Shown: piece after piece, positions 1 to 64,000 of the stretch
Layout of the letters: each line of letters starts with the position of its first letter
Position numbering within the stretch: the stretch's first letter is position 1
From: an uncultured archaeon
GTDB taxonomy: Archaea > Micrarchaeota > Micrarchaeia > Anstonellales > Anstonellaceae
NCBI GenBank assembly: GCA_902384555.1
Contig: CABMCD010000004.1
Coordinates: forward strand, 11,909-75,908
Length of the DNA: 64,000 bases
Direction: 5' to 3'
Position numbers and translations under genes: made by a program
The notes under the pieces: generated by a model
Database searches by the model: none
What the model was told of the DNA's origin: nothing
What the model saw: only the letters and a program-made list of their open reading frames with translations

Positions 1-46
1 CATCCTGTCGTTTAGACGTTCGTGGGTTCAAATCCCACCTCCTCCA
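1..46 (+). tRNA. 3' fragment of a tRNA (T-arm GTGGG-TTCAAAT-CCCAC, acceptor 3' strand, discriminator); 5' part lies outside the window, so the isotype cannot be determined
   Basis: Canonical T-stem/loop at 22-38 followed by a 7-nt acceptor strand and a discriminator; truncated at the window edge. Confidence 0.5.
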
Positions 47-118
47 AATCCCATTTTTTCCGGCGGACCGCGCGTTTTAATAATCTTTTAACATAATAAT
101 ATTGAAAGTAACACTAGA

Positions 119-775
119 ATGAAAACAGGTGGGATCAATATGGCTCAGAACGGAACTTACACGCTCCAAGATGCGAAAAAGCTCACAGAGAAAACCCTTC
201 AAATCACGGGAACGATGACAGATGCCAGCCCCCAGAGCGGCATCTACCGCTTTTCCCGGATGCTGCTGGACCGGACCATCATGATGCTCGAGTCCGATAT
301 GATGGGGAAGAACCGCGTCTATCCGAAGTGCATAGTCGATTTGTGGGAACAGAAGCTGAACTTTTCGAACGACAACGCAGAGCGCACCGGCATCAAAATG
401 AAAGTCGGCGTACAGTACTTTAAGGCGGCCCTCGCCGAGTCTTCAAAGCTGCCGCTCGTCCCCACCGAGGGGAAGATGGAGGAGTATAACAAACAGGTGC
501 AGACCATCCGCGACTACTTCGGGCACGCCGTCGACTACGTGCTTGTTAAGGAAGCGGACTTGACGGAGATGCGGTTCCTCTTCGGCATGCTGGATACGTG
601 GTATGTGCGTGAAGTGGCGAATATGAGCCACCTCAAAGGAGGAAAGGACGTGCAAGCCATGGAGCGCATCAAGACATATACAACACAGTTCCGGACCCTT
701 GCGCTGGACCAGCGGTTTGATGGGAGCTTGGAGCCCGAGGTAAAGAAGACTTACGGCTGGAAGTACATCAACTAA
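119..775 (+). CDS. hypothetical protein (218 aa), no recognisable motif
   Basis: Clean ORF with an AT-rich promoter-like region upstream (60-118). GC is visibly lower (~50%) than neighbouring genes. A T-run follows the stop. Confidence 0.55.
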   Translation: MKTGGINMAQNGTYTLQDAKKLTEKTLQITGTMTDASPQSGIYRFSRMLLDRTIMMLESDMMGKNRVYPKCIVDLWEQKLNFSNDNAERTGIKMKVGVQYFKAALAESSKLPLVPTEGKMEEYNKQVQTIRDYFGHAVDYVLVKEADLTEMRFLFGMLDTWYVREVANMSHLKGGKDVQAMERIKTYTTQFRTLALDQRFDGSLEPEVKKTYGWKYIN

Positions 776-789
776 AACCGGCCTTTCGC

Positions 790-880
790 CCGACACGCAT
801 CTTCTTTTTTGAAATTTAGAGCAGCTTAGTGGAAACAGGAAAAAAGAGAGAAATAAAAAAGAAGGAAAAAAGGCCGGAGA
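790..880. terminator. bidirectional oligo-T terminator region between convergent genes
   Basis: T-run cttctttttt just after the + gene. A long A-rich run (=T-rich on the minus strand) follows the stop of the minus-strand AMP phosphorylase gene. Archaeal terminators are oligo-T. Confidence 0.35.
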
Positions 881-2446
881 TTATTCTCTCAAGCTATCCA
901 ATACCACTTTCTCCATCTCGACCGCTTCCATCTTCTCGAACACCCGCAGCGCCATGTCCAGCTTGCCCTCGCTCTCGGCATACAAATCCATGAGCGGGTC
1001 GCCGGCCTTGATGAGGTCGCCCTTTTCCATGTGCAGATAGACGCCCGCGCCCTTGTCGGCCGGGGCGCCGCAGGCGCGCGCCACGCGGGCCAGCAGCTTG
1101 TTGTCGAGGTGCGAGACGCGCCCCGAGCGGGTGGCGGTGATGCGGTGGTGGTAGCTTCCAATCGGAACCGAGTGGGAATTGAGCTTCTTCACCTCGCCGC
1201 CCTGCCATTCCACGATTTGCTTGAACTTGGCCAAGGCCTTGCCGTTGTCCAGCAGCGAGGCCGCGATGGAATAGCCCGTGCCCTTCTTGGCCTTGCCCGA
1301 CAGCTCGAGCAGCGTGCCGCTCAGCTGGCAGGACTTGTCGCGCAAATCGCGCGGGCCGTTTCCTTCCAAACACGCCAGCGCGTCGCGGCATTCCAGCGCG
1401 GGCCCAATCCCGTTGCCAATCGGGTCCTCGCCGTTGGTGATGAGGGCCTCGATGGTGATGCCGAGGCGCTTTCCAATCGAGATGAAATCCTTGGCCAGCG
1501 CGCGCGCCTCCGCCATGTCGTTGAGTTTCACGCCGCGCCCGACAGGAATGTCGATGACGCAGTACTGCGCCCCCACGCTCTTTTTCTTGGCCAAAATGGA
1601 TGAGAGCAGCACGCCCTTGGGGGCGAGGGAGAGGGGGGTGCGGATTTTGATGAGCTTGTCGTCCGCGGCCGCGAGGTTGATGGCCCCGCCCCAGACCACG
1701 CAGCCGCCAATCGAGCGCACCTGCTTCTCCATCTCATGAATCGGCATGCTCACGTCGCACAGCGTCTCCATGGCGTCCGCCGTGCCGGCGGCCGAGGTGA
1801 TGGCGCGCGAAGAGGTCTTGGGGATGAAGCAGCCGGCCGCGGCCACGATGGGCACCATCACCATGGTGGTGCGATTCCCCGCCACGCCGCCGATGCAGTG
1901 CTTGTCCAGAATGGGGGATTTGCCCACTTTGAGCGTCTCGCCGGTGGCCACGATGGATTCGGTGAGCCCCACCACCTCGTCCTCGTTCATGCCGCGGATG
2001 TAGCAGGAAGTCATGAAGGCCGCCAGCTCGCCCTCGGCGAGGCGGTTGTCCATGGTGTCGTTGATGATGGTGCGGATTTGGCCGGCCTCCAGCGTCTTGC
2101 CCTCCATCTTGGCCTTGATGTATTCGATGGACTGGGGGCGGCTGGTGAGTTCCAGTTCCACCGTGCCGTGCGTGCTGGCGCCAAGCGCCTTGTGCACCTC
2201 GTAAAACAGGCCGATTTCGCCCGGTTTGGCCAGGTCGTTGGACAAATCCACCATGGCGATGATTTGCCGCTTCTTGTAGCGCACGATGACGCGGTAGCCG
2301 GTGTAGATGTCGTTTTGGTGGGCATAGGCGGAATTGAGCACCACCACCAGCCCGCCGGCCATGACGTCCAGCAATTTGGGCTTGAGCGACAGGCGGCGCA
2401 TGCGCATGACTTCCTCTTTCACCTTGCGGTATGACGACTGCACCAT
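881..2446 (-). CDS. deoA: AMP phosphorylase (archaeal thymidine-phosphorylase-family, type II)
   Basis: ~500 aa with a thymidine/pyrimidine-nucleoside phosphorylase fold signature (GGVAGNRTTM, SSRAITSAAGTADAME, CIGG) plus the N-terminal extension typical of archaeal AMPpase. Adjacent to an R15P isomerase. An alternative start 15 codons downstream is possible (~2401). Confidence 0.8.
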   Translation of the reverse strand: MVQSSYRKVKEEVMRMRRLSLKPKLLDVMAGGLVVVLNSAYAHQNDIYTGYRVIVRYKKRQIIAMVDLSNDLAKPGEIGLFYEVHKALGASTHGTVELELTSRPQSIEYIKAKMEGKTLEAGQIRTIINDTMDNRLAEGELAAFMTSCYIRGMNEDEVVGLTESIVATGETLKVGKSPILDKHCIGGVAGNRTTMVMVPIVAAAGCFIPKTSSRAITSAAGTADAMETLCDVSMPIHEMEKQVRSIGGCVVWGGAINLAAADDKLIKIRTPLSLAPKGVLLSSILAKKKSVGAQYCVIDIPVGRGVKLNDMAEARALAKDFISIGKRLGITIEALITNGEDPIGNGIGPALECRDALACLEGNGPRDLRDKSCQLSGTLLELSGKAKKGTGYSIAASLLDNGKALAKFKQIVEWQGGEVKKLNSHSVPIGSYHHRITATRSGRVSHLDNKLLARVARACGAPADKGAGVYLHMEKGDLIKAGDPLMDLYAESEGKLDMALRVFEKMEAVEMEKVVLDSLRE

Positions 2447-2450
2447 GATT

Positions 2451-3422
2451 TCACCTCGAAAGACTAAGCTTGGACTGCGCGATGATGCCCAGTTGCGCGG
2501 GCGGCACCAGCCCCTCTTCGGTGATGTAGGCCGAAATGAGGCGGGCGGGCGTGCGGTCGAAGGCCGGGTTAAGGACCGAGAGCTTGGCGGGCTTTTTCAC
2601 TTTCTTTCCTTTCTCCTGCCCGTAGAGCCCGCTGCCCCACACCTCCTCCCAGGCGCGCTGCTCAATCGGCTCGGCGCGGCCCAAACGGGTGAGGGGGTCG
2701 AATTTCCACGTCTCGGCCGCGCACAAAAAGCGCACCGAATGCAAATGGGCCAGCTGCGCGAGCGTGGAGGTGCCCACCTTGTTGATGAGGTCGCCCTCGG
2801 AGGTGATGGCATCCGCGCCGACCAGCACCAAATCGATTTGGTTTATCAGCGAGCCGCAGGCCGAATCCACGGCCAGCGTGGTCTTGATGCCGGCGGCCGA
2901 CAGCTCGCGCGCCGAGAGGCGGCCCTGATAAAGCGGGCGGGTTTCCAGGCAGGTGACGCGCAGATGCTTGCCCATTTTATGCGCGCGAATGAGCAGGCGC
3001 ATGAGCGTGGTGGAGTGGCAGTGGATGAGGATGGAGGCGTTGTCGGGAATTTCGGCCGCGCCGATTTTGGCGATGGTGTCGGCCGATTTTTCCATGTCCG
3101 AGAGCAGGAGCGCCTCGCGCTTGGCCAGCGCGGCGCGCAGGGCCGCAACGTCGCGGGCCGGGTTGGCGTGAATCCAGGCCATGGAAAAGCGCAGCGTCTG
3201 CTCCAGCGCATTTCGCATCATCGGCTCGGTGGGGCGCGTGGCCTCGAGCAGGCGCGCGGCGGCCAGCAAATCGGAGTGAAAGCCGGCCTTGTTTTTGGCC
3301 CGGCTCGCCTTCGCGGCCAGCATCAGCCCCTCCAGCGCGGATTTGGCAATGCGCCGCGCGCCCTGTATTTTGAGGGCTTTGATGTCGGCGGCAATTTGCT
3401 GCACCGAGCGGGTTTTGGCCAT
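2451..3422 (-). CDS. ribose-1,5-bisphosphate isomerase (eIF-2B alpha/beta/delta-like, e2b2 family)
   Basis: eIF2B-related fold motifs (LVGADAITSEGD, TVLTHCHS-like HCHS, GARRIAKSA). The ORF-track N-terminal 54 aa is discarded as an extension; the start is taken at MAKTRSV. Confidence 0.75.
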   Translation of the reverse strand: MAKTRSVQQIAADIKALKIQGARRIAKSALEGLMLAAKASRAKNKAGFHSDLLAAARLLEATRPTEPMMRNALEQTLRFSMAWIHANPARDVAALRAALAKREALLLSDMEKSADTIAKIGAAEIPDNASILIHCHSTTLMRLLIRAHKMGKHLRVTCLETRPLYQGRLSARELSAAGIKTTLAVDSACGSLINQIDLVLVGADAITSEGDLINKVGTSTLAQLAHLHSVRFLCAAETWKFDPLTRLGRAEPIEQRAWEEVWGSGLYGQEKGKKVKKPAKLSVLNPAFDRTPARLISAYITEEGLVPPAQLGIIAQSKLSLSR

Positions 3423-3543
3423 GGCGGACAGACGAGGAGGAGGTTTTAAAACGCGACGGAAAAGGGTGGAAAAGAGAAGGGCGGAGGGCGGAGAAAAATG
3501 GGCCTCCGGCGGATGAAAAACGTCGGGCTTGGATGAAGGCGGC

Positions 3544-4119
3544 CTAATCCGCCAGTCTTCCAATCCGCATGCGAGCATAGCCACCCATCATGCCGCCCGG
3601 ACCGGAGCCCGGCTGGCCGCCGTAGGCACCGGGGCCTCGGGTTCCGGCCGTACGTCCTCCGTATCCGCCCGAAGCGTTCATCATGCCCCGCGTGCCGTTG
3701 CGGCTGAAATTGCCGGCTCCCCGCCCTGCCGTGGAAGGGAGCGAGGAAGTCGCATCGGTGCCGCACAGGGCCGAGAAATTCGCATTCTGCATCAGGGGCG
3801 AGTTGCTGAAATTGAACACCGAGCCGTTGATGGCCACCCAGCAGTCGGAGGGCGTGGCGTGCGCCTTCACATCGGAGAGCGAATAGGCGGGCAGGTTGGA
3901 CCAATCGGGTGCGCCATAGCCGCCGCTTGGAGAGCCTTGGGCGCCGGAGCCGCCTGAAGCGGCTTCGGGGCCGGAGCCGGAATCTGTATTGTAATTGGAG
4001 CCGGGCACGTATTGGCCGGAGCTGCCTCCCGGCCCCTGCGTGCAGCCGGCGAGAAGAAAGAGGAAAACAAAAGCCGCACCCAGCAGGGGCAGCAGCGATT
4101 GGATGGACCGAGTCATCAT
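3544..4119 (-). CDS. secreted Gly/Ser/Tyr-rich low-complexity lipoprotein-like protein
   Basis: N-terminal signal peptide with a lipobox-like LLAGC. The remainder is G/S/Y/P-rich. Confidence 0.5.
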   Translation of the reverse strand: MMTRSIQSLLPLLGAAFVFLFLLAGCTQGPGGSSGQYVPGSNYNTDSGSGPEAASGGSGAQGSPSGGYGAPDWSNLPAYSLSDVKAHATPSDCWVAINGSVFNFSNSPLMQNANFSALCGTDATSSLPSTAGRGAGNFSRNGTRGMMNASGGYGGRTAGTRGPGAYGGQPGSGPGGMMGGYARMRIGRLAD

Positions 4120-4135
4120 CTCACCTAAAGTGCGT

Positions 4136-5356
4136 TCATTCGTACCTCAAGGCCTCGACGGGCGGCACCGAGGCCGCGTTGCGCGAGGGGAAGAAACCGG
4201 AGAGCACCCCCACCAGCACCGAGAAGAACAGGCCCAGGGCCACCAGCTCGATGGTGATGCGCGTCGGGATGCCGAACACGCTCATGCCGCTGGACGCCAC
4301 GTAGGAGAGCGCGATGCCCAAGAGCCCGCCCACCAGGCCCACCAGCGCCGATTCGAAAAGGAAGAGCTTGGAGATGTCCCAGCGCGTCGCGCCCAAGCTC
4401 TTGAGGATGCCGATGTATTTGGTCTGCTCCAAAACGGAGGTGAACATGGCGTTGGCCACGCCGATGCCGCCCACAATCAGCGAGATGGAGGCGATGACGC
4501 CCAAAAACAGGCCCAAGGTGCTGGTGACGCTGGAGACCGAGGACTGGATGGAGGAGGCCGTGGTGACGCGGAAGTCCTCCTTCTCCGCCGTCACGCGGTG
4601 CAGGCGCTGCAGCACCGATTCCAGCGAGAGGGCCACGCTGTCGGGGTCCCAGCTGGGTTTGGCCAGCACCACGACCGAACTGGCGTTGTCATAGTTGGAG
4701 AACAGGCTCTTGGCCGTGTCCACGGGAATATAGATTTCGTTGTCCGAGCCGCCAAAGGTGGCGCCGGTCGAATTGAGGATGCCCACCACGCGGAAGGGAG
4801 TGCCGTCGATTTTGATTTGCTTGTCCAGCATGTCCTGGGACTGGAAGGTGCGGTTCACCACCTGCGCGCCCAGCACCGCGGCCGCCTTGTCGCTGGAGCG
4901 CAGGGAGCGCCCTTCGGCGATTTGCACGTTCGAGGTGGAGAGGAACGCGCTGGGGTCGGTGCCCACCACGCTCACCGTGGAGTTGCGGGTGCGGTAGCTC
5001 ACGGTGGCGGATTTGGAGAGACGGGCGTCCACCATCTGCACGCCGGCTACCGTGCGCAGCTGCTCGGCCTCCTTGAAGGTGATGGGCTTGCCGGAGCTGG
5101 AGCTTCCAAAACCCCCCGGCCCGCCGCCGCCAAAGGCCACGCGCCCCGCCTGCCCGCCGCCCGGCGAGACGGTGATGATTTGCGCTCCAAGGCCGGAGAG
5201 CTGGCTGGAAATCTGGTCCTGCAGGCCGGTGCTGATGGAGATGAGGGAGATGATGGAGGCCACGCCGATGACCACGCCCAGAATGGCCAGCCAGCTGCGC
5301 AAATTGCGGTAGCGGATGGAATTGACGGCCAGTCCGAGGATTTCAAGGTTTTCCAT
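4136..5356 (-). CDS. ABC transporter permease, FtsX/MacB-like
   Basis: N-terminal TM helix, a large extracytoplasmic domain, and three C-terminal TM helices (FtsX-like architecture). Same operon as the ABC ATPase. Confidence 0.75.
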   Translation of the reverse strand: MENLEILGLAVNSIRYRNLRSWLAILGVVIGVASIISLISISTGLQDQISSQLSGLGAQIITVSPGGGQAGRVAFGGGGPGGFGSSSSGKPITFKEAEQLRTVAGVQMVDARLSKSATVSYRTRNSTVSVVGTDPSAFLSTSNVQIAEGRSLRSSDKAAAVLGAQVVNRTFQSQDMLDKQIKIDGTPFRVVGILNSTGATFGGSDNEIYIPVDTAKSLFSNYDNASSVVVLAKPSWDPDSVALSLESVLQRLHRVTAEKEDFRVTTASSIQSSVSSVTSTLGLFLGVIASISLIVGGIGVANAMFTSVLEQTKYIGILKSLGATRWDISKLFLFESALVGLVGGLLGIALSYVASSGMSVFGIPTRITIELVALGLFFSVLVGVLSGFFPSRNAASVPPVEALRYE

Positions 5357-5424
5357 GCGAGTTCCCCCTGTCAGTGAGTCGTGCGCCCGCCCCGATTCTC
5401 AAGTCCCGGATGGCGCAGGGGCTT

Positions 5425-7035
5425 TCATGCAGTCTCCTTCTTTTTCTTGCCCTTGAAGTGGCGCCAGAGCAGGAAAGCCGCGATGGCCACGACCACGAGG
5501 GCCGCCAGGATGAGCGGGAGCGGAAGGCCGGAAGCGCCGGTAGAACCGCCGGGCCGGCCGCCAAGCAGGCCGCCCAGCAGGCCGCCGGTCGCCGGGCGGC
5601 CGCCGAGGCTGCTGACCGTGCCGGAGCGCACCGTGCCGGTGCCGTTGGTCATGAACGACAGGCCGCTGCTGCCCGCGTCCAGCTGCCGGGTGATGGTGTG
5701 CGGCTGGTTGGAGCTGTCGCGGAAGGTCACCTCCACGTTCAGGGTGCCCGACGCGCCGCTGGCGAGCGACACCGACGAATAGTCGTCCACGTTAAGCGTG
5801 CCGATGAAGCTGCGCACCGGGGCCTCGCGCGGGTTGCTCTCGGAAGTGACGGTGACGTCCACGCTGCGCACCTGCGAGTTGCCGGTGTTGGCCAGCATCA
5901 CCTGTGCCGGCTCGCCGGACTGGTCGAGGCTGATGCTCAGCTGCGGCGTCGCGGTCACCGACAGGCCGAAGGACTGGCCGAACGCATTGCCGCTGCTGGG
6001 CGTGACCTGCAGGGGCAGCAGGTAGTAGCCGGCCGAGGCGGACGGGGAGACGCCCACCTCCACGTCCTGGCTGGAGGAGGAGCCGGGGGCGACGGAGTCG
6101 AAGTAGAGGCGCTGGGCGCCGATGGGGGAGAACACGTCGCTGGAATTGAGGTCCACCACGGCCGAGACGGAGCGGGTGCCGGCGTTGGAGAGGGTGACGT
6201 GCAAAGTAGCCTTGGAGCCGATTTCGACCGAGGAGGGGGCGCGCACCGACAGGCGCGCCTCGCTGGACGCGTCCTGCACGCTCAGGGGCCCGACGCTCAA
6301 TTCCACCGAGTTGGGGCGGTTGAGCTTGTCATAGTAGGTGAAGGTGAGCGGGACGTTGTAGGTGCCCACCGTGGTGGAGGAGGAGGCGAGCAGGTTGACC
6401 AGGACCATCTGGCTGGCGCCGGGGGCAATGGTGCCCACGGCCTGCTGCGACGCGCCCTCCAGCGAGAAGGACGAGTTGGCGGGCGTGGTGACCACGATGT
6501 TGTTGGTGGTTCCGCCGATGTTGCTCAAATTCAGGCTCACCGCCACATCCTCGCCGGGGGAGATGGAGGGGTTGTCAATGGAGACGGTGCGCGCCACCAG
6601 CGGCGTGGGCTGGCTGACCTGCACCGGCACCTGCAGCGACACTTTCTTGGAAGTGCTGGCCGTGGTGCGCCCCGTCGCGGTGCTGGTGGTGTCGTCGCTG
6701 TAGTAGAAATCAACCGACACCACCTGGATGCCGCCCGCCGCGGCCTGCGAAACCTGGAAGGGGATGGCGACCTGCACGTCCGAGCCGCTGGCCAAATCGC
6801 CCAGCGAAATGGAACTGGCGGCGCCGTTCACCACAAAGGCGGCGCTGGTGCCGAACGCCGTCGCGTCGCCGGTGTTCTTGAGGTCCACCTGCAGGTAGCC
6901 CAGCGTGCCGGCATACACGGAGGAGGGCACGGTGCTGTAGTTGTAGATTTGAAGGATGGGGCTGGCAAAGCCGAAGCCGGCGATGAGGGCCAGCGCGAAT
7001 GCGAACGTATACAGGGTGGCGGTTTTCATGTTCAT
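5425..7035 (-). CDS. large cell-surface protein (signal peptide, Ser/Thr/Val-rich beta-rich body, C-terminal TM anchor + basic tail)
   Basis: Start chosen at MNMKTATLY, which has an ATGA overlap with the ATPase stop. C-terminal LPLPLILAALVVVAIAAFLLWRHFKGKKKK is a membrane anchor. Confidence 0.6.
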   Translation of the reverse strand: MNMKTATLYTFAFALALIAGFGFASPILQIYNYSTVPSSVYAGTLGYLQVDLKNTGDATAFGTSAAFVVNGAASSISLGDLASGSDVQVAIPFQVSQAAAGGIQVVSVDFYYSDDTTSTATGRTTASTSKKVSLQVPVQVSQPTPLVARTVSIDNPSISPGEDVAVSLNLSNIGGTTNNIVVTTPANSSFSLEGASQQAVGTIAPGASQMVLVNLLASSSTTVGTYNVPLTFTYYDKLNRPNSVELSVGPLSVQDASSEARLSVRAPSSVEIGSKATLHVTLSNAGTRSVSAVVDLNSSDVFSPIGAQRLYFDSVAPGSSSSQDVEVGVSPSASAGYYLLPLQVTPSSGNAFGQSFGLSVTATPQLSISLDQSGEPAQVMLANTGNSQVRSVDVTVTSESNPREAPVRSFIGTLNVDDYSSVSLASGASGTLNVEVTFRDSSNQPHTITRQLDAGSSGLSFMTNGTGTVRSGTVSSLGGRPATGGLLGGLLGGRPGGSTGASGLPLPLILAALVVVAIAAFLLWRHFKGKKKKETA

Positions 7036-7769
7036 GCTCCTCCGGGTTTGTGCTTGCGTATGGCAGGCTTGGTAATCGTGTCGCTCTCGATTTTCCCGTC
7101 GAGAATGCGGATTTGCCGCTCGGTCTGGCCCGCGATGCGCGGGTCGTGGGTGACGAAGATGACGGTGATGGCGCGCTCCTTGCACAGGCCCATGATGAAC
7201 TGGATGACCTCGTCCGAGGATTTGGAGTCCAGGTTGCCCGTGGGCTCGTCGGCGAGCAGGATTTTGGGGCTGGTGACCAGGCTGCGGGCCACGGCCACGC
7301 GCTGCTTCTGCCCGCCCGAAATCTGCGAGGTCATGTTGCGGGCCTTGTCCGAGAGGCCGACCACCGCCAGGTGCTTGTCCACCAGCGGGCGGCGGGCCTC
7401 GGGGGGCAGGCCGCGGATGATGAGCGGCAGCTCGACGTTCTGGAACACGTTGAGGGTGGGGGCGAGGTTGAAGGCCTGAAAGACGAAACCAATCGTTTCG
7501 CGCCGGGCGCGCGCGAGGCCGTTGTCGTCCATCTTTGACACGGGCTGGCCGTCGAGGAAAATCTCCCCGCCGCTGGGCTTGTCCAGGCAGCCCAGCAGGT
7601 GGAGCAGCGTGCTCTTGCCCGAGCCGGAGGGCCCGATGATGGAGATGATTTCGCCCCTTCGAATTTCGAGGCTGATGTCATCCAGCGCCCTGAACGGCGG
7701 GTCGCCCTCGTAGACCTTGGTGACGTGCTCCATCTTGAGCACCACGTCGGAAGCCGAACCGGGCCGCAT
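7032..7769 (-). CDS. ABC transporter ATP-binding protein (MacB/LolD-like)
   Basis: Walker A GPSGSGKST, Q-loop, signature LSGGQKQR, Walker B LLADEPT, H-loop THD. Start taken at MRPGSAS; exact start is uncertain by a few nt. Confidence 0.85.
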   Translation of the reverse strand: MRPGSASDVVLKMEHVTKVYEGDPPFRALDDISLEIRRGEIISIIGPSGSGKSTLLHLLGCLDKPSGGEIFLDGQPVSKMDDNGLARARRETIGFVFQAFNLAPTLNVFQNVELPLIIRGLPPEARRPLVDKHLAVVGLSDKARNMTSQISGGQKQRVAVARSLVTSPKILLADEPTGNLDSKSSDEVIQFIMGLCKERAITVIFVTHDPRIAGQTERQIRILDGKIESDTITKPAIRKHKPGGA

Positions 7770-7891
7770 GAGGAAATGGGTGCGCGGGGGGAATAAAAAG
7801 ACGCTCCAAAATCGCTCCGAAATCAAAAAAGGGGGAAATTGGGGAAAATGAAAGAACGGGCGGGGGTGGGGCGCCCGGCCTTTCTTGTCCC

Positions 7892-8410
7892 TCATTCGTT
7901 GCTCAGTTTGGCGAACACCACCAGCCCGACCGCCGAGAAGAGCAGGGGGATGAACTGGAAGACCTCCCCCAGCGGGCCGGGGCCGGACAGCAGGCGGGTG
8001 AAGGGCAGGGTGGAGAGGGCGTAGAGCAGGAAGGAGAAGAGGAAGGCCACTATCCCCAGCGCGAAGCTGGTCCTAAAGCGCAGGTAGTCCTTCACATAGA
8101 CGTAGAGCAGCCACACCACCAGCGCGAGGTTGATGATGGAGAGGATGCCGCGGACGGCGAAATAGCTGCCCAAATCGGAATTGACCATCATGAACTCGCC
8201 GTGGGGCGTCATCACCAGCTCCGCGTTCTTCATGTCCTCGATGAACTTGATTTGGGGCAGGATGACGGAGGAGAGGTAGATGATGACCAGGGCCGCCACG
8301 ATGAGGCCGGCCGTGCACAGGAGCGCGCGCCCGCGGCCGGACTGCGCCGCATCGCTGCGGGCCGGGCCCTTTGGCGGCGCGCCTTTCTTTGAATTGGCTG
8401 ATTTTTTCAT
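7892..8410 (-). CDS. hypothetical integral membrane protein
   Basis: Basic N-terminus followed by 4 predicted TM helices. Confidence 0.5.
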   Translation of the reverse strand: MKKSANSKKGAPPKGPARSDAAQSGRGRALLCTAGLIVAALVIIYLSSVILPQIKFIEDMKNAELVMTPHGEFMMVNSDLGSYFAVRGILSIINLALVVWLLYVYVKDYLRFRTSFALGIVAFLFSFLLYALSTLPFTRLLSGPGPLGEVFQFIPLLFSAVGLVVFAKLSNE

Positions 8411-8416
8411 GTCCCC

Positions 8417-8740
8417 TCACCCCTTGATTTTCTCCATCACATAGGCCCGCGCATCCGGCAAATCCGTGAGCGCGTAGAGGCGGCCGTAGCCCGCGCCCAC
8501 GCTCTCCACGATGGAGTGCTTCTCCATCAGCCGGATGTGGTGCTCCACCGTACTGTAGTCCAGTTTGGCCGCGAGGGCCAGCTGGCGCAGGTTGAGCGGC
8601 CGCTTGGCCAGGATGGCGAGCAGGCGCACCCGCGTAGGGCCGCCCCGCGTGCCGTCCAGCAGCCAGAACAAAAACCGCCGAGTGGAATCCATTGGAACCA
8701 AGACGCGAAGGCAGGATATAAAGCTTGTCCAAAATCGCAA
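8417..8740 (-). CDS. small winged-helix (ArsR/PadR-like) transcriptional regulator
   Basis: HTH-like segment RVRLLAILAKRPLNLRQLALAAKLDYSTVEHHIRLMEKHSIV. The true start is probably internal (MDSTRRF, ~8692). Confidence 0.55.
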   Translation of the reverse strand: MRFWTSFISCLRVLVPMDSTRRFLFWLLDGTRGGPTRVRLLAILAKRPLNLRQLALAAKLDYSTVEHHIRLMEKHSIVESVGAGYGRLYALTDLPDARAYVMEKIKG

Positions 8741-8776
8741 AAGAAGAACCGCAAAAGAAGATAGGCGTTGAAGAAA

Positions 8777-9751
8777 CTATTGCACGGCCTTGAATACGCC
8801 GTAGCCGATGATGCGCGGGCGCTTGTTGGCCCGCACCACCAAAAAGCGCGCGCCCTCCAGCGCCGCCATGGGCAGGAGGAGCGAGAATTTGACAACAGAT
8901 TTGGAGCCCGCGGCAAGAGGAGAAGAAAGCTCAAGCTTCGCGGCGACATACTGCAATCCGTAGGAAAAGAACAGTTCGGTGCCGGATTCGATTCCCTCTT
9001 TGGCAAACGGGGACAGCACCAGTTCGGCCTCTCCCTTGGTGAAGCTCTTCATGCTGGCGCTCTCGGCCAGATAGCAGCCGCGCTTGACCGAATCGGGCGA
9101 CGCACCCTTGAGCGAGAGGCCCACGCGGCTGCCCAGCTCCGCCTTTTGGATGTCCTCGTCCTGCACCTGGATGGACTTGACGCTCAGGTGCGTCTTGCCC
9201 GGAAAGAGCTCGAGGTTGTCGTGCACCGAAATTTCGCCGGCCTCGGCCTTGCCCAAGACCACGGTCCCCACGCCGCGCACTTCGAAGCAGGCGTCCACCA
9301 GCACGCGCTTGGGCGACTGGGAGTAAACGGGCTCTTTTTCCATGAGCTTGGCCTTGAGCTCGACGGCCGAGAGGTCGGCGGAAAGCAGGGGCCAGGCGGC
9401 CATCGGCGTCTTGGAGAGGATGGCCTTGACCTGCGCCTCGTCCACGTCCTTGAGGATGATGAAGCCGTCCTTCTTGCCGGCCTGCATCAGCGCCAGGGTG
9501 ATTTCGCCGAAATCGGCATCCACGGCCGAAATGACCCACAGCGCGGTGTCGGAGGCGTTGAGGCAGTGCAGCAAAGACTGGATTTTGTCCGGATAGGCGT
9601 GCGGCTCGTAGAGGCAGAGGACCTTGTCGCCCTCCTTGTGGTTGTAAATGACGTAGTCGGTCTCCTGCGTCTTTTTGGCGAGGAGTTTGGCGTAGCTTTT
9701 GGTGGAATCGAGAACGGCGATGTGGTAGTGAGTCATACAAAGCACCCGCAA
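8777..9751 (-). CDS. EF-Tu/EF-1A-like protein with a degenerate GTPase domain (domain II/III retained)
   Basis: Domain-II beta-barrel signature GTVVLGKAEAGEISVHDNLELFP...GSRVGLSLKG. The N-terminal region keeps a G4-like LKDVD but lacks the GxxxxGK(S/T) P-loop. Confidence 0.5.
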   Translation of the reverse strand: MRVLCMTHYHIAVLDSTKSYAKLLAKKTQETDYVIYNHKEGDKVLCLYEPHAYPDKIQSLLHCLNASDTALWVISAVDADFGEITLALMQAGKKDGFIILKDVDEAQVKAILSKTPMAAWPLLSADLSAVELKAKLMEKEPVYSQSPKRVLVDACFEVRGVGTVVLGKAEAGEISVHDNLELFPGKTHLSVKSIQVQDEDIQKAELGSRVGLSLKGASPDSVKRGCYLAESASMKSFTKGEAELVLSPFAKEGIESGTELFFSYGLQYVAAKLELSSPLAAGSKSVVKFSLLLPMAALEGARFLVVRANKRPRIIGYGVFKAVQ

Positions 9752-9893
9752 GAGGGAATATTCGTATCAGAGGTGATAAATCAATCATTTTGCACTTGCG
9801 TGCAATCAGACAATCGAACGCTCATCATCTGAGCAGAGTGGGGGCGAGGAGGATTTTATAGGCAGCGGTCGGCACGAAAAGAGGAGGGCGAAT

Positions 9894-10050
9894 TGCGGCT
9901 GCCGGGATTTGAACCCGGGTCACGAGCTTTTTTCGAGCTTTTCGGAATTTCGGGTATTGCCCCCGGAAATTCGTTTTCCGAGGTTTTTGGCGCTCCGCGC
10001 CAAAAAGCTCTTGGGAAGCTCAGATCCTACCAGGCTGGACTACAGCCGCG
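9894..10050 (-). tRNA. tRNA-Gly (anticodon CCC) with an ~84-nt intron at the canonical 37/38 position
   Basis: 5' exon GCGGCTG-TA-GTCC..GGAT-C-TGAGC-TTCCCAA. 3' exon A-GCTCG-TGAC-CCGGG-TTCAAAT-CCCGG-CAGCCGC-A. The intervening sequence contains a perfect hairpin (TTTTTGGCGC GGA GCGCCAAAAA). No CCA is encoded. Confidence 0.7.
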
Positions 10051-10143
10051 CGCATGGGATAGGGACGCAGAAGAATAAAAACAAAGGGGCCGAAGCCCGC
10101 CGATGGACAAGGATTTTAAACCGTTAAGCCGTGCAGCTGGGCG

Positions 10144-10593
10144 GTGGAGTCGCTATTCGGCCTCAGAAACCGCTACAAGATGACTGCGGCCCTCTTCGTG
10201 GCGGGTCTCGCCCTGTTTGCGCTCGGCATCAACGCCGACGCGGAAGGCCAGCGCCTGCTCACCGTCGCCCATATCATCATCGGGGCGCTGCTCATCCCGC
10301 TGAGCATGGTCCGCACCGATTTCGACGTCAACCGGGCCGGGCGCGAGGAGCTTATGCGCGGATTCACCACCGTCTTCCTCTTCGCCGTCGGCATCTTCGC
10401 GGTCGTTTTCCTGAACGACATCTACCTCCGCCACCAGGCGCTGGAATTCACCCTCTTCGATGCCGCGGTGCTCGTCATCCTGCTCTCGCGGGTGTTTGTG
10501 CTCAAGGTGATGGGCGAATCGATGGAACAGCAGTATTCGGAAATCGACCGGGCCGAACTGGACGCCGAGCGCCGGCGCCGCTCGTCGCTCTAA
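10144..10593 (+). CDS. hypothetical membrane protein (149 aa)
   Basis: Hydrophobic helices and a charged C-terminus. The alternative overlapping frame 10131-10649 has GC-artefact composition. Confidence 0.4.
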   Translation: MESLFGLRNRYKMTAALFVAGLALFALGINADAEGQRLLTVAHIIIGALLIPLSMVRTDFDVNRAGREELMRGFTTVFLFAVGIFAVVFLNDIYLRHQALEFTLFDAAVLVILLSRVFVLKVMGESMEQQYSEIDRAELDAERRRRSSL

Positions 10594-10693
10594 GGCCGTT
10601 GTTCGTTTTTCGTCGGAAAAAGGATTGGCTTAAGTCGCAGCTTTATTAATCTTGCAAGGGAGCCCACGTCACCAATCCACGGAAGGGGACACC

Positions 10694-12439
10694 ATGCGAA
10701 TCAACGATGTCACGCTCAAAGTCGGCGGCGAGGCCGGAAGCGGCATTCTCACGGTCGGCCACATGTTCGCCAAGCTGATGCAGAAATCCGGCCTGCAGGT
10801 CTTTCTCACCAACGACTATCCCTCGCTCATCAAGGGCGGGCACAACACCATCACCGTGCGCGCCAACCCCCAGCGCATCTACGCCCTCACGGCCGGCATC
10901 GACATCCTCATCGCGCTGGACAAGAAGACGGTGCAGGAGCATTACCGGGAGCTGCGCGAGGGCGGCGCGCTCATCTATGATTCGGGCAAGCTCAAAGAGG
11001 AGGACGTCAAGCTCGAGCGGCCGGACGTGCGCAAAATCGGCGTGCCGCTCTCCAAAATCGCCACCGAGGCGGGCGGCGACATCTTCTTCAACCAGGCGGC
11101 CATGGGCGCCATGCTGGCCCTGCTCAAGATGGATTTGGCGAAATACGACCACATGATTGAGAAGGCGTTCGGACGCAAGGGCGCCGACATCGTGGCCAAG
11201 AACAAGCAGGTGGTGCGCGCGGGCGCGGACCACGTGCGCACCAATTATCCCGACCCGTTCGGCATCAACGTCAATCCCGTGCAGACCGACGCGCGCAACC
11301 TGCTCATCAACGGCAACGACGCGCTGTGCAGCGGGGCGGTGGCGGCCGGAGTCCATTTAGTGGCCGAATACCCCATGAGCCCCTCCTCATCCGTTCTCCA
11401 CTGGATGGCGGCGCACGCGGTCAAATACAACATCGTGGTCAAGCACACCGAGGACGAGATTGCGGCCATGAACTGGCTGTGCGGCGCGGGCTTCGCGGGC
11501 GTGCGCTGCCTCACCGCCACCTCGGGCGGCGGCTTCTCGCTCATGAACGAGGCGCTGGGCAATGCCGGCATCGCCGAAATCCCCTGCGTCATCATCAACG
11601 ACATGCGCTGCGGGCCCTCCACCGGCCTGCCCACCTACACCGAGCAGGCCGATTTGCGCTTCGCGCTCCATGCCTCGCAGGGTGAGTTCCCCCGCATCGT
11701 GGCGATGCCCGGCGACGCGCAGGAGGCGTTCTGGATGATGGTGGACGTCTTCAACATGGCCGATTTGGTGCAGACGCCGGCGATTGTGCTCATGGACAAG
11801 TACGTGGCCGAGTCGGTGACCACCATCCCCTCCATCAAGGCCGAGCAGGTGCGCATCGACCGCGGGCTTTTGCAGACGGATGCGCAGATGGCCGAGGCAG
11901 CCAATTTCAAGCGCCACGCGCTCACGCCCAGCGGCATCTCGCCGCGCTGCATACCGGGGCAGAAGAACGGCATCCACGTCTGCTCGTCCTACGAGCATGA
12001 CGAAACCGGATACACCAGCGAGGAGGCGTCCATGCGCATCGCGCAAATCGACAAGCGCGAGCGCAAGATGAGGGCGATTTCGCCGCTGCTCTACCAGCCC
12101 GCCTTCTTCGGCGACCAGTCCTCGGATTTGCTGGTGGTGTCGTGGGGCTCGAGCAAGGGGCCGGTGATGGAGGCGCTCAAGCTGCTGGCGGCAAAAGGAA
12201 AGAGCGTGCGCTACATGCACATCCGCTACGCCTGCCCCTTTGCGGCCGACACCATTTCGGCCGCCCTCAAGCGGGCCAAGAAGAGCCTCATTATCGAGGG
12301 CAATTCCGAGGGGCAGATGCGCAATTTCATCCGCGAGAAGACCGGGCTGCTCATTCCCGAGCTCTACCGCCGCTATGACGGCCGGCCGTTTGAGGCCGAG
12401 GAAGTGGCCGCTGTTATTGAGGAGCGGCTGCTCAAATAG
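10694..12439 (+). CDS. 2-oxoacid:ferredoxin oxidoreductase, alpha (fused gamma-alpha) subunit
   Basis: N-terminal MRINDVTLKVGGEAGSGI (gamma-like domain) followed by a pyruvate/oxoglutarate-Fd-oxidoreductase alpha domain. The beta subunit is immediately downstream. Confidence 0.8.
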   Translation: MRINDVTLKVGGEAGSGILTVGHMFAKLMQKSGLQVFLTNDYPSLIKGGHNTITVRANPQRIYALTAGIDILIALDKKTVQEHYRELREGGALIYDSGKLKEEDVKLERPDVRKIGVPLSKIATEAGGDIFFNQAAMGAMLALLKMDLAKYDHMIEKAFGRKGADIVAKNKQVVRAGADHVRTNYPDPFGINVNPVQTDARNLLINGNDALCSGAVAAGVHLVAEYPMSPSSSVLHWMAAHAVKYNIVVKHTEDEIAAMNWLCGAGFAGVRCLTATSGGGFSLMNEALGNAGIAEIPCVIINDMRCGPSTGLPTYTEQADLRFALHASQGEFPRIVAMPGDAQEAFWMMVDVFNMADLVQTPAIVLMDKYVAESVTTIPSIKAEQVRIDRGLLQTDAQMAEAANFKRHALTPSGISPRCIPGQKNGIHVCSSYEHDETGYTSEEASMRIAQIDKRERKMRAISPLLYQPAFFGDQSSDLLVVSWGSSKGPVMEALKLLAAKGKSVRYMHIRYACPFAADTISAALKRAKKSLIIEGNSEGQMRNFIREKTGLLIPELYRRYDGRPFEAEEVAAVIEERLLK

Positions 12440-12447
12440 GTGATATC

Positions 12448-13305
12448 ATGGTTACTCTTGCCGAACTGGCCGAACCCAAACACACCGTCACCTGGTGCCC
12501 CGGCTGCGGCGACTTCGCCATTCTGGTCGCCCTCAAGCAGGCCTTGGTGAAAGCCGGGCGCGAGCCGCACCAGACCGTGGTGGTGTCCGGCATCGGATGC
12601 TCGGGCAAGCTGCCCCATTTCATCAAGACTTACGGATTTGAGGGATTGCATGGGCGCAGCCTGCCGGCCGCCTCGGCCATCAAGATGGCCAACCACGCGC
12701 TCACTGTGGTGGATGTGGGCGGCGACGGGGACGGGTACGGAATTGGGATGGGCCACTTCATCCACACCTGCCGGCGCAACATCGACTTCACCTACATCGT
12801 GCACAACAACCAAATCTATGGGCTGACCACTGGGCAGACCTCGCCCACTTCCGAAAAAGGCTTCAAGACCAAGAGCACGCCAGAAGGGGTGCTGGAGGAG
12901 CCGGTCAATCCCATGGCCTTGGCCATTTCGGCCGGAGCCACTTTCGTGGCGCGCGGATTTTCAGGCAATCTGCCCCACTTGGCCGACCTGATGTGTCAGG
13001 GCATCCAGCACAAGGGCTTTGCCATCATTGATGTCTTGCAGCCCTGCGTGACGTTCAACAAGCTCAACACCTACGAATATTTCGTGAAAAAGGTGTACAA
13101 GCTCGATGAGAGCAACCACGACGCCTCCGACAAGACGGCCGCGCTGGCCAAGGCGGAAGAGTGGGCCGAGAAAATCCCGATTGGGGTGCTCTACAAAGTG
13201 AGCAAGCCCACCTATGAGGACGGCACGCCCCAATTGAAAGAGGGGCCGCTGGTGAAGCAAAGCCTCAAACGGGATGTGGGCGCGCTGCTGGCCGAATTCG
13301 AGTAG
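12448..13305 (+). CDS. 2-oxoacid:ferredoxin oxidoreductase, beta (TPP-binding) subunit
   Basis: WCPGCGDF motif and the TPP-binding GDGD...N region. Confidence 0.8.
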   Translation: MVTLAELAEPKHTVTWCPGCGDFAILVALKQALVKAGREPHQTVVVSGIGCSGKLPHFIKTYGFEGLHGRSLPAASAIKMANHALTVVDVGGDGDGYGIGMGHFIHTCRRNIDFTYIVHNNQIYGLTTGQTSPTSEKGFKTKSTPEGVLEEPVNPMALAISAGATFVARGFSGNLPHLADLMCQGIQHKGFAIIDVLQPCVTFNKLNTYEYFVKKVYKLDESNHDASDKTAALAKAEEWAEKIPIGVLYKVSKPTYEDGTPQLKEGPLVKQSLKRDVGALLAEFE

Positions 13306-13635
13306 GACGGCAGGGCCAAAAGCAGGTGGAGGCTGGAATTCGAGCGGCGGGCGGAAAACTCGGGGGCGAGCCGGCCGGGCAAAGCGGCGTTTTTTCAGGG
13401 CTTGAGCAAAGGCTCGGGCTCTGATTTGTAGCCCAGCCTGCAGAAGGAGCGGTTCCGGGATTGGTACTCGCACAGACCGCCATAGGCGCAGCTGAAATGA
13501 GCCCGGTCTTTTTCCCCGTCAGACTGGAAGTGGCAAAGCCGCTCGCCGCGGGCAGACTGGTTGAAGAGAAACGCCGCGAAGTGGATGGTGGGGGAGGGCG
13601 GAACTGTTTTGAGCAACCCACCCGGCACCATGCGC

Positions 13636-14460
13636 TCACGCGCTCCAATCCAGCGCCTTGAGCAGCTGGCCGTGCACTTTCCCATTCGAGCAGAGCATGC
13701 CCGGCATGTCCAATTTCCAGTCATCCCCAACTAGATTCGTCACTTTCCCCCCAGCCTCGCGAATGAGAAGCGCGCCGGCCGCCCCGTCGTAGGGCTGCAG
13801 CTTGAATTCCACGCACCCGTCGGCCAAACCCGAGGCCACAAAGCCCAAATTGAAGACGGCAGAACCCAGTGAGCGCACATTGAACACGTTTTTGGCCACC
13901 CGGCCCAGTCCGGCCAGATGCAAATCGCCATTGGCGGTGGTGAGGTGGGCGCACACCAGCACCATGCATTTGTGCAAATCCGTGCGCGGGGAGACATGAA
14001 GCCGCCGGGGCTTTCCAAGAGCTGGGCGCTCACCTGCCTTGGCGCCTTCCTCTTCCCTGTATTCCCACGCCCCCTTGCCTTTTTCGGCCAGCAGATAGAT
14101 TCCCTGCAAGGGATAGGCGATGCCGCCGGCCTGCAATTCCCCGTTTTGGGCATAGGCAATCGAGATGCCCCAAATCGGGAAGCCGTAGGCATAGTTGTTG
14201 GTGCCGTCGAGGGGGTCGATAATCCAGACATGGGGCGCGAACAAATCGTCATGCGCGCGCGGGCTTTCCTCCGAATAGATTTTGTGGGTGGGGAAGCGGT
14301 CTAGAATGGCGTTGATAATGAGCTTTTCGGACGCCAAATCGGCATCGGTCACCAAATCATGCTCGCCCTTGTTTTGCGCGGAAGCATTCTCCTGCTTTTC
14401 GATAAGCAATTGGCCGGATGAGAGCAGCAGGTCGAGGATAAAGGGGCGCAGGGAAGGCAT
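13636..14460 (-). CDS. inositol-monophosphatase / fructose-1,6-bisphosphatase family (IMPase/SuhB-like)
   Basis: Metal-binding motifs DPLDGT, EES, WIIDPLDGTNNY. Start taken at MPSLRP. Confidence 0.75.
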   Translation of the reverse strand: MPSLRPFILDLLLSSGQLLIEKQENASAQNKGEHDLVTDADLASEKLIINAILDRFPTHKIYSEESPRAHDDLFAPHVWIIDPLDGTNNYAYGFPIWGISIAYAQNGELQAGGIAYPLQGIYLLAEKGKGAWEYREEEGAKAGERPALGKPRRLHVSPRTDLHKCMVLVCAHLTTANGDLHLAGLGRVAKNVFNVRSLGSAVFNLGFVASGLADGCVEFKLQPYDGAAGALLIREAGGKVTNLVGDDWKLDMPGMLCSNGKVHGQLLKALDWSA

Positions 14461-14552
14461 GAGGAGGTGAGGCTGAACAGATATAAGAGGCTGAGGGCCG
14501 GCAGGCATATAAACACAATATTCCATAATATAAGACATAAAAAGGTGGGAAT

Positions 14553-15074
14553 ATGGGCTTCTCGACTTCGAATGCAAAATGCCAAGTGTCCGGGCACCGG
14601 GCCAAGGTCATCCGCCAAAATCCGGACCAGCAGCCCCAGCTGGTGAAAAACCTGCTGTATGACAAATTCCCCAAATTCTCCACCTTGGATGAGAACACCA
14701 AAAACCTCATCCAGCAGGAAGTGCTCAAGGCCGTGGAGGACAAGTGCAATTCCTATTCCCTGCGCCCCGGCGCGCTGGGCGGCGCGGGCGTGTGGGAAAT
14801 CGCCAAGCACGCCATTCCGGTCGGAGTCGCGACCAGTGCCTGCGGCTACACCGCCATCGCTCTGGGCCAGCCCGTCGTGCAGGATGCCCTGCAGGGGCAC
14901 TGGGGCAAGGTCGGCGTGCGCCTCGGCATTGGAGTGGTGCTGGCCTATTCGGCTTGGCGCATCGTGAAGGATATCTTCCACTCCGGCGCCCTGCACGCGC
15001 CGCTGGCGCGCGAAATCAACGAGGCGGCCGTCTATTCCATCAGCCAGCATGCGCCCAGAGAAAACGCGGCTTGA
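14553..15074 (+). CDS. hypothetical protein (173 aa)
   Basis: Protein-like composition but no recognisable motif. Confidence 0.4.
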   Translation: MGFSTSNAKCQVSGHRAKVIRQNPDQQPQLVKNLLYDKFPKFSTLDENTKNLIQQEVLKAVEDKCNSYSLRPGALGGAGVWEIAKHAIPVGVATSACGYTAIALGQPVVQDALQGHWGKVGVRLGIGVVLAYSAWRIVKDIFHSGALHAPLAREINEAAVYSISQHAPRENAA

Positions 15075-15232
15075 AGCGCTTGTTTTTTAGCCCGGAACCG
15101 CGGAGGGGGAACCGAACGCCGACCCTTATCCCCCTCCCCAGTTTCACGCTCCTCCTGACCCTCCCCCTAAGTTCTTGCCCTTCACAAAGGAAGAAAAAGA
15201 CCCGCGGTTTCAAAAGGGAAAGGAAATGAAGT

Positions 15233-15307
15233 GGGCCCGTAACTCAGCTTGGATAGAGTGCCTGCCTTCTAAGCAGGAAGTCGAGAGTTCAAATCTCTCC
15301 GGGCCCG
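15233..15307 (+). tRNA. tRNA-Arg (anticodon TCT)
   Basis: GGGCCCG-TA-ACTC..GAGT-G-CCTGC-CTTCTAA-GCAGG-AAGTC-GAGAG-TTCAAAT-CTCTC-CGGGCCC-G. A clean cloverleaf of 75 nt. Confidence 0.8.
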
Positions 15308-15480
15308 AACCCATATGGGGGAACACTCGAATTATCCAAGTCCCCCCTGAGGGATTCACCTCCCCTACAAAATACACCCGATAAACGAGCTGTGCTAACA
15401 AATCGCTTTATATACAATTCCGCCGTATATCCGACTCATTCTCTCATTTAGAAGCATGCATCAGGTGTGGATTCCAGCAG

Positions 15481-15744
15481 GTGATACTCATGACCGAGCA
15501 GCGCATCAAGGAAGTCATCGGCCTCATGGATTTGATGATTGACGATTCGTCCGTTCCAAAGAACATCCGCAAGGTGGTGGACGAGGCGCGCACCCACCTG
15601 CGCTCCAACGAGGAGGCTCCGACGCGGATTTCATCGGCCGTGCAGTCGCTGGTGGGCGTGAGTGAGGACATCAACATGCCCATGCATGCGCGCACGCAGG
15701 TGTGGACCATCCTCTCGGCGCTCGAATCGATTAAGACCGACTGA
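15481..15744 (+). CDS. UPF0147-family small archaeal protein
   Basis: ~87 aa with a conserved ...VSEDINMPMHARTQVWTILSALE... segment typical of the UPF0147 family. Confidence 0.5.
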   Translation: MILMTEQRIKEVIGLMDLMIDDSSVPKNIRKVVDEARTHLRSNEEAPTRISSAVQSLVGVSEDINMPMHARTQVWTILSALESIKTD

Positions 15745-15862
15745 TTTTGGGCTGAAGCATACCGGCTGTTTTTTATCCTCTCGCGGCGTAGCGGATGCCA
15801 TACCCCGATCGCTCTACCCACGCCCCCTCGGGGGCTTATGAGCGTGAAAAGACAGTGGAGTT

Positions 15863-17470
15863 ATGCAGACCGACCTATCGGTCCTGCGCCAGGCCGGCAA
15901 GCGCCTCGCGCTGGATGCCGAGCAGTTCCTAGCTTCGCAGGCCATTACGCCAGATGCGCTGGAGCGCCTGCGCAAAAGCACTTCTTTCGTCCTCACCCTC
16001 GATGAGGTCAAATCCAGCCTCGCCGAATCGGGCAAGCTGCCCGACGCCGACCCCATTCACAAGGACCATGCGGCCGAGCAGCATGCGGAAGGGCTGCTCT
16101 CCAAAGGGGAGGCGCACGCGGAAGAAAAGAAAAGGGAGGAAGGAAAAGAGAAAGAGATTTCGCCGCCTGTTTCTTCGGCAGAGCCCGAGCGCAAGTCCAT
16201 TGAGGTGAGCGTGGCGCGCCCGGCCTCCTTCCGCCCGCTCGCCAAGGAATACGCGCCCAACATCAAAATCCAGAACCACACCGACGTGTCCGGCCAGTCG
16301 AGGTGCGTCGGCTCGGTGGACGACTTCGTGGCCTATTTCCGCGACCGCTTCGAGCGCGAGGGCCAGATTCTGCGCACCCACCAGACCAATTTGAGCATCG
16401 TGCGCACCGACCAGCTCAGCCAGCACCCCGGCGAGGAAATCCGGCTCATCGCCATGGTGACCGACAAGCGCATGACGCACAACGGCAACCTCTACATCGA
16501 ACTGGAGGACGAGCGCGGCGCCACCAAGGCCATCTTCAGCAGCCGCGAGCGGCAGTTTCCGAAAGCGGCCAAGCTCATCAAGGACGACGTGGTGGCGATT
16601 GACGCGCGCATGGGCCCCAACTTCCTCTCCGTCAAGGACATCACCTGGCCCGATTTGCCGCTCTTGCGGCAGCAGAAAAGCACGGATGCGGATTTGGCGG
16701 TGGCCTACCTCTCCGACACGCACGTGGGCAGCAAATTGTTTTTGGAAAAATCTTTCCGCCGCTTCATCCGCTGGCTCTGGGGCGAGGAGGGGCGCGAGGA
16801 CTTGGCCGGAAAAGTAAAATACGTCGTCATCGCCGGCGACGTGTGCGACGGCATCGGCGTCTATCCCAGCCAGGAGAAGGAGCTGTCAATCAAGGACATC
16901 TACGAGCAGTATGAAGCCTTTGACAAGCTGGTGGAGGCCATGCCCGACTGGGTGGAAGTGATTGTGTCCCCCGGCAACCACGACGGCGTGCGAAGAGGCG
17001 AGCCCCAGCCCATCCTGCCGATGGAATTGGTGAAATCGGATGTCAAGAAAATCGGCTCGCCCGCCATGGTCGATATTGAGGGCTTCCGGCACTTGGTCTA
17101 TCACGGCACATCGCTGGACTCGGTGATTGCGAACGTGCCGGGCCTGAGCTACCAAAAGCCGGAAGGGGCGATGATGGAAGTGCTGCGCCGCCGGCATCTC
17201 TCGCCGGTGTATGGTGAAAACCCCATCGTGCCGGAGCGGCGCGACTACATGCTCATTGAGGAGGAGCCCGACATCGTGCATATGGGCCATTTGCACAAGA
17301 ACGCGGCCATGAAATACCGCGGCACCCTGCTCATCAATTCCGGCACTTTTCAGGACCGGACGGATTTCCAAGTGAGGATGGGCCATGTACCAACGCCCGG
17401 CATTGTGCCCATTCTCGAACTCAAGGACCAGCGCTTGTCGCAGCTCAAATTCACGGAGGAGAACCTGTGA
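15863..17470 (+). CDS. DNA polymerase D small subunit DP1 (3'-5' exonuclease, calcineurin-like phosphoesterase)
   Basis: OB-fold region, then the phosphoesterase motifs YLSDTHVGS, GDVCDG, GNHD, HGTS, GHLH. Confidence 0.85.
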   Translation: MQTDLSVLRQAGKRLALDAEQFLASQAITPDALERLRKSTSFVLTLDEVKSSLAESGKLPDADPIHKDHAAEQHAEGLLSKGEAHAEEKKREEGKEKEISPPVSSAEPERKSIEVSVARPASFRPLAKEYAPNIKIQNHTDVSGQSRCVGSVDDFVAYFRDRFEREGQILRTHQTNLSIVRTDQLSQHPGEEIRLIAMVTDKRMTHNGNLYIELEDERGATKAIFSSRERQFPKAAKLIKDDVVAIDARMGPNFLSVKDITWPDLPLLRQQKSTDADLAVAYLSDTHVGSKLFLEKSFRRFIRWLWGEEGREDLAGKVKYVVIAGDVCDGIGVYPSQEKELSIKDIYEQYEAFDKLVEAMPDWVEVIVSPGNHDGVRRGEPQPILPMELVKSDVKKIGSPAMVDIEGFRHLVYHGTSLDSVIANVPGLSYQKPEGAMMEVLRRRHLSPVYGENPIVPERRDYMLIEEEPDIVHMGHLHKNAAMKYRGTLLINSGTFQDRTDFQVRMGHVPTPGIVPILELKDQRLSQLKFTEENL

Positions 17471-20400
17471 GCCAGACCGATGCATCAAGCCCGAATCCAA
17501 TCGGCGATGCGCCGCTGGCCCCAGAGCCGGAAATAAATGAAATTGTTTCTCCCGCCCGGACGGCCCCGTCCGGCCAGCCCGTGAGCGGGGCAGAAAACGC
17601 CCGGCCTCCCGCCCTCGGCGCCTCCGCATCCCCGCCGCCGGGCGGGGCGGAAGAAAAGAAAAGCGCCGCCGCCCCCTCCGCCAAATCCGCCGACCAGCCC
17701 CACCATGACACGGCGGCTGAGAAGGCCATGCGCCTGGCGGCCGGCCTGCTCACCCATTCCGAAACCAAAAAAGAGAAAGGGGGAGGGGAGAAAGAGCCCA
17801 AGGCATCGGCCGAGATGGAGAAATATTTCGAGCATTTGCGCACCCGCATGGAAAAGGCGCTGGACATGGCCAACGCCGCCCGCAGCCGCGGCCTCGACCC
17901 GGAGCGCTATGTGGAAATCAATCCCGCCGCCGACGTGGCGGCCCGGGTGGAGGGGCTGGTGGGCCCGCCGGGCGTGGCCGCGCTCATCCACAAGTGGGAG
18001 GAGAGCGGCAAGTCCCGCGAGCTGGTGGCCTATGAAGTGCTGCTGGCCATTTGCCGCGGCGAACTCATCAAGGGCGACCGCGACGCGCTCATCGACCAGG
18101 GCGTAAGAACGGCCGTCTCCATCCTGACCGAAGGCGTGCTGGTGGCCCCCACCGAAGGAATCGCGCATATCCGCGTGAAAAAGAACCCTGACGGCTCGGA
18201 CTATCTGGCCATCTATTTCGCCGGCCCTATTCGCTCGGCCGGCGGCACGGTGGCCGCGCTCTCGGTGGTGATGGCCGACGTGGCCCGCCGGCATTTCAAA
18301 CTGGGCGACTACCGCCCGCTCGATGACGAGGTGGAGCGCTATGTGGAGGAAATCAACCTCTACAACGACCGCTGTGCGCACTTGCAATACAAGCCCTCCG
18401 ATGACGACATTAGAAAAATCGTGCGCGCCTGCCCCGTGTGCGTGGAGGGCGAGCCGACCGAGGAGATGGAAGTGTCGGTCAAGCGCGACTTGGCGCGCGT
18501 GGAGACCAACCGCGTGCGCGGCGGCATCGCGCTGGTGATTTGCGAGGGCATTGCCCAGAAGGCGGCCAAGGTGCTCAAATACACCTCCAAAATCGGACTG
18601 GACTGGACCTATCTGGAATCCATGACCAAGGGCGTGAAAAAGTCCATGGGCAGCTTCGAGCTCAAGGGCGACCCGCGCTTTATGGACGAGCTGGTGGCCG
18701 GGCGGCCGGTGTTCTCATTTCCCCTCAAGCCGGGGGGCTTCCGCATCCGCTATGGAAGAACGCGCGCCTCCGGAATTGCGGGCAAGGCCATTCATCCGGC
18801 CACCATGTACATTCTCGACTCGTTTCCGGCCATTGGCACCCAGCTCAAAATCGAGCGGCCCGGCAAGGGAGCCGTGGTGAGCCCCTGCGACGCCGTGCTG
18901 GGGCCGGTGGTGAAATTGCAGGATGGCTCGGTGGTGGAGGTCACTTCTTCCAAGCAGGCGCAGGAGATTGTGGCGCAGGTGGTCGAAATCCTCTTTCTTG
19001 GCGATTTGCTGGTGCCGGTGGGCGACTTTTTGAAAGCCAACCACCCCCTCGTGCCTTCCGGCATGGTGGAGGAGTGGTGGGTGCAGCTGGCGGCAGCCAA
19101 GGGGCTCAAATACAAAATCGAGCAGGTGCCCCCCGCGCCGGAGGCCTTCAAGCTCTCGCACGAGCACGGCCTGCCGCTGCATCCGCGCTACATCTATTTC
19201 TGGCAGGACATCACGGCCGAGCAGATGCGGGATTTGGCCGAATGGCTGGTGCACGGCAAATTGGAATACGAGTGGTTCCATCTCAAGGGCATGAGCGTGG
19301 AGAGCGCGCCCGCCAAGCGGGTGCTCGAGCTCTTGTGCATTCCCCATCAGGTGCTGGGCGCGCGCATCTACATCGCGGGCGACACGGCCTATGCGCTGCT
19401 CACCACCCTTGCGCTGCTGGACGAGGCCAAGCACGCCCTCACCCCTGAAAAATTCCGCAAGAACTTCGACCCGGCCAGAAGCGCGCAGGAAAACGCCAAT
19501 TCGCTCTCGGGCGTCAACATCCTGCCCAAAGCGCCGGTCTATGTGGGCACCCGCATGGGAAGGCCGGAGAAATCCAAGGAGCGCAAGATGGCCCCGCCCA
19601 CCCACGTGCTCTTCCCGCTGGGAAGGCTCAACAAGAGCCGCCAGGTGGTGCGCACCTACGACAAGGCGCGGGGGGATGAGAAGAAAGAGGGGCGCGGCAT
19701 GGAAGTGGACGTGGCCCGCCTGCGCTGCCGCACCTGCAAAACGTTTTCGCTCTCCATCACCTGCCCGGCCTGCGGTGGGGACTGCGAGCGCCAGCGCGTG
19801 TGCTCCAACTGCGGAGTGCAGACCAACCGCGAGGAGTGCCCGACCTGCCACGGCAAGACGCGGTGGTGGGAGCGGCGCAACATCGATTTGGTCAAGCGGG
19901 TGGAAGAGGCCAAGCGCCGCCTGAATTGGAGCGCGCTGCCTGAAATCAAGGGCGTGCAGGGCCTTATCTCGGAGAGCAAGATACCCGAAGCGCTGGAGAA
20001 GGGCTTTTTGCGCGCCAAGCACGGGGTGACGGTTTTCCGCGACGCCACCTGCCGGCACGACTCCACCAACGTCACCCTCACCCATTTCACCCCCCGCGAG
20101 GTGCGCGTCTCGATTGACAAGCTCAAGACCTTGGGCTACACCCACGATTTGGAGGGCAAGCCCCTGCATTCGCCCGACCAGGTGCTGGCCCTGAAAGTGC
20201 AGGACGTCATCGTGTCGGACGACGGGGCGCAATTTTTCTTCAAGGTGGCCAACTACATCGACGAGATGCTGGTGACGCTGTATCAGATGCGGCCCTATTA
20301 CCAGCTCAATAAGCCCGAGGATTTGGTCGGGCATCTGGCCGTCGGCCTCTCGCCCCACACCTCGGCCGGCTGCTTGTGCCGCATTGTCGGATTCACGCGC

Positions 20401-21201
20401 GCGCACGTGGGCTATGCGCACCCCTATTTCCACTGCGCCAAGCGCAGGAATACCGATGGCGATGAGGACTCGCTCATGCTCCTCGCGGACGCGCTCATCA
20501 ATTTCTCGCGCCGCTTCATTCCCGCCACCCGCGGCGGCACCATGGACGCTCCGCTGGTGCTGACCACGCGTTTGGACCCGACCGAAGTGGATGACGAAGT
20601 GCATTCCATGGAGGCGTGCGAGAGCTATTCGCTGGAATTCTATGAGCTGGCGGCCCGCTTCGCCTCGCCGTCCGAGGCCAACGTGCCGCTGGTGAAGAAT
20701 TTGCTTGGAAAGGCGGGCCAATACGAAAGCTTGGGCTACACCCATGCGGTGAAATCCATTGACGAGGGCCCGCTGATGACCTCCTACATTTCGCTGGAAA
20801 AAAGCATGGTGGCCAAAGTCAAGGTGGAGTTCGCGCTGGAGGACAAACTGCGCGCGGTGGACCCGGCGGATGTGGCCAACCGCGTGCTCTTGTCGCACTT
20901 TTTGCCCGACATGTACGGCAATTTGCGCTCGTTTTCAAGGCAGACGTTCCGATGCGTGGACTGCAACGCCAAATTCCGGCGCGTGCCCCTCGTGGGCCAC
21001 TGCACCAAATGCAACGGCAAATTGATTCTGACCATCTACAAGGGCGGGATTGAGAAGTATTTGAAGCCCTCTTTGGAGCTGGTGGAGCGATATCATTTGC
21101 CGGCGTATATGAAGCAGAGAATCGAGCTGATAAGAAAGGACATTGACTCCATCTTTACGGATGAGAAGAGCGTGCAAAAAGGGTTGGCAGATTACATGTG
21201 A
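17467..21201 (+). CDS. DNA polymerase D large (catalytic) subunit DP2, intein-free
   Basis: Characteristic DP2 length and C-terminal zinc-finger cysteines (CRTCKT...CPACG, CSNCG...CPTCHGK, CVDCNAKF..CTKCNG). GTGA overlap with the DP1 stop. The N-terminal 116 aa are low-complexity; the alternative ATG start is at 17815 (MEKYFEHL). Confidence 0.85.
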   Translation: MSQTDASSPNPIGDAPLAPEPEINEIVSPARTAPSGQPVSGAENARPPALGASASPPPGGAEEKKSAAAPSAKSADQPHHDTAAEKAMRLAAGLLTHSETKKEKGGGEKEPKASAEMEKYFEHLRTRMEKALDMANAARSRGLDPERYVEINPAADVAARVEGLVGPPGVAALIHKWEESGKSRELVAYEVLLAICRGELIKGDRDALIDQGVRTAVSILTEGVLVAPTEGIAHIRVKKNPDGSDYLAIYFAGPIRSAGGTVAALSVVMADVARRHFKLGDYRPLDDEVERYVEEINLYNDRCAHLQYKPSDDDIRKIVRACPVCVEGEPTEEMEVSVKRDLARVETNRVRGGIALVICEGIAQKAAKVLKYTSKIGLDWTYLESMTKGVKKSMGSFELKGDPRFMDELVAGRPVFSFPLKPGGFRIRYGRTRASGIAGKAIHPATMYILDSFPAIGTQLKIERPGKGAVVSPCDAVLGPVVKLQDGSVVEVTSSKQAQEIVAQVVEILFLGDLLVPVGDFLKANHPLVPSGMVEEWWVQLAAAKGLKYKIEQVPPAPEAFKLSHEHGLPLHPRYIYFWQDITAEQMRDLAEWLVHGKLEYEWFHLKGMSVESAPAKRVLELLCIPHQVLGARIYIAGDTAYALLTTLALLDEAKHALTPEKFRKNFDPARSAQENANSLSGVNILPKAPVYVGTRMGRPEKSKERKMAPPTHVLFPLGRLNKSRQVVRTYDKARGDEKKEGRGMEVDVARLRCRTCKTFSLSITCPACGGDCERQRVCSNCGVQTNREECPTCHGKTRWWERRNIDLVKRVEEAKRRLNWSALPEIKGVQGLISESKIPEALEKGFLRAKHGVTVFRDATCRHDSTNVTLTHFTPREVRVSIDKLKTLGYTHDLEGKPLHSPDQVLALKVQDVIVSDDGAQFFFKVANYIDEMLVTLYQMRPYYQLNKPEDLVGHLAVGLSPHTSAGCLCRIVGFTRAHVGYAHPYFHCAKRRNTDGDEDSLMLLADALINFSRRFIPATRGGTMDAPLVLTTRLDPTEVDDEVHSMEACESYSLEFYELAARFASPSEANVPLVKNLLGKAGQYESLGYTHAVKSIDEGPLMTSYISLEKSMVAKVKVEFALEDKLRAVDPADVANRVLLSHFLPDMYGNLRSFSRQTFRCVDCNAKFRRVPLVGHCTKCNGKLILTIYKGGIEKYLKPSLELVERYHLPAYMKQRIELIRKDIDSIFTDEKSVQKGLADYM

Positions 21202-21206
21202 GGAGG

Positions 21207-21860
21207 TCAGGCCCCAACCGCCTTCCCCACCAAGCCCGGAAACACGGCCACCAATCCAGTGGTAATGAACTGCACGCCAATGGCGCACACAATCAGGCCC
21301 ATGATGCGCATCAGCGCATACAGCCCCTCCTGCCCCAGCACTTTCATGATGCGCTCGGACGAGCGCAGCACCAGATAGTTGAGGGCGCAGGCCACGAAGA
21401 TGGCGCCCCAGAGGGTGAATTCCTCCAGCAGGCCCGTCACCTGCCCGGCGAGAAGCACGGTGGTGGAGATGGCCCCCGGCCCCGAGGTCATGGGAATGGC
21501 CAGGGGCACCATGTAAACCAGGTCCTTGCGCACGTCCTGCTTCTTTTTCTCATCAGTCGGGAAGAGCATGCGCAGGCCGATAATCAGAAGGGCGATGCCG
21601 CCCGCGATGCGGAAGGAGTCGATGGTAATCGAGTAGATTTTGAACAGCCACAGGCCGGTGAGGGCAAAGAAGAAGAGCACGCAGAAGGCGACCAGCGAAG
21701 TCAGGAACGCCACCCTATTCTGCTCGGCCGTTTTCTGTCCTTTGGTGAGCGAGAGGAAGATGCCGATGGTGGAGAGGGGGTTGATGATGACCAGAAGCGC
21801 GATGAGGGAGGTGATGAAATAGGAATCCAGGGCCATGGCCATATGGGCAAGGGCACGCAC
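21207..21860 (-). CDS. MarC-family (UPF0056) integral membrane protein
   Basis: Multi-TM protein with conserved NPLS...IGIF and PL..GPGAI segments. Confidence 0.65.
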   Translation of the reverse strand: MRALAHMAMALDSYFITSLIALLVIINPLSTIGIFLSLTKGQKTAEQNRVAFLTSLVAFCVLFFFALTGLWLFKIYSITIDSFRIAGGIALLIIGLRMLFPTDEKKKQDVRKDLVYMVPLAIPMTSGPGAISTTVLLAGQVTGLLEEFTLWGAIFVACALNYLVLRSSERIMKVLGQEGLYALMRIMGLIVCAIGVQFITTGLVAVFPGLVGKAVGA

Positions 21861-21895
21861 GGGCGATTTAAAATGATGACGGGCGAGAGGAGGGC

Positions 21896-22846
21896 ATGAA
21901 ATCCAAAAATCGGAATTTCAGCCGCATCATTTTCGACATGGACGGCGTGCTCTACCGCGGGCACACCCCCATTCCCGGCGCGGCCCAAGCCCTGGATAAA
22001 ATCCGCCAAGCGGGCTACCCCATCTCCTTTGTCACCAACAACGCGACGCGCTCGCGCGCCGAATTGCAGCGGCGCATGAAAAAAATGGGCATCCGCGCGC
22101 ATCCGGATGAAATCATGACCTCGGCTTATGCGGCCGGCTGCTATTTGAAGGGCATGAAACAAAAGCCGAAATCGGTTTACGTCATTGGAGAGAGGGGATT
22201 GAAGAACGAGCTGCGCTCGGCCGGATTTTCAGTCTTGCCCCTCCATCTCCGCGGCGAGCGCGAATCCACCACCACCTTTTCCCGCCTTTCCAACTCCGAA
22301 TTGCACCCTGCTTCGCACGTGCTGGTCAGCGGCCTCGACCGCCACCTTACATACGCCAAGCTCGCGGCCGGCCTCGACATGCTCAACGCGGGCGCGAGCT
22401 GGGTGGCCTGCAATCTGGACCCCACCCTGCCGATGGAAAACGGCGTCCATCCCGGCTCGGGCAGTCTGGGCGCGTGCCTGGCCTATGCGGCCGGACAGGT
22501 TAGGCCGGACGAGCCGGGCCGGCGCGGGCGGCCGGGCGCACGAAAGGCCGGGGCGCATTTTTCCAACATCATTTTGCGCGAGCCGGACGTGGTGGTGGGC
22601 AAGCCCACCACATATATGCTGGACATGATTTGCAAGAAATGCTCGCCCGCCCAGCGGCGCTCCATCCTTTTTGTGGGCGACCGCCTCGACATGGACATTG
22701 CCTTCGCCAGCGCGGGCGGGCTGTCCTCCCTGCTGGTGCTGAGCGGGGTGGCTAAAAAAGAGGAAGCTAAGAGAGCCAAGGGTTCGCTCAAGCCCGGCGC
22801 CATCCTCAATTCGGTGGCCGAGCTGCCGAAATGGCTCGGCGTTTGA
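21896..22846 (+). CDS. HAD-superfamily hydrolase, subfamily IIA (NagD-like sugar phosphatase)
   Basis: DxDGV motif I (IFDMDGVL), TNN motif II, GDRLDMDI motif IV. Confidence 0.7.
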   Translation: MKSKNRNFSRIIFDMDGVLYRGHTPIPGAAQALDKIRQAGYPISFVTNNATRSRAELQRRMKKMGIRAHPDEIMTSAYAAGCYLKGMKQKPKSVYVIGERGLKNELRSAGFSVLPLHLRGERESTTTFSRLSNSELHPASHVLVSGLDRHLTYAKLAAGLDMLNAGASWVACNLDPTLPMENGVHPGSGSLGACLAYAAGQVRPDEPGRRGRPGARKAGAHFSNIILREPDVVVGKPTTYMLDMICKKCSPAQRRSILFVGDRLDMDIAFASAGGLSSLLVLSGVAKKEEAKRAKGSLKPGAILNSVAELPKWLGV

Positions 22847-22854
22847 ATTCTTTT

Positions 22855-23940
22855 TCAATAGCGGTACATGCCGTTGAGCGTGTCGTCCACATCCTCGTTC
22901 TCGCTCTTTTTCTTGATGGCCTCCAAGCCCTGAGAGGGAGCGGGCTCGGGGGAAGCCGCAGGCGGACTGGCGATGGGCCAGCCGGAGGAAGAAGAGGTTG
23001 ACTCGGTTTGGGACGGGGACGGCCAGCCGGAGGGAGCCGGACTCGCGGCCGCTGGGCTTTGGTTGGAACTGGGGTCCAAATCCATGGCCGCGCGCGTGAG
23101 CCAGTCTGAAAAGTGGGGCTGGGACGCCGGGCGCGGCTCGGCGGGGGGAGAAGCGGCCGGCGGGGAATACGGCGGAGCGGCCGGAGCCAGCGCATAGGGC
23201 GAGTTGGGTTGGGTGTATTCGCCCGCGTGCGCGGGCTGGGGCGCGAAGAGAGAGGGTGAAGCGGGGGCCGGCTCGTTGGAAAAGATGGAGGGCGGATTTT
23301 GGGAAACCGAGAAGGGCGAGGCCGGGGCGCCAAACGCGCCGGCAGCCGGGGCCGGGCTTGGAGAGCCATAGGGGGCCGGCGGCTGGCTGGGCGCGCCGTA
23401 GGGGCTGGAAGGCTGGCCGGAATAGCCATACGAGGGGGTATTGGAGGGGCTGGGCGCGCCATACCCGCCGGGCGAGGGCTGGCCGGCAAACAGGCCCGAG
23501 GGCGGAGCCGGAACGGAGTGGTAGGTGAGCGGGGGCGTGATTTGCGAGGCCGGAGCGGGGTCGGAAAACATGTCCATAGGGGCAGGTGAGGGCGCGTCGG
23601 CGCCATTGAGCGCCGAAGCGGGCGTGCTAAACGGGCCGGACAGGTGGCTGGGGGTTTCGGCTGGGCGCGTCTGCTCGCCAAAAGAGGGCCAAGAGGGAGC
23701 GGGAGAAGAAGGGGCCGACCACGCCGGAGCGGGCGAGGAGGGCGCGATGGAGAGGGACTGGAAGGTTTCGGATTTTTGCGAGGGCCGCAGCAGGGGCGAG
23801 AGCGACACCTGCACCACGCGGCCCGAAGCCGGGTCGAGGCCGGTGACTTCCACTTCGTCCAAATCCAGCGAGGAATTGACCTCGATGAAGTGCGCCTGCC
23901 CGTTCACCAGAATCTGTTTCTTGATGCTTGACATGCCCAA
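22855..23940 (-). CDS. Pro/Ser/Ala-rich low-complexity protein with structured N- and C-terminal ends
   Basis: 361 aa. N-terminus MSSIKKQILVNGQAHFIEV...; about 250 aa of PSA-rich sequence; acidic C-terminus. The antisense ORFs are GC artefacts. Confidence 0.5.
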   Translation of the reverse strand: MGMSSIKKQILVNGQAHFIEVNSSLDLDEVEVTGLDPASGRVVQVSLSPLLRPSQKSETFQSLSIAPSSPAPAWSAPSSPAPSWPSFGEQTRPAETPSHLSGPFSTPASALNGADAPSPAPMDMFSDPAPASQITPPLTYHSVPAPPSGLFAGQPSPGGYGAPSPSNTPSYGYSGQPSSPYGAPSQPPAPYGSPSPAPAAGAFGAPASPFSVSQNPPSIFSNEPAPASPSLFAPQPAHAGEYTQPNSPYALAPAAPPYSPPAASPPAEPRPASQPHFSDWLTRAAMDLDPSSNQSPAAASPAPSGWPSPSQTESTSSSSGWPIASPPAASPEPAPSQGLEAIKKKSENEDVDDTLNGMYRY

Positions 23941-24017
23941 CCGCCTCCGAGACGGGCAAGCCTCTCGGACAGGGTTTATTAGCCCTCGCGGGCGTGTGTG
24001 GAGAATAGTATATAAAT

Positions 24018-26087
24018 GTGAATATTCATATCAATTCGACGAATATGGGCACTTATTCCCTCAAAACAACCGCTGCGCGGACCGGGTGGATAACACTCGA
24101 CGGGCAACCCAAAAAGGTCGAGCTGTGCGTCCTGCCGCGCGACGCCATCACGGCCTTCAGCCAGAAGAAGATGGACCGGTTCAATGGCGCGATTCACGTT
24201 TTCCCTGAGCAGAAGGCCGAATACGACAAATGGAGGGCCTATCAAGACAATGGCCACGCGTTCGTCCTCATGGCCATGGGCGAGCAGCTGGCGGCCGAGC
24301 GCCTCGCGCTCGAAACCGCGTTTGCCAAAACCAAAGCCAGACTGGAAGAGGCGAAGAAAACCTGCGACAGGCTGGAAAAGGAAGAATGCCGGGAGGGCAG
24401 GATTTGCGCAAGGCTGGAAGAGCCGCTCAAGGGCCCGATGCGGGAGCGGCAGAAGCTTCTGCAAACCCAGAATGAGCGCTACCGCAAATTGGGCGAGATT
24501 CAGGCCCAGCTCATCGACTTGGAGAAGAAAAACCGCTCCCTCCTGCTCGGGGCTGAAGAAAAGGCAGGTGTAGGACAATGGCTGCAAACATTCTTCGACC
24601 CCGGCGCCGGACGTCCCATGCAGATATGGGACGTCATTCTCAAGGACGCGGAAAGGGGATTGTCGGATTTGGAGATCGTTTGCCGCCTGCTGGAGTTGGC
24701 CGGATTCGGGGCGGCCAATAATCCGAAAACCCTGGATGCGAAACGGCTGGGCGGGCTGGATGAGAAGGTGCTGCAAGAGCTTGAGAGGGGCTGGGCACAG
24801 GTCATCCGGAGCAATCAGGAACTGATGGAGAGGCTGGGAGAATGGGAGGCCGTGCTCGTGCGCACGCGGGACCAGCTCAAGGAAGCGCTGGCCGACATAA
24901 GAGAACAGCGGCGCAAGGAGAGAAACCAGACCGGGCCGAAACTCCCCCTCAAGGAGCGGCTGGCGCAGATGAAGAGACACAAAGCCCGGGACAAAGCCGG
25001 AAAGCGGGCCGAAATGCTCATCAGGCACTTGGAGCTGCAGCTCGCATTCCTGCATAAGATAGAGGATATCGCGGCCGGGGCCAACCGGGCGGTCGAGAGC
25101 CTGCAGGAGCAGGTCGAGCCCAGCCAAAAGCTGGAGGGGCCGCTAAGGAAGCTGGAGCGCACGCAGGAGATGCGGCGGGCGCAGGAGAAAAAAACGGCGG
25201 AGCTGCAGGCCGAATATGACGGGCTGGAGCGCCAGTGTCAAAGCGTGCGGGCGCGGGAGGAAAAGCTGCTGGAGCAGACGAACGAGCTCATCGGGCGGCT
25301 GGACGCGCGCCGCAAGCGCCGGGCGGACTATGAGAAAAGGAAGGTGGAGCGGGCGAACGCCCCCAAACAGAAGGAGGCGCAGGAACTGCACGAGCTGCAA
25401 TGTCAGATTGCCGAGCTGGAACGCGAAGAGCGCAAGAACAAGAAGCGTGAGGAGTGGCTGGGCCGCTTTGACATGGAGAAGCGCAAGGCGGAGGAGCGCC
25501 TCAAAGAACTGGATGAGATTATCCTGACATCAAAACAAAAGCTGGCGGACGAGTTGTGGAACCCCGAGCTCTTTGTGTTCTGCCAGAGCGGCCAGCACAC
25601 GCCAAGGCAGAGGGAGGACTTCGATGAAACGGTGGGCCAGCTGGCCGACCTGTACATGGAAACGGGAGGCAAGCTGACCGCCAATAATCTGCATGCCTGG
25701 TTACCCCGCAGCGCCAAGCCGCAGAACACGGCCTGGATGGACCGAGGCTACCAGCTTATTCGCGTGGGCTTCCACGCCCGCAATTTCGACCGCTTCCTCA
25801 TCGACTTGGCCGAGCCGCCGGAGAGGCCGGGCCTGAACGAGCCGGTGGGCCCCCGAATCTATTTCATAGGCGGAAAGGGAGACTGCGTCAGCTTCATGAA
25901 AAACCGCAAATATGTCAATGAGGAGGCCGCTTCCCAAAATGACTGGCGGGCCGGGCTTTTCAAGCGGGTGCTCGGGCCGGCCATTGAGGCCCAGAAGGAG
26001 ATGGACGAGCTGCTGGGCAACGGGCACGCGAATGGAAACGGCAATGGACAGAATGGAAAAGGAAATGGGGAAAAGAACGGCGCTTAG
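24018..26087 (+). CDS. large coiled-coil protein (689 aa), unknown function
   Basis: ~85-aa globular N-terminus, about 400 aa of heptad-like E/K/R/L/Q-rich sequence, and a globular C-terminus with a GNGNG tail. An AT-rich TATA-like element (tatataaat) lies upstream. Confidence 0.6.
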   Translation: MNIHINSTNMGTYSLKTTAARTGWITLDGQPKKVELCVLPRDAITAFSQKKMDRFNGAIHVFPEQKAEYDKWRAYQDNGHAFVLMAMGEQLAAERLALETAFAKTKARLEEAKKTCDRLEKEECREGRICARLEEPLKGPMRERQKLLQTQNERYRKLGEIQAQLIDLEKKNRSLLLGAEEKAGVGQWLQTFFDPGAGRPMQIWDVILKDAERGLSDLEIVCRLLELAGFGAANNPKTLDAKRLGGLDEKVLQELERGWAQVIRSNQELMERLGEWEAVLVRTRDQLKEALADIREQRRKERNQTGPKLPLKERLAQMKRHKARDKAGKRAEMLIRHLELQLAFLHKIEDIAAGANRAVESLQEQVEPSQKLEGPLRKLERTQEMRRAQEKKTAELQAEYDGLERQCQSVRAREEKLLEQTNELIGRLDARRKRRADYEKRKVERANAPKQKEAQELHELQCQIAELEREERKNKKREEWLGRFDMEKRKAEERLKELDEIILTSKQKLADELWNPELFVFCQSGQHTPRQREDFDETVGQLADLYMETGGKLTANNLHAWLPRSAKPQNTAWMDRGYQLIRVGFHARNFDRFLIDLAEPPERPGLNEPVGPRIYFIGGKGDCVSFMKNRKYVNEEAASQNDWRAGLFKRVLGPAIEAQKEMDELLGNGHANGNGNGQNGKGNGEKNGA

Positions 26088-26106
26088 GCGGCTGGCGTGA
26101 AGAGGC

Positions 26107-27879
26107 CTATTCCACCGTCACGCTCTTGGCCAAATTCCTAGGCTGGTCGGGGTCGCGGCCCAATTCAATGGTCATGTAATAGGCCAGCAATTGCAGCGGC
26201 AGGATGTAGAAGAGGGGCACGAAATCCTCTGAAACTTTCGGCATGGCCAAGCTGTGCTCGCCCTCCGAGAGGATGGTCTTGTCGTCCGAGAGCACGATGA
26301 TGGAAGCCCCGCGCGCGTGGCATTCGCGCATGTTGCTCTCCATTTTGGGCGCCAAAGCCCCCGACGGCGCAATCGCAATCACCGGCACCTTGTCTTCCAG
26401 CATGGAGATGGGCCCGTGCTTCAATTCACCGGCCGCATAGGCTTCGGCATGCAAATAAGTGATTTCCTTGAGCTTGAGCGCGGCCTCGAGCGCGCAGGGC
26501 CAGCCGATGCCGCGCGAAATAAAGAAGAAATTCTTGCGCTTGCTCATCAGTTTGGCCAAATGGTGCACCGGCTCGTGCACCTCATCCAGCATCTGCTGCA
26601 CCTGCGAGGGCATGGCGGCCAGCTCCTCCAAGCCCTTCTTGTTGCTGGAAAGCGAATAGGCCAGCTTGTAAATCACGGCCAGCTGCCCGGTGAAGGTCTT
26701 GGTGGCCACCACCCCGACTTCGGGCCCCACGCTGATGTAGAGGGTGGCGTCCGCTTCGCGCGAGAGCGTCGAGCCGACCACGTTGGTGATGGCCAGCACT
26801 TTGGCCCCCTCCTTTTTGGCGAGGCGAACGGCCGAAAGCGTATCCGCCGTCTCGCCGGATTGTGAAATGGCCACCACCACATCCTCCGCGCCGGTGTGCC
26901 AGGAGGCGTATTCCGAGCCCAAGTAGGCGGAGGCGGTGCGCTTTTGCCTGTGCAGCAGATACTGCAAAACCAGGCCGGCATAATAGGAGGTGCCGCAGGC
27001 CACCACGGCCGGGCGCTTGGCCCCGGCCAGCAGCTTCACCCCGTCCGCCACGTCGGCGGAAACAGCGGCCGCCAGCGTGAGGGGCTGCTCCAGAATCTCT
27101 TTTAGCATGAAATAGTCGTGGCCCATCTTTTGCGCCATCTGCGGCGTCCAGTCCACGTGCAGGGGCGAGCGCACGGCCGGGGAGCCATCCGCGCTCCAGA
27201 TTTGCATGCCCTTGGCATCCAGCGCGGCCAAGTCGCCCTCGTTGAGCAGCACGAAGTCGCGCGTGTAGCCCAAGAGCGCGGCCATGTCGGAGGCAAAGAA
27301 CATCTCCTCCTTCTTGCCCTTGCCGATGATGAGCGGGGCGTGGCGGCGCGCCAGAAAGAGGCGGGGCTCGCCCGACACCAGGATGCCCAGCGCATAGGCG
27401 CCCTCGAGGCGGGAAATGGACGAGCGGACGGCGGAAAGAATGGAATCTGAAGAGGATTTTTTGCCCTTTAACTCCTCTTCAATCAAATGGGCCACGATTT
27501 CGGTGTCGGTATCGGAAGTGAATTTGTGGCCCTTTTTCTCCAATTCGGCCTTCAGCGCGCGGGAGTTCTCGATGATGCCGTTGTGCACCACCGCCACTTT
27601 CTTGGAGCAGTCGTAGTGGGGGTGCGCGTTGCGCTCGCAGGGCGGGCCGTGGGTGGACCAGCGCGTGTGCCCCAGGCCGATGCCGCCCTCGAGTGAGAGG
27701 AAATTGTGCTTGGCGTGGATGTCGCGCAGCTTGCCCACGTCCTTGATGATGCGCATGCCCCGGCCGTCCGAGACGGCCATGCCGGCCGAGTCGTAGCCGC
27801 GGTACTCGACTTGGGAGAGGCCGTGCAAAATGACTTCCGCCGCCTGGCGGTGCCCGATGTAGCCGACAATGCCGCACAT
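26107..27879 (-). CDS. glmS: glutamine--fructose-6-phosphate aminotransferase (isomerising)
   Basis: N-terminal MCGIVGY (Ntn Cys1), two SIS domains, C-terminal ...KSVTVE. Confidence 0.9.
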   Translation of the reverse strand: MCGIVGYIGHRQAAEVILHGLSQVEYRGYDSAGMAVSDGRGMRIIKDVGKLRDIHAKHNFLSLEGGIGLGHTRWSTHGPPCERNAHPHYDCSKKVAVVHNGIIENSRALKAELEKKGHKFTSDTDTEIVAHLIEEELKGKKSSSDSILSAVRSSISRLEGAYALGILVSGEPRLFLARRHAPLIIGKGKKEEMFFASDMAALLGYTRDFVLLNEGDLAALDAKGMQIWSADGSPAVRSPLHVDWTPQMAQKMGHDYFMLKEILEQPLTLAAAVSADVADGVKLLAGAKRPAVVACGTSYYAGLVLQYLLHRQKRTASAYLGSEYASWHTGAEDVVVAISQSGETADTLSAVRLAKKEGAKVLAITNVVGSTLSREADATLYISVGPEVGVVATKTFTGQLAVIYKLAYSLSSNKKGLEELAAMPSQVQQMLDEVHEPVHHLAKLMSKRKNFFFISRGIGWPCALEAALKLKEITYLHAEAYAAGELKHGPISMLEDKVPVIAIAPSGALAPKMESNMRECHARGASIIVLSDDKTILSEGEHSLAMPKVSEDFVPLFYILPLQLLAYYMTIELGRDPDQPRNLAKSVTVE

Positions 27880-27962
27880 GGACAGAAGTAGGGTTGGAAA
27901 AGATTATAAATGGGTTGAAAGGACAAAAAAGTTATTTAAAATACTTCCGCTCGGCGCTTTTT

Positions 27963-28157
27963 TCATCCGACGATATCCCCTTCGGCAAAGGTGCGGCCCA
28001 CGTGGCGGATTTTCACCTGATAGGTCTTCCCCGGCTCACCGCCGCGCACGTAAATCACGTAATCTTCCCAGTGCGCCAGGCCCGCGCCGGCCGGGCCGGG
28101 GGTGTCGACCTTGACTTTCACCACTTCGCCAGCATCAACAGGGGGACGGGAGGACAT
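27963..28157 (-). CDS. stand-alone TRAM-domain protein (~65 aa)
   Basis: GEVVKVKVDT...GLAHWEDYVIYVRGGEPGKTYQVKIRHVGRTFAEGDIV matches the TRAM beta-barrel pattern. The upstream portion of the ORF-track call is discarded. Confidence 0.6.
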   Translation of the reverse strand: MSSRPPVDAGEVVKVKVDTPGPAGAGLAHWEDYVIYVRGGEPGKTYQVKIRHVGRTFAEGDIVG

Positions 28158-28225
28158 GGCTTTGGCTGGGAGGAGGAAAATAATAAAGCCGGCGGACGGG
28201 GGGAAAGACGTGTTCTCTGCTTTCC

Positions 28226-30001
28226 TTACATCGGGCCCTTGCTGCGGAACAAGTTCTCGCGCGGCTTCTCGGCCTTTTCGCCACCCTTGCCGGACGGCGG
28301 AACCGAGCCGATGGGCACGCTGGCCCAGTCCGTCACGTCCACGGTGCGCACCTTCATGGGCAGCACGTATTTCTCCCCATCGAAGAGGCGGATGATGCAC
28401 TCGCGCGTGTGCAATTTGACGAACATCTCGCGCTTGCTCTCTTCCAGCTCGGATGGAGAGACGTGTTTTTTGAAGAATTCCTCGACCTTGATTTCCATCA
28501 TGGAAGCCAGCAGGCGCGCATCCTCTTTGGTCACCTTGAAGGAAATCACGTTGCGGGCGTTGGAAATCAGCGAGTCCAGCACCGGCTTGGAGAGCTGGCC
28601 CAAATACTGGGCCGAGGCATACATGCACAAATTGAATTTCCTCGTCTCAGCCATGATGTCCTTGGTGACCTTGCTCTCCACCGTCGGGAACTCGTCCACG
28701 ATGAGCACGGTGGGGTAGGTGAATTTCTCCGAGATGGCCATGATGTACATCTGGTTGATGATGGAGCCGGCGAAGAACTTGATGATGTTGCGCGAGAAGA
28801 AATGCGGGTTGAACGACACCACGGTGACGGGGTTGTTGGCGATGGTGGTGCCCAAGTCCTCCTGGTGGCGCTTCTCGCCCAGATAGAGCAAATACTCGCC
28901 GATGAAGTTGGTGACGGGGAGGATGGCGTCGTTGAAGTGGTGCATGTAGATGTCCTGGAACTCCTTGTCGAAGAAGCGCTTCACTTCGTCGTTCTGGCAC
29001 TGGGCCGTGAATTCCATGCGCTTGCTCGAATCGGTGAGCAGCAGCGAGATGTTTTCCATCGTCAGCTGCTCAATCGAGGCCAGCAGGTGCACCGAATAGA
29101 ACACCACCCGCTCGGCATACTTGCTCTCCTGACCGATGGTGGAGGTGATGAGCTGCGCAATCAGCTGCGCAATCAGCGGGCTCTTGCTCTTGCCCACATC
29201 GAAGGGCTCCACGTAGTTTTGCACGAAGTCAATCACTTTGGCCTGCTTCATGCTTTTGGAAAACTCGCCGTGCGGGTCCACCAGCACGATGTGCGAGTTC
29301 GGATGCTTGGCCCGAATCGCGGCCACGAAGATTTGGATGAACTTGGACTTGCCCGAGCCAGAGGTGCCGACAATGAGGCCGTGCTGGAAGACGTTGAAGT
29401 TGTCCACCCCGATGTTCACGCCATCGGCTGTGAAGATGGGCTGTTTGGAGCTGAAGTAGATGGACTTGGGCACCGGGTCCAATAGCTCGATGTAGAAGAG
29501 CGGGTTGTTCTCCAAATCGATTTCGAGGAATTTGGTGGGGTTGGAGAGGAAGAGCCAGCCGCCCATGCCCTTGTTGTCCACGTATTTGCCGAACCCGTAG
29601 AAGCCGCCCAAAAAGCGGATGACGCGCAGGTGGATTTCGTCCACATTCTCCTTGAGCAGAAAGTCGAAAAGCTGGTGTCCCGAGACGAATTTGAGGCGGG
29701 GGCGCACGCGCACGTTGGGAATCATTTCCACCTCTTTGGGCGGGTTGAGGCGGAAGGGGAAGAGCAGGGCCGACTGCGAATAGAGGTCGCCGGGGTCCTG
29801 CACAAACATCTTGATGGTGTTGGAATAGCGCTTCACCACCAGGTTGATGCCGCCGAACGAGAAGAGGTGGGAGAAGTCGAGGAATTCGAAGAGCGGGATG
29901 TGGCGCCGGATAAGCTGGTCGAAGATGCGCGCATAGTCGGACGCCGTGATTTTGGGCGCATAGATGGAGAGTTCGGAATACTTCTTGGGTTTGCGGGCCA
30001 T
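28226..30001 (-). CDS. HerA/FtsK/VirB4-clade P-loop ATPase (DUF87-like), 591 aa
   Basis: Walker A VGTSGSGKSKF, Walker B VLIVDEFP, downstream ASAQ(Y) sensor-like motif. No TM helices. Immediately downstream of the Cys-rich paralog array. Confidence 0.65.
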   Translation of the reverse strand: MARKPKKYSELSIYAPKITASDYARIFDQLIRRHIPLFEFLDFSHLFSFGGINLVVKRYSNTIKMFVQDPGDLYSQSALLFPFRLNPPKEVEMIPNVRVRPRLKFVSGHQLFDFLLKENVDEIHLRVIRFLGGFYGFGKYVDNKGMGGWLFLSNPTKFLEIDLENNPLFYIELLDPVPKSIYFSSKQPIFTADGVNIGVDNFNVFQHGLIVGTSGSGKSKFIQIFVAAIRAKHPNSHIVLVDPHGEFSKSMKQAKVIDFVQNYVEPFDVGKSKSPLIAQLIAQLITSTIGQESKYAERVVFYSVHLLASIEQLTMENISLLLTDSSKRMEFTAQCQNDEVKRFFDKEFQDIYMHHFNDAILPVTNFIGEYLLYLGEKRHQEDLGTTIANNPVTVVSFNPHFFSRNIIKFFAGSIINQMYIMAISEKFTYPTVLIVDEFPTVESKVTKDIMAETRKFNLCMYASAQYLGQLSKPVLDSLISNARNVISFKVTKEDARLLASMMEIKVEEFFKKHVSPSELEESKREMFVKLHTRECIIRLFDGEKYVLPMKVRTVDVTDWASVPIGSVPPSGKGGEKAEKPRENLFRSKGPM

Positions 30002-30152
30002 ATTTGCACCAATGCAAGGTCAGGGAGTGGAACGGGGCAGAATTTTAACCCCCCGCCTGATTTTAACCATTTTTTATAATATTTTATCACATTTTTGGTA
30101 TTTAAAGGTTCTGCCGGGATTTTGCCCGGTTTCGACAATCGGCGGGAGAAGC

Positions 30153-31766
30153 CTAGGAACGGCCCCGGGCGCCCAGAGAGTAGATGGAAAAGGGCAGGGT
30201 TTTGTCTTTCCCGAGGCGGCCGGCCAAATCGGCCAGAAGCAGTTTTTTGAGCCGCAAAAAGTCCTCCCGCGGCAGCTCGACGTTGCCGATGGCGAAGCGT
30301 TTGCCCTTGACGTTGAAGCAAAAGAGGCACTCTTGGCAGTTTTCGACATGGTGGCAGAAGTAGCAGTCGGAAGAGTCCAGCGAATCGCTCACTTCAAGGC
30401 AGCGCATCAGCCTCAAGGAACGATAGGCGTGGATGCAGCTCTGGGAATAGAAGGTGTGGTCGCAGCCAAACATGCGCTCGGCATTGTGAGAGACCCAGCA
30501 GCCATAAGCGCAGTCCTTGGAATCATACAGGGTGGAGGAGGCAAAGCAGCGCACGGCGTCCGAATAGCTCACCGTGTGGATTGCTTGGGCATTTTGTCCC
30601 AATGCCACCTCGCAGGTGAAGAGGGCAATGGAGGAGAGAAGGGAGCGGGCGTTGGACAAGGACAGGGAGGCCGCGTCGGCCTCGCTGAGCTTCCGCCTGC
30701 CCGCCTCGGCAGCCTCTTCGAGCGCGACATGGGTGTTTCGCACCGGCTCGTTGAAGAGAATGGGCAGCACCCACAGCGGCCGGCCGCTCATGGCCGATTT
30801 GGTTTTGGGCGCGGCGCGCACGTGGCGCATGAGCCACTTCTCGTAATCAGACATGGGGCCCGGGAGCGGGCGGCCCAAGAGCACTTGGCAGGTGGAGGCA
30901 AAAGAGGAGTCGAGAGAGGCAGGGTAGTCGGCCGGGCGGCCGAAATAGGGGGGAGCGGAAATTCCTTCATCCACATTCCAGCTCTTGGGTCTTTTTTCCT
31001 CTTTTCCCGCCCGTGGAGGCCCGCCCAGCAGTTCGGCAATTGAAATAATGTCCTTTTTGCGCTTCAATTCGTCCGCCATTTCGGCCAGCAAATTGGCCTT
31101 GAGCTTGAAGTATTCGTCTTTGGGCAATTCGAGGTTTCCAATCAGATGCCGCTTGCCGGTCTGGTTGAAGGAAAAGAGGCACTCCTGGCAATAGCGCACA
31201 TTGGCCGAGAAATAGACGTCCGAGCAGTACTGGGTATTGGTGGTTTCGAGCATCCGCTGGCTCTTCCAGCCCTGAAAATTCTTGATGACATAATCAATTT
31301 CACCCGTGCAGTCCGAGCCGAACACATAGTTGGACTGGCGCAGCATGGCGCAGTGGGCCACATACTGGCAGTCGGACACGTCCTGTGAGTCTTGCACATA
31401 CTGGACAATGGAGCAGCGATTGGAGCGCTCCACGGCATGGAATTTGCCCAACACCACGTCGCCGGAATAGATGAAGCGTTCCTGCAGAGTGGAGAGCAAG
31501 GAATCCAAATCCTTGATGGAATTGATGTCAAACGCCGCACTGTGCCGCTTCTGGTATTCGGCCTGCTCGGAATTGGAAATATAGCGCACGTCATAGCCGA
31601 AATCGTCGTCTGCGGTGGTGACGGGCCGGTTGGAGAGGCTGGAGCGCCGGCGGGTCTGAACCGGGCCCACATACTTTTTGAGATAAGGCCCGAAATCCGA
31701 AAGCGGGCCGACCTCTTCGTGCAGCAGCACGCGGCAGGTGGAGGCCCAGGCTTCGTTGAGGTCCAT
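30153..31766 (-). CDS. Cys-rich two-module paralog a (537 aa), uncharacterised family
   Basis: Shares every conserved block with paralogs b-i: WASTC..LLxxEVG, IKDLDSL..ERFIYSGDVVLGK, CQECLFSFN..IGNLELP and CQECLFCFNVKGKRFAIGNVELP. Has its own AT-rich promoter. Confidence 0.85.
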   Translation of the reverse strand: MDLNEAWASTCRVLLHEEVGPLSDFGPYLKKYVGPVQTRRRSSLSNRPVTTADDDFGYDVRYISNSEQAEYQKRHSAAFDINSIKDLDSLLSTLQERFIYSGDVVLGKFHAVERSNRCSIVQYVQDSQDVSDCQYVAHCAMLRQSNYVFGSDCTGEIDYVIKNFQGWKSQRMLETTNTQYCSDVYFSANVRYCQECLFSFNQTGKRHLIGNLELPKDEYFKLKANLLAEMADELKRKKDIISIAELLGGPPRAGKEEKRPKSWNVDEGISAPPYFGRPADYPASLDSSFASTCQVLLGRPLPGPMSDYEKWLMRHVRAAPKTKSAMSGRPLWVLPILFNEPVRNTHVALEEAAEAGRRKLSEADAASLSLSNARSLLSSIALFTCEVALGQNAQAIHTVSYSDAVRCFASSTLYDSKDCAYGCWVSHNAERMFGCDHTFYSQSCIHAYRSLRLMRCLEVSDSLDSSDCYFCHHVENCQECLFCFNVKGKRFAIGNVELPREDFLRLKKLLLADLAGRLGKDKTLPFSIYSLGARGRS

Positions 31767-31881
31767 GGAAGAAAATGGGCCGGTTTTATGATTTAAAATT
31801 TGTTTTCAAAATGTTTTAAAATAATTGATAATTTGACTTAAATTTAGATAAAATTAAAAATAAACAGGAAAAAAGAAGAGT
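31767..31881. promoter_or_regulatory. AT-rich (>80% AT) divergent promoter region shared by paralog a (minus) and the Lrp/AsnC regulator (plus)
   Basis: 115 nt of ttttaaaat / ataaaattaaaaataa TATA-like elements in a ~62% GC genome, placed ~25-35 nt from both start codons. Confidence 0.6.
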
Positions 31882-32883
31882 ATGCAGCCCGCCGGCCCGA
31901 CAGGGCTTGACAAACTGGACCGCTCCATCCTCCACCTGCTCGACCAGGACTCGCGCGCGCCCTATTCCAAGCTTGCGCGCCGCCTGCACACCAGCCCGCA
32001 GGTGGTGAAATACCGAGTCGAGAAGCTCTACGAGCGCCAGCTGCTGCTCGCCTGCTGGCCCATGGTGGAATACCGCGGGCTTGGCTATTTCTTCGGCCTG
32101 CATTTCATCAAGCTGCAAAATCTCACGCCAAAAGAGGAGGAAAAATTCTATGCCTACCTCCACGCGCATCCCTATATCCCCATCGTCATGCGCGCACAGG
32201 GATATGCCGACCTCATTCTGGCCATTGACGGCCGCGGCATCCACCATTTGAGCGAAATCGTGCGCGAGCTGCAGAACCGCTTTTCCACCCATTTCCTGGA
32301 CTGGGACACCGTCATTCCCATCGGCTTTTCGCGCTTCAACCGAAACTATTTGGTGGGAGAAAAAGACCCGACGCCAGACGTGGCCTTCACCGGAGCCCAA
32401 GTTTCGCTTGAAACCGATGAAACCGACCGCAAGCTCCTCTGCATGCTCAATCACGACGCCCGCACGCCGCTGAGCCATATCGCGAAAAAGGCCGGCGTGT
32501 CGGCCGCCACGGCTGCCCAGCGCATCAAGCGGCTGGAAAAGGGCGGGGTGATTCAGTGCTACACCATCCTGCCCGACCACGTGAAGCTGGGCTGGCCCCG
32601 CCACCGCGTGCTCATCAAGTTCAAGAACCTCACTGAAGAGCAGGAGCGCCGCTTCTTTTCCTACTGCAATTTGCACCCCCACATCGTGCACCACATCAAG
32701 TGTTTGGGCAACTGGGACTGCGCCATTGACATCGAAATCGAAACCGGGGAGCGCCTGCGCGAGGTGCTGATGGACATCAAATCGAAATTCTCTGAAGTGG
32801 TGCAGCGCATCGAGCCCAGCTACATCTACAAAATAGACCGGTTCCGCGACATTCCGGACGAGTTTCCCCAGCTTAACAAGTGA
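31882..32883 (+). CDS. tandem-fused Lrp/AsnC-family transcriptional regulator (two HTH+RAM units in one 333-aa chain)
   Basis: Two AsnC-type HTH segments (LDKLDRSILHLLDQDSRAPYSKLARRLHTSPQVVKYRVEKL and TDRKLLCMLNHDARTPLSHIAKKAGVSAATAAQRIKRLEK), each followed by a RAM-like domain. Confidence 0.75.
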   Translation: MQPAGPTGLDKLDRSILHLLDQDSRAPYSKLARRLHTSPQVVKYRVEKLYERQLLLACWPMVEYRGLGYFFGLHFIKLQNLTPKEEEKFYAYLHAHPYIPIVMRAQGYADLILAIDGRGIHHLSEIVRELQNRFSTHFLDWDTVIPIGFSRFNRNYLVGEKDPTPDVAFTGAQVSLETDETDRKLLCMLNHDARTPLSHIAKKAGVSAATAAQRIKRLEKGGVIQCYTILPDHVKLGWPRHRVLIKFKNLTEEQERRFFSYCNLHPHIVHHIKCLGNWDCAIDIEIETGERLREVLMDIKSKFSEVVQRIEPSYIYKIDRFRDIPDEFPQLNK

Positions 32884-34489
32884 GTGGGCTTATTTTTTTG
32901 CCGCCAAGGCTGTAGATGGACCAGGGCAGGACTTTGTCTTTCTCGAGGCGCGAAGCCAGCTCGGCCAGCACCATCTTCTTCACGCGCAGATATTGCTCGC
33001 GCGGGTATTCGACGTTTCCTATCGCATATCGTTTTGCCTTGATGTTGAAGCAGAACATGCACTCTTGGCAGTTCTCGATGTTGTGGCAGAAGAAACAGTC
33101 CGAGCAGTTGTTGCAGTTGTCCAGCTCGAAGCAGCGGCTCACTTTGGTGGAGAAATGGCAGTTGATTCCAAACGAGCTTTCCCGCGCCTCCCGGCAGCCG
33201 AAGAGAAATTCGCACGAGCGGGGCATCAGGCAGTAGGCGCACGATTTGGACAGCATGAACAGCACGCCATGATAGCAGTCGCTGGAGTCGATGGCCAGCG
33301 GAGCCTCGATATCGTTGGACAGCTTGCCGGTGCGCCAAGTGTGGCAGAAATAGGCCAGAGGGCCGATGAGGGCGGGAGCCGTGCGCAGGGACAAGCCTTT
33401 CACTTCCTCTTCACCCAGCGCGGCATGCTCGCCAAAGAAATCGGCCTGTGGTTGGGTGAGCAGGCGCTCGGGCGGGAAGGACATGAAATTGGAATAATCC
33501 ACCCGCCACAACTCTTCGCCGCTGGCGCAGGATTTGGCCTTCTCCATATGGACGGCCGAATTGGACCCCAGCAGCTTGGCATAGGCACCCACCGGACCCA
33601 TGCGCTTGCCGAGCAGCACTTGGCTGGTCTGGCCAAAAGCCTCCTCAATTTTGCTCTGGTCTTCGGCTTCGGCCTTCCATTTGCCCCACTCCGGCAGGGC
33701 CATCACGGCCTTGAGCTTGGAGTGGTCGGGTTTGCGGTTGGCCGTCATTTCCACCAGCGAGGGCAGCCTCTTCTTTTCAGACAATTCCGTGCGCATTTCC
33801 TCCAGCAGCTTGGCCTTGATTTGCAGGTATTGGTCTTTGGGCAGGGCGAGGTTGCCGATGCGCCTGCGCTGGTTCTTGAGATGGAAGGAAAAGAGGCATT
33901 CCTGACAGCCGGTAAGGCCGTGCGAATAATAGCAGTCGGAGGAAAATTCGGATTTGGAGAGCATGAGCGAGCGCATGCAGTCCCACGTGGCCGAGGTGCG
34001 GATGCAGTAGTGCACCGGCCCCATGCCGTGGCAGCCGAAGAGGTAGTCGCTGTATCCGCCCCGGGAGCAATAGGCGGCAAATTTGGAGAACGCCACCCGC
34101 TCGCAGTGATGCGTGTGAAAGCAGTCGGTGATGACGGTGCTGTCCTGCACGAACTTGGAGTTGCCCAGCACGATGTTGCCGCAATAGATGGCGCGCTCCG
34201 ACACCGCCTCGGCCAGCGAGTCGATGTCTTTTATTTCGTTGATGGAGAGGGGGCCGTATTGGGCGTTCAAGTCCAGCTCGTCATAGCTGGCCATCCGGAC
34301 TGCCTTTGGGTAATTGGAATAAACCGAAACCACGTCCTTGCCCGAGAGGCAGGAGGGGCGCACCATGCGCGGGCCGTGGTCTTCCAAAAGCCAGTTCTCG
34401 AATTCGTAAAGCCCGCCGACTTCGCCGCCCAGCACGGTGCGGCAGGTGCTGCGCCAGGCCTCTTCCAGTTCGGCGGACGGCTTGCTCAT
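32873..34489 (-). CDS. Cys-rich two-module paralog b (~538 aa)
   Basis: Start at MSKPSAELEEAWRSTCRTVLG, with an ATGA overlap with the stop of paralog c. 3' end overlaps the convergent Lrp gene by 11 nt. Confidence 0.85.
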   Translation of the reverse strand: MSKPSAELEEAWRSTCRTVLGGEVGGLYEFENWLLEDHGPRMVRPSCLSGKDVVSVYSNYPKAVRMASYDELDLNAQYGPLSINEIKDIDSLAEAVSERAIYCGNIVLGNSKFVQDSTVITDCFHTHHCERVAFSKFAAYCSRGGYSDYLFGCHGMGPVHYCIRTSATWDCMRSLMLSKSEFSSDCYYSHGLTGCQECLFSFHLKNQRRRIGNLALPKDQYLQIKAKLLEEMRTELSEKKRLPSLVEMTANRKPDHSKLKAVMALPEWGKWKAEAEDQSKIEEAFGQTSQVLLGKRMGPVGAYAKLLGSNSAVHMEKAKSCASGEELWRVDYSNFMSFPPERLLTQPQADFFGEHAALGEEEVKGLSLRTAPALIGPLAYFCHTWRTGKLSNDIEAPLAIDSSDCYHGVLFMLSKSCAYCLMPRSCEFLFGCREARESSFGINCHFSTKVSRCFELDNCNNCSDCFFCHNIENCQECMFCFNIKAKRYAIGNVEYPREQYLRVKKMVLAELASRLEKDKVLPWSIYSLGGKKISPLTC

Positions 34490-36072
34490 GGCTTGCACCC
34501 CAGATTGAAGATGGAGAGCGGGAGGGTTTTATCCTTTTCCAGACGGGCCGCCAGCTCGGCCAGCACCGTCTTCTTGATGCGCAAATAGTCTTCCTTCTTC
34601 ATTTCCACATTTCCGATGGCATACCGCTTGCCTTTCACGTTGAAGCAGAAGAGGCACTCCTCGCAATTCTCGACATTGTGGCAGAAATAGCAGTCGGTCG
34701 AGCTGTTGCAGGAATGGCATTCCAGACAGCGGGACAAATGGGCCGACAGGCAGCAGTTGGCGCAGAATTTCGAGTCGCGGATGGCATGGCAGCCGAAGCA
34801 GGACTCGGACTCCAGATAGTAGTAGCCATAGGCGCAGTTCTTGGAGGTGACGTGGACCACGCTTTGCAGCATGTTGGAGCAGTCCACGCCGATGAAGTCC
34901 AGATGGTTGTTGAAGTTCTTGCCCACGAAATAGTCGGAGCAGAAAAAGGCCGCATCGGAGACGGCCTTGAACATGCTCTCAAAGGAGGGCGTTGCGCTGG
35001 GCTCGGTCATGCGCGTTTCGCGGCCCAAAAAGAGGGCGTCCGCTTCCCCAACGAGGCGGTCGTGGGGGTAGAAGGAGAAGGCGGCATAATCCGGCAAGCC
35101 GATGCTCGCGCCGGGACGCAGGGAGGGATAGTGATAGATGGCGCGCGCCGTCTGGGAGAGCCAGGGGCCATAGGGCGCAATGGGGGAGAGCGGGCGGCCC
35201 AGCAAGATAGACATGGTTTTGGAAAATGACTCTTCCACGGGCTTGGGGTTCCAGGGCTTCGCAGCGGCGGGCGGGGCGCGCGAGAGCAGGGCTTGGGTTT
35301 TGGCACGGTCAAAGGAGAGCGAGGCGATGCGCTCCTCCAAGCGAGGCAAGGTGCGCTTGTCCTGAAGCTCGTGCGCCATTTGCTCCATCAGCGCCTTCTT
35401 GAGGGCCACATACTTGTCTTTGGGCAGCTGCAAATTTCCAATGCAATAGCGCGAGCTGCGCAGGCCGAAAGAAAACAGGCAGTCGTTGCACTCGTGGATG
35501 TTGTGGCAGTAGGCGCAGTCATTCACATAGCTGGAATGCGACACTTCGAGGCAGCGCACGTTCTTGTCGTTGTTGCTGATGCCGATGCAGTAAGAGCAAT
35601 GGCCGTGATTTTGAGAGCCGAAAATGCAGTCCCCGTATTCGAGGCAGTAGGAATAGGCGATGTATTTGGAGAACGAGATTTGGGTGGATTCGAGCACATA
35701 ATGCGAGTCAATGACGTCCGAGCTTGATTGCACATGGGCCGACTTGCCCAGCACGATGTCGCCGGTGTAGATGAAGCGCTCGCCGAGGGCGGAGAGGATG
35801 GAGTCGATGTCTTTGAGCTGGTCAAGCGGGAGAGGCGCATAGGTTTTTTTCCAGTCCACTTCGCCCAAAGACTGGAAAGAGCCGCACTCGTGCGCGCCGG
35901 TGGATACCAGAGCGACCTCTTTTCCTGAAAGGCAGGACTTTTGCTTGGCGGGCGGGCGCGAGCGGCTCTCCAAATAATTGGAATAGTGGGAGAGCTCCCC
36001 GAGCTCTTGGCCAAAAATGACTTTGCAGGTGCTGGCCCAGCGGGAGTTGAGGGTGTCGTAGGGCTCGCTCAT
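34486..36072 (-). CDS. Cys-rich two-module paralog c (528 aa)
   Basis: Start at MSEPYDTLNSRWASTCKVIFG. The 956-aa ORF-track call is an out-of-frame extension. ATGA overlap with paralog d. Confidence 0.85.
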   Translation of the reverse strand: MSEPYDTLNSRWASTCKVIFGQELGELSHYSNYLESRSRPPAKQKSCLSGKEVALVSTGAHECGSFQSLGEVDWKKTYAPLPLDQLKDIDSILSALGERFIYTGDIVLGKSAHVQSSSDVIDSHYVLESTQISFSKYIAYSYCLEYGDCIFGSQNHGHCSYCIGISNNDKNVRCLEVSHSSYVNDCAYCHNIHECNDCLFSFGLRSSRYCIGNLQLPKDKYVALKKALMEQMAHELQDKRTLPRLEERIASLSFDRAKTQALLSRAPPAAAKPWNPKPVEESFSKTMSILLGRPLSPIAPYGPWLSQTARAIYHYPSLRPGASIGLPDYAAFSFYPHDRLVGEADALFLGRETRMTEPSATPSFESMFKAVSDAAFFCSDYFVGKNFNNHLDFIGVDCSNMLQSVVHVTSKNCAYGYYYLESESCFGCHAIRDSKFCANCCLSAHLSRCLECHSCNSSTDCYFCHNVENCEECLFCFNVKGKRYAIGNVEMKKEDYLRIKKTVLAELAARLEKDKTLPLSIFNLGCKP

Positions 36073-45140: not shown

Positions 45141-45731
45141 TCAGGCGGTCGCGAGGGAGGCGAACAGGGCGGTCGAGCCCTTGGCAATCATCTCAATCGC
45201 AATGGCCGTGAGGAAGAGGCCCATCACCTTGGAGACGATTTCAATCACCTTGGGGTTGATGCGCGGCAGGAAGAGGGAGAAGAGCCAGAACACCAGCCCG
45301 ACCACGAAGAAGGCGCCGGTGGCCTGCACCAAAACGGGCAGCACGCCCATCTCGATGGTGCGAATCGTGAGAAACGACATCACGGCCGGACCGGTGAGCA
45401 GGGGGGTGGCGATGATGGCGATGAGGCTGTCCACCTCGTTCACCTCCTCGCGCACGGGCTTGGGGCGCACGGTCTCCACGCCCAGCAAAAAGAGGATGAC
45501 GCCGCCCGCGATGCGGAAGGAGTTGATGGAAATGCCGTAAAGCGAGAAGAACTGCGGCCCGAAGAGAATGATGCACACCGCCACCGCGTAGGCGGCCACC
45601 GAGGCCTTGATGGCGATGGAGCCGACGTCGAGCTTCTTCTTTTGGGCCGACATCAGCACCGGAAAGGAGCTCAAGGGGTTGAGCAGGACGAAAATTTGCA
45701 GGATAATGGCCGTGTCGAACATCGACAGCAT
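45141..45731 (-). CDS. MarC-family (UPF0056) integral membrane protein, second copy
   Basis: Same architecture as 21207-21860 (LNPLSSFPVLMS, PLLTGPAVMS). Confidence 0.65.
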   Translation of the reverse strand: MLSMFDTAIILQIFVLLNPLSSFPVLMSAQKKKLDVGSIAIKASVAAYAVAVCIILFGPQFFSLYGISINSFRIAGGVILFLLGVETVRPKPVREEVNEVDSLIAIIATPLLTGPAVMSFLTIRTIEMGVLPVLVQATGAFFVVGLVFWLFSLFLPRINPKVIEIVSKVMGLFLTAIAIEMIAKGSTALFASLATA

Positions 45732-45878
45732 GCGAATCGCCTCCAGAAATTGGGGAAATCAACATAACGGCCCGGCATGCGGGCTTGAGCCGACTTTCGA
45801 TTAAGCGTCTCATCGATTGGGAATGGTCGCCTGCCGCCTGTTGGAGGGTGAAGCTTTTTATCCCATTGCCCCCGGGGC

Positions 45879-46886
45879 CTACTGCAGCTCGCCCACCAGC
45901 TCTTCCAGCAGGTCTTCCAGCGTCACGATGCCCACCATGCGGCCCTGCGCGTCCTCGACGCCGGCGATGTTGCGGCCCATGCGCTGCAGGCGCGCGAAGG
46001 CCGTGTGCGTCTTCTCGTGCGCGGGGAAAAGCACGGGCTTGGTCATGGCGGTGCCCACCGGCATGCCCGGATGGTGGCGCACGGCGCGCGCGAGGGTGCG
46101 GGTGCCGATTACCCCCACCATGCGGCCCTGCGCGTCCAGCACCGGGAAGCGGGAGTATTGGCTGTCAATCGCCTGCTCCAGCGCCAGCTCGACGGGCTGG
46201 GACATCGAGAGCGAGGTGACGCGCTCTTTGGGCGTCATCACCTGGTCCAGCGACTTCTTGTCGAATTCCAGCACGTTCTCAATCAGCTTCTTTTTCTCCA
46301 GCGTGATGCTCTGGTGCTCCGCCCCCAGCTGGATGGCCGAGCGCACGTCGTCCTCGCTGAAACGCTCGACGCCGGTGGGGCGGGCATAGACGCCGGGAAT
46401 GAGGCGGTTGATGAACTCGAAGACCACCACCAGGGGGAAGAAGGCCCAGCAGAACACCTCGATGATGGGGGAGAAGGAGAGGATGATGGATTCTCCGTAC
46501 GTGGTGGCCGCGCTCTTGGGCGCGATGTCGCCAAACGTGAGCAGCAAAAAGCTCATCAGGCCCACCGCCACCCCAAGGCCGGTCTCCTCGCCAAAAAGGG
46601 TGGTGGTGATGGAGGTGGCCAGCACCGAGGCGGCCACGTTGGCGATGTTGCTGCCGATGAGAAGGGTGATGATGACGCGCCGGCGCTTGGAGCGCAGGCG
46701 GCCCAGGCTCTCGACCCCGGGCTTGCCGCGCTCGTGCAGGGTGTGGAAGCGCACGTTGCTCATGGAGAGGAAGGCGACTTCGGAGGCGGCAAAGAAGGCC
46801 GAAATGCCGATGAGAAGAGCCAGGAAAAAGAGCTCCAGCCAAAATTCCATGCTACACTGATGGGTCAAAAGGCTTTTATCCCGCAC
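45879..46886 (-). CDS. CNNM/CorC-HlyC family membrane protein (DUF21 + tandem CBS domains)
   Basis: N-terminal DUF21 TM domain (FFAASEVAF), then CBS-pair region, C-terminal ...GIVTLEDLLEELVGE. Probable start at MEFWLEL (~46850). Confidence 0.7.
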   Translation of the reverse strand: MRDKSLLTHQCSMEFWLELFFLALLIGISAFFAASEVAFLSMSNVRFHTLHERGKPGVESLGRLRSKRRRVIITLLIGSNIANVAASVLATSITTTLFGEETGLGVAVGLMSFLLLTFGDIAPKSAATTYGESIILSFSPIIEVFCWAFFPLVVVFEFINRLIPGVYARPTGVERFSEDDVRSAIQLGAEHQSITLEKKKLIENVLEFDKKSLDQVMTPKERVTSLSMSQPVELALEQAIDSQYSRFPVLDAQGRMVGVIGTRTLARAVRHHPGMPVGTAMTKPVLFPAHEKTHTAFARLQRMGRNIAGVEDAQGRMVGIVTLEDLLEELVGELQ

Positions 46887-46978
46887 GCCAGAGGGGGATT
46901 AAAAAGGCAGACCGGCCCCGCCCGGCCGCAAGGGGGGGGTGGAAAAGAGGAGAACGGGCGGATGGGCCGGATGGCGGC

Positions 46979-47935
46979 TCATTCCAGCTCGACGGTGGCC
47001 GGCGGCTTGTTGGTGATGTCGTACACCACGCGCCCCACTTCGCGCACCGAATTGGTGATGCGGCTGGAGATTTTCTCCAAAAGCTTGGGGGGCAGGTGCG
47101 AGAAGTTGGCCGTCATGCCGTCCAGCGAGCGCACGGCGCGCACCACCACGGTGTAGTGGTACGAGCGCTCGTCCCCGCGCACGCCCACGGTCTTGGTGGG
47201 CAGCAGGGCGGCAAAATACTGCCAGGGCCGCTCGATTTCGCCCGCGGCGGCGGCCTTCTCAATCTCCTCTTCCACCACCACGCAGCATTTGCGCACGATT
47301 TCAGCCTTTTCGCGCGTCACTTCGCCCACGATGCGCACGCCAAGGCCGGGGCCGGGGAAGGGCTGGCGCTCGGAAATGAGGGGCGGCAGGCCCAGCTCGC
47401 GGGCGAGAATGCGCACTTCGTGCTTGTAGCAGTCGCGCAGGGGCTCGAACAGCTCCAAACCCATCTGCTCGGGCAGGCCGCCCACGTTGTGGTGGCTCTT
47501 GATGGTGTCGCGCCCCGCCCCGCCGGACTCAATCCAGTCGGGGGCGATGGTGCCCTGCACCAGGACTTTGATGTGGTGCCCTTTGGCGTATTCCTCGAAC
47601 ACGCGGATGAACTGCTCGCCAATGATTTTGCGCTTTTGCTCCGGCTCCTCCGCCCCTTTGAGGGCCGAGAAAAAGCGCTCGGAGGCGTTGACGATTTCAA
47701 GGCGCAGGCCCAGCGGCGCGAAGGCGGCCTTGATTTGCTCGGCCTCGCGCTCGCGCATCAGGCCGGTGTCCACAAACACGCAGTGCAGCTGCGCCCCCAC
47801 GGCCTGGTGCACGATGAGGGCGGCCACGGAAGAGTCCACGCCCCCCGACAGGGCCAAAAGCGCGGGCTTGGAGCCGATTTTCTGCCGGGCCAGGGCCGCT
47901 TGGGTTTCGATGAATTTGGATGGGTTGAACGCCAT
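46979..47935 (-). CDS. guaAB: GMP synthase subunit B (ATP pyrophosphatase, PP-loop)
   Basis: PP-loop SGGVDSSV, C-terminal dimerisation domain ...KPPATVELE. Start at MAFNPSKFIE. Confidence 0.85.
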   Translation of the reverse strand: MAFNPSKFIETQAALARQKIGSKPALLALSGGVDSSVAALIVHQAVGAQLHCVFVDTGLMREREAEQIKAAFAPLGLRLEIVNASERFFSALKGAEEPEQKRKIIGEQFIRVFEEYAKGHHIKVLVQGTIAPDWIESGGAGRDTIKSHHNVGGLPEQMGLELFEPLRDCYKHEVRILARELGLPPLISERQPFPGPGLGVRIVGEVTREKAEIVRKCCVVVEEEIEKAAAAGEIERPWQYFAALLPTKTVGVRGDERSYHYTVVVRAVRSLDGMTANFSHLPPKLLEKISSRITNSVREVGRVVYDITNKPPATVELE

Positions 47936-47969
47936 GTCAAGACCTCGACAAACGGAATGAAACGGAAAT

Positions 47970-48563
47970 CTAGGAACCCAGGGAGCGCACGTCCACCAGC
48001 TGGCCGCTGTGCTGGGAGAGATAGACCGAAATCCCGCTGCCGTCCGCCAGCGCCCAATTGACCTGCCACACGTTGGATTCGCCATTGAAGGCGGGCAGGA
48101 GCTGGACCGAGGGCACGGCCTCGGGGTGGTTTCTCAGAAAGGCGCCCACCGAATCGGTGCGCGGGGCGGTGTGCGAGGCGATGATGGCCTCCTCCATGTA
48201 GGACAGCACGCAGGTGCTGTTGGCCCCGAGGCACACCTGGCAGTTCCCCACCAGCGTCTCGGGCGAGCGGCGCACGAAGCTTTGCGGTGGGTAGTAGTAT
48301 TCGACTTCGAGGCGCCGGGGGCAGGGGGTGGAGAGGTTGTAGGCCACGCGCGCCTTGAGCAGGTAGTAGGCGGACGCGCCCTCGCCCACCTGCGCCGAGC
48401 TGAGGATTTCGCGCGCGTCCGCGTTGGGATAGCTGCGGGCCAAATCCTCGGCAAAGAACTGCCGCGCGTCGGTGTCGGTGGGCTTGTTATAGCGGTTGGA
48501 GAGCGAGAGCAGGGCGATGACGGCCACCGCCAAGAGGAGGATGAGAACCACTTCTTTTCGCAT
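47970..48563 (-). CDS. hypothetical secreted/membrane-anchored protein
   Basis: N-terminal hydrophobic signal/anchor (VVLILLLAVAVIALLSL). Confidence 0.45.
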   Translation of the reverse strand: MRKEVVLILLLAVAVIALLSLSNRYNKPTDTDARQFFAEDLARSYPNADAREILSSAQVGEGASAYYLLKARVAYNLSTPCPRRLEVEYYYPPQSFVRRSPETLVGNCQVCLGANSTCVLSYMEEAIIASHTAPRTDSVGAFLRNHPEAVPSVQLLPAFNGESNVWQVNWALADGSGISVYLSQHSGQLVDVRSLGS

Positions 48564-48691
48564 AGGGAGGAGAGGGAAGCCGGATTATTTAAGGATTGGC
48601 CCGAAGGGGAAGAAAAAGGCAAAAAAAACAGCCCGGCGGCCTCGGGGCCGCCCGGCTTGGACAGGAGGCTCGCAATCGAAGGCAGACCTCT

Positions 48692-49858
48692 TCAGACCGG
48701 CACCGCCGCCTTTTTGCACACCAAATACACGGCATAGGCCTGCGGCAGCTCGAGCGTCCGGCCGGCCTCAAGCGCGTCCATGGTCTGCCCGCCGATTTGG
48801 ATGGACGGCACGGCGCGCTCCACTCTCACCTTCTCCTGCGCATCCATGCGAAACGCCAGGGCCGAGCGCATGGGCTCGTAGGACGAGAGGCCGATGCCGG
48901 GCGGAATGGTTTTGGCCAGCAGGCCGCTGCCGCCGTGGATGGTGTCGGGCATGCGCAGGATTTTGGTGGTGTCAAACGTCACGTTCACGTCCGTGTCGAC
49001 TTGGTTGGATAGCTGCAGTTTGATGCCCGTAAGCATGCGCTTGAACACCTCTTCGGCATGCGGGATTTGCACGTCTGACCAGCGGCCGGCCTTGAGGCCG
49101 GAGATGAAGCGCTCCACGTTCTCCTTTTTCTTTAATTTGGTGGAAATGGAAGGCGCCAAGGCGGGGTCGGAGGCCATGGCGACGAGGCGGCGGGCGAACT
49201 TGCCCCCATAGCCGCCCGTGGTGGGCGTGGGGCCCAGCAGGCGCGACATGGTGGTGTGGCCGGGAATCGGCTCCTGCACCAGCATCTGGTCCAGCGCCAC
49301 GCCCGCGCCTTCGATGTAATCCACAATCTCTCTTCGCTCGTCGCGGCCCAGCGGCTCGAGCTCCTTTTTGTAGGCCCGCACATGAAAGCCCCGCGAGCCG
49401 GAGAAGGAGAGTTGCATCTCCTCGCGCTTGAGGCCGAAGTCGGGAATGAGGAAGTCCTCCACGAGGCGAATCATGTTTTCGCGCACCTTGTGGATGCAGG
49501 CCTCGCAGGTGAAGGGCGCGCAGGGCTCGCCCCCAGAAGCACACTTGTCGGAAGGGGCGTCCAAATCAAAGACCAAGTCCGCGCCCTGCCAGTTCTTGCG
49601 CGCCATGGGCCGGCCGTCGGGGAATTCGTAGTAGGCGGAGGAGGCCGACACATAGAGCGGCTTGTCGCGCACCAGCTGCGCCTTCAAATCCTCGGCCGAG
49701 GCAAAGCTCATGTGCCGAAACTCGATTTTGCGCTCCCAGCCGCCGAATCCGAATTCGCGCCGCTCGATGCGCGGGAGGGTGGGTGCGGGCGCGCCGCGGT
49801 AGTAGGAGGCAAATCGCTCGCACAGCCACAAATGGGGGGAAAGAGCCATGAGAATCAC
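48692..49858 (-). CDS. priS: DNA primase small (catalytic) subunit PriS
   Basis: Catalytic motifs DLVFDLDA and SFSGSRGFHVR, plus a Zn-binding CxxC...CxxC region. Confidence 0.8.
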   Translation of the reverse strand: MILMALSPHLWLCERFASYYRGAPAPTLPRIERREFGFGGWERKIEFRHMSFASAEDLKAQLVRDKPLYVSASSAYYEFPDGRPMARKNWQGADLVFDLDAPSDKCASGGEPCAPFTCEACIHKVRENMIRLVEDFLIPDFGLKREEMQLSFSGSRGFHVRAYKKELEPLGRDERREIVDYIEGAGVALDQMLVQEPIPGHTTMSRLLGPTPTTGGYGGKFARRLVAMASDPALAPSISTKLKKKENVERFISGLKAGRWSDVQIPHAEEVFKRMLTGIKLQLSNQVDTDVNVTFDTTKILRMPDTIHGGSGLLAKTIPPGIGLSSYEPMRSALAFRMDAQEKVRVERAVPSIQIGGQTMDALEAGRTLELPQAYAVYLVCKKAAVPV

Positions 49859-50940
49859 GAACTACTCTTCTTCTCGGCGTGGGGGTCGGAAATTTCCTCC
49901 CCTTTTTCAGCCGGCGCCATGCCATGCACCGTATGCTTCATGCTCTCGCGCGCATTTCGGCCGTGCTTTTCCTCGCGGTAAAAAACGGGGCTGCCGCAGC
50001 GGCACACCGCGATGCAAAGCCCCCAGCTGTCCATGGTGGAGCACGAGGCCATGGAATAGCCCTTCTTGCGCGCGTATTCCACCTGATAGCGCGTGGTGTC
50101 GGCGTTGTAGTCGGGGGCGGAAGCGAAGAGGGCGCAGATTTGCTCGTCCGGCAGGCCGGCCTTAATCAGATACACGGCCAGCGCCACGCGGCCCAAATGC
50201 GGCACGTTGATGGAGGCGCGCAAATCGGTAATCAGCTTGTTGATGCAGGGCGGGAAGTCCTTGGTGTCGATTTTGATGGGGGCCAGATTCTCGCGCGGAA
50301 GCAGGTCGGTGAGGCGGGCGATGACGGGCTTGTATTCGTCCGGCGGGTCGGGCATGGGCGGGAGCGGCTCTTCGAGGCGGCGGCGCACGGCCTCCTCCAA
50401 TATGCGCAGGCGCTGGTGCGCCGAGACGCGCACCAAACCCTTGTCCAATTTGGCGTTCACCAGCTTGTAGTGCACGTCGCGCGGGCAGAAGCGCAGATAC
50501 TGCCAGAAGGGGATGGAGAACGCGGGTTCGGAAGAGGAATTGGAGGCGGAATCGGCCGCCAAGACGGGAGCAGGGCTGAAATCCAAACCCAGACTTGCGG
50601 CCAGTTTTTCGGCATACTGGGCCCGGCCGTCCTCGCTGGTGCGCAAATAATCGTGCGCCCGCTTCGACTCGGCCACCGCCATGCGCCGCTCGGCCCAGCG
50701 ATTGCCCCACGCGGCCAGAATCAGGCGCGAGGCGGCGTAGGAGAGGATGGCCTGCTTGTGCTCCGAATCCAGGGAGGTGGCTTCCAGCTTCAGCTCGCCG
50801 GATGAGAGCGCCGCGCGCAGGCGCGCCTCGCCGGAGGCAAGGGCGGCCGCATCCAGCTGAAGCTTCTGCTCGCGCGCCCAGGAGCGGGCCTCCCCGCTGA
50901 AGGGGAAATGGGCGCAAAAACGCAGGTCAGCCATCGCCAC
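49855..50940 (-). CDS. priL: DNA primase large subunit PriL
   Basis: PriL fold, with a C-terminal 4-Cys cluster (PPCINKL ... CSTMDSWGLCIAVCRC) for the Fe-S domain. 4-nt overlap with priS. Confidence 0.7.
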   Translation of the reverse strand: MAMADLRFCAHFPFSGEARSWAREQKLQLDAAALASGEARLRAALSSGELKLEATSLDSEHKQAILSYAASRLILAAWGNRWAERRMAVAESKRAHDYLRTSEDGRAQYAEKLAASLGLDFSPAPVLAADSASNSSSEPAFSIPFWQYLRFCPRDVHYKLVNAKLDKGLVRVSAHQRLRILEEAVRRRLEEPLPPMPDPPDEYKPVIARLTDLLPRENLAPIKIDTKDFPPCINKLITDLRASINVPHLGRVALAVYLIKAGLPDEQICALFASAPDYNADTTRYQVEYARKKGYSMASCSTMDSWGLCIAVCRCGSPVFYREEKHGRNARESMKHTVHGMAPAEKGEEISDPHAEKKSSS

Positions 50941-51043
50941 ACTTGGGGAAGCAGACGATAAATAGGTTGAGGTGGGGGTTTTCCGCCAAAAAAAGGCGAA
51001 ACGCGGGCTGGCGCAAGAAAGGCTCGCTCGAAAAAGGGCCGAG

Positions 51044-51601
51044 CTATTTCCTTTTCCGCTTCGGCTTGGCGGGAGCGGTTTGGGGCGCGTGGGCCGGATA
51101 TTCCAAACTCACCACCCAGCCGCCGAAGCGGAAGGAGAGGTCGAAGAGCAGCAGCACCAGCAGAAAGAGCAGCGGCAGCCCGAAGAAGGCGGTGCCCAAG
51201 AGGGCGGCCAGCGGCGTCCAGACCCGCTCCTCGTTGAGGCGCTCCAATAATTTGCCCCGGCCCAGCTCCAGCTCGTCAAGCAGGCCGCTGGTGAGAAAGA
51301 GCGCAAACCACCACGGCGAAAAGCCGCCCAATGGCGTGAGCAGAATCACCAGGGCAAAAGCGGCCGCGCCCAGCAGATGGTAGGGGTGGTCGATTTTGCC
51401 CGACAGCAGGGAAGCCAGCGCCAAGGCGATGAACAGCGAGGAAAGCCCGGCCGGCCCGGAGAGCCAGCCCAGCAAAAGGCCGTAGGCTAGGGCGAGCAGA
51501 ATGGGAAGGTAGGAGGGGACGCGCAGGCGCCGGTCGATGATGTCGTCCACCACCTTGGCGCAAAAGCCGGCCAGCGCGCCGGCTCCCAAAATCTCGAACA
51601 T
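51044..51601 (-). CDS. hypothetical integral membrane protein
   Basis: 5 TM helices and a basic C-terminal tail. Confidence 0.45.
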   Translation of the reverse strand: MFEILGAGALAGFCAKVVDDIIDRRLRVPSYLPILLALAYGLLLGWLSGPAGLSSLFIALALASLLSGKIDHPYHLLGAAAFALVILLTPLGGFSPWWFALFLTSGLLDELELGRGKLLERLNEERVWTPLAALLGTAFFGLPLLFLLVLLLFDLSFRFGGWVVSLEYPAHAPQTAPAKPKRKRK

Positions 51602-51633
51602 GAAGAAAAGAGGGGGATAGAGAATAAAAGAGA

Positions 51634-51900
51634 CTAGGAGCGCAGGGCGCGCAGGAGCGCCACGCGCGCCGTCTTGTCATTGATGACCAGGCTGCGCAAA
51701 GCCGAGGAGGCCGAGCGCTCGCCGAGCATGTCCAGCCAGGGGCCGAAGTGGTGGCCCTTCGCATGATAAAGCACGGCTTCCAGAGGCGCGGTCTTGATGA
51801 GGTTGGCCAGCTCGTTGAGGCTCTTGGCCCGGCCCACCACGGCACCGCCCTTCTCCGGCGGCATCTTGAACACGAACTCCTTACCAATAGGAGCATCCAT
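51634..51900 (-). CDS. small hypothetical protein (88 aa)
   Basis: Clean ORF upstream of the membrane protein; no recognisable motif. Confidence 0.35.
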   Translation of the reverse strand: MDAPIGKEFVFKMPPEKGGAVVGRAKSLNELANLIKTAPLEAVLYHAKGHHFGPWLDMLGERSASSALRSLVINDKTARVALLRALRS

Positions 51901-51989
51901 ACTAAATCACCCCTCTCACTAATTAGGCCAACAGCTAGGAGGTATATAACACTTGTGGCTTGCTCCACGACGTAAAATACAAAATTGAA

Positions 51990-52838
51990 TCAACGCCCAC
52001 ATTCGATTAAATGGGCAGTCCGGGGCAGCTCGCTGGCCAAATCCAGCGAAGAGTAGTGCGCGCCCATCTTTTTGGAGAGCCGCAGGCCGGCCATGCCGTT
52101 GAGATAGGCGGCCGCGCAGGCGGATGAGAACAAATCGTTGTGGTCGGCCGCCAGGGCGGCGCACAGGCCGGCCAGCACGTCGCCCGTGCCGCCCTTGGTC
52201 ATGCCGACATGGTGGGTGGAATTGGTTTTGAAGCGGGCGGGCGAGGCGATGAAATCGGCCGGGCCCTTGCAGAGGAGGGTGCAGCCGGATTTTTTGGCGG
52301 CGTGGAAAACGGAGCGGGCCGTGGCCTTCTCCCCGAAAAGCGCCTTGAATTCGCCGGCGTGGGGGGTGAGGAGGAGGTTGGCGCGGATTTGGTTTGGTTT
52401 GAGCATGCGCAGGGCCGTGGCATCCAAAACAACGGGCATTTGTGAAGAAATGGCGCGGGCCAGCAGGGCGCGGTTCGCCCGATTGTCTTCCCAGCCCGGC
52501 CCGAGGAGGAAGGCGTCCGCCTTGCGCCAAAATTCGGCCAGTTTGTTTTTGCGCACCACAATGAGGTTGGGGCTGGCCCGCTTGAGGCGGGAAACAAGAG
52601 CCAGATTCTCATCCGTGGAATGGACATAGATCAAATCACAGAAGCGCACGGCCGCCAGGGCGGCCAGAATGAGCGAGCCGCTGTATTGCGAAGAGCCGGC
52701 CAGAATGAGCAGGCGGCCGTTGTCCCCTTTGTGGCTGGATTTGGAGGGCAGTCGCAGGGCGCGCCAATCGGCGGGAGAGCAGCGGGCGCGGGGCGGGCGG
52801 AAGCGCCCGGTGGACGAAGAAGCGCGGCGCGAAGCCAT
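51990..52838 (-). CDS. nnrD: ADP-dependent NAD(P)H-hydrate dehydratase (YjeF C-terminal / carbohydrate-kinase-like)
   Basis: KGDNGRLLILAGSSQYSGSLILAALAAVR, and the ...GTGDVLAG ATP-binding motif. Confidence 0.7.
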   Translation of the reverse strand: MASRRASSSTGRFRPPRARCSPADWRALRLPSKSSHKGDNGRLLILAGSSQYSGSLILAALAAVRFCDLIYVHSTDENLALVSRLKRASPNLIVVRKNKLAEFWRKADAFLLGPGWEDNRANRALLARAISSQMPVVLDATALRMLKPNQIRANLLLTPHAGEFKALFGEKATARSVFHAAKKSGCTLLCKGPADFIASPARFKTNSTHHVGMTKGGTGDVLAGLCAALAADHNDLFSSACAAAYLNGMAGLRLSKKMGAHYSSLDLASELPRTAHLIECGR

Positions 52839-52960
52839 GGCAGAGCCTCGAATAAGGGGAATAAAAGACCGCGCTCACGCTGCAGGGTTGTAGGTTATAC
52901 AAAACTCGTCTCTAACTATACGGCTGTCAGAACATATAAGTAAAATAACTCTAATTTACG

Positions 52961-53821
52961 TCAGAGCCGGCAATCCAGCGCCCGGTTGATGCGCGCGATT
53001 TCGTTCAGGGCCGCCTCCACGTGGTCCGACACGTTGGCCTTGAGATAGCCGTACGCAATCGAGGAGGAGGCGTTGATGCGGTGCAAGCCCAGATGCGAAT
53101 GGTCCAAGGCGCACAGGATGCGCCCGACTTCCTCCGGCGAGCCGCCCTGCGTGCCCACGCCGGGAATCAGCAGCGGCGTGGGCTGGCCCTTTTTGGAAAT
53201 GGCCTTGAGCACGGCTTCCAGCTCGACGGGGGCGGTGGCGCCCACCACCAGTCCGAGGCCGTCCGCGTGCCATTGCAGGGCCTTGTCCAGCACTTCCAAA
53301 TAGAGCGAGCGCTTGGATTCCTTGACGGTCAGCTCCTGAAAATCGGCTGCGCCGGCATTGCTGGTGCGGCAGAGCAGGTAGGCGCCGCGCCCCTCGCCGA
53401 ACCGGTCGATGAAGGGCTTCACGCTGTCGTGGCCCATGAAGGGCGAGAGCGTCACCGCGTCCGCACCCCAGAAATCGTAGCACTCTTTCGCGTAGGCGGC
53501 CGAGGTGGTGCCGATGTCCCCGCGCTTGACGTCGAGGATGACGGGGTAGCGGCCATAGTAGCGGTAGATGAGGTCCTGCATGGCCTGCAGGCCGTCCCAG
53601 CCGTATTGGGCGAAGAAGGCATAGTTGGGCTTGAGCGCCGAGATGCCGGGGTTTTCGGGAATGGAGTCGATGATGGTGGAGTAGAATTTCACGATGCGCT
53701 CGCGCGGGGAGCCCTTGATGGAGGAGGGGATTTTCTCCAAGACCGGGTCGAGGCCGAAGCAGAGCAGCGAGTCGTGCCGCTCGGCGGCCATTGCGAGTTT
53801 TTCGGTGTATAAAACGGTCAT
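52961..53821 (-). CDS. pyrF: orotidine 5'-phosphate decarboxylase (type 2)
   Basis: FGLDP, ILDVKRGDIG, and a ...GVGTQGG C-terminal phosphate-binding loop. Confidence 0.8.
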   Translation of the reverse strand: MTVLYTEKLAMAAERHDSLLCFGLDPVLEKIPSSIKGSPRERIVKFYSTIIDSIPENPGISALKPNYAFFAQYGWDGLQAMQDLIYRYYGRYPVILDVKRGDIGTTSAAYAKECYDFWGADAVTLSPFMGHDSVKPFIDRFGEGRGAYLLCRTSNAGAADFQELTVKESKRSLYLEVLDKALQWHADGLGLVVGATAPVELEAVLKAISKKGQPTPLLIPGVGTQGGSPEEVGRILCALDHSHLGLHRINASSSIAYGYLKANVSDHVEAALNEIARINRALDCRL

Positions 53822-53843
53822 GTCATCACGCCAAGGGGCATCA

Positions 53844-54581
53844 TCAGGCGCCGGCCCATTTTTGGGCGGCGGGCGTGCCCCACTTTTTGAAATAGGACTT
53901 CCAGGCCGACGCCTGCGCGGGCGGCAGGCCGGGCGCGAGGGCGGCGTAGAGCTCGCCCATGCGGGCGATGGCGAAGAGGGGGCAGCGCAATTTGGACTCG
54001 ATTTCCTCGGCCGCTCCGGGGCCGGCGGAAGCGGCGTCGCCCGAAGCCTCCTGCCGGTCCACGGCCACCAGGATGCCCGCCAGCTTGGGCTGGGGCAGCA
54101 CGGAGGCGATTTTCTCCCAAGCCTCGAACTTGGCCGCGCCGGTGGTAATCACGTCGTCAATCATCAACAGCTTCTGCCCCGATTTGAACTGGTCGGCCCC
54201 CACGATGACGGCATCGGCCTTCACGTCGCCGTGCGCCTTGGCCTCCTTGCGGTCGTAGAGGAATTTCTTGGAAATCTTGTGCTTTTTGAAGAGCGACGCG
54301 CAGGCCAGCGCGGCGAGGGGGATGCCCTTGTAGGCCGGCCCGAAGAGGAAGTCGAAGTCCTCCAGCTCCCCGGACTTGAGCAGGGCGGCGATTTTGTCTG
54401 CATAGGCTTCGGCCAGCACCACCAGCGCCTCGCCGTCGATGAGCGAGCCGGAGTTGAAATAGACCGGCGAGAGGCGGCCGGATTTGAGCTTGAAGGGCTT
54501 GGAGGCGTCGGGCGCGAGCTTGAAGGCGCCGCGCGCGAGCAGGAACTTGGCGAAATCGGATGAGCCGGCCATGGCTACCAC
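53844..54581 (-). CDS. pyrE: orotate phosphoribosyltransferase
   Basis: PRPP-binding motif LLMIDDVITTGAA, and the FKLKSGRLSPVYFN substrate loop. Confidence 0.8.
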   Translation of the reverse strand: MVAMAGSSDFAKFLLARGAFKLAPDASKPFKLKSGRLSPVYFNSGSLIDGEALVVLAEAYADKIAALLKSGELEDFDFLFGPAYKGIPLAALACASLFKKHKISKKFLYDRKEAKAHGDVKADAVIVGADQFKSGQKLLMIDDVITTGAAKFEAWEKIASVLPQPKLAGILVAVDRQEASGDAASAGPGAAEEIESKLRCPLFAIARMGELYAALAPGLPPAQASAWKSYFKKWGTPAAQKWAGA

Positions 54582-54638
54582 TCGCCGGTTGAAAATATAA
54601 AATGAGGGGAAAAGAGAGTGGGAAAAAGAATTTGTTTT

Positions 54639-54965
54639 CTATTCGCTCGGAGCGCCTTCCTCGGCCGGAGCCTCGGACGGGGCGGCCGCCGGAGCTCCCG
54701 TGGCCGGGCCCAGCGCCTCGCCCATGGCGAAGCGCTCGCGCACGTCGGTGATTTTGATGTGCACGGTCTGGCCCATGGAGGCGCCTTTCACGAAAATCAC
54801 GAAGCCCTCCTTCTTGGCGATGCCGTCGCCGCGCGAGGCCGTGGCTTCGATGGTGACGTCAATCTCGTCGCCCACTTTCACCGGCTTGGGGCCGCCCGAG
54901 CCGCCGCCCTCGCCGCCATAACCGCCGCGGCTGGTGCCGCCGAAACTGCCTCGTCCGCTGTACAT
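54639..54965 (-). CDS. TRAM-domain protein with a Gly-rich N-terminus and an acidic/Ala-Pro tail
   Basis: VKVGDEIDVTIEATASRGDGIAKKEGFVIFVKGASMGQTVHIKITDV is a TRAM beta-barrel pattern. Confidence 0.6.
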   Translation of the reverse strand: MYSGRGSFGGTSRGGYGGEGGGSGGPKPVKVGDEIDVTIEATASRGDGIAKKEGFVIFVKGASMGQTVHIKITDVRERFAMGEALGPATGAPAAAPSEAPAEEGAPSE

Positions 54966-55199
54966 AACGACTCAACTCCGTGCGGCGCGGGAAAGCTTCT
55001 GCGACCGGCGGGCGCGCAAGCTTCTGCGCGCCATGCGGCCCGCGCCAAGATGGGAAAGCAGAGGCGGTTTAAAATGATATTTGAGCCGGATGCGCAGAAG
55101 CGGGCGGGCGGGGGAACGGCAGGCCAGCTCCGCCGTTCGATGAAGAAATATACATGTTTTTCTACATTTGAAAACATTTATAATTATCACCGGTGGAAT

Positions 55200-56051
55200 A
55201 TGAGCATGGAATGGAAACCGCCCAATAAACTGAAAAAGGCCGCCCAGAGCGTCACCAGAAAATTCTCGGACGCTCGTGCGGCCGCCCGGCTCTTCGGAGG
55301 CGTCCTCCAGAAATTCGACCGGGGCTTCGATGAATTGGCGTTGGAGACCGGAAAATCCAAATTCCGGCTTAAAATGGCCTATTGGACCCAGACGGTTCCG
55401 GATTTGTGTCGCGATGCTTGGGGTGAGCTGATTTCAGCCCGCGTGCCGGCCGTCCAGAGCCAAAAGACGGTCATCGTTTTCCCGGGCTATATGGCCAAAG
55501 CCACCCAGATGCCCAAACTGCTGAATGCACTGGCTGAATGCGGGTATGAGGTGCGGCAGGTCAAGGGCTGGCTCTTCTTCTCCACGGTGCGAAGAATACT
55601 TGCGGGCGGGGTCACGCACATTCGGCAGGCCAAGGAGAAAAATCAGCAAATCGTCCTGCTGGGCAACAGCTTTGGCGGAGCCTTCGCGCACCAGCTGGGC
55701 CGAAAACATGACCTGCCGTCCATCAGCATGAGCACCCCCCTCGATGCCAAGAGCGGAGTTTTCGGCGTCGCGGTGCGGTTGTTTGGAATGAAAGGGTTCC
55801 AAGACGTGGAGATTCCGCCGAAAGGCATCTCGCTTGTTGAGCAGCATTCGGAAACCATCCCATTCTCTAAAAACGACCCGCCCCAGATAAGGCGCATTGA
55901 GGGGGTCTATAGCCATTTGGCCATCAACAACCCAAAGGTCGTCCAAACCATCGTGAAGGCAACGAAATCCGCATTCCAAATACATTATGAAATGACACCC
56001 GCCGTGAGGCCCGTCGGCGAGCCGGAGCGGAAGACGGAAACGGCGGCGTGA
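55200..56051 (+). CDS. alpha/beta-hydrolase-fold protein (lipase/esterase GxSxG)
   Basis: GNSFGG nucleophile elbow, preceded by VIVFPGY. The 60 nt upstream (55140-55199) are AT-rich with a TATA-like tttataatta, so they are treated as promoter rather than coding. Confidence 0.55.
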   Translation: MSMEWKPPNKLKKAAQSVTRKFSDARAAARLFGGVLQKFDRGFDELALETGKSKFRLKMAYWTQTVPDLCRDAWGELISARVPAVQSQKTVIVFPGYMAKATQMPKLLNALAECGYEVRQVKGWLFFSTVRRILAGGVTHIRQAKEKNQQIVLLGNSFGGAFAHQLGRKHDLPSISMSTPLDAKSGVFGVAVRLFGMKGFQDVEIPPKGISLVEQHSETIPFSKNDPPQIRRIEGVYSHLAINNPKVVQTIVKATKSAFQIHYEMTPAVRPVGEPERKTETAA

Positions 56052-56056
56052 GTGGC

Positions 56057-57124
56057 CTATTTCGGCTCCTGCTGGCTCGCGCAGTGGATGCCACCGTAGC
56101 CGAACACCAGGCCTTGCGCCTGAATCGGAATGACTTCGCGCCCTGAAAAGCACGAGCCCAGAATTTCGGCCGCCTCCTTGTCCTTTTCATCTCCAAACGC
56201 CGGCATCAGCACCACTTTGTTGGCAGCGTAGAAATTGGCGTACGAGGCCGGCAGGCGGCGGTTTTCCTCCTCGTCCACCAGAGGTTTGGGCATGGGCAGG
56301 CGCACCACTTCGGAAAGGCCGGAATGCGCGCGCAGAATCGCCTCGTTTTCCTCCAATACGCGCGTGTTGGCGTCCCCCTTGTTTGAGCTGGAATTGCACA
56401 GCGCCCGGCCGGGGCCGAAGAAGCGGGCGAAATCATCCACATGCCCGTCCGTGTCGTCGCCCTCGATGCCGGAGGAGAGCCAGAGGATGTCGGACACGCC
56501 CAAATAGTCGCGTAAAATTTTGGAAATCTGGCTTTGGTTGAGGGTGGGGTTGCGGTTGGGATTGAGCAGGCATTGTTTGGTGGTCAGCAATTGGCCGGCG
56601 CCGTCCGCATCAATCGAGCCGCCCTCCATCACAATATTGGGATGGAAGACGCGCACGCCCGCTTTCTCGGCCGAGCGGGCGATGGTCTCGCCCGTCTCGT
56701 TGTCCATGAGCAAATCGTCGTATTTGCCGCCCCAGGCATTGAATTCCCATTTGACGCAGGCGCGGCTGCGCGTGCGCTTGTTGAGCAGGAAGGTGGGGCC
56801 GTAGTCGCGAATCCACACGCAGCCGGTTGGGATGAGATGCAAATGAAGATTGGAATCATGCACGCCCGCTTTTTCCAGCCGCTTGCGCACCTGCTCGGCC
56901 ACGGTCTGGTCGTCCACCAGCAGGTTGACCTGCTCCTGCCCGCTCAGGGAGACGGCCATTTGCACAAAAGTTTCCTCTACTTGAGGCAGGATGCGCGGGG
57001 GGAAGGTGAGAGGATTCTTGGGCCAGGTCAGCCAGGTGCCCGAATGAGGAGCCCACTCGGAGGGCATGTAGAAGCCCGCCGAAACAGGGGTGGTGGGAAG
57101 GCTGGTGCGGCCGTCGAGGTCCAT
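56057..57124 (-). CDS. aguA: agmatine deiminase (peptidyl-arginine deiminase family)
   Basis: Porphyromonas-type PAD fold with a C-terminal catalytic Cys motif GGIHCASQQ. Confidence 0.8.
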   Translation of the reverse strand: MDLDGRTSLPTTPVSAGFYMPSEWAPHSGTWLTWPKNPLTFPPRILPQVEETFVQMAVSLSGQEQVNLLVDDQTVAEQVRKRLEKAGVHDSNLHLHLIPTGCVWIRDYGPTFLLNKRTRSRACVKWEFNAWGGKYDDLLMDNETGETIARSAEKAGVRVFHPNIVMEGGSIDADGAGQLLTTKQCLLNPNRNPTLNQSQISKILRDYLGVSDILWLSSGIEGDDTDGHVDDFARFFGPGRALCNSSSNKGDANTRVLEENEAILRAHSGLSEVVRLPMPKPLVDEEENRRLPASYANFYAANKVVLMPAFGDEKDKEAAEILGSCFSGREVIPIQAQGLVFGYGGIHCASQQEPK

Positions 57125-57126
57125 GC

Positions 57127-58002
57127 TTATTCCTCCGTCAGCTTGCCGTACATTTCAGGCCGCCGGTTGTAGAAAAAGCGCCAGCCCTCGCGCACCATGT
57201 GGGAATGCGAGAGGTCCACCGGCACGATGAGGACTTCCTCGTTCTTGCCGGCTCTGGCCAGCGTCTTGCCGAACGCATCACACACAAACGAGCCGCCCCA
57301 AAAGGTCATGGCATCTTCGCGCCCGCACCGATTCACGGCTGCCACAATGACGTTGTTGGAAATGGCGTGCCCGCGCATGACGTTTTCCCATGCTTCTTGC
57401 CAGTTGCCTTCCGCCTGCTCCACGCCGTCCACCAGGCCGATGGCGGTGGGGTAGAAGATAATTTGCGCGCCCATCAGCGCGCAAATGCGGGCAGCCTCCG
57501 GGTACCACTGGTCATAGCAGATGAGGGGGGAAAAGGAAGCCATTGGAGACTTAAACACCTTGAAACCCGTGTCTCCCTTTTCGAAATAGTGCTGCTCGTA
57601 AAAGTTCGGGTCGTGCGGAATATGGGTTTTGCGGTAAGAGCCCAGCAGATGGCCGTCGGGGCCGAAGGTATGGGAGGTGTTGTAGAGCTTGTCGGTTTTG
57701 GCGTCCTTCTCATAGATGGAGCCGCCCACCAGAGTGATTTTGTTTTTCTTGGCGCAAGTGGAAAGAGCCGAGGCGACGGCCCCGTCGGCCGCCTGCGCGT
57801 AAGATTTGGCCTTTTTGCCCTCTTCGCTCTTGCCCTCATACTGGCAGAAGTAGGGCGCGTCAAACAATTCAGGCAAACACACCATCGAGGCGCCCTTCTG
57901 GGCCGCCTGCTCCACTAAGGAGAGGGCGTGCGCCAGATTTTTGGACGGCTCGGCCTGCATCTTCATCTGCACCAGGCCGACCGAAAATGGTTTGGAAGAC
58001 AT
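57127..58002 (-). CDS. N-carbamoylputrescine amidohydrolase (CN-hydrolase / nitrilase superfamily)
   Basis: Start at MSSKPFSVGLVQM. E-K-C triad context (LPELF ... ICYDQWYPE). Adjacent to aguA. Confidence 0.75.
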   Translation of the reverse strand: MSSKPFSVGLVQMKMQAEPSKNLAHALSLVEQAAQKGASMVCLPELFDAPYFCQYEGKSEEGKKAKSYAQAADGAVASALSTCAKKNKITLVGGSIYEKDAKTDKLYNTSHTFGPDGHLLGSYRKTHIPHDPNFYEQHYFEKGDTGFKVFKSPMASFSPLICYDQWYPEAARICALMGAQIIFYPTAIGLVDGVEQAEGNWQEAWENVMRGHAISNNVIVAAVNRCGREDAMTFWGGSFVCDAFGKTLARAGKNEEVLIVPVDLSHSHMVREGWRFFYNRRPEMYGKLTEE

Positions 58003-58057
58003 ATGGTCATTTTTGCGAAGCGGATGGATAAAAAGGCTTGGGGGAGAAAGGGGGAAT

Positions 58058-59089
58058 ATGGCGGAGAAGAAATCGGCAGGGGGGGCCGTCAAGGCTTGGC
58101 TCAAGCTGGTCAGGATTGAGCATGCGCTCATGAGCTGCGTGGGTGTGGGCATTGCCATGCTGCTGGCCATCAAGCAGCCATATATCATCCCCAATCTGAG
58201 CATGCATGCTTCGGCAGAGTTCGGGTTTTGGCCTGCGCCTCCGCTTCTGGCATGGCTGCTTGCCCTCGCCGTGCCCTTCTTTATCAACATTTCCTCCTTT
58301 GCCCTCAACGATTACTTCGACATCGAGGCCGACCGAAAGAACGGGCAACTCAAGCGGCCGCTCGTGTCCGGCGCGCTCAAGCCATCGGTTGCGCTATGGA
58401 CCGCCATTCTCGGATATGCCATCGGCATGCTCGCAGGCTGGCTGCTCAATCCCGTGTGCGGGACCATTGCCACCATCTTCACCCTGCTCTCCATTGCCTA
58501 CAATTACAAATTGAAAGACTGGCCGCTGGTCGGCAATGCCTATATCGCCCTCTCCATGGCGATTGCGTTCTTGTTCGGGGCTGGAGCGGTAATGTCCAAA
58601 AACGACGGCTTGACGGGCTTGTTGGCGATGATGACATCGTTTGGATGGACGACGCCGCTGGTGCTGCTCTTTTCCCCCCTATTCCTTATCTTCAGTGACG
58701 GCATGCCCGCCACCATCCTCTGGCTCACGGCCGGAGCCTTCTTTGCCGGACTTGCGCGCGAAATCATCAAGAGCGTGCAGGACATGGAGGGCGACAAAAA
58801 GGCCAGAAATTCCAAGCACCTGCCCATCCTCATCGGCGCGCAGAACGCGCTGGCCGTCGCTTCCGTGTGCGTGGTGGGCTACAGCGTCTGCGTGGCGCAG
58901 CTGGCCGGCCTGATGAAAGACCAGCCCCTGACGCAGTTCCTGCTCATCCTCTCCGGCGCGGCCTATGCGGCCATTGCCCTCGTGCTCTGGAAGTGGGCGG
59001 AAAAGGATTACATGCTCGAACTGGCGCGTAAGGCCAGTTTGTACGCGCTCATGCTCGCATTGGTGGCCATGCTGGTGGGGGCCATCTGA
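58058..59089 (+). CDS. UbiA-family prenyltransferase (likely digeranylgeranylglyceryl phosphate synthase)
   Basis: NDYFDIEADRKN Asp-rich motif, a second D-rich motif IKSVQDMEGD, and 8-9 TM helices. Confidence 0.65.
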   Translation: MAEKKSAGGAVKAWLKLVRIEHALMSCVGVGIAMLLAIKQPYIIPNLSMHASAEFGFWPAPPLLAWLLALAVPFFINISSFALNDYFDIEADRKNGQLKRPLVSGALKPSVALWTAILGYAIGMLAGWLLNPVCGTIATIFTLLSIAYNYKLKDWPLVGNAYIALSMAIAFLFGAGAVMSKNDGLTGLLAMMTSFGWTTPLVLLFSPLFLIFSDGMPATILWLTAGAFFAGLAREIIKSVQDMEGDKKARNSKHLPILIGAQNALAVASVCVVGYSVCVAQLAGLMKDQPLTQFLLILSGAAYAAIALVLWKWAEKDYMLELARKASLYALMLALVAMLVGAI

Positions 59090-59101
59090 AAAGGTGAAAA
59101 C

Positions 59102-59980
59102 ATGCAAGTGATAACCAAGACCGAGCTGCCCCTCAAGAAATTCTCTTCCGGCAAGGTGAGAGACACCTATGAGCTGGGCGAGGATTTGCTCATGGTGGCC
59201 TCCGACCGCCTCTCCGCATTTGATGTCGTCTTCTCGCAGGGCATTCCCTACAAAGGAGCCGTGCTCACCGAATTGTCGCTCTTCTGGTTTGATTTGCTCA
59301 AAGGAGTGACCAAGAACCACCTCTTGCCCCTCGACCTTCCCTCCAATCTCGCCCGTCTTCCCATTTCGCTGGAGCGGCGCGCCATGCGCGTGGTGAAGGC
59401 CAAACCCCTCGCCATGGAATGCATCGTGCGCGGCTATGTGGCCGGCTCGGGATGGAAGGATTACCAAAAGAGCGGCATGATTTGCGGGCACCAACTGCCG
59501 GCTGGTTTGAAGCAGGCCCAGCAATTGCCCCAGCCCATTTTCACCCCCTCCACCAAGGCCACGTCCGGCCACGATGAAAACATCAACCGCCAAGCGGGCG
59601 AGAAGCTGGTGGGCAAGGATGTGTATGATGAAGTGGAAGAAAAGGCCATTTCCATCTACGAACACGCATCCAAGCATGCTAAGAGCAAGGGCATCATTCT
59701 GGCTGACACCAAATTCGAATTTGGGCTCTATCAGGACGAAGTGATTCTCATTGACGAGGTGCTGACGCCGGATTCCAGCCGCTACTGGCCGGTGGCGCAA
59801 TACCAGGAGGGCATCAGCCCGCCCTCATTTGACAAGCAATTTGTCCGGGATTATTTGGAAACCACCGGCTGGGACAAGAAGCCGCCCGCCCCCGCGCTGC
59901 CACAGGAAATCATTTCCAAAACGTCCGAGAAATACATCGAGGCGTATGAAAGAATAAGCGGGAAGAAATTTGTGAGATAA
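59102..59980 (+). CDS. purC: phosphoribosylaminoimidazole-succinocarboxamide synthase (SAICAR synthetase)
   Basis: GKVRDTYE, SDRLSAFD, LADTKFEFG motifs. Confidence 0.85.
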   Translation: MQVITKTELPLKKFSSGKVRDTYELGEDLLMVASDRLSAFDVVFSQGIPYKGAVLTELSLFWFDLLKGVTKNHLLPLDLPSNLARLPISLERRAMRVVKAKPLAMECIVRGYVAGSGWKDYQKSGMICGHQLPAGLKQAQQLPQPIFTPSTKATSGHDENINRQAGEKLVGKDVYDEVEEKAISIYEHASKHAKSKGIILADTKFEFGLYQDEVILIDEVLTPDSSRYWPVAQYQEGISPPSFDKQFVRDYLETTGWDKKPPAPALPQEIISKTSEKYIEAYERISGKKFVR

Positions 59981-59995
59981 AAAGGATTTGAAAAA

Positions 59996-60478
59996 TCAAA
60001 TCTTGATGGCCCGCACGTCCTCGGCCATTTTCTTTCTCGACGCCTGCAATTTGGCCATCAAATCAGAGTCTGAGAGCGCGAGCAGGCGCACTGCCAGCAG
60101 GCCGGCATTTTTCGCCGAGTTGATGCCCACCGTAGCCACCGGCACGCCGGGCGGCATCTGCACGGTGGACAGAAGAGAATCAAGACCCTTGAGCGACTTG
60201 GATTCGACCGGAACGCCAATCACCGGCAGGGGCGTCAGCGAGGCGCACACGCCGGCCAAATGCGCGGCGCCGCCCGCGCCGGCAATGATGATTTTCATGC
60301 CCCGCTCGTGCGCGCCCGACACATACTCGTGAACCAAATCGGGGGAGCGGTGCGCCGAGGCCACCTTCATCTCGCAGGAGATGCCGAATTCGCCCAGCGC
60401 CTTGGAGGCTTCGCTCATGACTTCCAAATCGGATTTGGAGCCCATCAGGATGCCGACCAGAGGTTTGGAGGGGGACAT
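59996..60478 (-). CDS. purE: N5-carboxyaminoimidazole ribonucleotide mutase
   Basis: GSKSD, GAGGAAHLAG motifs; ~160 aa. Confidence 0.85.
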   Translation of the reverse strand: MSPSKPLVGILMGSKSDLEVMSEASKALGEFGISCEMKVASAHRSPDLVHEYVSGAHERGMKIIIAGAGGAAHLAGVCASLTPLPVIGVPVESKSLKGLDSLLSTVQMPPGVPVATVGINSAKNAGLLAVRLLALSDSDLMAKLQASRKKMAEDVRAIKI

Positions 60479-60540
60479 AGGTTCACCAAACAGGCAGACG
60501 GAGCCAGAGGCTATAAACCTAATGCGGAAAAGCGAAGGAC

Positions 60541-61368
60541 ATGGGGAAAAAGTTTGGCCTGCTCTTCTTTCTCTTGCTGCTGATTCTGCCCCTTCTTTCG
60601 GCCAAAATCTGGGTGAACGAGCCCAAGCTGGGGCAAACGCTCGAGGTGCTGGTTGAGAACCAGAGCTTGGACAACCTCACGCTGCGCCACCCGGACGGCA
60701 CGCTCGAAGTGTTGAGTCTGCAGGACGGGCAGCTGAGCTATCCCATCAACCAGAGCGGCCGCTGGGAGCTGGAGGCGGACGGGCAGAAATGGAGCTGGAC
60801 GGTGGCGGCAGAAGGAGGGAGCGGGCCTCTGAGGCCGGGGGACGCTCGGCCCGATGCGCTGGGGCCGATGGCCCTGCTGGCGCTGGTTTTGGTCCTGCTC
60901 GCGCTGGCCGGGCTGGCCGTCTATTTCCTGGTCTTCAAGGCCCCGGCCGCGCAGCCCCCCGCGCTTGAAAAAACCAGAAAAAACGGGAACGTGCGCATCC
61001 GCCTGCGCGCCGGCACCCGGCCCCTCGCGCAGGTGAGCCTGGAGGATTCGGACGGCGCGGGCCGCAAACTGCGCCGCGAGCGGCTGCGCGCGGGCGAGGC
61101 GCTGGAAATGCAGCACGAGTGGGAGGGCGACATGGGGGAAGCGCGGGCAACCTTCGAGCTGGACGGGCGGAAGAGGGAGCTGCGCGTGCGCGAGGGCGTG
61201 CAGGCGCTGGAAACGGTGGAAATGCTGGTGCTGGAAGAAGAGCAGGAGCCCGACAAAAGGCCGCTGGGCCGGGCCGGCCTGCCGGAGAGGAAGGCGGGAG
61301 GGCCGAAATCAAACGCGGATTTTGACCGGGCGGGACAGAAGCGCAAGCTGGCGCGAGAGCGCAGATGA
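60541..61368 (+). CDS. type-I membrane protein (signal peptide, extracellular domain, one TM, highly charged cytoplasmic tail)
   Basis: MGKKFGLLFFLLLLILPLLSA signal; TM ALLALVLVLLALAGLAVYFLVF; R/E-rich tail. Confidence 0.5.
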   Translation: MGKKFGLLFFLLLLILPLLSAKIWVNEPKLGQTLEVLVENQSLDNLTLRHPDGTLEVLSLQDGQLSYPINQSGRWELEADGQKWSWTVAAEGGSGPLRPGDARPDALGPMALLALVLVLLALAGLAVYFLVFKAPAAQPPALEKTRKNGNVRIRLRAGTRPLAQVSLEDSDGAGRKLRRERLRAGEALEMQHEWEGDMGEARATFELDGRKRELRVREGVQALETVEMLVLEEEQEPDKRPLGRAGLPERKAGGPKSNADFDRAGQKRKLARERR

Positions 61369-61380
61369 AGAGCCGATTGC

Positions 61381-61893
61381 TTATCGCTGGGTGCGCTCCA
61401 AAAATCCGGCATCCGGTATTTCGCCCGGCGTCTCCTCCGGGCCGGAAGCGGTTTCCTCCTGCGAGGCGATGCCCAGGCCGCGGGTGAGTATCCAGTACAG
61501 CAGCAGCGCGTCAGCGCCGACGAAAATGGCGGGCATGAGGTCCGCGAGGGTGAACTGGAAGGTCAGGAAGGAGAACTCGTAGACCGGCAGGCTGGAGAAA
61601 AGCAGGAATTCCAGCAGCAGGAGGCAGATGAACATCACCGACTGCGCCAGGCTGATGCTCCGGGTGAAGGCATAGGTGAAGATGCCCAGCACCACCAGCA
61701 TCACCGAGAGCAGCAGGGCGGGGTCGAAAAGCGGGCGCAGCTGGATGAACAGCACCAGCAGCAGGGCGAGGAGCAGCACCTCGGCCGAGGCGAGGATGAC
61801 GAACGCGTAGCGGCTCTGCCTGGCGGAGAAGGAGGGGGCGGATTTGTGCTTGGAATCCAGGGTGGTGAAGCGCATGAAAGAAACCCGGTTCAT
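61381..61893 (-). CDS. hypothetical integral membrane protein
   Basis: 4 TM helices. Confidence 0.45.
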   Translation of the reverse strand: MNRVSFMRFTTLDSKHKSAPSFSARQSRYAFVILASAEVLLLALLLVLFIQLRPLFDPALLLSVMLVVLGIFTYAFTRSISLAQSVMFICLLLLEFLLFSSLPVYEFSFLTFQFTLADLMPAIFVGADALLLYWILTRGLGIASQEETASGPEETPGEIPDAGFLERTQR

Positions 61894-62879
61894 CGGCCTT
61901 TTCGAGGCGGCTTGGGCGCCGGCAGGGCGCGGGCCAGTTCGGCGAATTCGTCCGGCGCCAGTTGGAAGACGCGGCGAGCAGGTATTTTAAGGTTCTGGGC
62001 CTGCGCGCGCGCCTCTGCCTTGCTCCAGCCCCAGTGCGAGCGCGCATGCACCAGCGCGCCGGCCGCCGACTGCAGGCGGTGGGAGAAGAGGGCGGCCGTG
62101 AGCGCGTCCAGATGGGGCGGAAGGGCTTCGACACCGGATTTTGGAGTCAGGCAGAGGATGGCGGAATCGACTTTGGGGGGCGGCGTGAAGGAGGTGCGCG
62201 GCACCTGCTCGAGGATTTGCATCTCAAAGCGCAGCTGGGCATAAACCGAGAGCCGGCCGTATTCGGACGAGCCGGCCGGGGCCGCCAGGCGCTCGGCCAC
62301 CTCCTTTTGCACGCACAGCACGGCCTTGGCGAATTTCATGCGCCCCAGCTTGAGCAGGATGGGCGAGGTGATTTGGTAGGGGATGTTGCCGGCGATTCGG
62401 GAAAAGGAAGAGGGGGTGGAGGGGCCGGCGGGCGCGAGAGTGTCGGGCAGGGAGAGAAAGTCGGCCTCGACAACCTGCACGCGCGGCTCGCCCCTGAATT
62501 TTTGGCGCAGATATTCGGCCCAGCGGCCGTCCATCTCCACCAACAGCAGGGAGGCGGGGCCTCGCTGCAAAATCCGCTCCGAGAGCCGCCCGTCGCCGGC
62601 CCCGATTTCGAGCACGGCTTCGCCCTTCACGTCCAGCGCCTCGGCCTCGCCCTCCAGCACGCGCGCGTCGGTGAGGAAGTTCTGCGAGCGCGATTTCTTG
62701 AGCTCGAAATGGGGGGAGGAGAGGGAAGAGGGAGGCGCGGGGAGGACGGAAGAAGGGCGGCTGGCGGCCGAGGGATGGGGGCGGACCGGGCCGCGGGCGG
62801 AAGGAGGGCGCGAGGCGGACGAGGAATGCGGGCGGGCGGAGAGCGGACGGGTTTTGCGGCGCGGGTTTGGCGGAGCCAT
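61890..62879 (-). CDS. rsmA: 16S rRNA (adenine1518/1519-N6)-dimethyltransferase KsgA/Dim1
   Basis: SQNFL motif, SAM-binding LEIGAGDGRLS, catalytic NIPY. The P/S-rich N-terminal ~55 aa of the ORF are probably not translated (no internal ATG; GTG/TTG start likely). Confidence 0.7.
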   Translation of the reverse strand: MAPPNPRRKTRPLSARPHSSSASRPPSARGPVRPHPSAASRPSSVLPAPPSSLSSPHFELKKSRSQNFLTDARVLEGEAEALDVKGEAVLEIGAGDGRLSERILQRGPASLLLVEMDGRWAEYLRQKFRGEPRVQVVEADFLSLPDTLAPAGPSTPSSFSRIAGNIPYQITSPILLKLGRMKFAKAVLCVQKEVAERLAAPAGSSEYGRLSVYAQLRFEMQILEQVPRTSFTPPPKVDSAILCLTPKSGVEALPPHLDALTAALFSHRLQSAAGALVHARSHWGWSKAEARAQAQNLKIPARRVFQLAPDEFAELARALPAPKPPRKGR

Positions 62880-62946
62880 CGGCGCGATTTGCGGCTTTTG
62901 GATTTATATGGCTGCCCGCCGGCGAGAGCAGGAATATAAACACGGA

Positions 62947-63516
62947 ATGTTAGAAAAAGAAACAATTGATGTGGTGGGAATGGGCACAAACCGGTTCATG
63001 GGAAGCTTGGTCCAGCTGCTGCCATCAATCAGCGGATGCGGGCTGGAGCGATGCGCCAAGAAGGCATATGCGGCCAGCGTCTTCCGCTTCATGCCCGGCC
63101 CGCTGAGCGAATCCTATTTGAAGTATTTGAAGGCTCCCACTGAGGAGAACGCGGACAAGCTGCGGGTGCAGATTGTGGAGCGCGCGAGCGGGCTCTTTGA
63201 GAACCGCGCCCCGTTGTGGCGCTGGCGCGCGTCCGAAATCTTCAACCGGGGCATACGCACCTTGTTGGAGCAGAACCCGGCCGTGGCCGAGATGCTGGTG
63301 CTCGACGGCATGACCATGCGCTACCGGCTGCTGGATGAAAAAATCGGGAAATGGAGCAAAAACGGCGGAGCCTGCAAGGCCGAACAGGCGTACAAAAAGG
63401 CGATGTTGGACTTCTCGCCCTCATCCATCGAGTACAAGTACCGCATCAAGTGCCAGAACCCGGAGTTTGGACGGCTCCAGATGAACGTGCAGGGCCTTGA
63501 GCAGCACTTGAACTGA
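62947..63516 (+). CDS. hypothetical protein (189 aa)
   Basis: Start at MLEKETID. The 188-aa N-terminal stretch in the ORF track is antisense to ksgA and is discarded. Confidence 0.4.
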   Translation: MLEKETIDVVGMGTNRFMGSLVQLLPSISGCGLERCAKKAYAASVFRFMPGPLSESYLKYLKAPTEENADKLRVQIVERASGLFENRAPLWRWRASEIFNRGIRTLLEQNPAVAEMLVLDGMTMRYRLLDEKIGKWSKNGGACKAEQAYKKAMLDFSPSSIEYKYRIKCQNPEFGRLQMNVQGLEQHLN

Positions 63517-63520
63517 TTTT

Positions 63521-64000
63521 TCACTCGTTTCTCGCCGGCGGGCGCACGAAGAGGTAGTGCTGCACCTTAGCCTGCATTTCCTCCTGGATGCGGTTGGCCA
63601 GAAGCTGCGTCGGGTCGGGCATCAGCGGCAGGCGGGCGTGCAGGTCGGCGAAGCTCTCGAAGGGCTTCTGCTCGCGCGCCTCGAGGATTTGGGTGAGGTG
63701 GCGCTTGCCGATGCCGTTGATAAGCTCCAGCTGGTGCAGGCGCACCGAGAGCGGGCCGGCCTTGTTGAAGAACGAGACGAATTCGGCCTCGCGGTAGAGG
63801 AGAATCTTGCCCAGCACCGTGGGCAGCTCGGTGCGGGCCGTGCCGGTCAGGTCATCGAAATGCAGGCGCTTGCGGATGCGGTCCACTTCCGCGCGCTCGG
63901 CCGGGCCGATGTAGATGCGCTGGCCGAACGCCAGGCTGGTGCCGGGCTTGACGCTGACCTCGAAGAGGGTGAAAAAGCGCTCGCCCACCAGTTGCGCGAT
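63521..64000 (-). CDS. helix-hairpin-helix protein (DUF655-like), N-terminus truncated by the window edge
   Basis: HhH segment LHQLELINGIGKRHLTQILEAR, and a C-terminal ...YLFVRPPARNE. Confidence 0.5.
   Translation of the reverse strand: MAQLVGERFFTLFEVSVKPGTSLAFGQRIYIGPAERAEVDRIRKRLHFDDLTGTARTELPTVLGKILLYREAEFVSFFNKAGPLSVRLHQLELINGIGKRHLTQILEAREQKPFESFADLHARLPLMPDPTQLLANRIQEEMQAKVQHYLFVRPPARNE

Follow-up and report, generated by a model that had tools for sequence, protein, structure and literature searches.

In Escherichia coli, the regulator AsnC is encoded divergently from asnA, the gene of an asparagine-forming enzyme, and its own promoter is autoregulated. Among archaeal Lrp proteins, autoregulation is found in most members, and Ptr2, LysM and Ss-LrpB are activators (PMC2995911). 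The protein described here resembles such factors half by half: each of its halves has a fold like that of the archaeal Lrp/AsnC proteins P. horikoshii FL11/PH1519 and PH0061, P. furiosus LrpA and S. tokodaii Grp/ST1022 and of E. coli AsnC, with 21–27% identity and a target TM of 0.75–0.80 (in Foldseek for PH0061, PH1519/FL11 and AsnC). An AT-rich promoter and a divergent layout of regulator and target are likewise shared with Lrp/AsnC regulators. The differences are that two units are joined in one chain of 333 aa, making a covalent asymmetric 'dimer' with an invariant N-terminal and a variable C-terminal recognition helix, that the RAM domain falls below the Pfam threshold, and that no palindromic box was found. 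Fused double Lrp/AsnC architecture is shared by only one solved protein, NirDL or the fused AhbA-AhbB (4CH7, 4CZC, 4CZD). In a full-text literature search, no paper was found that describes transcription factors with tandem-fused Lrp/AsnC units, and fusions are not mentioned in the 2010 review of archaeal Lrp proteins (PMC2995911).

The locus lies in a window of 64 kb, by which we mean the whole stretch of DNA that was analysed (64,000 nt), and which comes from an archaeon of the Micrarchaeota (DPANN). Its genes and their parts are as follows.

28226..30001, minus strand: HerA/FtsK-like P-loop ATPase of 591 aa, downstream of paralog a (Pfam DUF87/HerA, TrwB and FtsK; NCBIfam)
30153..31766, minus strand: paralog a (537 aa), which leads a Cys-rich paralog family and is the divergent partner of the regulator (ORF, orthogroup)
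31767..31881, no strand: AT-rich region of 115 nt, GC 0.21, predicted bidirectional control region (sequence, control-region profile)
31882..32883, plus strand: gene of the tandem-fused Lrp/AsnC (FFRP) regulator, two wHTH-RAM units in one chain (ORF, 333 aa)
31906..32334, plus strand: N-terminal unit, wHTH at aa 9–51 and RAM-like alpha/beta domain at aa 55–151 (AF2 secondary structure)
32416..32844, plus strand: C-terminal unit, wHTH at aa 179–220 and RAM-like domain at aa 224–321 (Pfam, phmmer, AF2)
32873..34498, minus strand: paralog b, 538–541 aa, final gene of the compact array lying upstream (ORF)
32893..32899, plus strand: T7 run, candidate archaeal oligo-T terminator, within the final codons of paralog b, which is encoded on the opposite strand (sequence)

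The regulator is the sole plus-strand gene within a run of minus-strand paralogs from 30153 to ~43922 and cuts paralog a off from the others. Upstream of paralog b the paralogs follow one another with overlaps of 4–13 nt, from 34486 to ~43922, and the stop region of paralog b itself overlaps the 3′ end of the regulator by 11 bp (32873–32883). Paralog a and the regulator are on opposite strands, with their starts 115 nt apart. Thus, the lone interruption of the array, the convergent overlap with paralog b and the back-to-back arrangement with paralog a over a promoter-like AT island, all of which the sequence-only reading had pointed out, were confirmed, and the last of these recurs in other genomes as described below. 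The T7 run begins 10 nt past the stop codon of the regulator. Archaeal transcription terminates at oligo-T tracts, so we read the regulator gene as resembling a compact monocistronic unit.

No match to paralog a was obtained in Pfam, NCBIfam or PADLOC. Its AF2 model (pLDDT 87) contains short-strand beta-solenoid regions and has no significant match in the PDB. The orthogroup of paralog a comprises 15 proteins with at least 60% identity, and all other members of the family are at 44% or below. A full-text search of the literature found no description of the Micrarchaeota Cys-rich array. A link to a defence system was considered and dropped, since the PADLOC matches were limited to generic HTH and HerA models. 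Co-regulation of the ATPase with paralog a, which the sequence-only reading had suggested with a 'perhaps', is not implied by the layout, because the two genes are separated by 151 nt that hold TATA-like boxes, probably a separate promoter for the ATPase.

Two AsnC-type HTH domains were found in the regulator by Pfam PF13404 (E 2.6e-27, in two stretches, aa 9–49 and ~179–225), and PF13412 also matches its HTH. The RAM model PF01037 remains sub-threshold (21 bits against a cut-off of 25), as do the AsnC, LrpA and LysM models of NCBIfam, which match in both halves. When the halves were aligned with each other, 28% identity was obtained over 127 aa (E 7e-19), covering the HTH as well as the alpha/beta parts. 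The AF2 model, for which 58 homologues were the input, has a pLDDT of 94.9 and a pTM of 0.91, and shows twice the succession helix-helix-helix followed by beta-beta-alpha-beta-beta-alpha-beta, i.e. the three-helix bundle of an AsnC-type wHTH and, by structure, the beta-alpha-beta-beta-alpha-beta fold of RAM in each half. Foldseek matched each half to 2DBB, 2CYY and 2E1C with a target TM of 0.78–0.80, and in a phmmer search of PDB sequences aa 171–296 aligned to aa 18–141 of PH1519/FL11, across HTH and RAM. Therefore, the two complete HTH+RAM units which had been proposed for this gene are real, and their RAM sequences are divergent.

The protein is 100% identical to an NCBI entry labelled 'uncultured archaeon', and about 60 further homologues of 54–85% identity, all of ~330 aa, are annotated as Micrarchaeota in NCBI. 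A scan of GTDB genomes gave 18 Micrarchaeota loci and five CPR/Patescibacteria loci (34–36% identity) with a homologue of the regulator. Among 1.84 billion representatives searched with HMMER, 285 clusters, defined at 50% identity, match the regulator at E ≤ 1e-30; they come from DPANN archaea and CPR bacteria, Nanoarchaeota are among the named members, and nearly all members are 320–340 aa long and align end to end. Therefore, the tandem fusion is no one-off but a sizeable uncharacterised family across DPANN and CPR, near-universal in Micrarchaeota and with relatives in Nanoarchaeota and CPR.

Conservation was measured column by column over 58 aligned homologues, which are conserved end to end. 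The most conserved segment of the family is the N-terminal recognition helix (aa 39–51, SPQVVKYRVE), nearly invariant with a mean column identity of 0.85, and the C-terminal recognition helix is variable, with a mean column identity of 0.55. The GxxD loops are conserved in both RAM halves, as G107-Y-A-D110 and G276-N-W-D279; together with the fold, these loops are the basis for predicting ligand sensing, which the sequence-only reading had proposed.

The 115-nt region in front of the regulator reaches a minimum GC of 0.14 per 100 nt, the next lowest value in the 64 kb being 0.32 and the overall value 0.61; thus the region is extreme for the window, as had been claimed. Since such a composition is kept within a genome of 61% GC, constraint or selection on the island can be argued. 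Three T/A boxes were distinguished in it.

31788..31799, no strand: box E1, ATGATTTAAAAT, putative TATA box of paralog a, whose transcript would then be leaderless (direct repeat D1, position; function predicted)
31811..31822, no strand: box E2, ATGTTTTAAAAT, candidate operator/UAS for the regulator (conservation; function predicted)
31847..31861, plus strand: box GATAAAATTAAAAAT, putative TATA box of the regulator, whose mRNA would then be leaderless (position, conservation; function predicted)

In E1, the TTTAAAA core has its first base at −90 relative to the regulator ATG, and it is 25–32 nt upstream of the ATG of paralog a. The core of E2, TTTTAAAA, starts at −68, 22–23 nt from E1, with which E2 forms the direct repeat D1. 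The GATAAAATTAAAAAT box is centred at about −28. All three boxes are conserved in the closest relative, L031 (related loci are numbered with the prefix L), where the GATAAAATTAAAAAT box is identical over 14 nt. A repeat search of the island gave imperfect palindromes at 31824–31861 (77%) and 31809–31826 (83%); neither left arm is kept in L031, and such dyads are expected at 80% AT, so that they were rejected as palindromic Lrp boxes. Hence the search for palindromic Lrp boxes that the sequence-only reading had recommended yielded no dyad-symmetric box conserved between the island and L031, and T(n)A(n) boxes conserved at fixed positions were found instead.

The region upstream of the regulator measures 93–148 nt in 26/26 loci, and the 17 such regions for which GC was computed have values of 0.14–0.28, whatever the cargo. 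In the window clade and the 62–73% clade, T/A boxes are located at −90, −68 to −70 and −29 to −30 from the regulator ATG, and in the 55–58% clade at −70, −47 to −52, −30 and −9. The E1-type box is at −89 to −91 in the loci of the window clade and clade A and at −70 in clade B; across loci it is 25–42 nt from the divergent start codon, and for that reason it fits the TATA box of the divergent gene. A box equivalent to GATAAAATTAAAAAT is found at −28 to −31 in 16 of the 26 loci, with all three clades represented, and its fixed position from the ATG fits the TATA box of a leaderless regulator mRNA. The spacing between E2 and E1 is kept at ~20–23 bp, and that between E2 and the −30 box is ~20 or ~40 bp, a difference of about two helical turns.

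In the alignment of the 55–58% clade the invariant blocks are TATTTATAATCT, TTTTTTTAAAAAA, TTTATA and ATAATTTAAAA-ATG, and these are present with any cargo, be it asnB, its C-terminal domain, paralog a or another gene. E2, as TTTTTTTAAAAAA, is the most conserved element of the control regions of the family. The control regions, 2,980 nt in all, contain 12 T5+A5+ sites (E2-type), and 502 kb of other sequence contain 8, a more than 200-fold enrichment. Moreover, a profile HMM built from the control regions of other clades matches the window at the island only, on the plus strand (14.6 bits, E 9e-4), and aligns E1 and E2 in register; this score was reached by 0/200 shuffles of the island, the shuffle maximum being 1.3 bits. 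By sequence comparison, the control region is thus a conserved, predicted bidirectional cassette inherited together with the regulator.

The genes facing the cassette were labelled in the related loci by tblastn/blastp and Pfam. An asparagine synthase is the gene most often found divergent to the regulator, in 11 loci (L004, L006, L007, L008, L011, L015, L017, L018, L020, L023 and L032), and in 3 more (L001, L010 and L022) its DIT1/PvcA-like C-terminal domain alone takes this position, 14 in total. The partner asnB is glutamine-dependent, with GATase_7 and Asn_synthase domains and 511–766 aa; in long forms there is a C-terminal domain of ~230 aa with a weak DIT1/PvcA match, and in short forms the same domain is encoded by the next gene. 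The divergent asparagine synthetase in these 11 loci of relatives recalls the layout of AsnC and asnA in E. coli, but the enzyme is asnB-type and not asnA, the window has a Cys-rich paralog in its place, and the basal machinery is archaeal (TATA/BRE). In the CPR locus L024, asnB is one gene from the regulator.

The orthogroup of paralog a is directly divergent to the tandem regulator in 8 independent loci (the window, L031, L012, L014, L033, L034, L036 and L038), and this recurrence argues that the pairing is not accidental. In 2–3 more loci paralog a is one gene away, with a gene of 168–186 aa between in L002 and L037. The Cys-rich array adjoins the regulator in 14 loci, including L011, L018 and L020, where asnB lies between, and L022, where the C-terminal domain lies between. 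When six loci were sampled from the side of paralog a, the tandem regulator was adjacent in 5/6. The exception, L035, has the order partial, possibly methyltransferase-like gene, paralog a, HerA-like ATPase (86% identical to the window ATPase); L029, from the same sample, has the order regulator, divergent methyltransferase-like gene, contig end, and L035 probably joins L029. These two loci belong to the closest clade, and in neither does paralog a directly adjoin the regulator, which speaks against the link between the two genes. The regulator of L037 is just 30% identical to that of the window, yet the pairing with paralog a is kept, and the same holds for the regulator of L034, which is deepest in a neighbour-joining tree computed without support values. 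In this tree the asnB and paralog-a contexts interleave, so that the adjacency could partly reflect repeated loss of asnB beside a pre-existing array. Two ancient regulator paralogs, one serving asnB and the other paralog a, were also considered and rejected because the contexts interleave in the tree, which has no support values; the L034 and L037 copies are very divergent.

The synteny supports a regulatory link between the regulator and paralog a. The interpretation given in the sequence-only reading holds in part: recurrent synteny and box positions back the connection with paralog a, but its claim of a regulator dedicated to the array fails, since an asparagine synthase or its domain takes the divergent position in 14 loci. 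A Lrp/AsnC regulator in a divergent pair is of an already known kind. What is new is the single-chain double unit, the asymmetric conservation of its HTHs, the conserved cassette with alternating cargo and the occurrence in DPANN and CPR.

We hold, with slightly more confidence than doubt, that a single-chain pseudo-dimeric Lrp/AsnC factor, made from its own transcript, exerts ligand-tuned control over itself and the divergent gene through the inherited AT cassette. In this model, two wHTH-RAM units fused head to tail would form a covalent asymmetric pseudo-dimer, and its mRNA would be leaderless and come from a small separate transcription unit, driven by the TATA-like box centred ~28 nt upstream of the ATG. 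The cassette would provide one TATA-like box for each divergent gene, with E2 in the centre, about two helical turns from the divergent TATA box. The regulator would bind the cassette at E2 and/or at the TATA-adjacent boxes; binding would adjust how well TBP, TFB and RNA polymerase are recruited to the two promoters, leading to autoregulation and to control of the divergent gene, whichever direction this control takes; and a small ligand, probably an amino acid, would act at the RAM domains to alter occupancy or oligomeric state. The gene under control would be the asparagine synthase with its DIT1/PvcA-like domain in most relatives, and paralog a here and in several other genomes.

As the most conserved box, and one phase-locked to the divergent TATA box, E2 is the best candidate for an operator or UAS, and the boxes beside the TATA box and TSS of the regulator are candidates for autoregulation. 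Alternatively, every one of the T/A boxes may belong to the basal promoters, with no operator among them. A non-palindromic site would be expected because the two HTHs differ, which fits the fact that no conserved dyads were found. A ligand of the Asn/Gln/Asp group is suggested by the recurrence of the asnB partner, and this is a guess.

Tentatively, the regulator and its ~110-nt AT region may constitute a portable, phase-locked bidirectional module that has been re-used repeatedly and couples an amino-acid or nitrogen signal to alternating cargo. With the same tentativeness, the invariant N-terminal HTH might read a fixed T/A box and the C-terminal HTH be variable, in a covalently dimeric, asymmetric Lrp.

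It seems unlikely that the regulator is an AsnC analogue, the true ancestral targets of which are the divergent asparagine synthase and itself and which senses asparagine, glutamine or a related metabolite. On this account asnB has been lost here, paralog a is adjacent by default, and the regulator acts on itself or elsewhere, without meaningful control of the array. The account agrees with asnB or its C-terminal domain being the commonest partner, with asnB being one gene away in L024 and with our finding no asnB in the 64-kb window; moreover, the array begins just past asnB or the C-terminal domain in L011, L018, L020 and L022, so that deletion of this gene alone would produce an adjacency like that of the window. 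However, where asnB is missing the cassette always abuts a member of the paralog-a orthogroup (at least 60% identity) and not a random member of the array, and this orthogroup was not found in the arrays behind asnB. Paralog a is also paired with the very divergent regulator of L037 and the deep-branching one of L034, and E1 is at TATA distance from its start codon.

We consider it quite improbable that the protein is a global, nucleoid-associated feast/famine regulator with many AT-rich targets in a gene-poor DPANN genome, for which the local pair would be no more than an autoregulated promoter. Such a role would suit a family near-universal in Micrarchaeota with relatives in Nanoarchaeota and CPR, and neighbours that vary; the window also has 11 related 12-mers (up to 2 mismatches), where 3 would be expected. 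The exact E1/E2 12-mers, however, are confined to the island within the 64-kb window, T4A4 or longer runs occur at just two places in the window, and two specific divergent partners recur, not random ones.

AhbA/AhbB and NirDL carry the signature HXYXR, the Arg of which is essential in AhbB, and most archaea that possess AhbA and AhbB encode them as a fusion (PMC4145669). That our protein is no transcription factor and is instead an enzyme or subunit of Lrp/AsnC fold like these fused siroheme decarboxylases, with neighbouring amidotransferase, DIT1-like and CxxCxxCC proteins as partners in a small-molecule pathway, is very hard to believe: NirDL (4CH7/4CZC) is the top and sole full-length structural match (Foldseek, E 1.7e-15, TM 0.62–0.66), the NirdL-like_HTH and AhbA/AhbB models match weakly (Pfam, NCBIfam) and the conserved neighbours are enzymes, but identity to NirDL is just 13% against 21–27% per half to bona fide regulators (Foldseek), the NCBIfam scores are far below the cut-offs (AhbA 29.8 bits, cut-off 140; AhbB 26.2 bits, cut-off 125), HXYXR is replaced by H96-P-Y-I-P100, with P100 invariant in the family, and H265-P-H-I-V269, no heme or nir genes were seen in the annotated gene neighbourhoods of related loci (a scan that ended, in the window, at the ATPase), and conservation is highest in the K/R-containing recognition helix of the N-terminal unit. 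A siroheme decarboxylase was therefore ruled out on the missing HXYXR and the low scores, and these, the lack of heme neighbours in the related loci and the conservation of the N-terminal recognition helix and the GxxD loops lead to the strong inference from sequence that the protein is a DNA-binding regulator.

To our knowledge, few regulators can be recognised in DPANN archaea or CPR bacteria, and gene control in these lineages is almost unstudied. If the ligand-tuned pseudo-dimeric factor proposed above is the right reading, its covalent asymmetric 'dimer' predicts non-palindromic operators, which would explain why searches for classical Lrp boxes fail here. The single-chain double Lrp/AsnC family, with at least 285 clusters at 50% identity, would be a tractable entry point to gene control there, because the protein is small and confidently modelled and its likely operator lies in a region of ~110 nt where the fixed boxes number three or four. 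From the alternating cargo comes the testable hypothesis that expression of the array is conditional on a metabolite, and this alternation also offers a handle on what the array does. Should the regulator and its AT region indeed be a portable module, a multi-paralog system of unknown function, the lineage-specific Cys-rich beta-solenoid array with its HerA-like ATPase, would be nutrient-gated in an episymbiotic DPANN archaeon, and single-chain FFRP regulators of this tandem type, which CPR bacteria also have, would make up a separate class that is still uncharacterised.

The asparagine synthase that adjoins the tandem Lrp/AsnC regulator in relatives frequently carries a C-terminal domain of ~230 aa, which weakly matches Pfam DIT1_PvcA (E 4e-4). 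This DIT1_PvcA-like domain also occurs as its own gene downstream of asparagine synthase, and in some loci it stands alone as the divergent neighbour of the regulator. The truly conserved partner may be the domain itself. Genes of this kind in the related loci are:

L018:7634-9898, minus strand, asparagine synthase gene
L004:7694-9885, minus strand, same
L022:9128-9901, minus strand, DIT1_PvcA-like domain alone
L001:9108-9893, minus strand, same

On the other side of the regulator, relatives of the 55-58% identity clade have a co-directional CxxCxxCC (PF03692) gene 5-10 nt past it, followed by NMD3, and both genes are probably in one operon with the regulator:

L002:10990-11610, CxxCxxCC gene, co-directional with the regulator
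L012:6480-7013, same
L018:10998-11537, same
L022:10998-11528, same
L033:6377-6910, same

The window's regulator has no CxxCxxCC gene downstream of it. L031, the closest relative (85% identity), has two insertions that part the regulator from the next array paralog: an AbiEii-family gene and a gene of 176 aa (L031:1732-2843).

In some contigs of Micrarchaeota there are two tandem Lrp/AsnC genes, separated by only a few others; copies in two such loci are:

L037:1-895, plus strand, tandem Lrp/AsnC gene
L037:3375-4385, minus strand, same
L034:6860-7852, minus strand, same

The L037 copy adjoining paralog a shares just ~30% identity with the regulator of the window, and the copy in L034 branches deepest in the regulator tree; after each of these two copies come an NMT1-like gene and a CxxCxxCC gene.

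Among 26 control regions, the spacing between the central T(n)A(n) box and the -30 box of the regulator was ~40 bp in one clade group versus ~20 bp in the other, an indel of ~20 bp or about two helical turns, by which phasing is kept. Another intergenic stretch of note is the following:

30002-30152, read on the minus strand, gap that separates paralog a from the HerA-like ATPase

It contains a hairpin, CCGGGCAAAATCCCGG, and TATA-like boxes, CCTTTAAATACC and GATAAAATATTATAAAAAAT, the latter similar to the regulator's -30 box, GATAAAATTAAAAAT. This gap is possibly a separate promoter, perhaps bound by the same protein, i.e. the tandem Lrp/AsnC regulator.

At the regulator's 3' end (32873-32899), the candidate T7 terminator coincides with opposite-strand Lys-Lys-Ile codons of the paralog b C-terminus. 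Because there is no comparable T-run past the paralog b stop codon, array transcripts may continue through the regulator gene in antisense orientation.

Every ~530-aa paralog in this set (paralog a, 30153-31766; array, 32873-43922) consists of an internally duplicated unit of ~260 aa that has a Cys-rich motif at its end (...CYFCHN.ENC.EC.FCFN.KGKR.AIGN...). Genes of half this size come in adjacent pairs in the window, L033, L036 and L037:

42404-43165 and 43155-43922, half-size paralog pair in the window

Paralog a, as modelled by AF2 (pLDDT 87, pTM 0.90), has solenoid-like regions of short strands, and the model has no significant match in the PDB.

Full-length tandem homologues (34-36% identity) are also present on CPR/Patescibacteria contigs L024-L028, from Magasanikbacteria, Moraniibacteriota and other CPR genomes, and in L024 a long asnB lies one gene from the regulator, which suggests that the regulator, and perhaps likewise the cassette, is shared between domains, DPANN and CPR.
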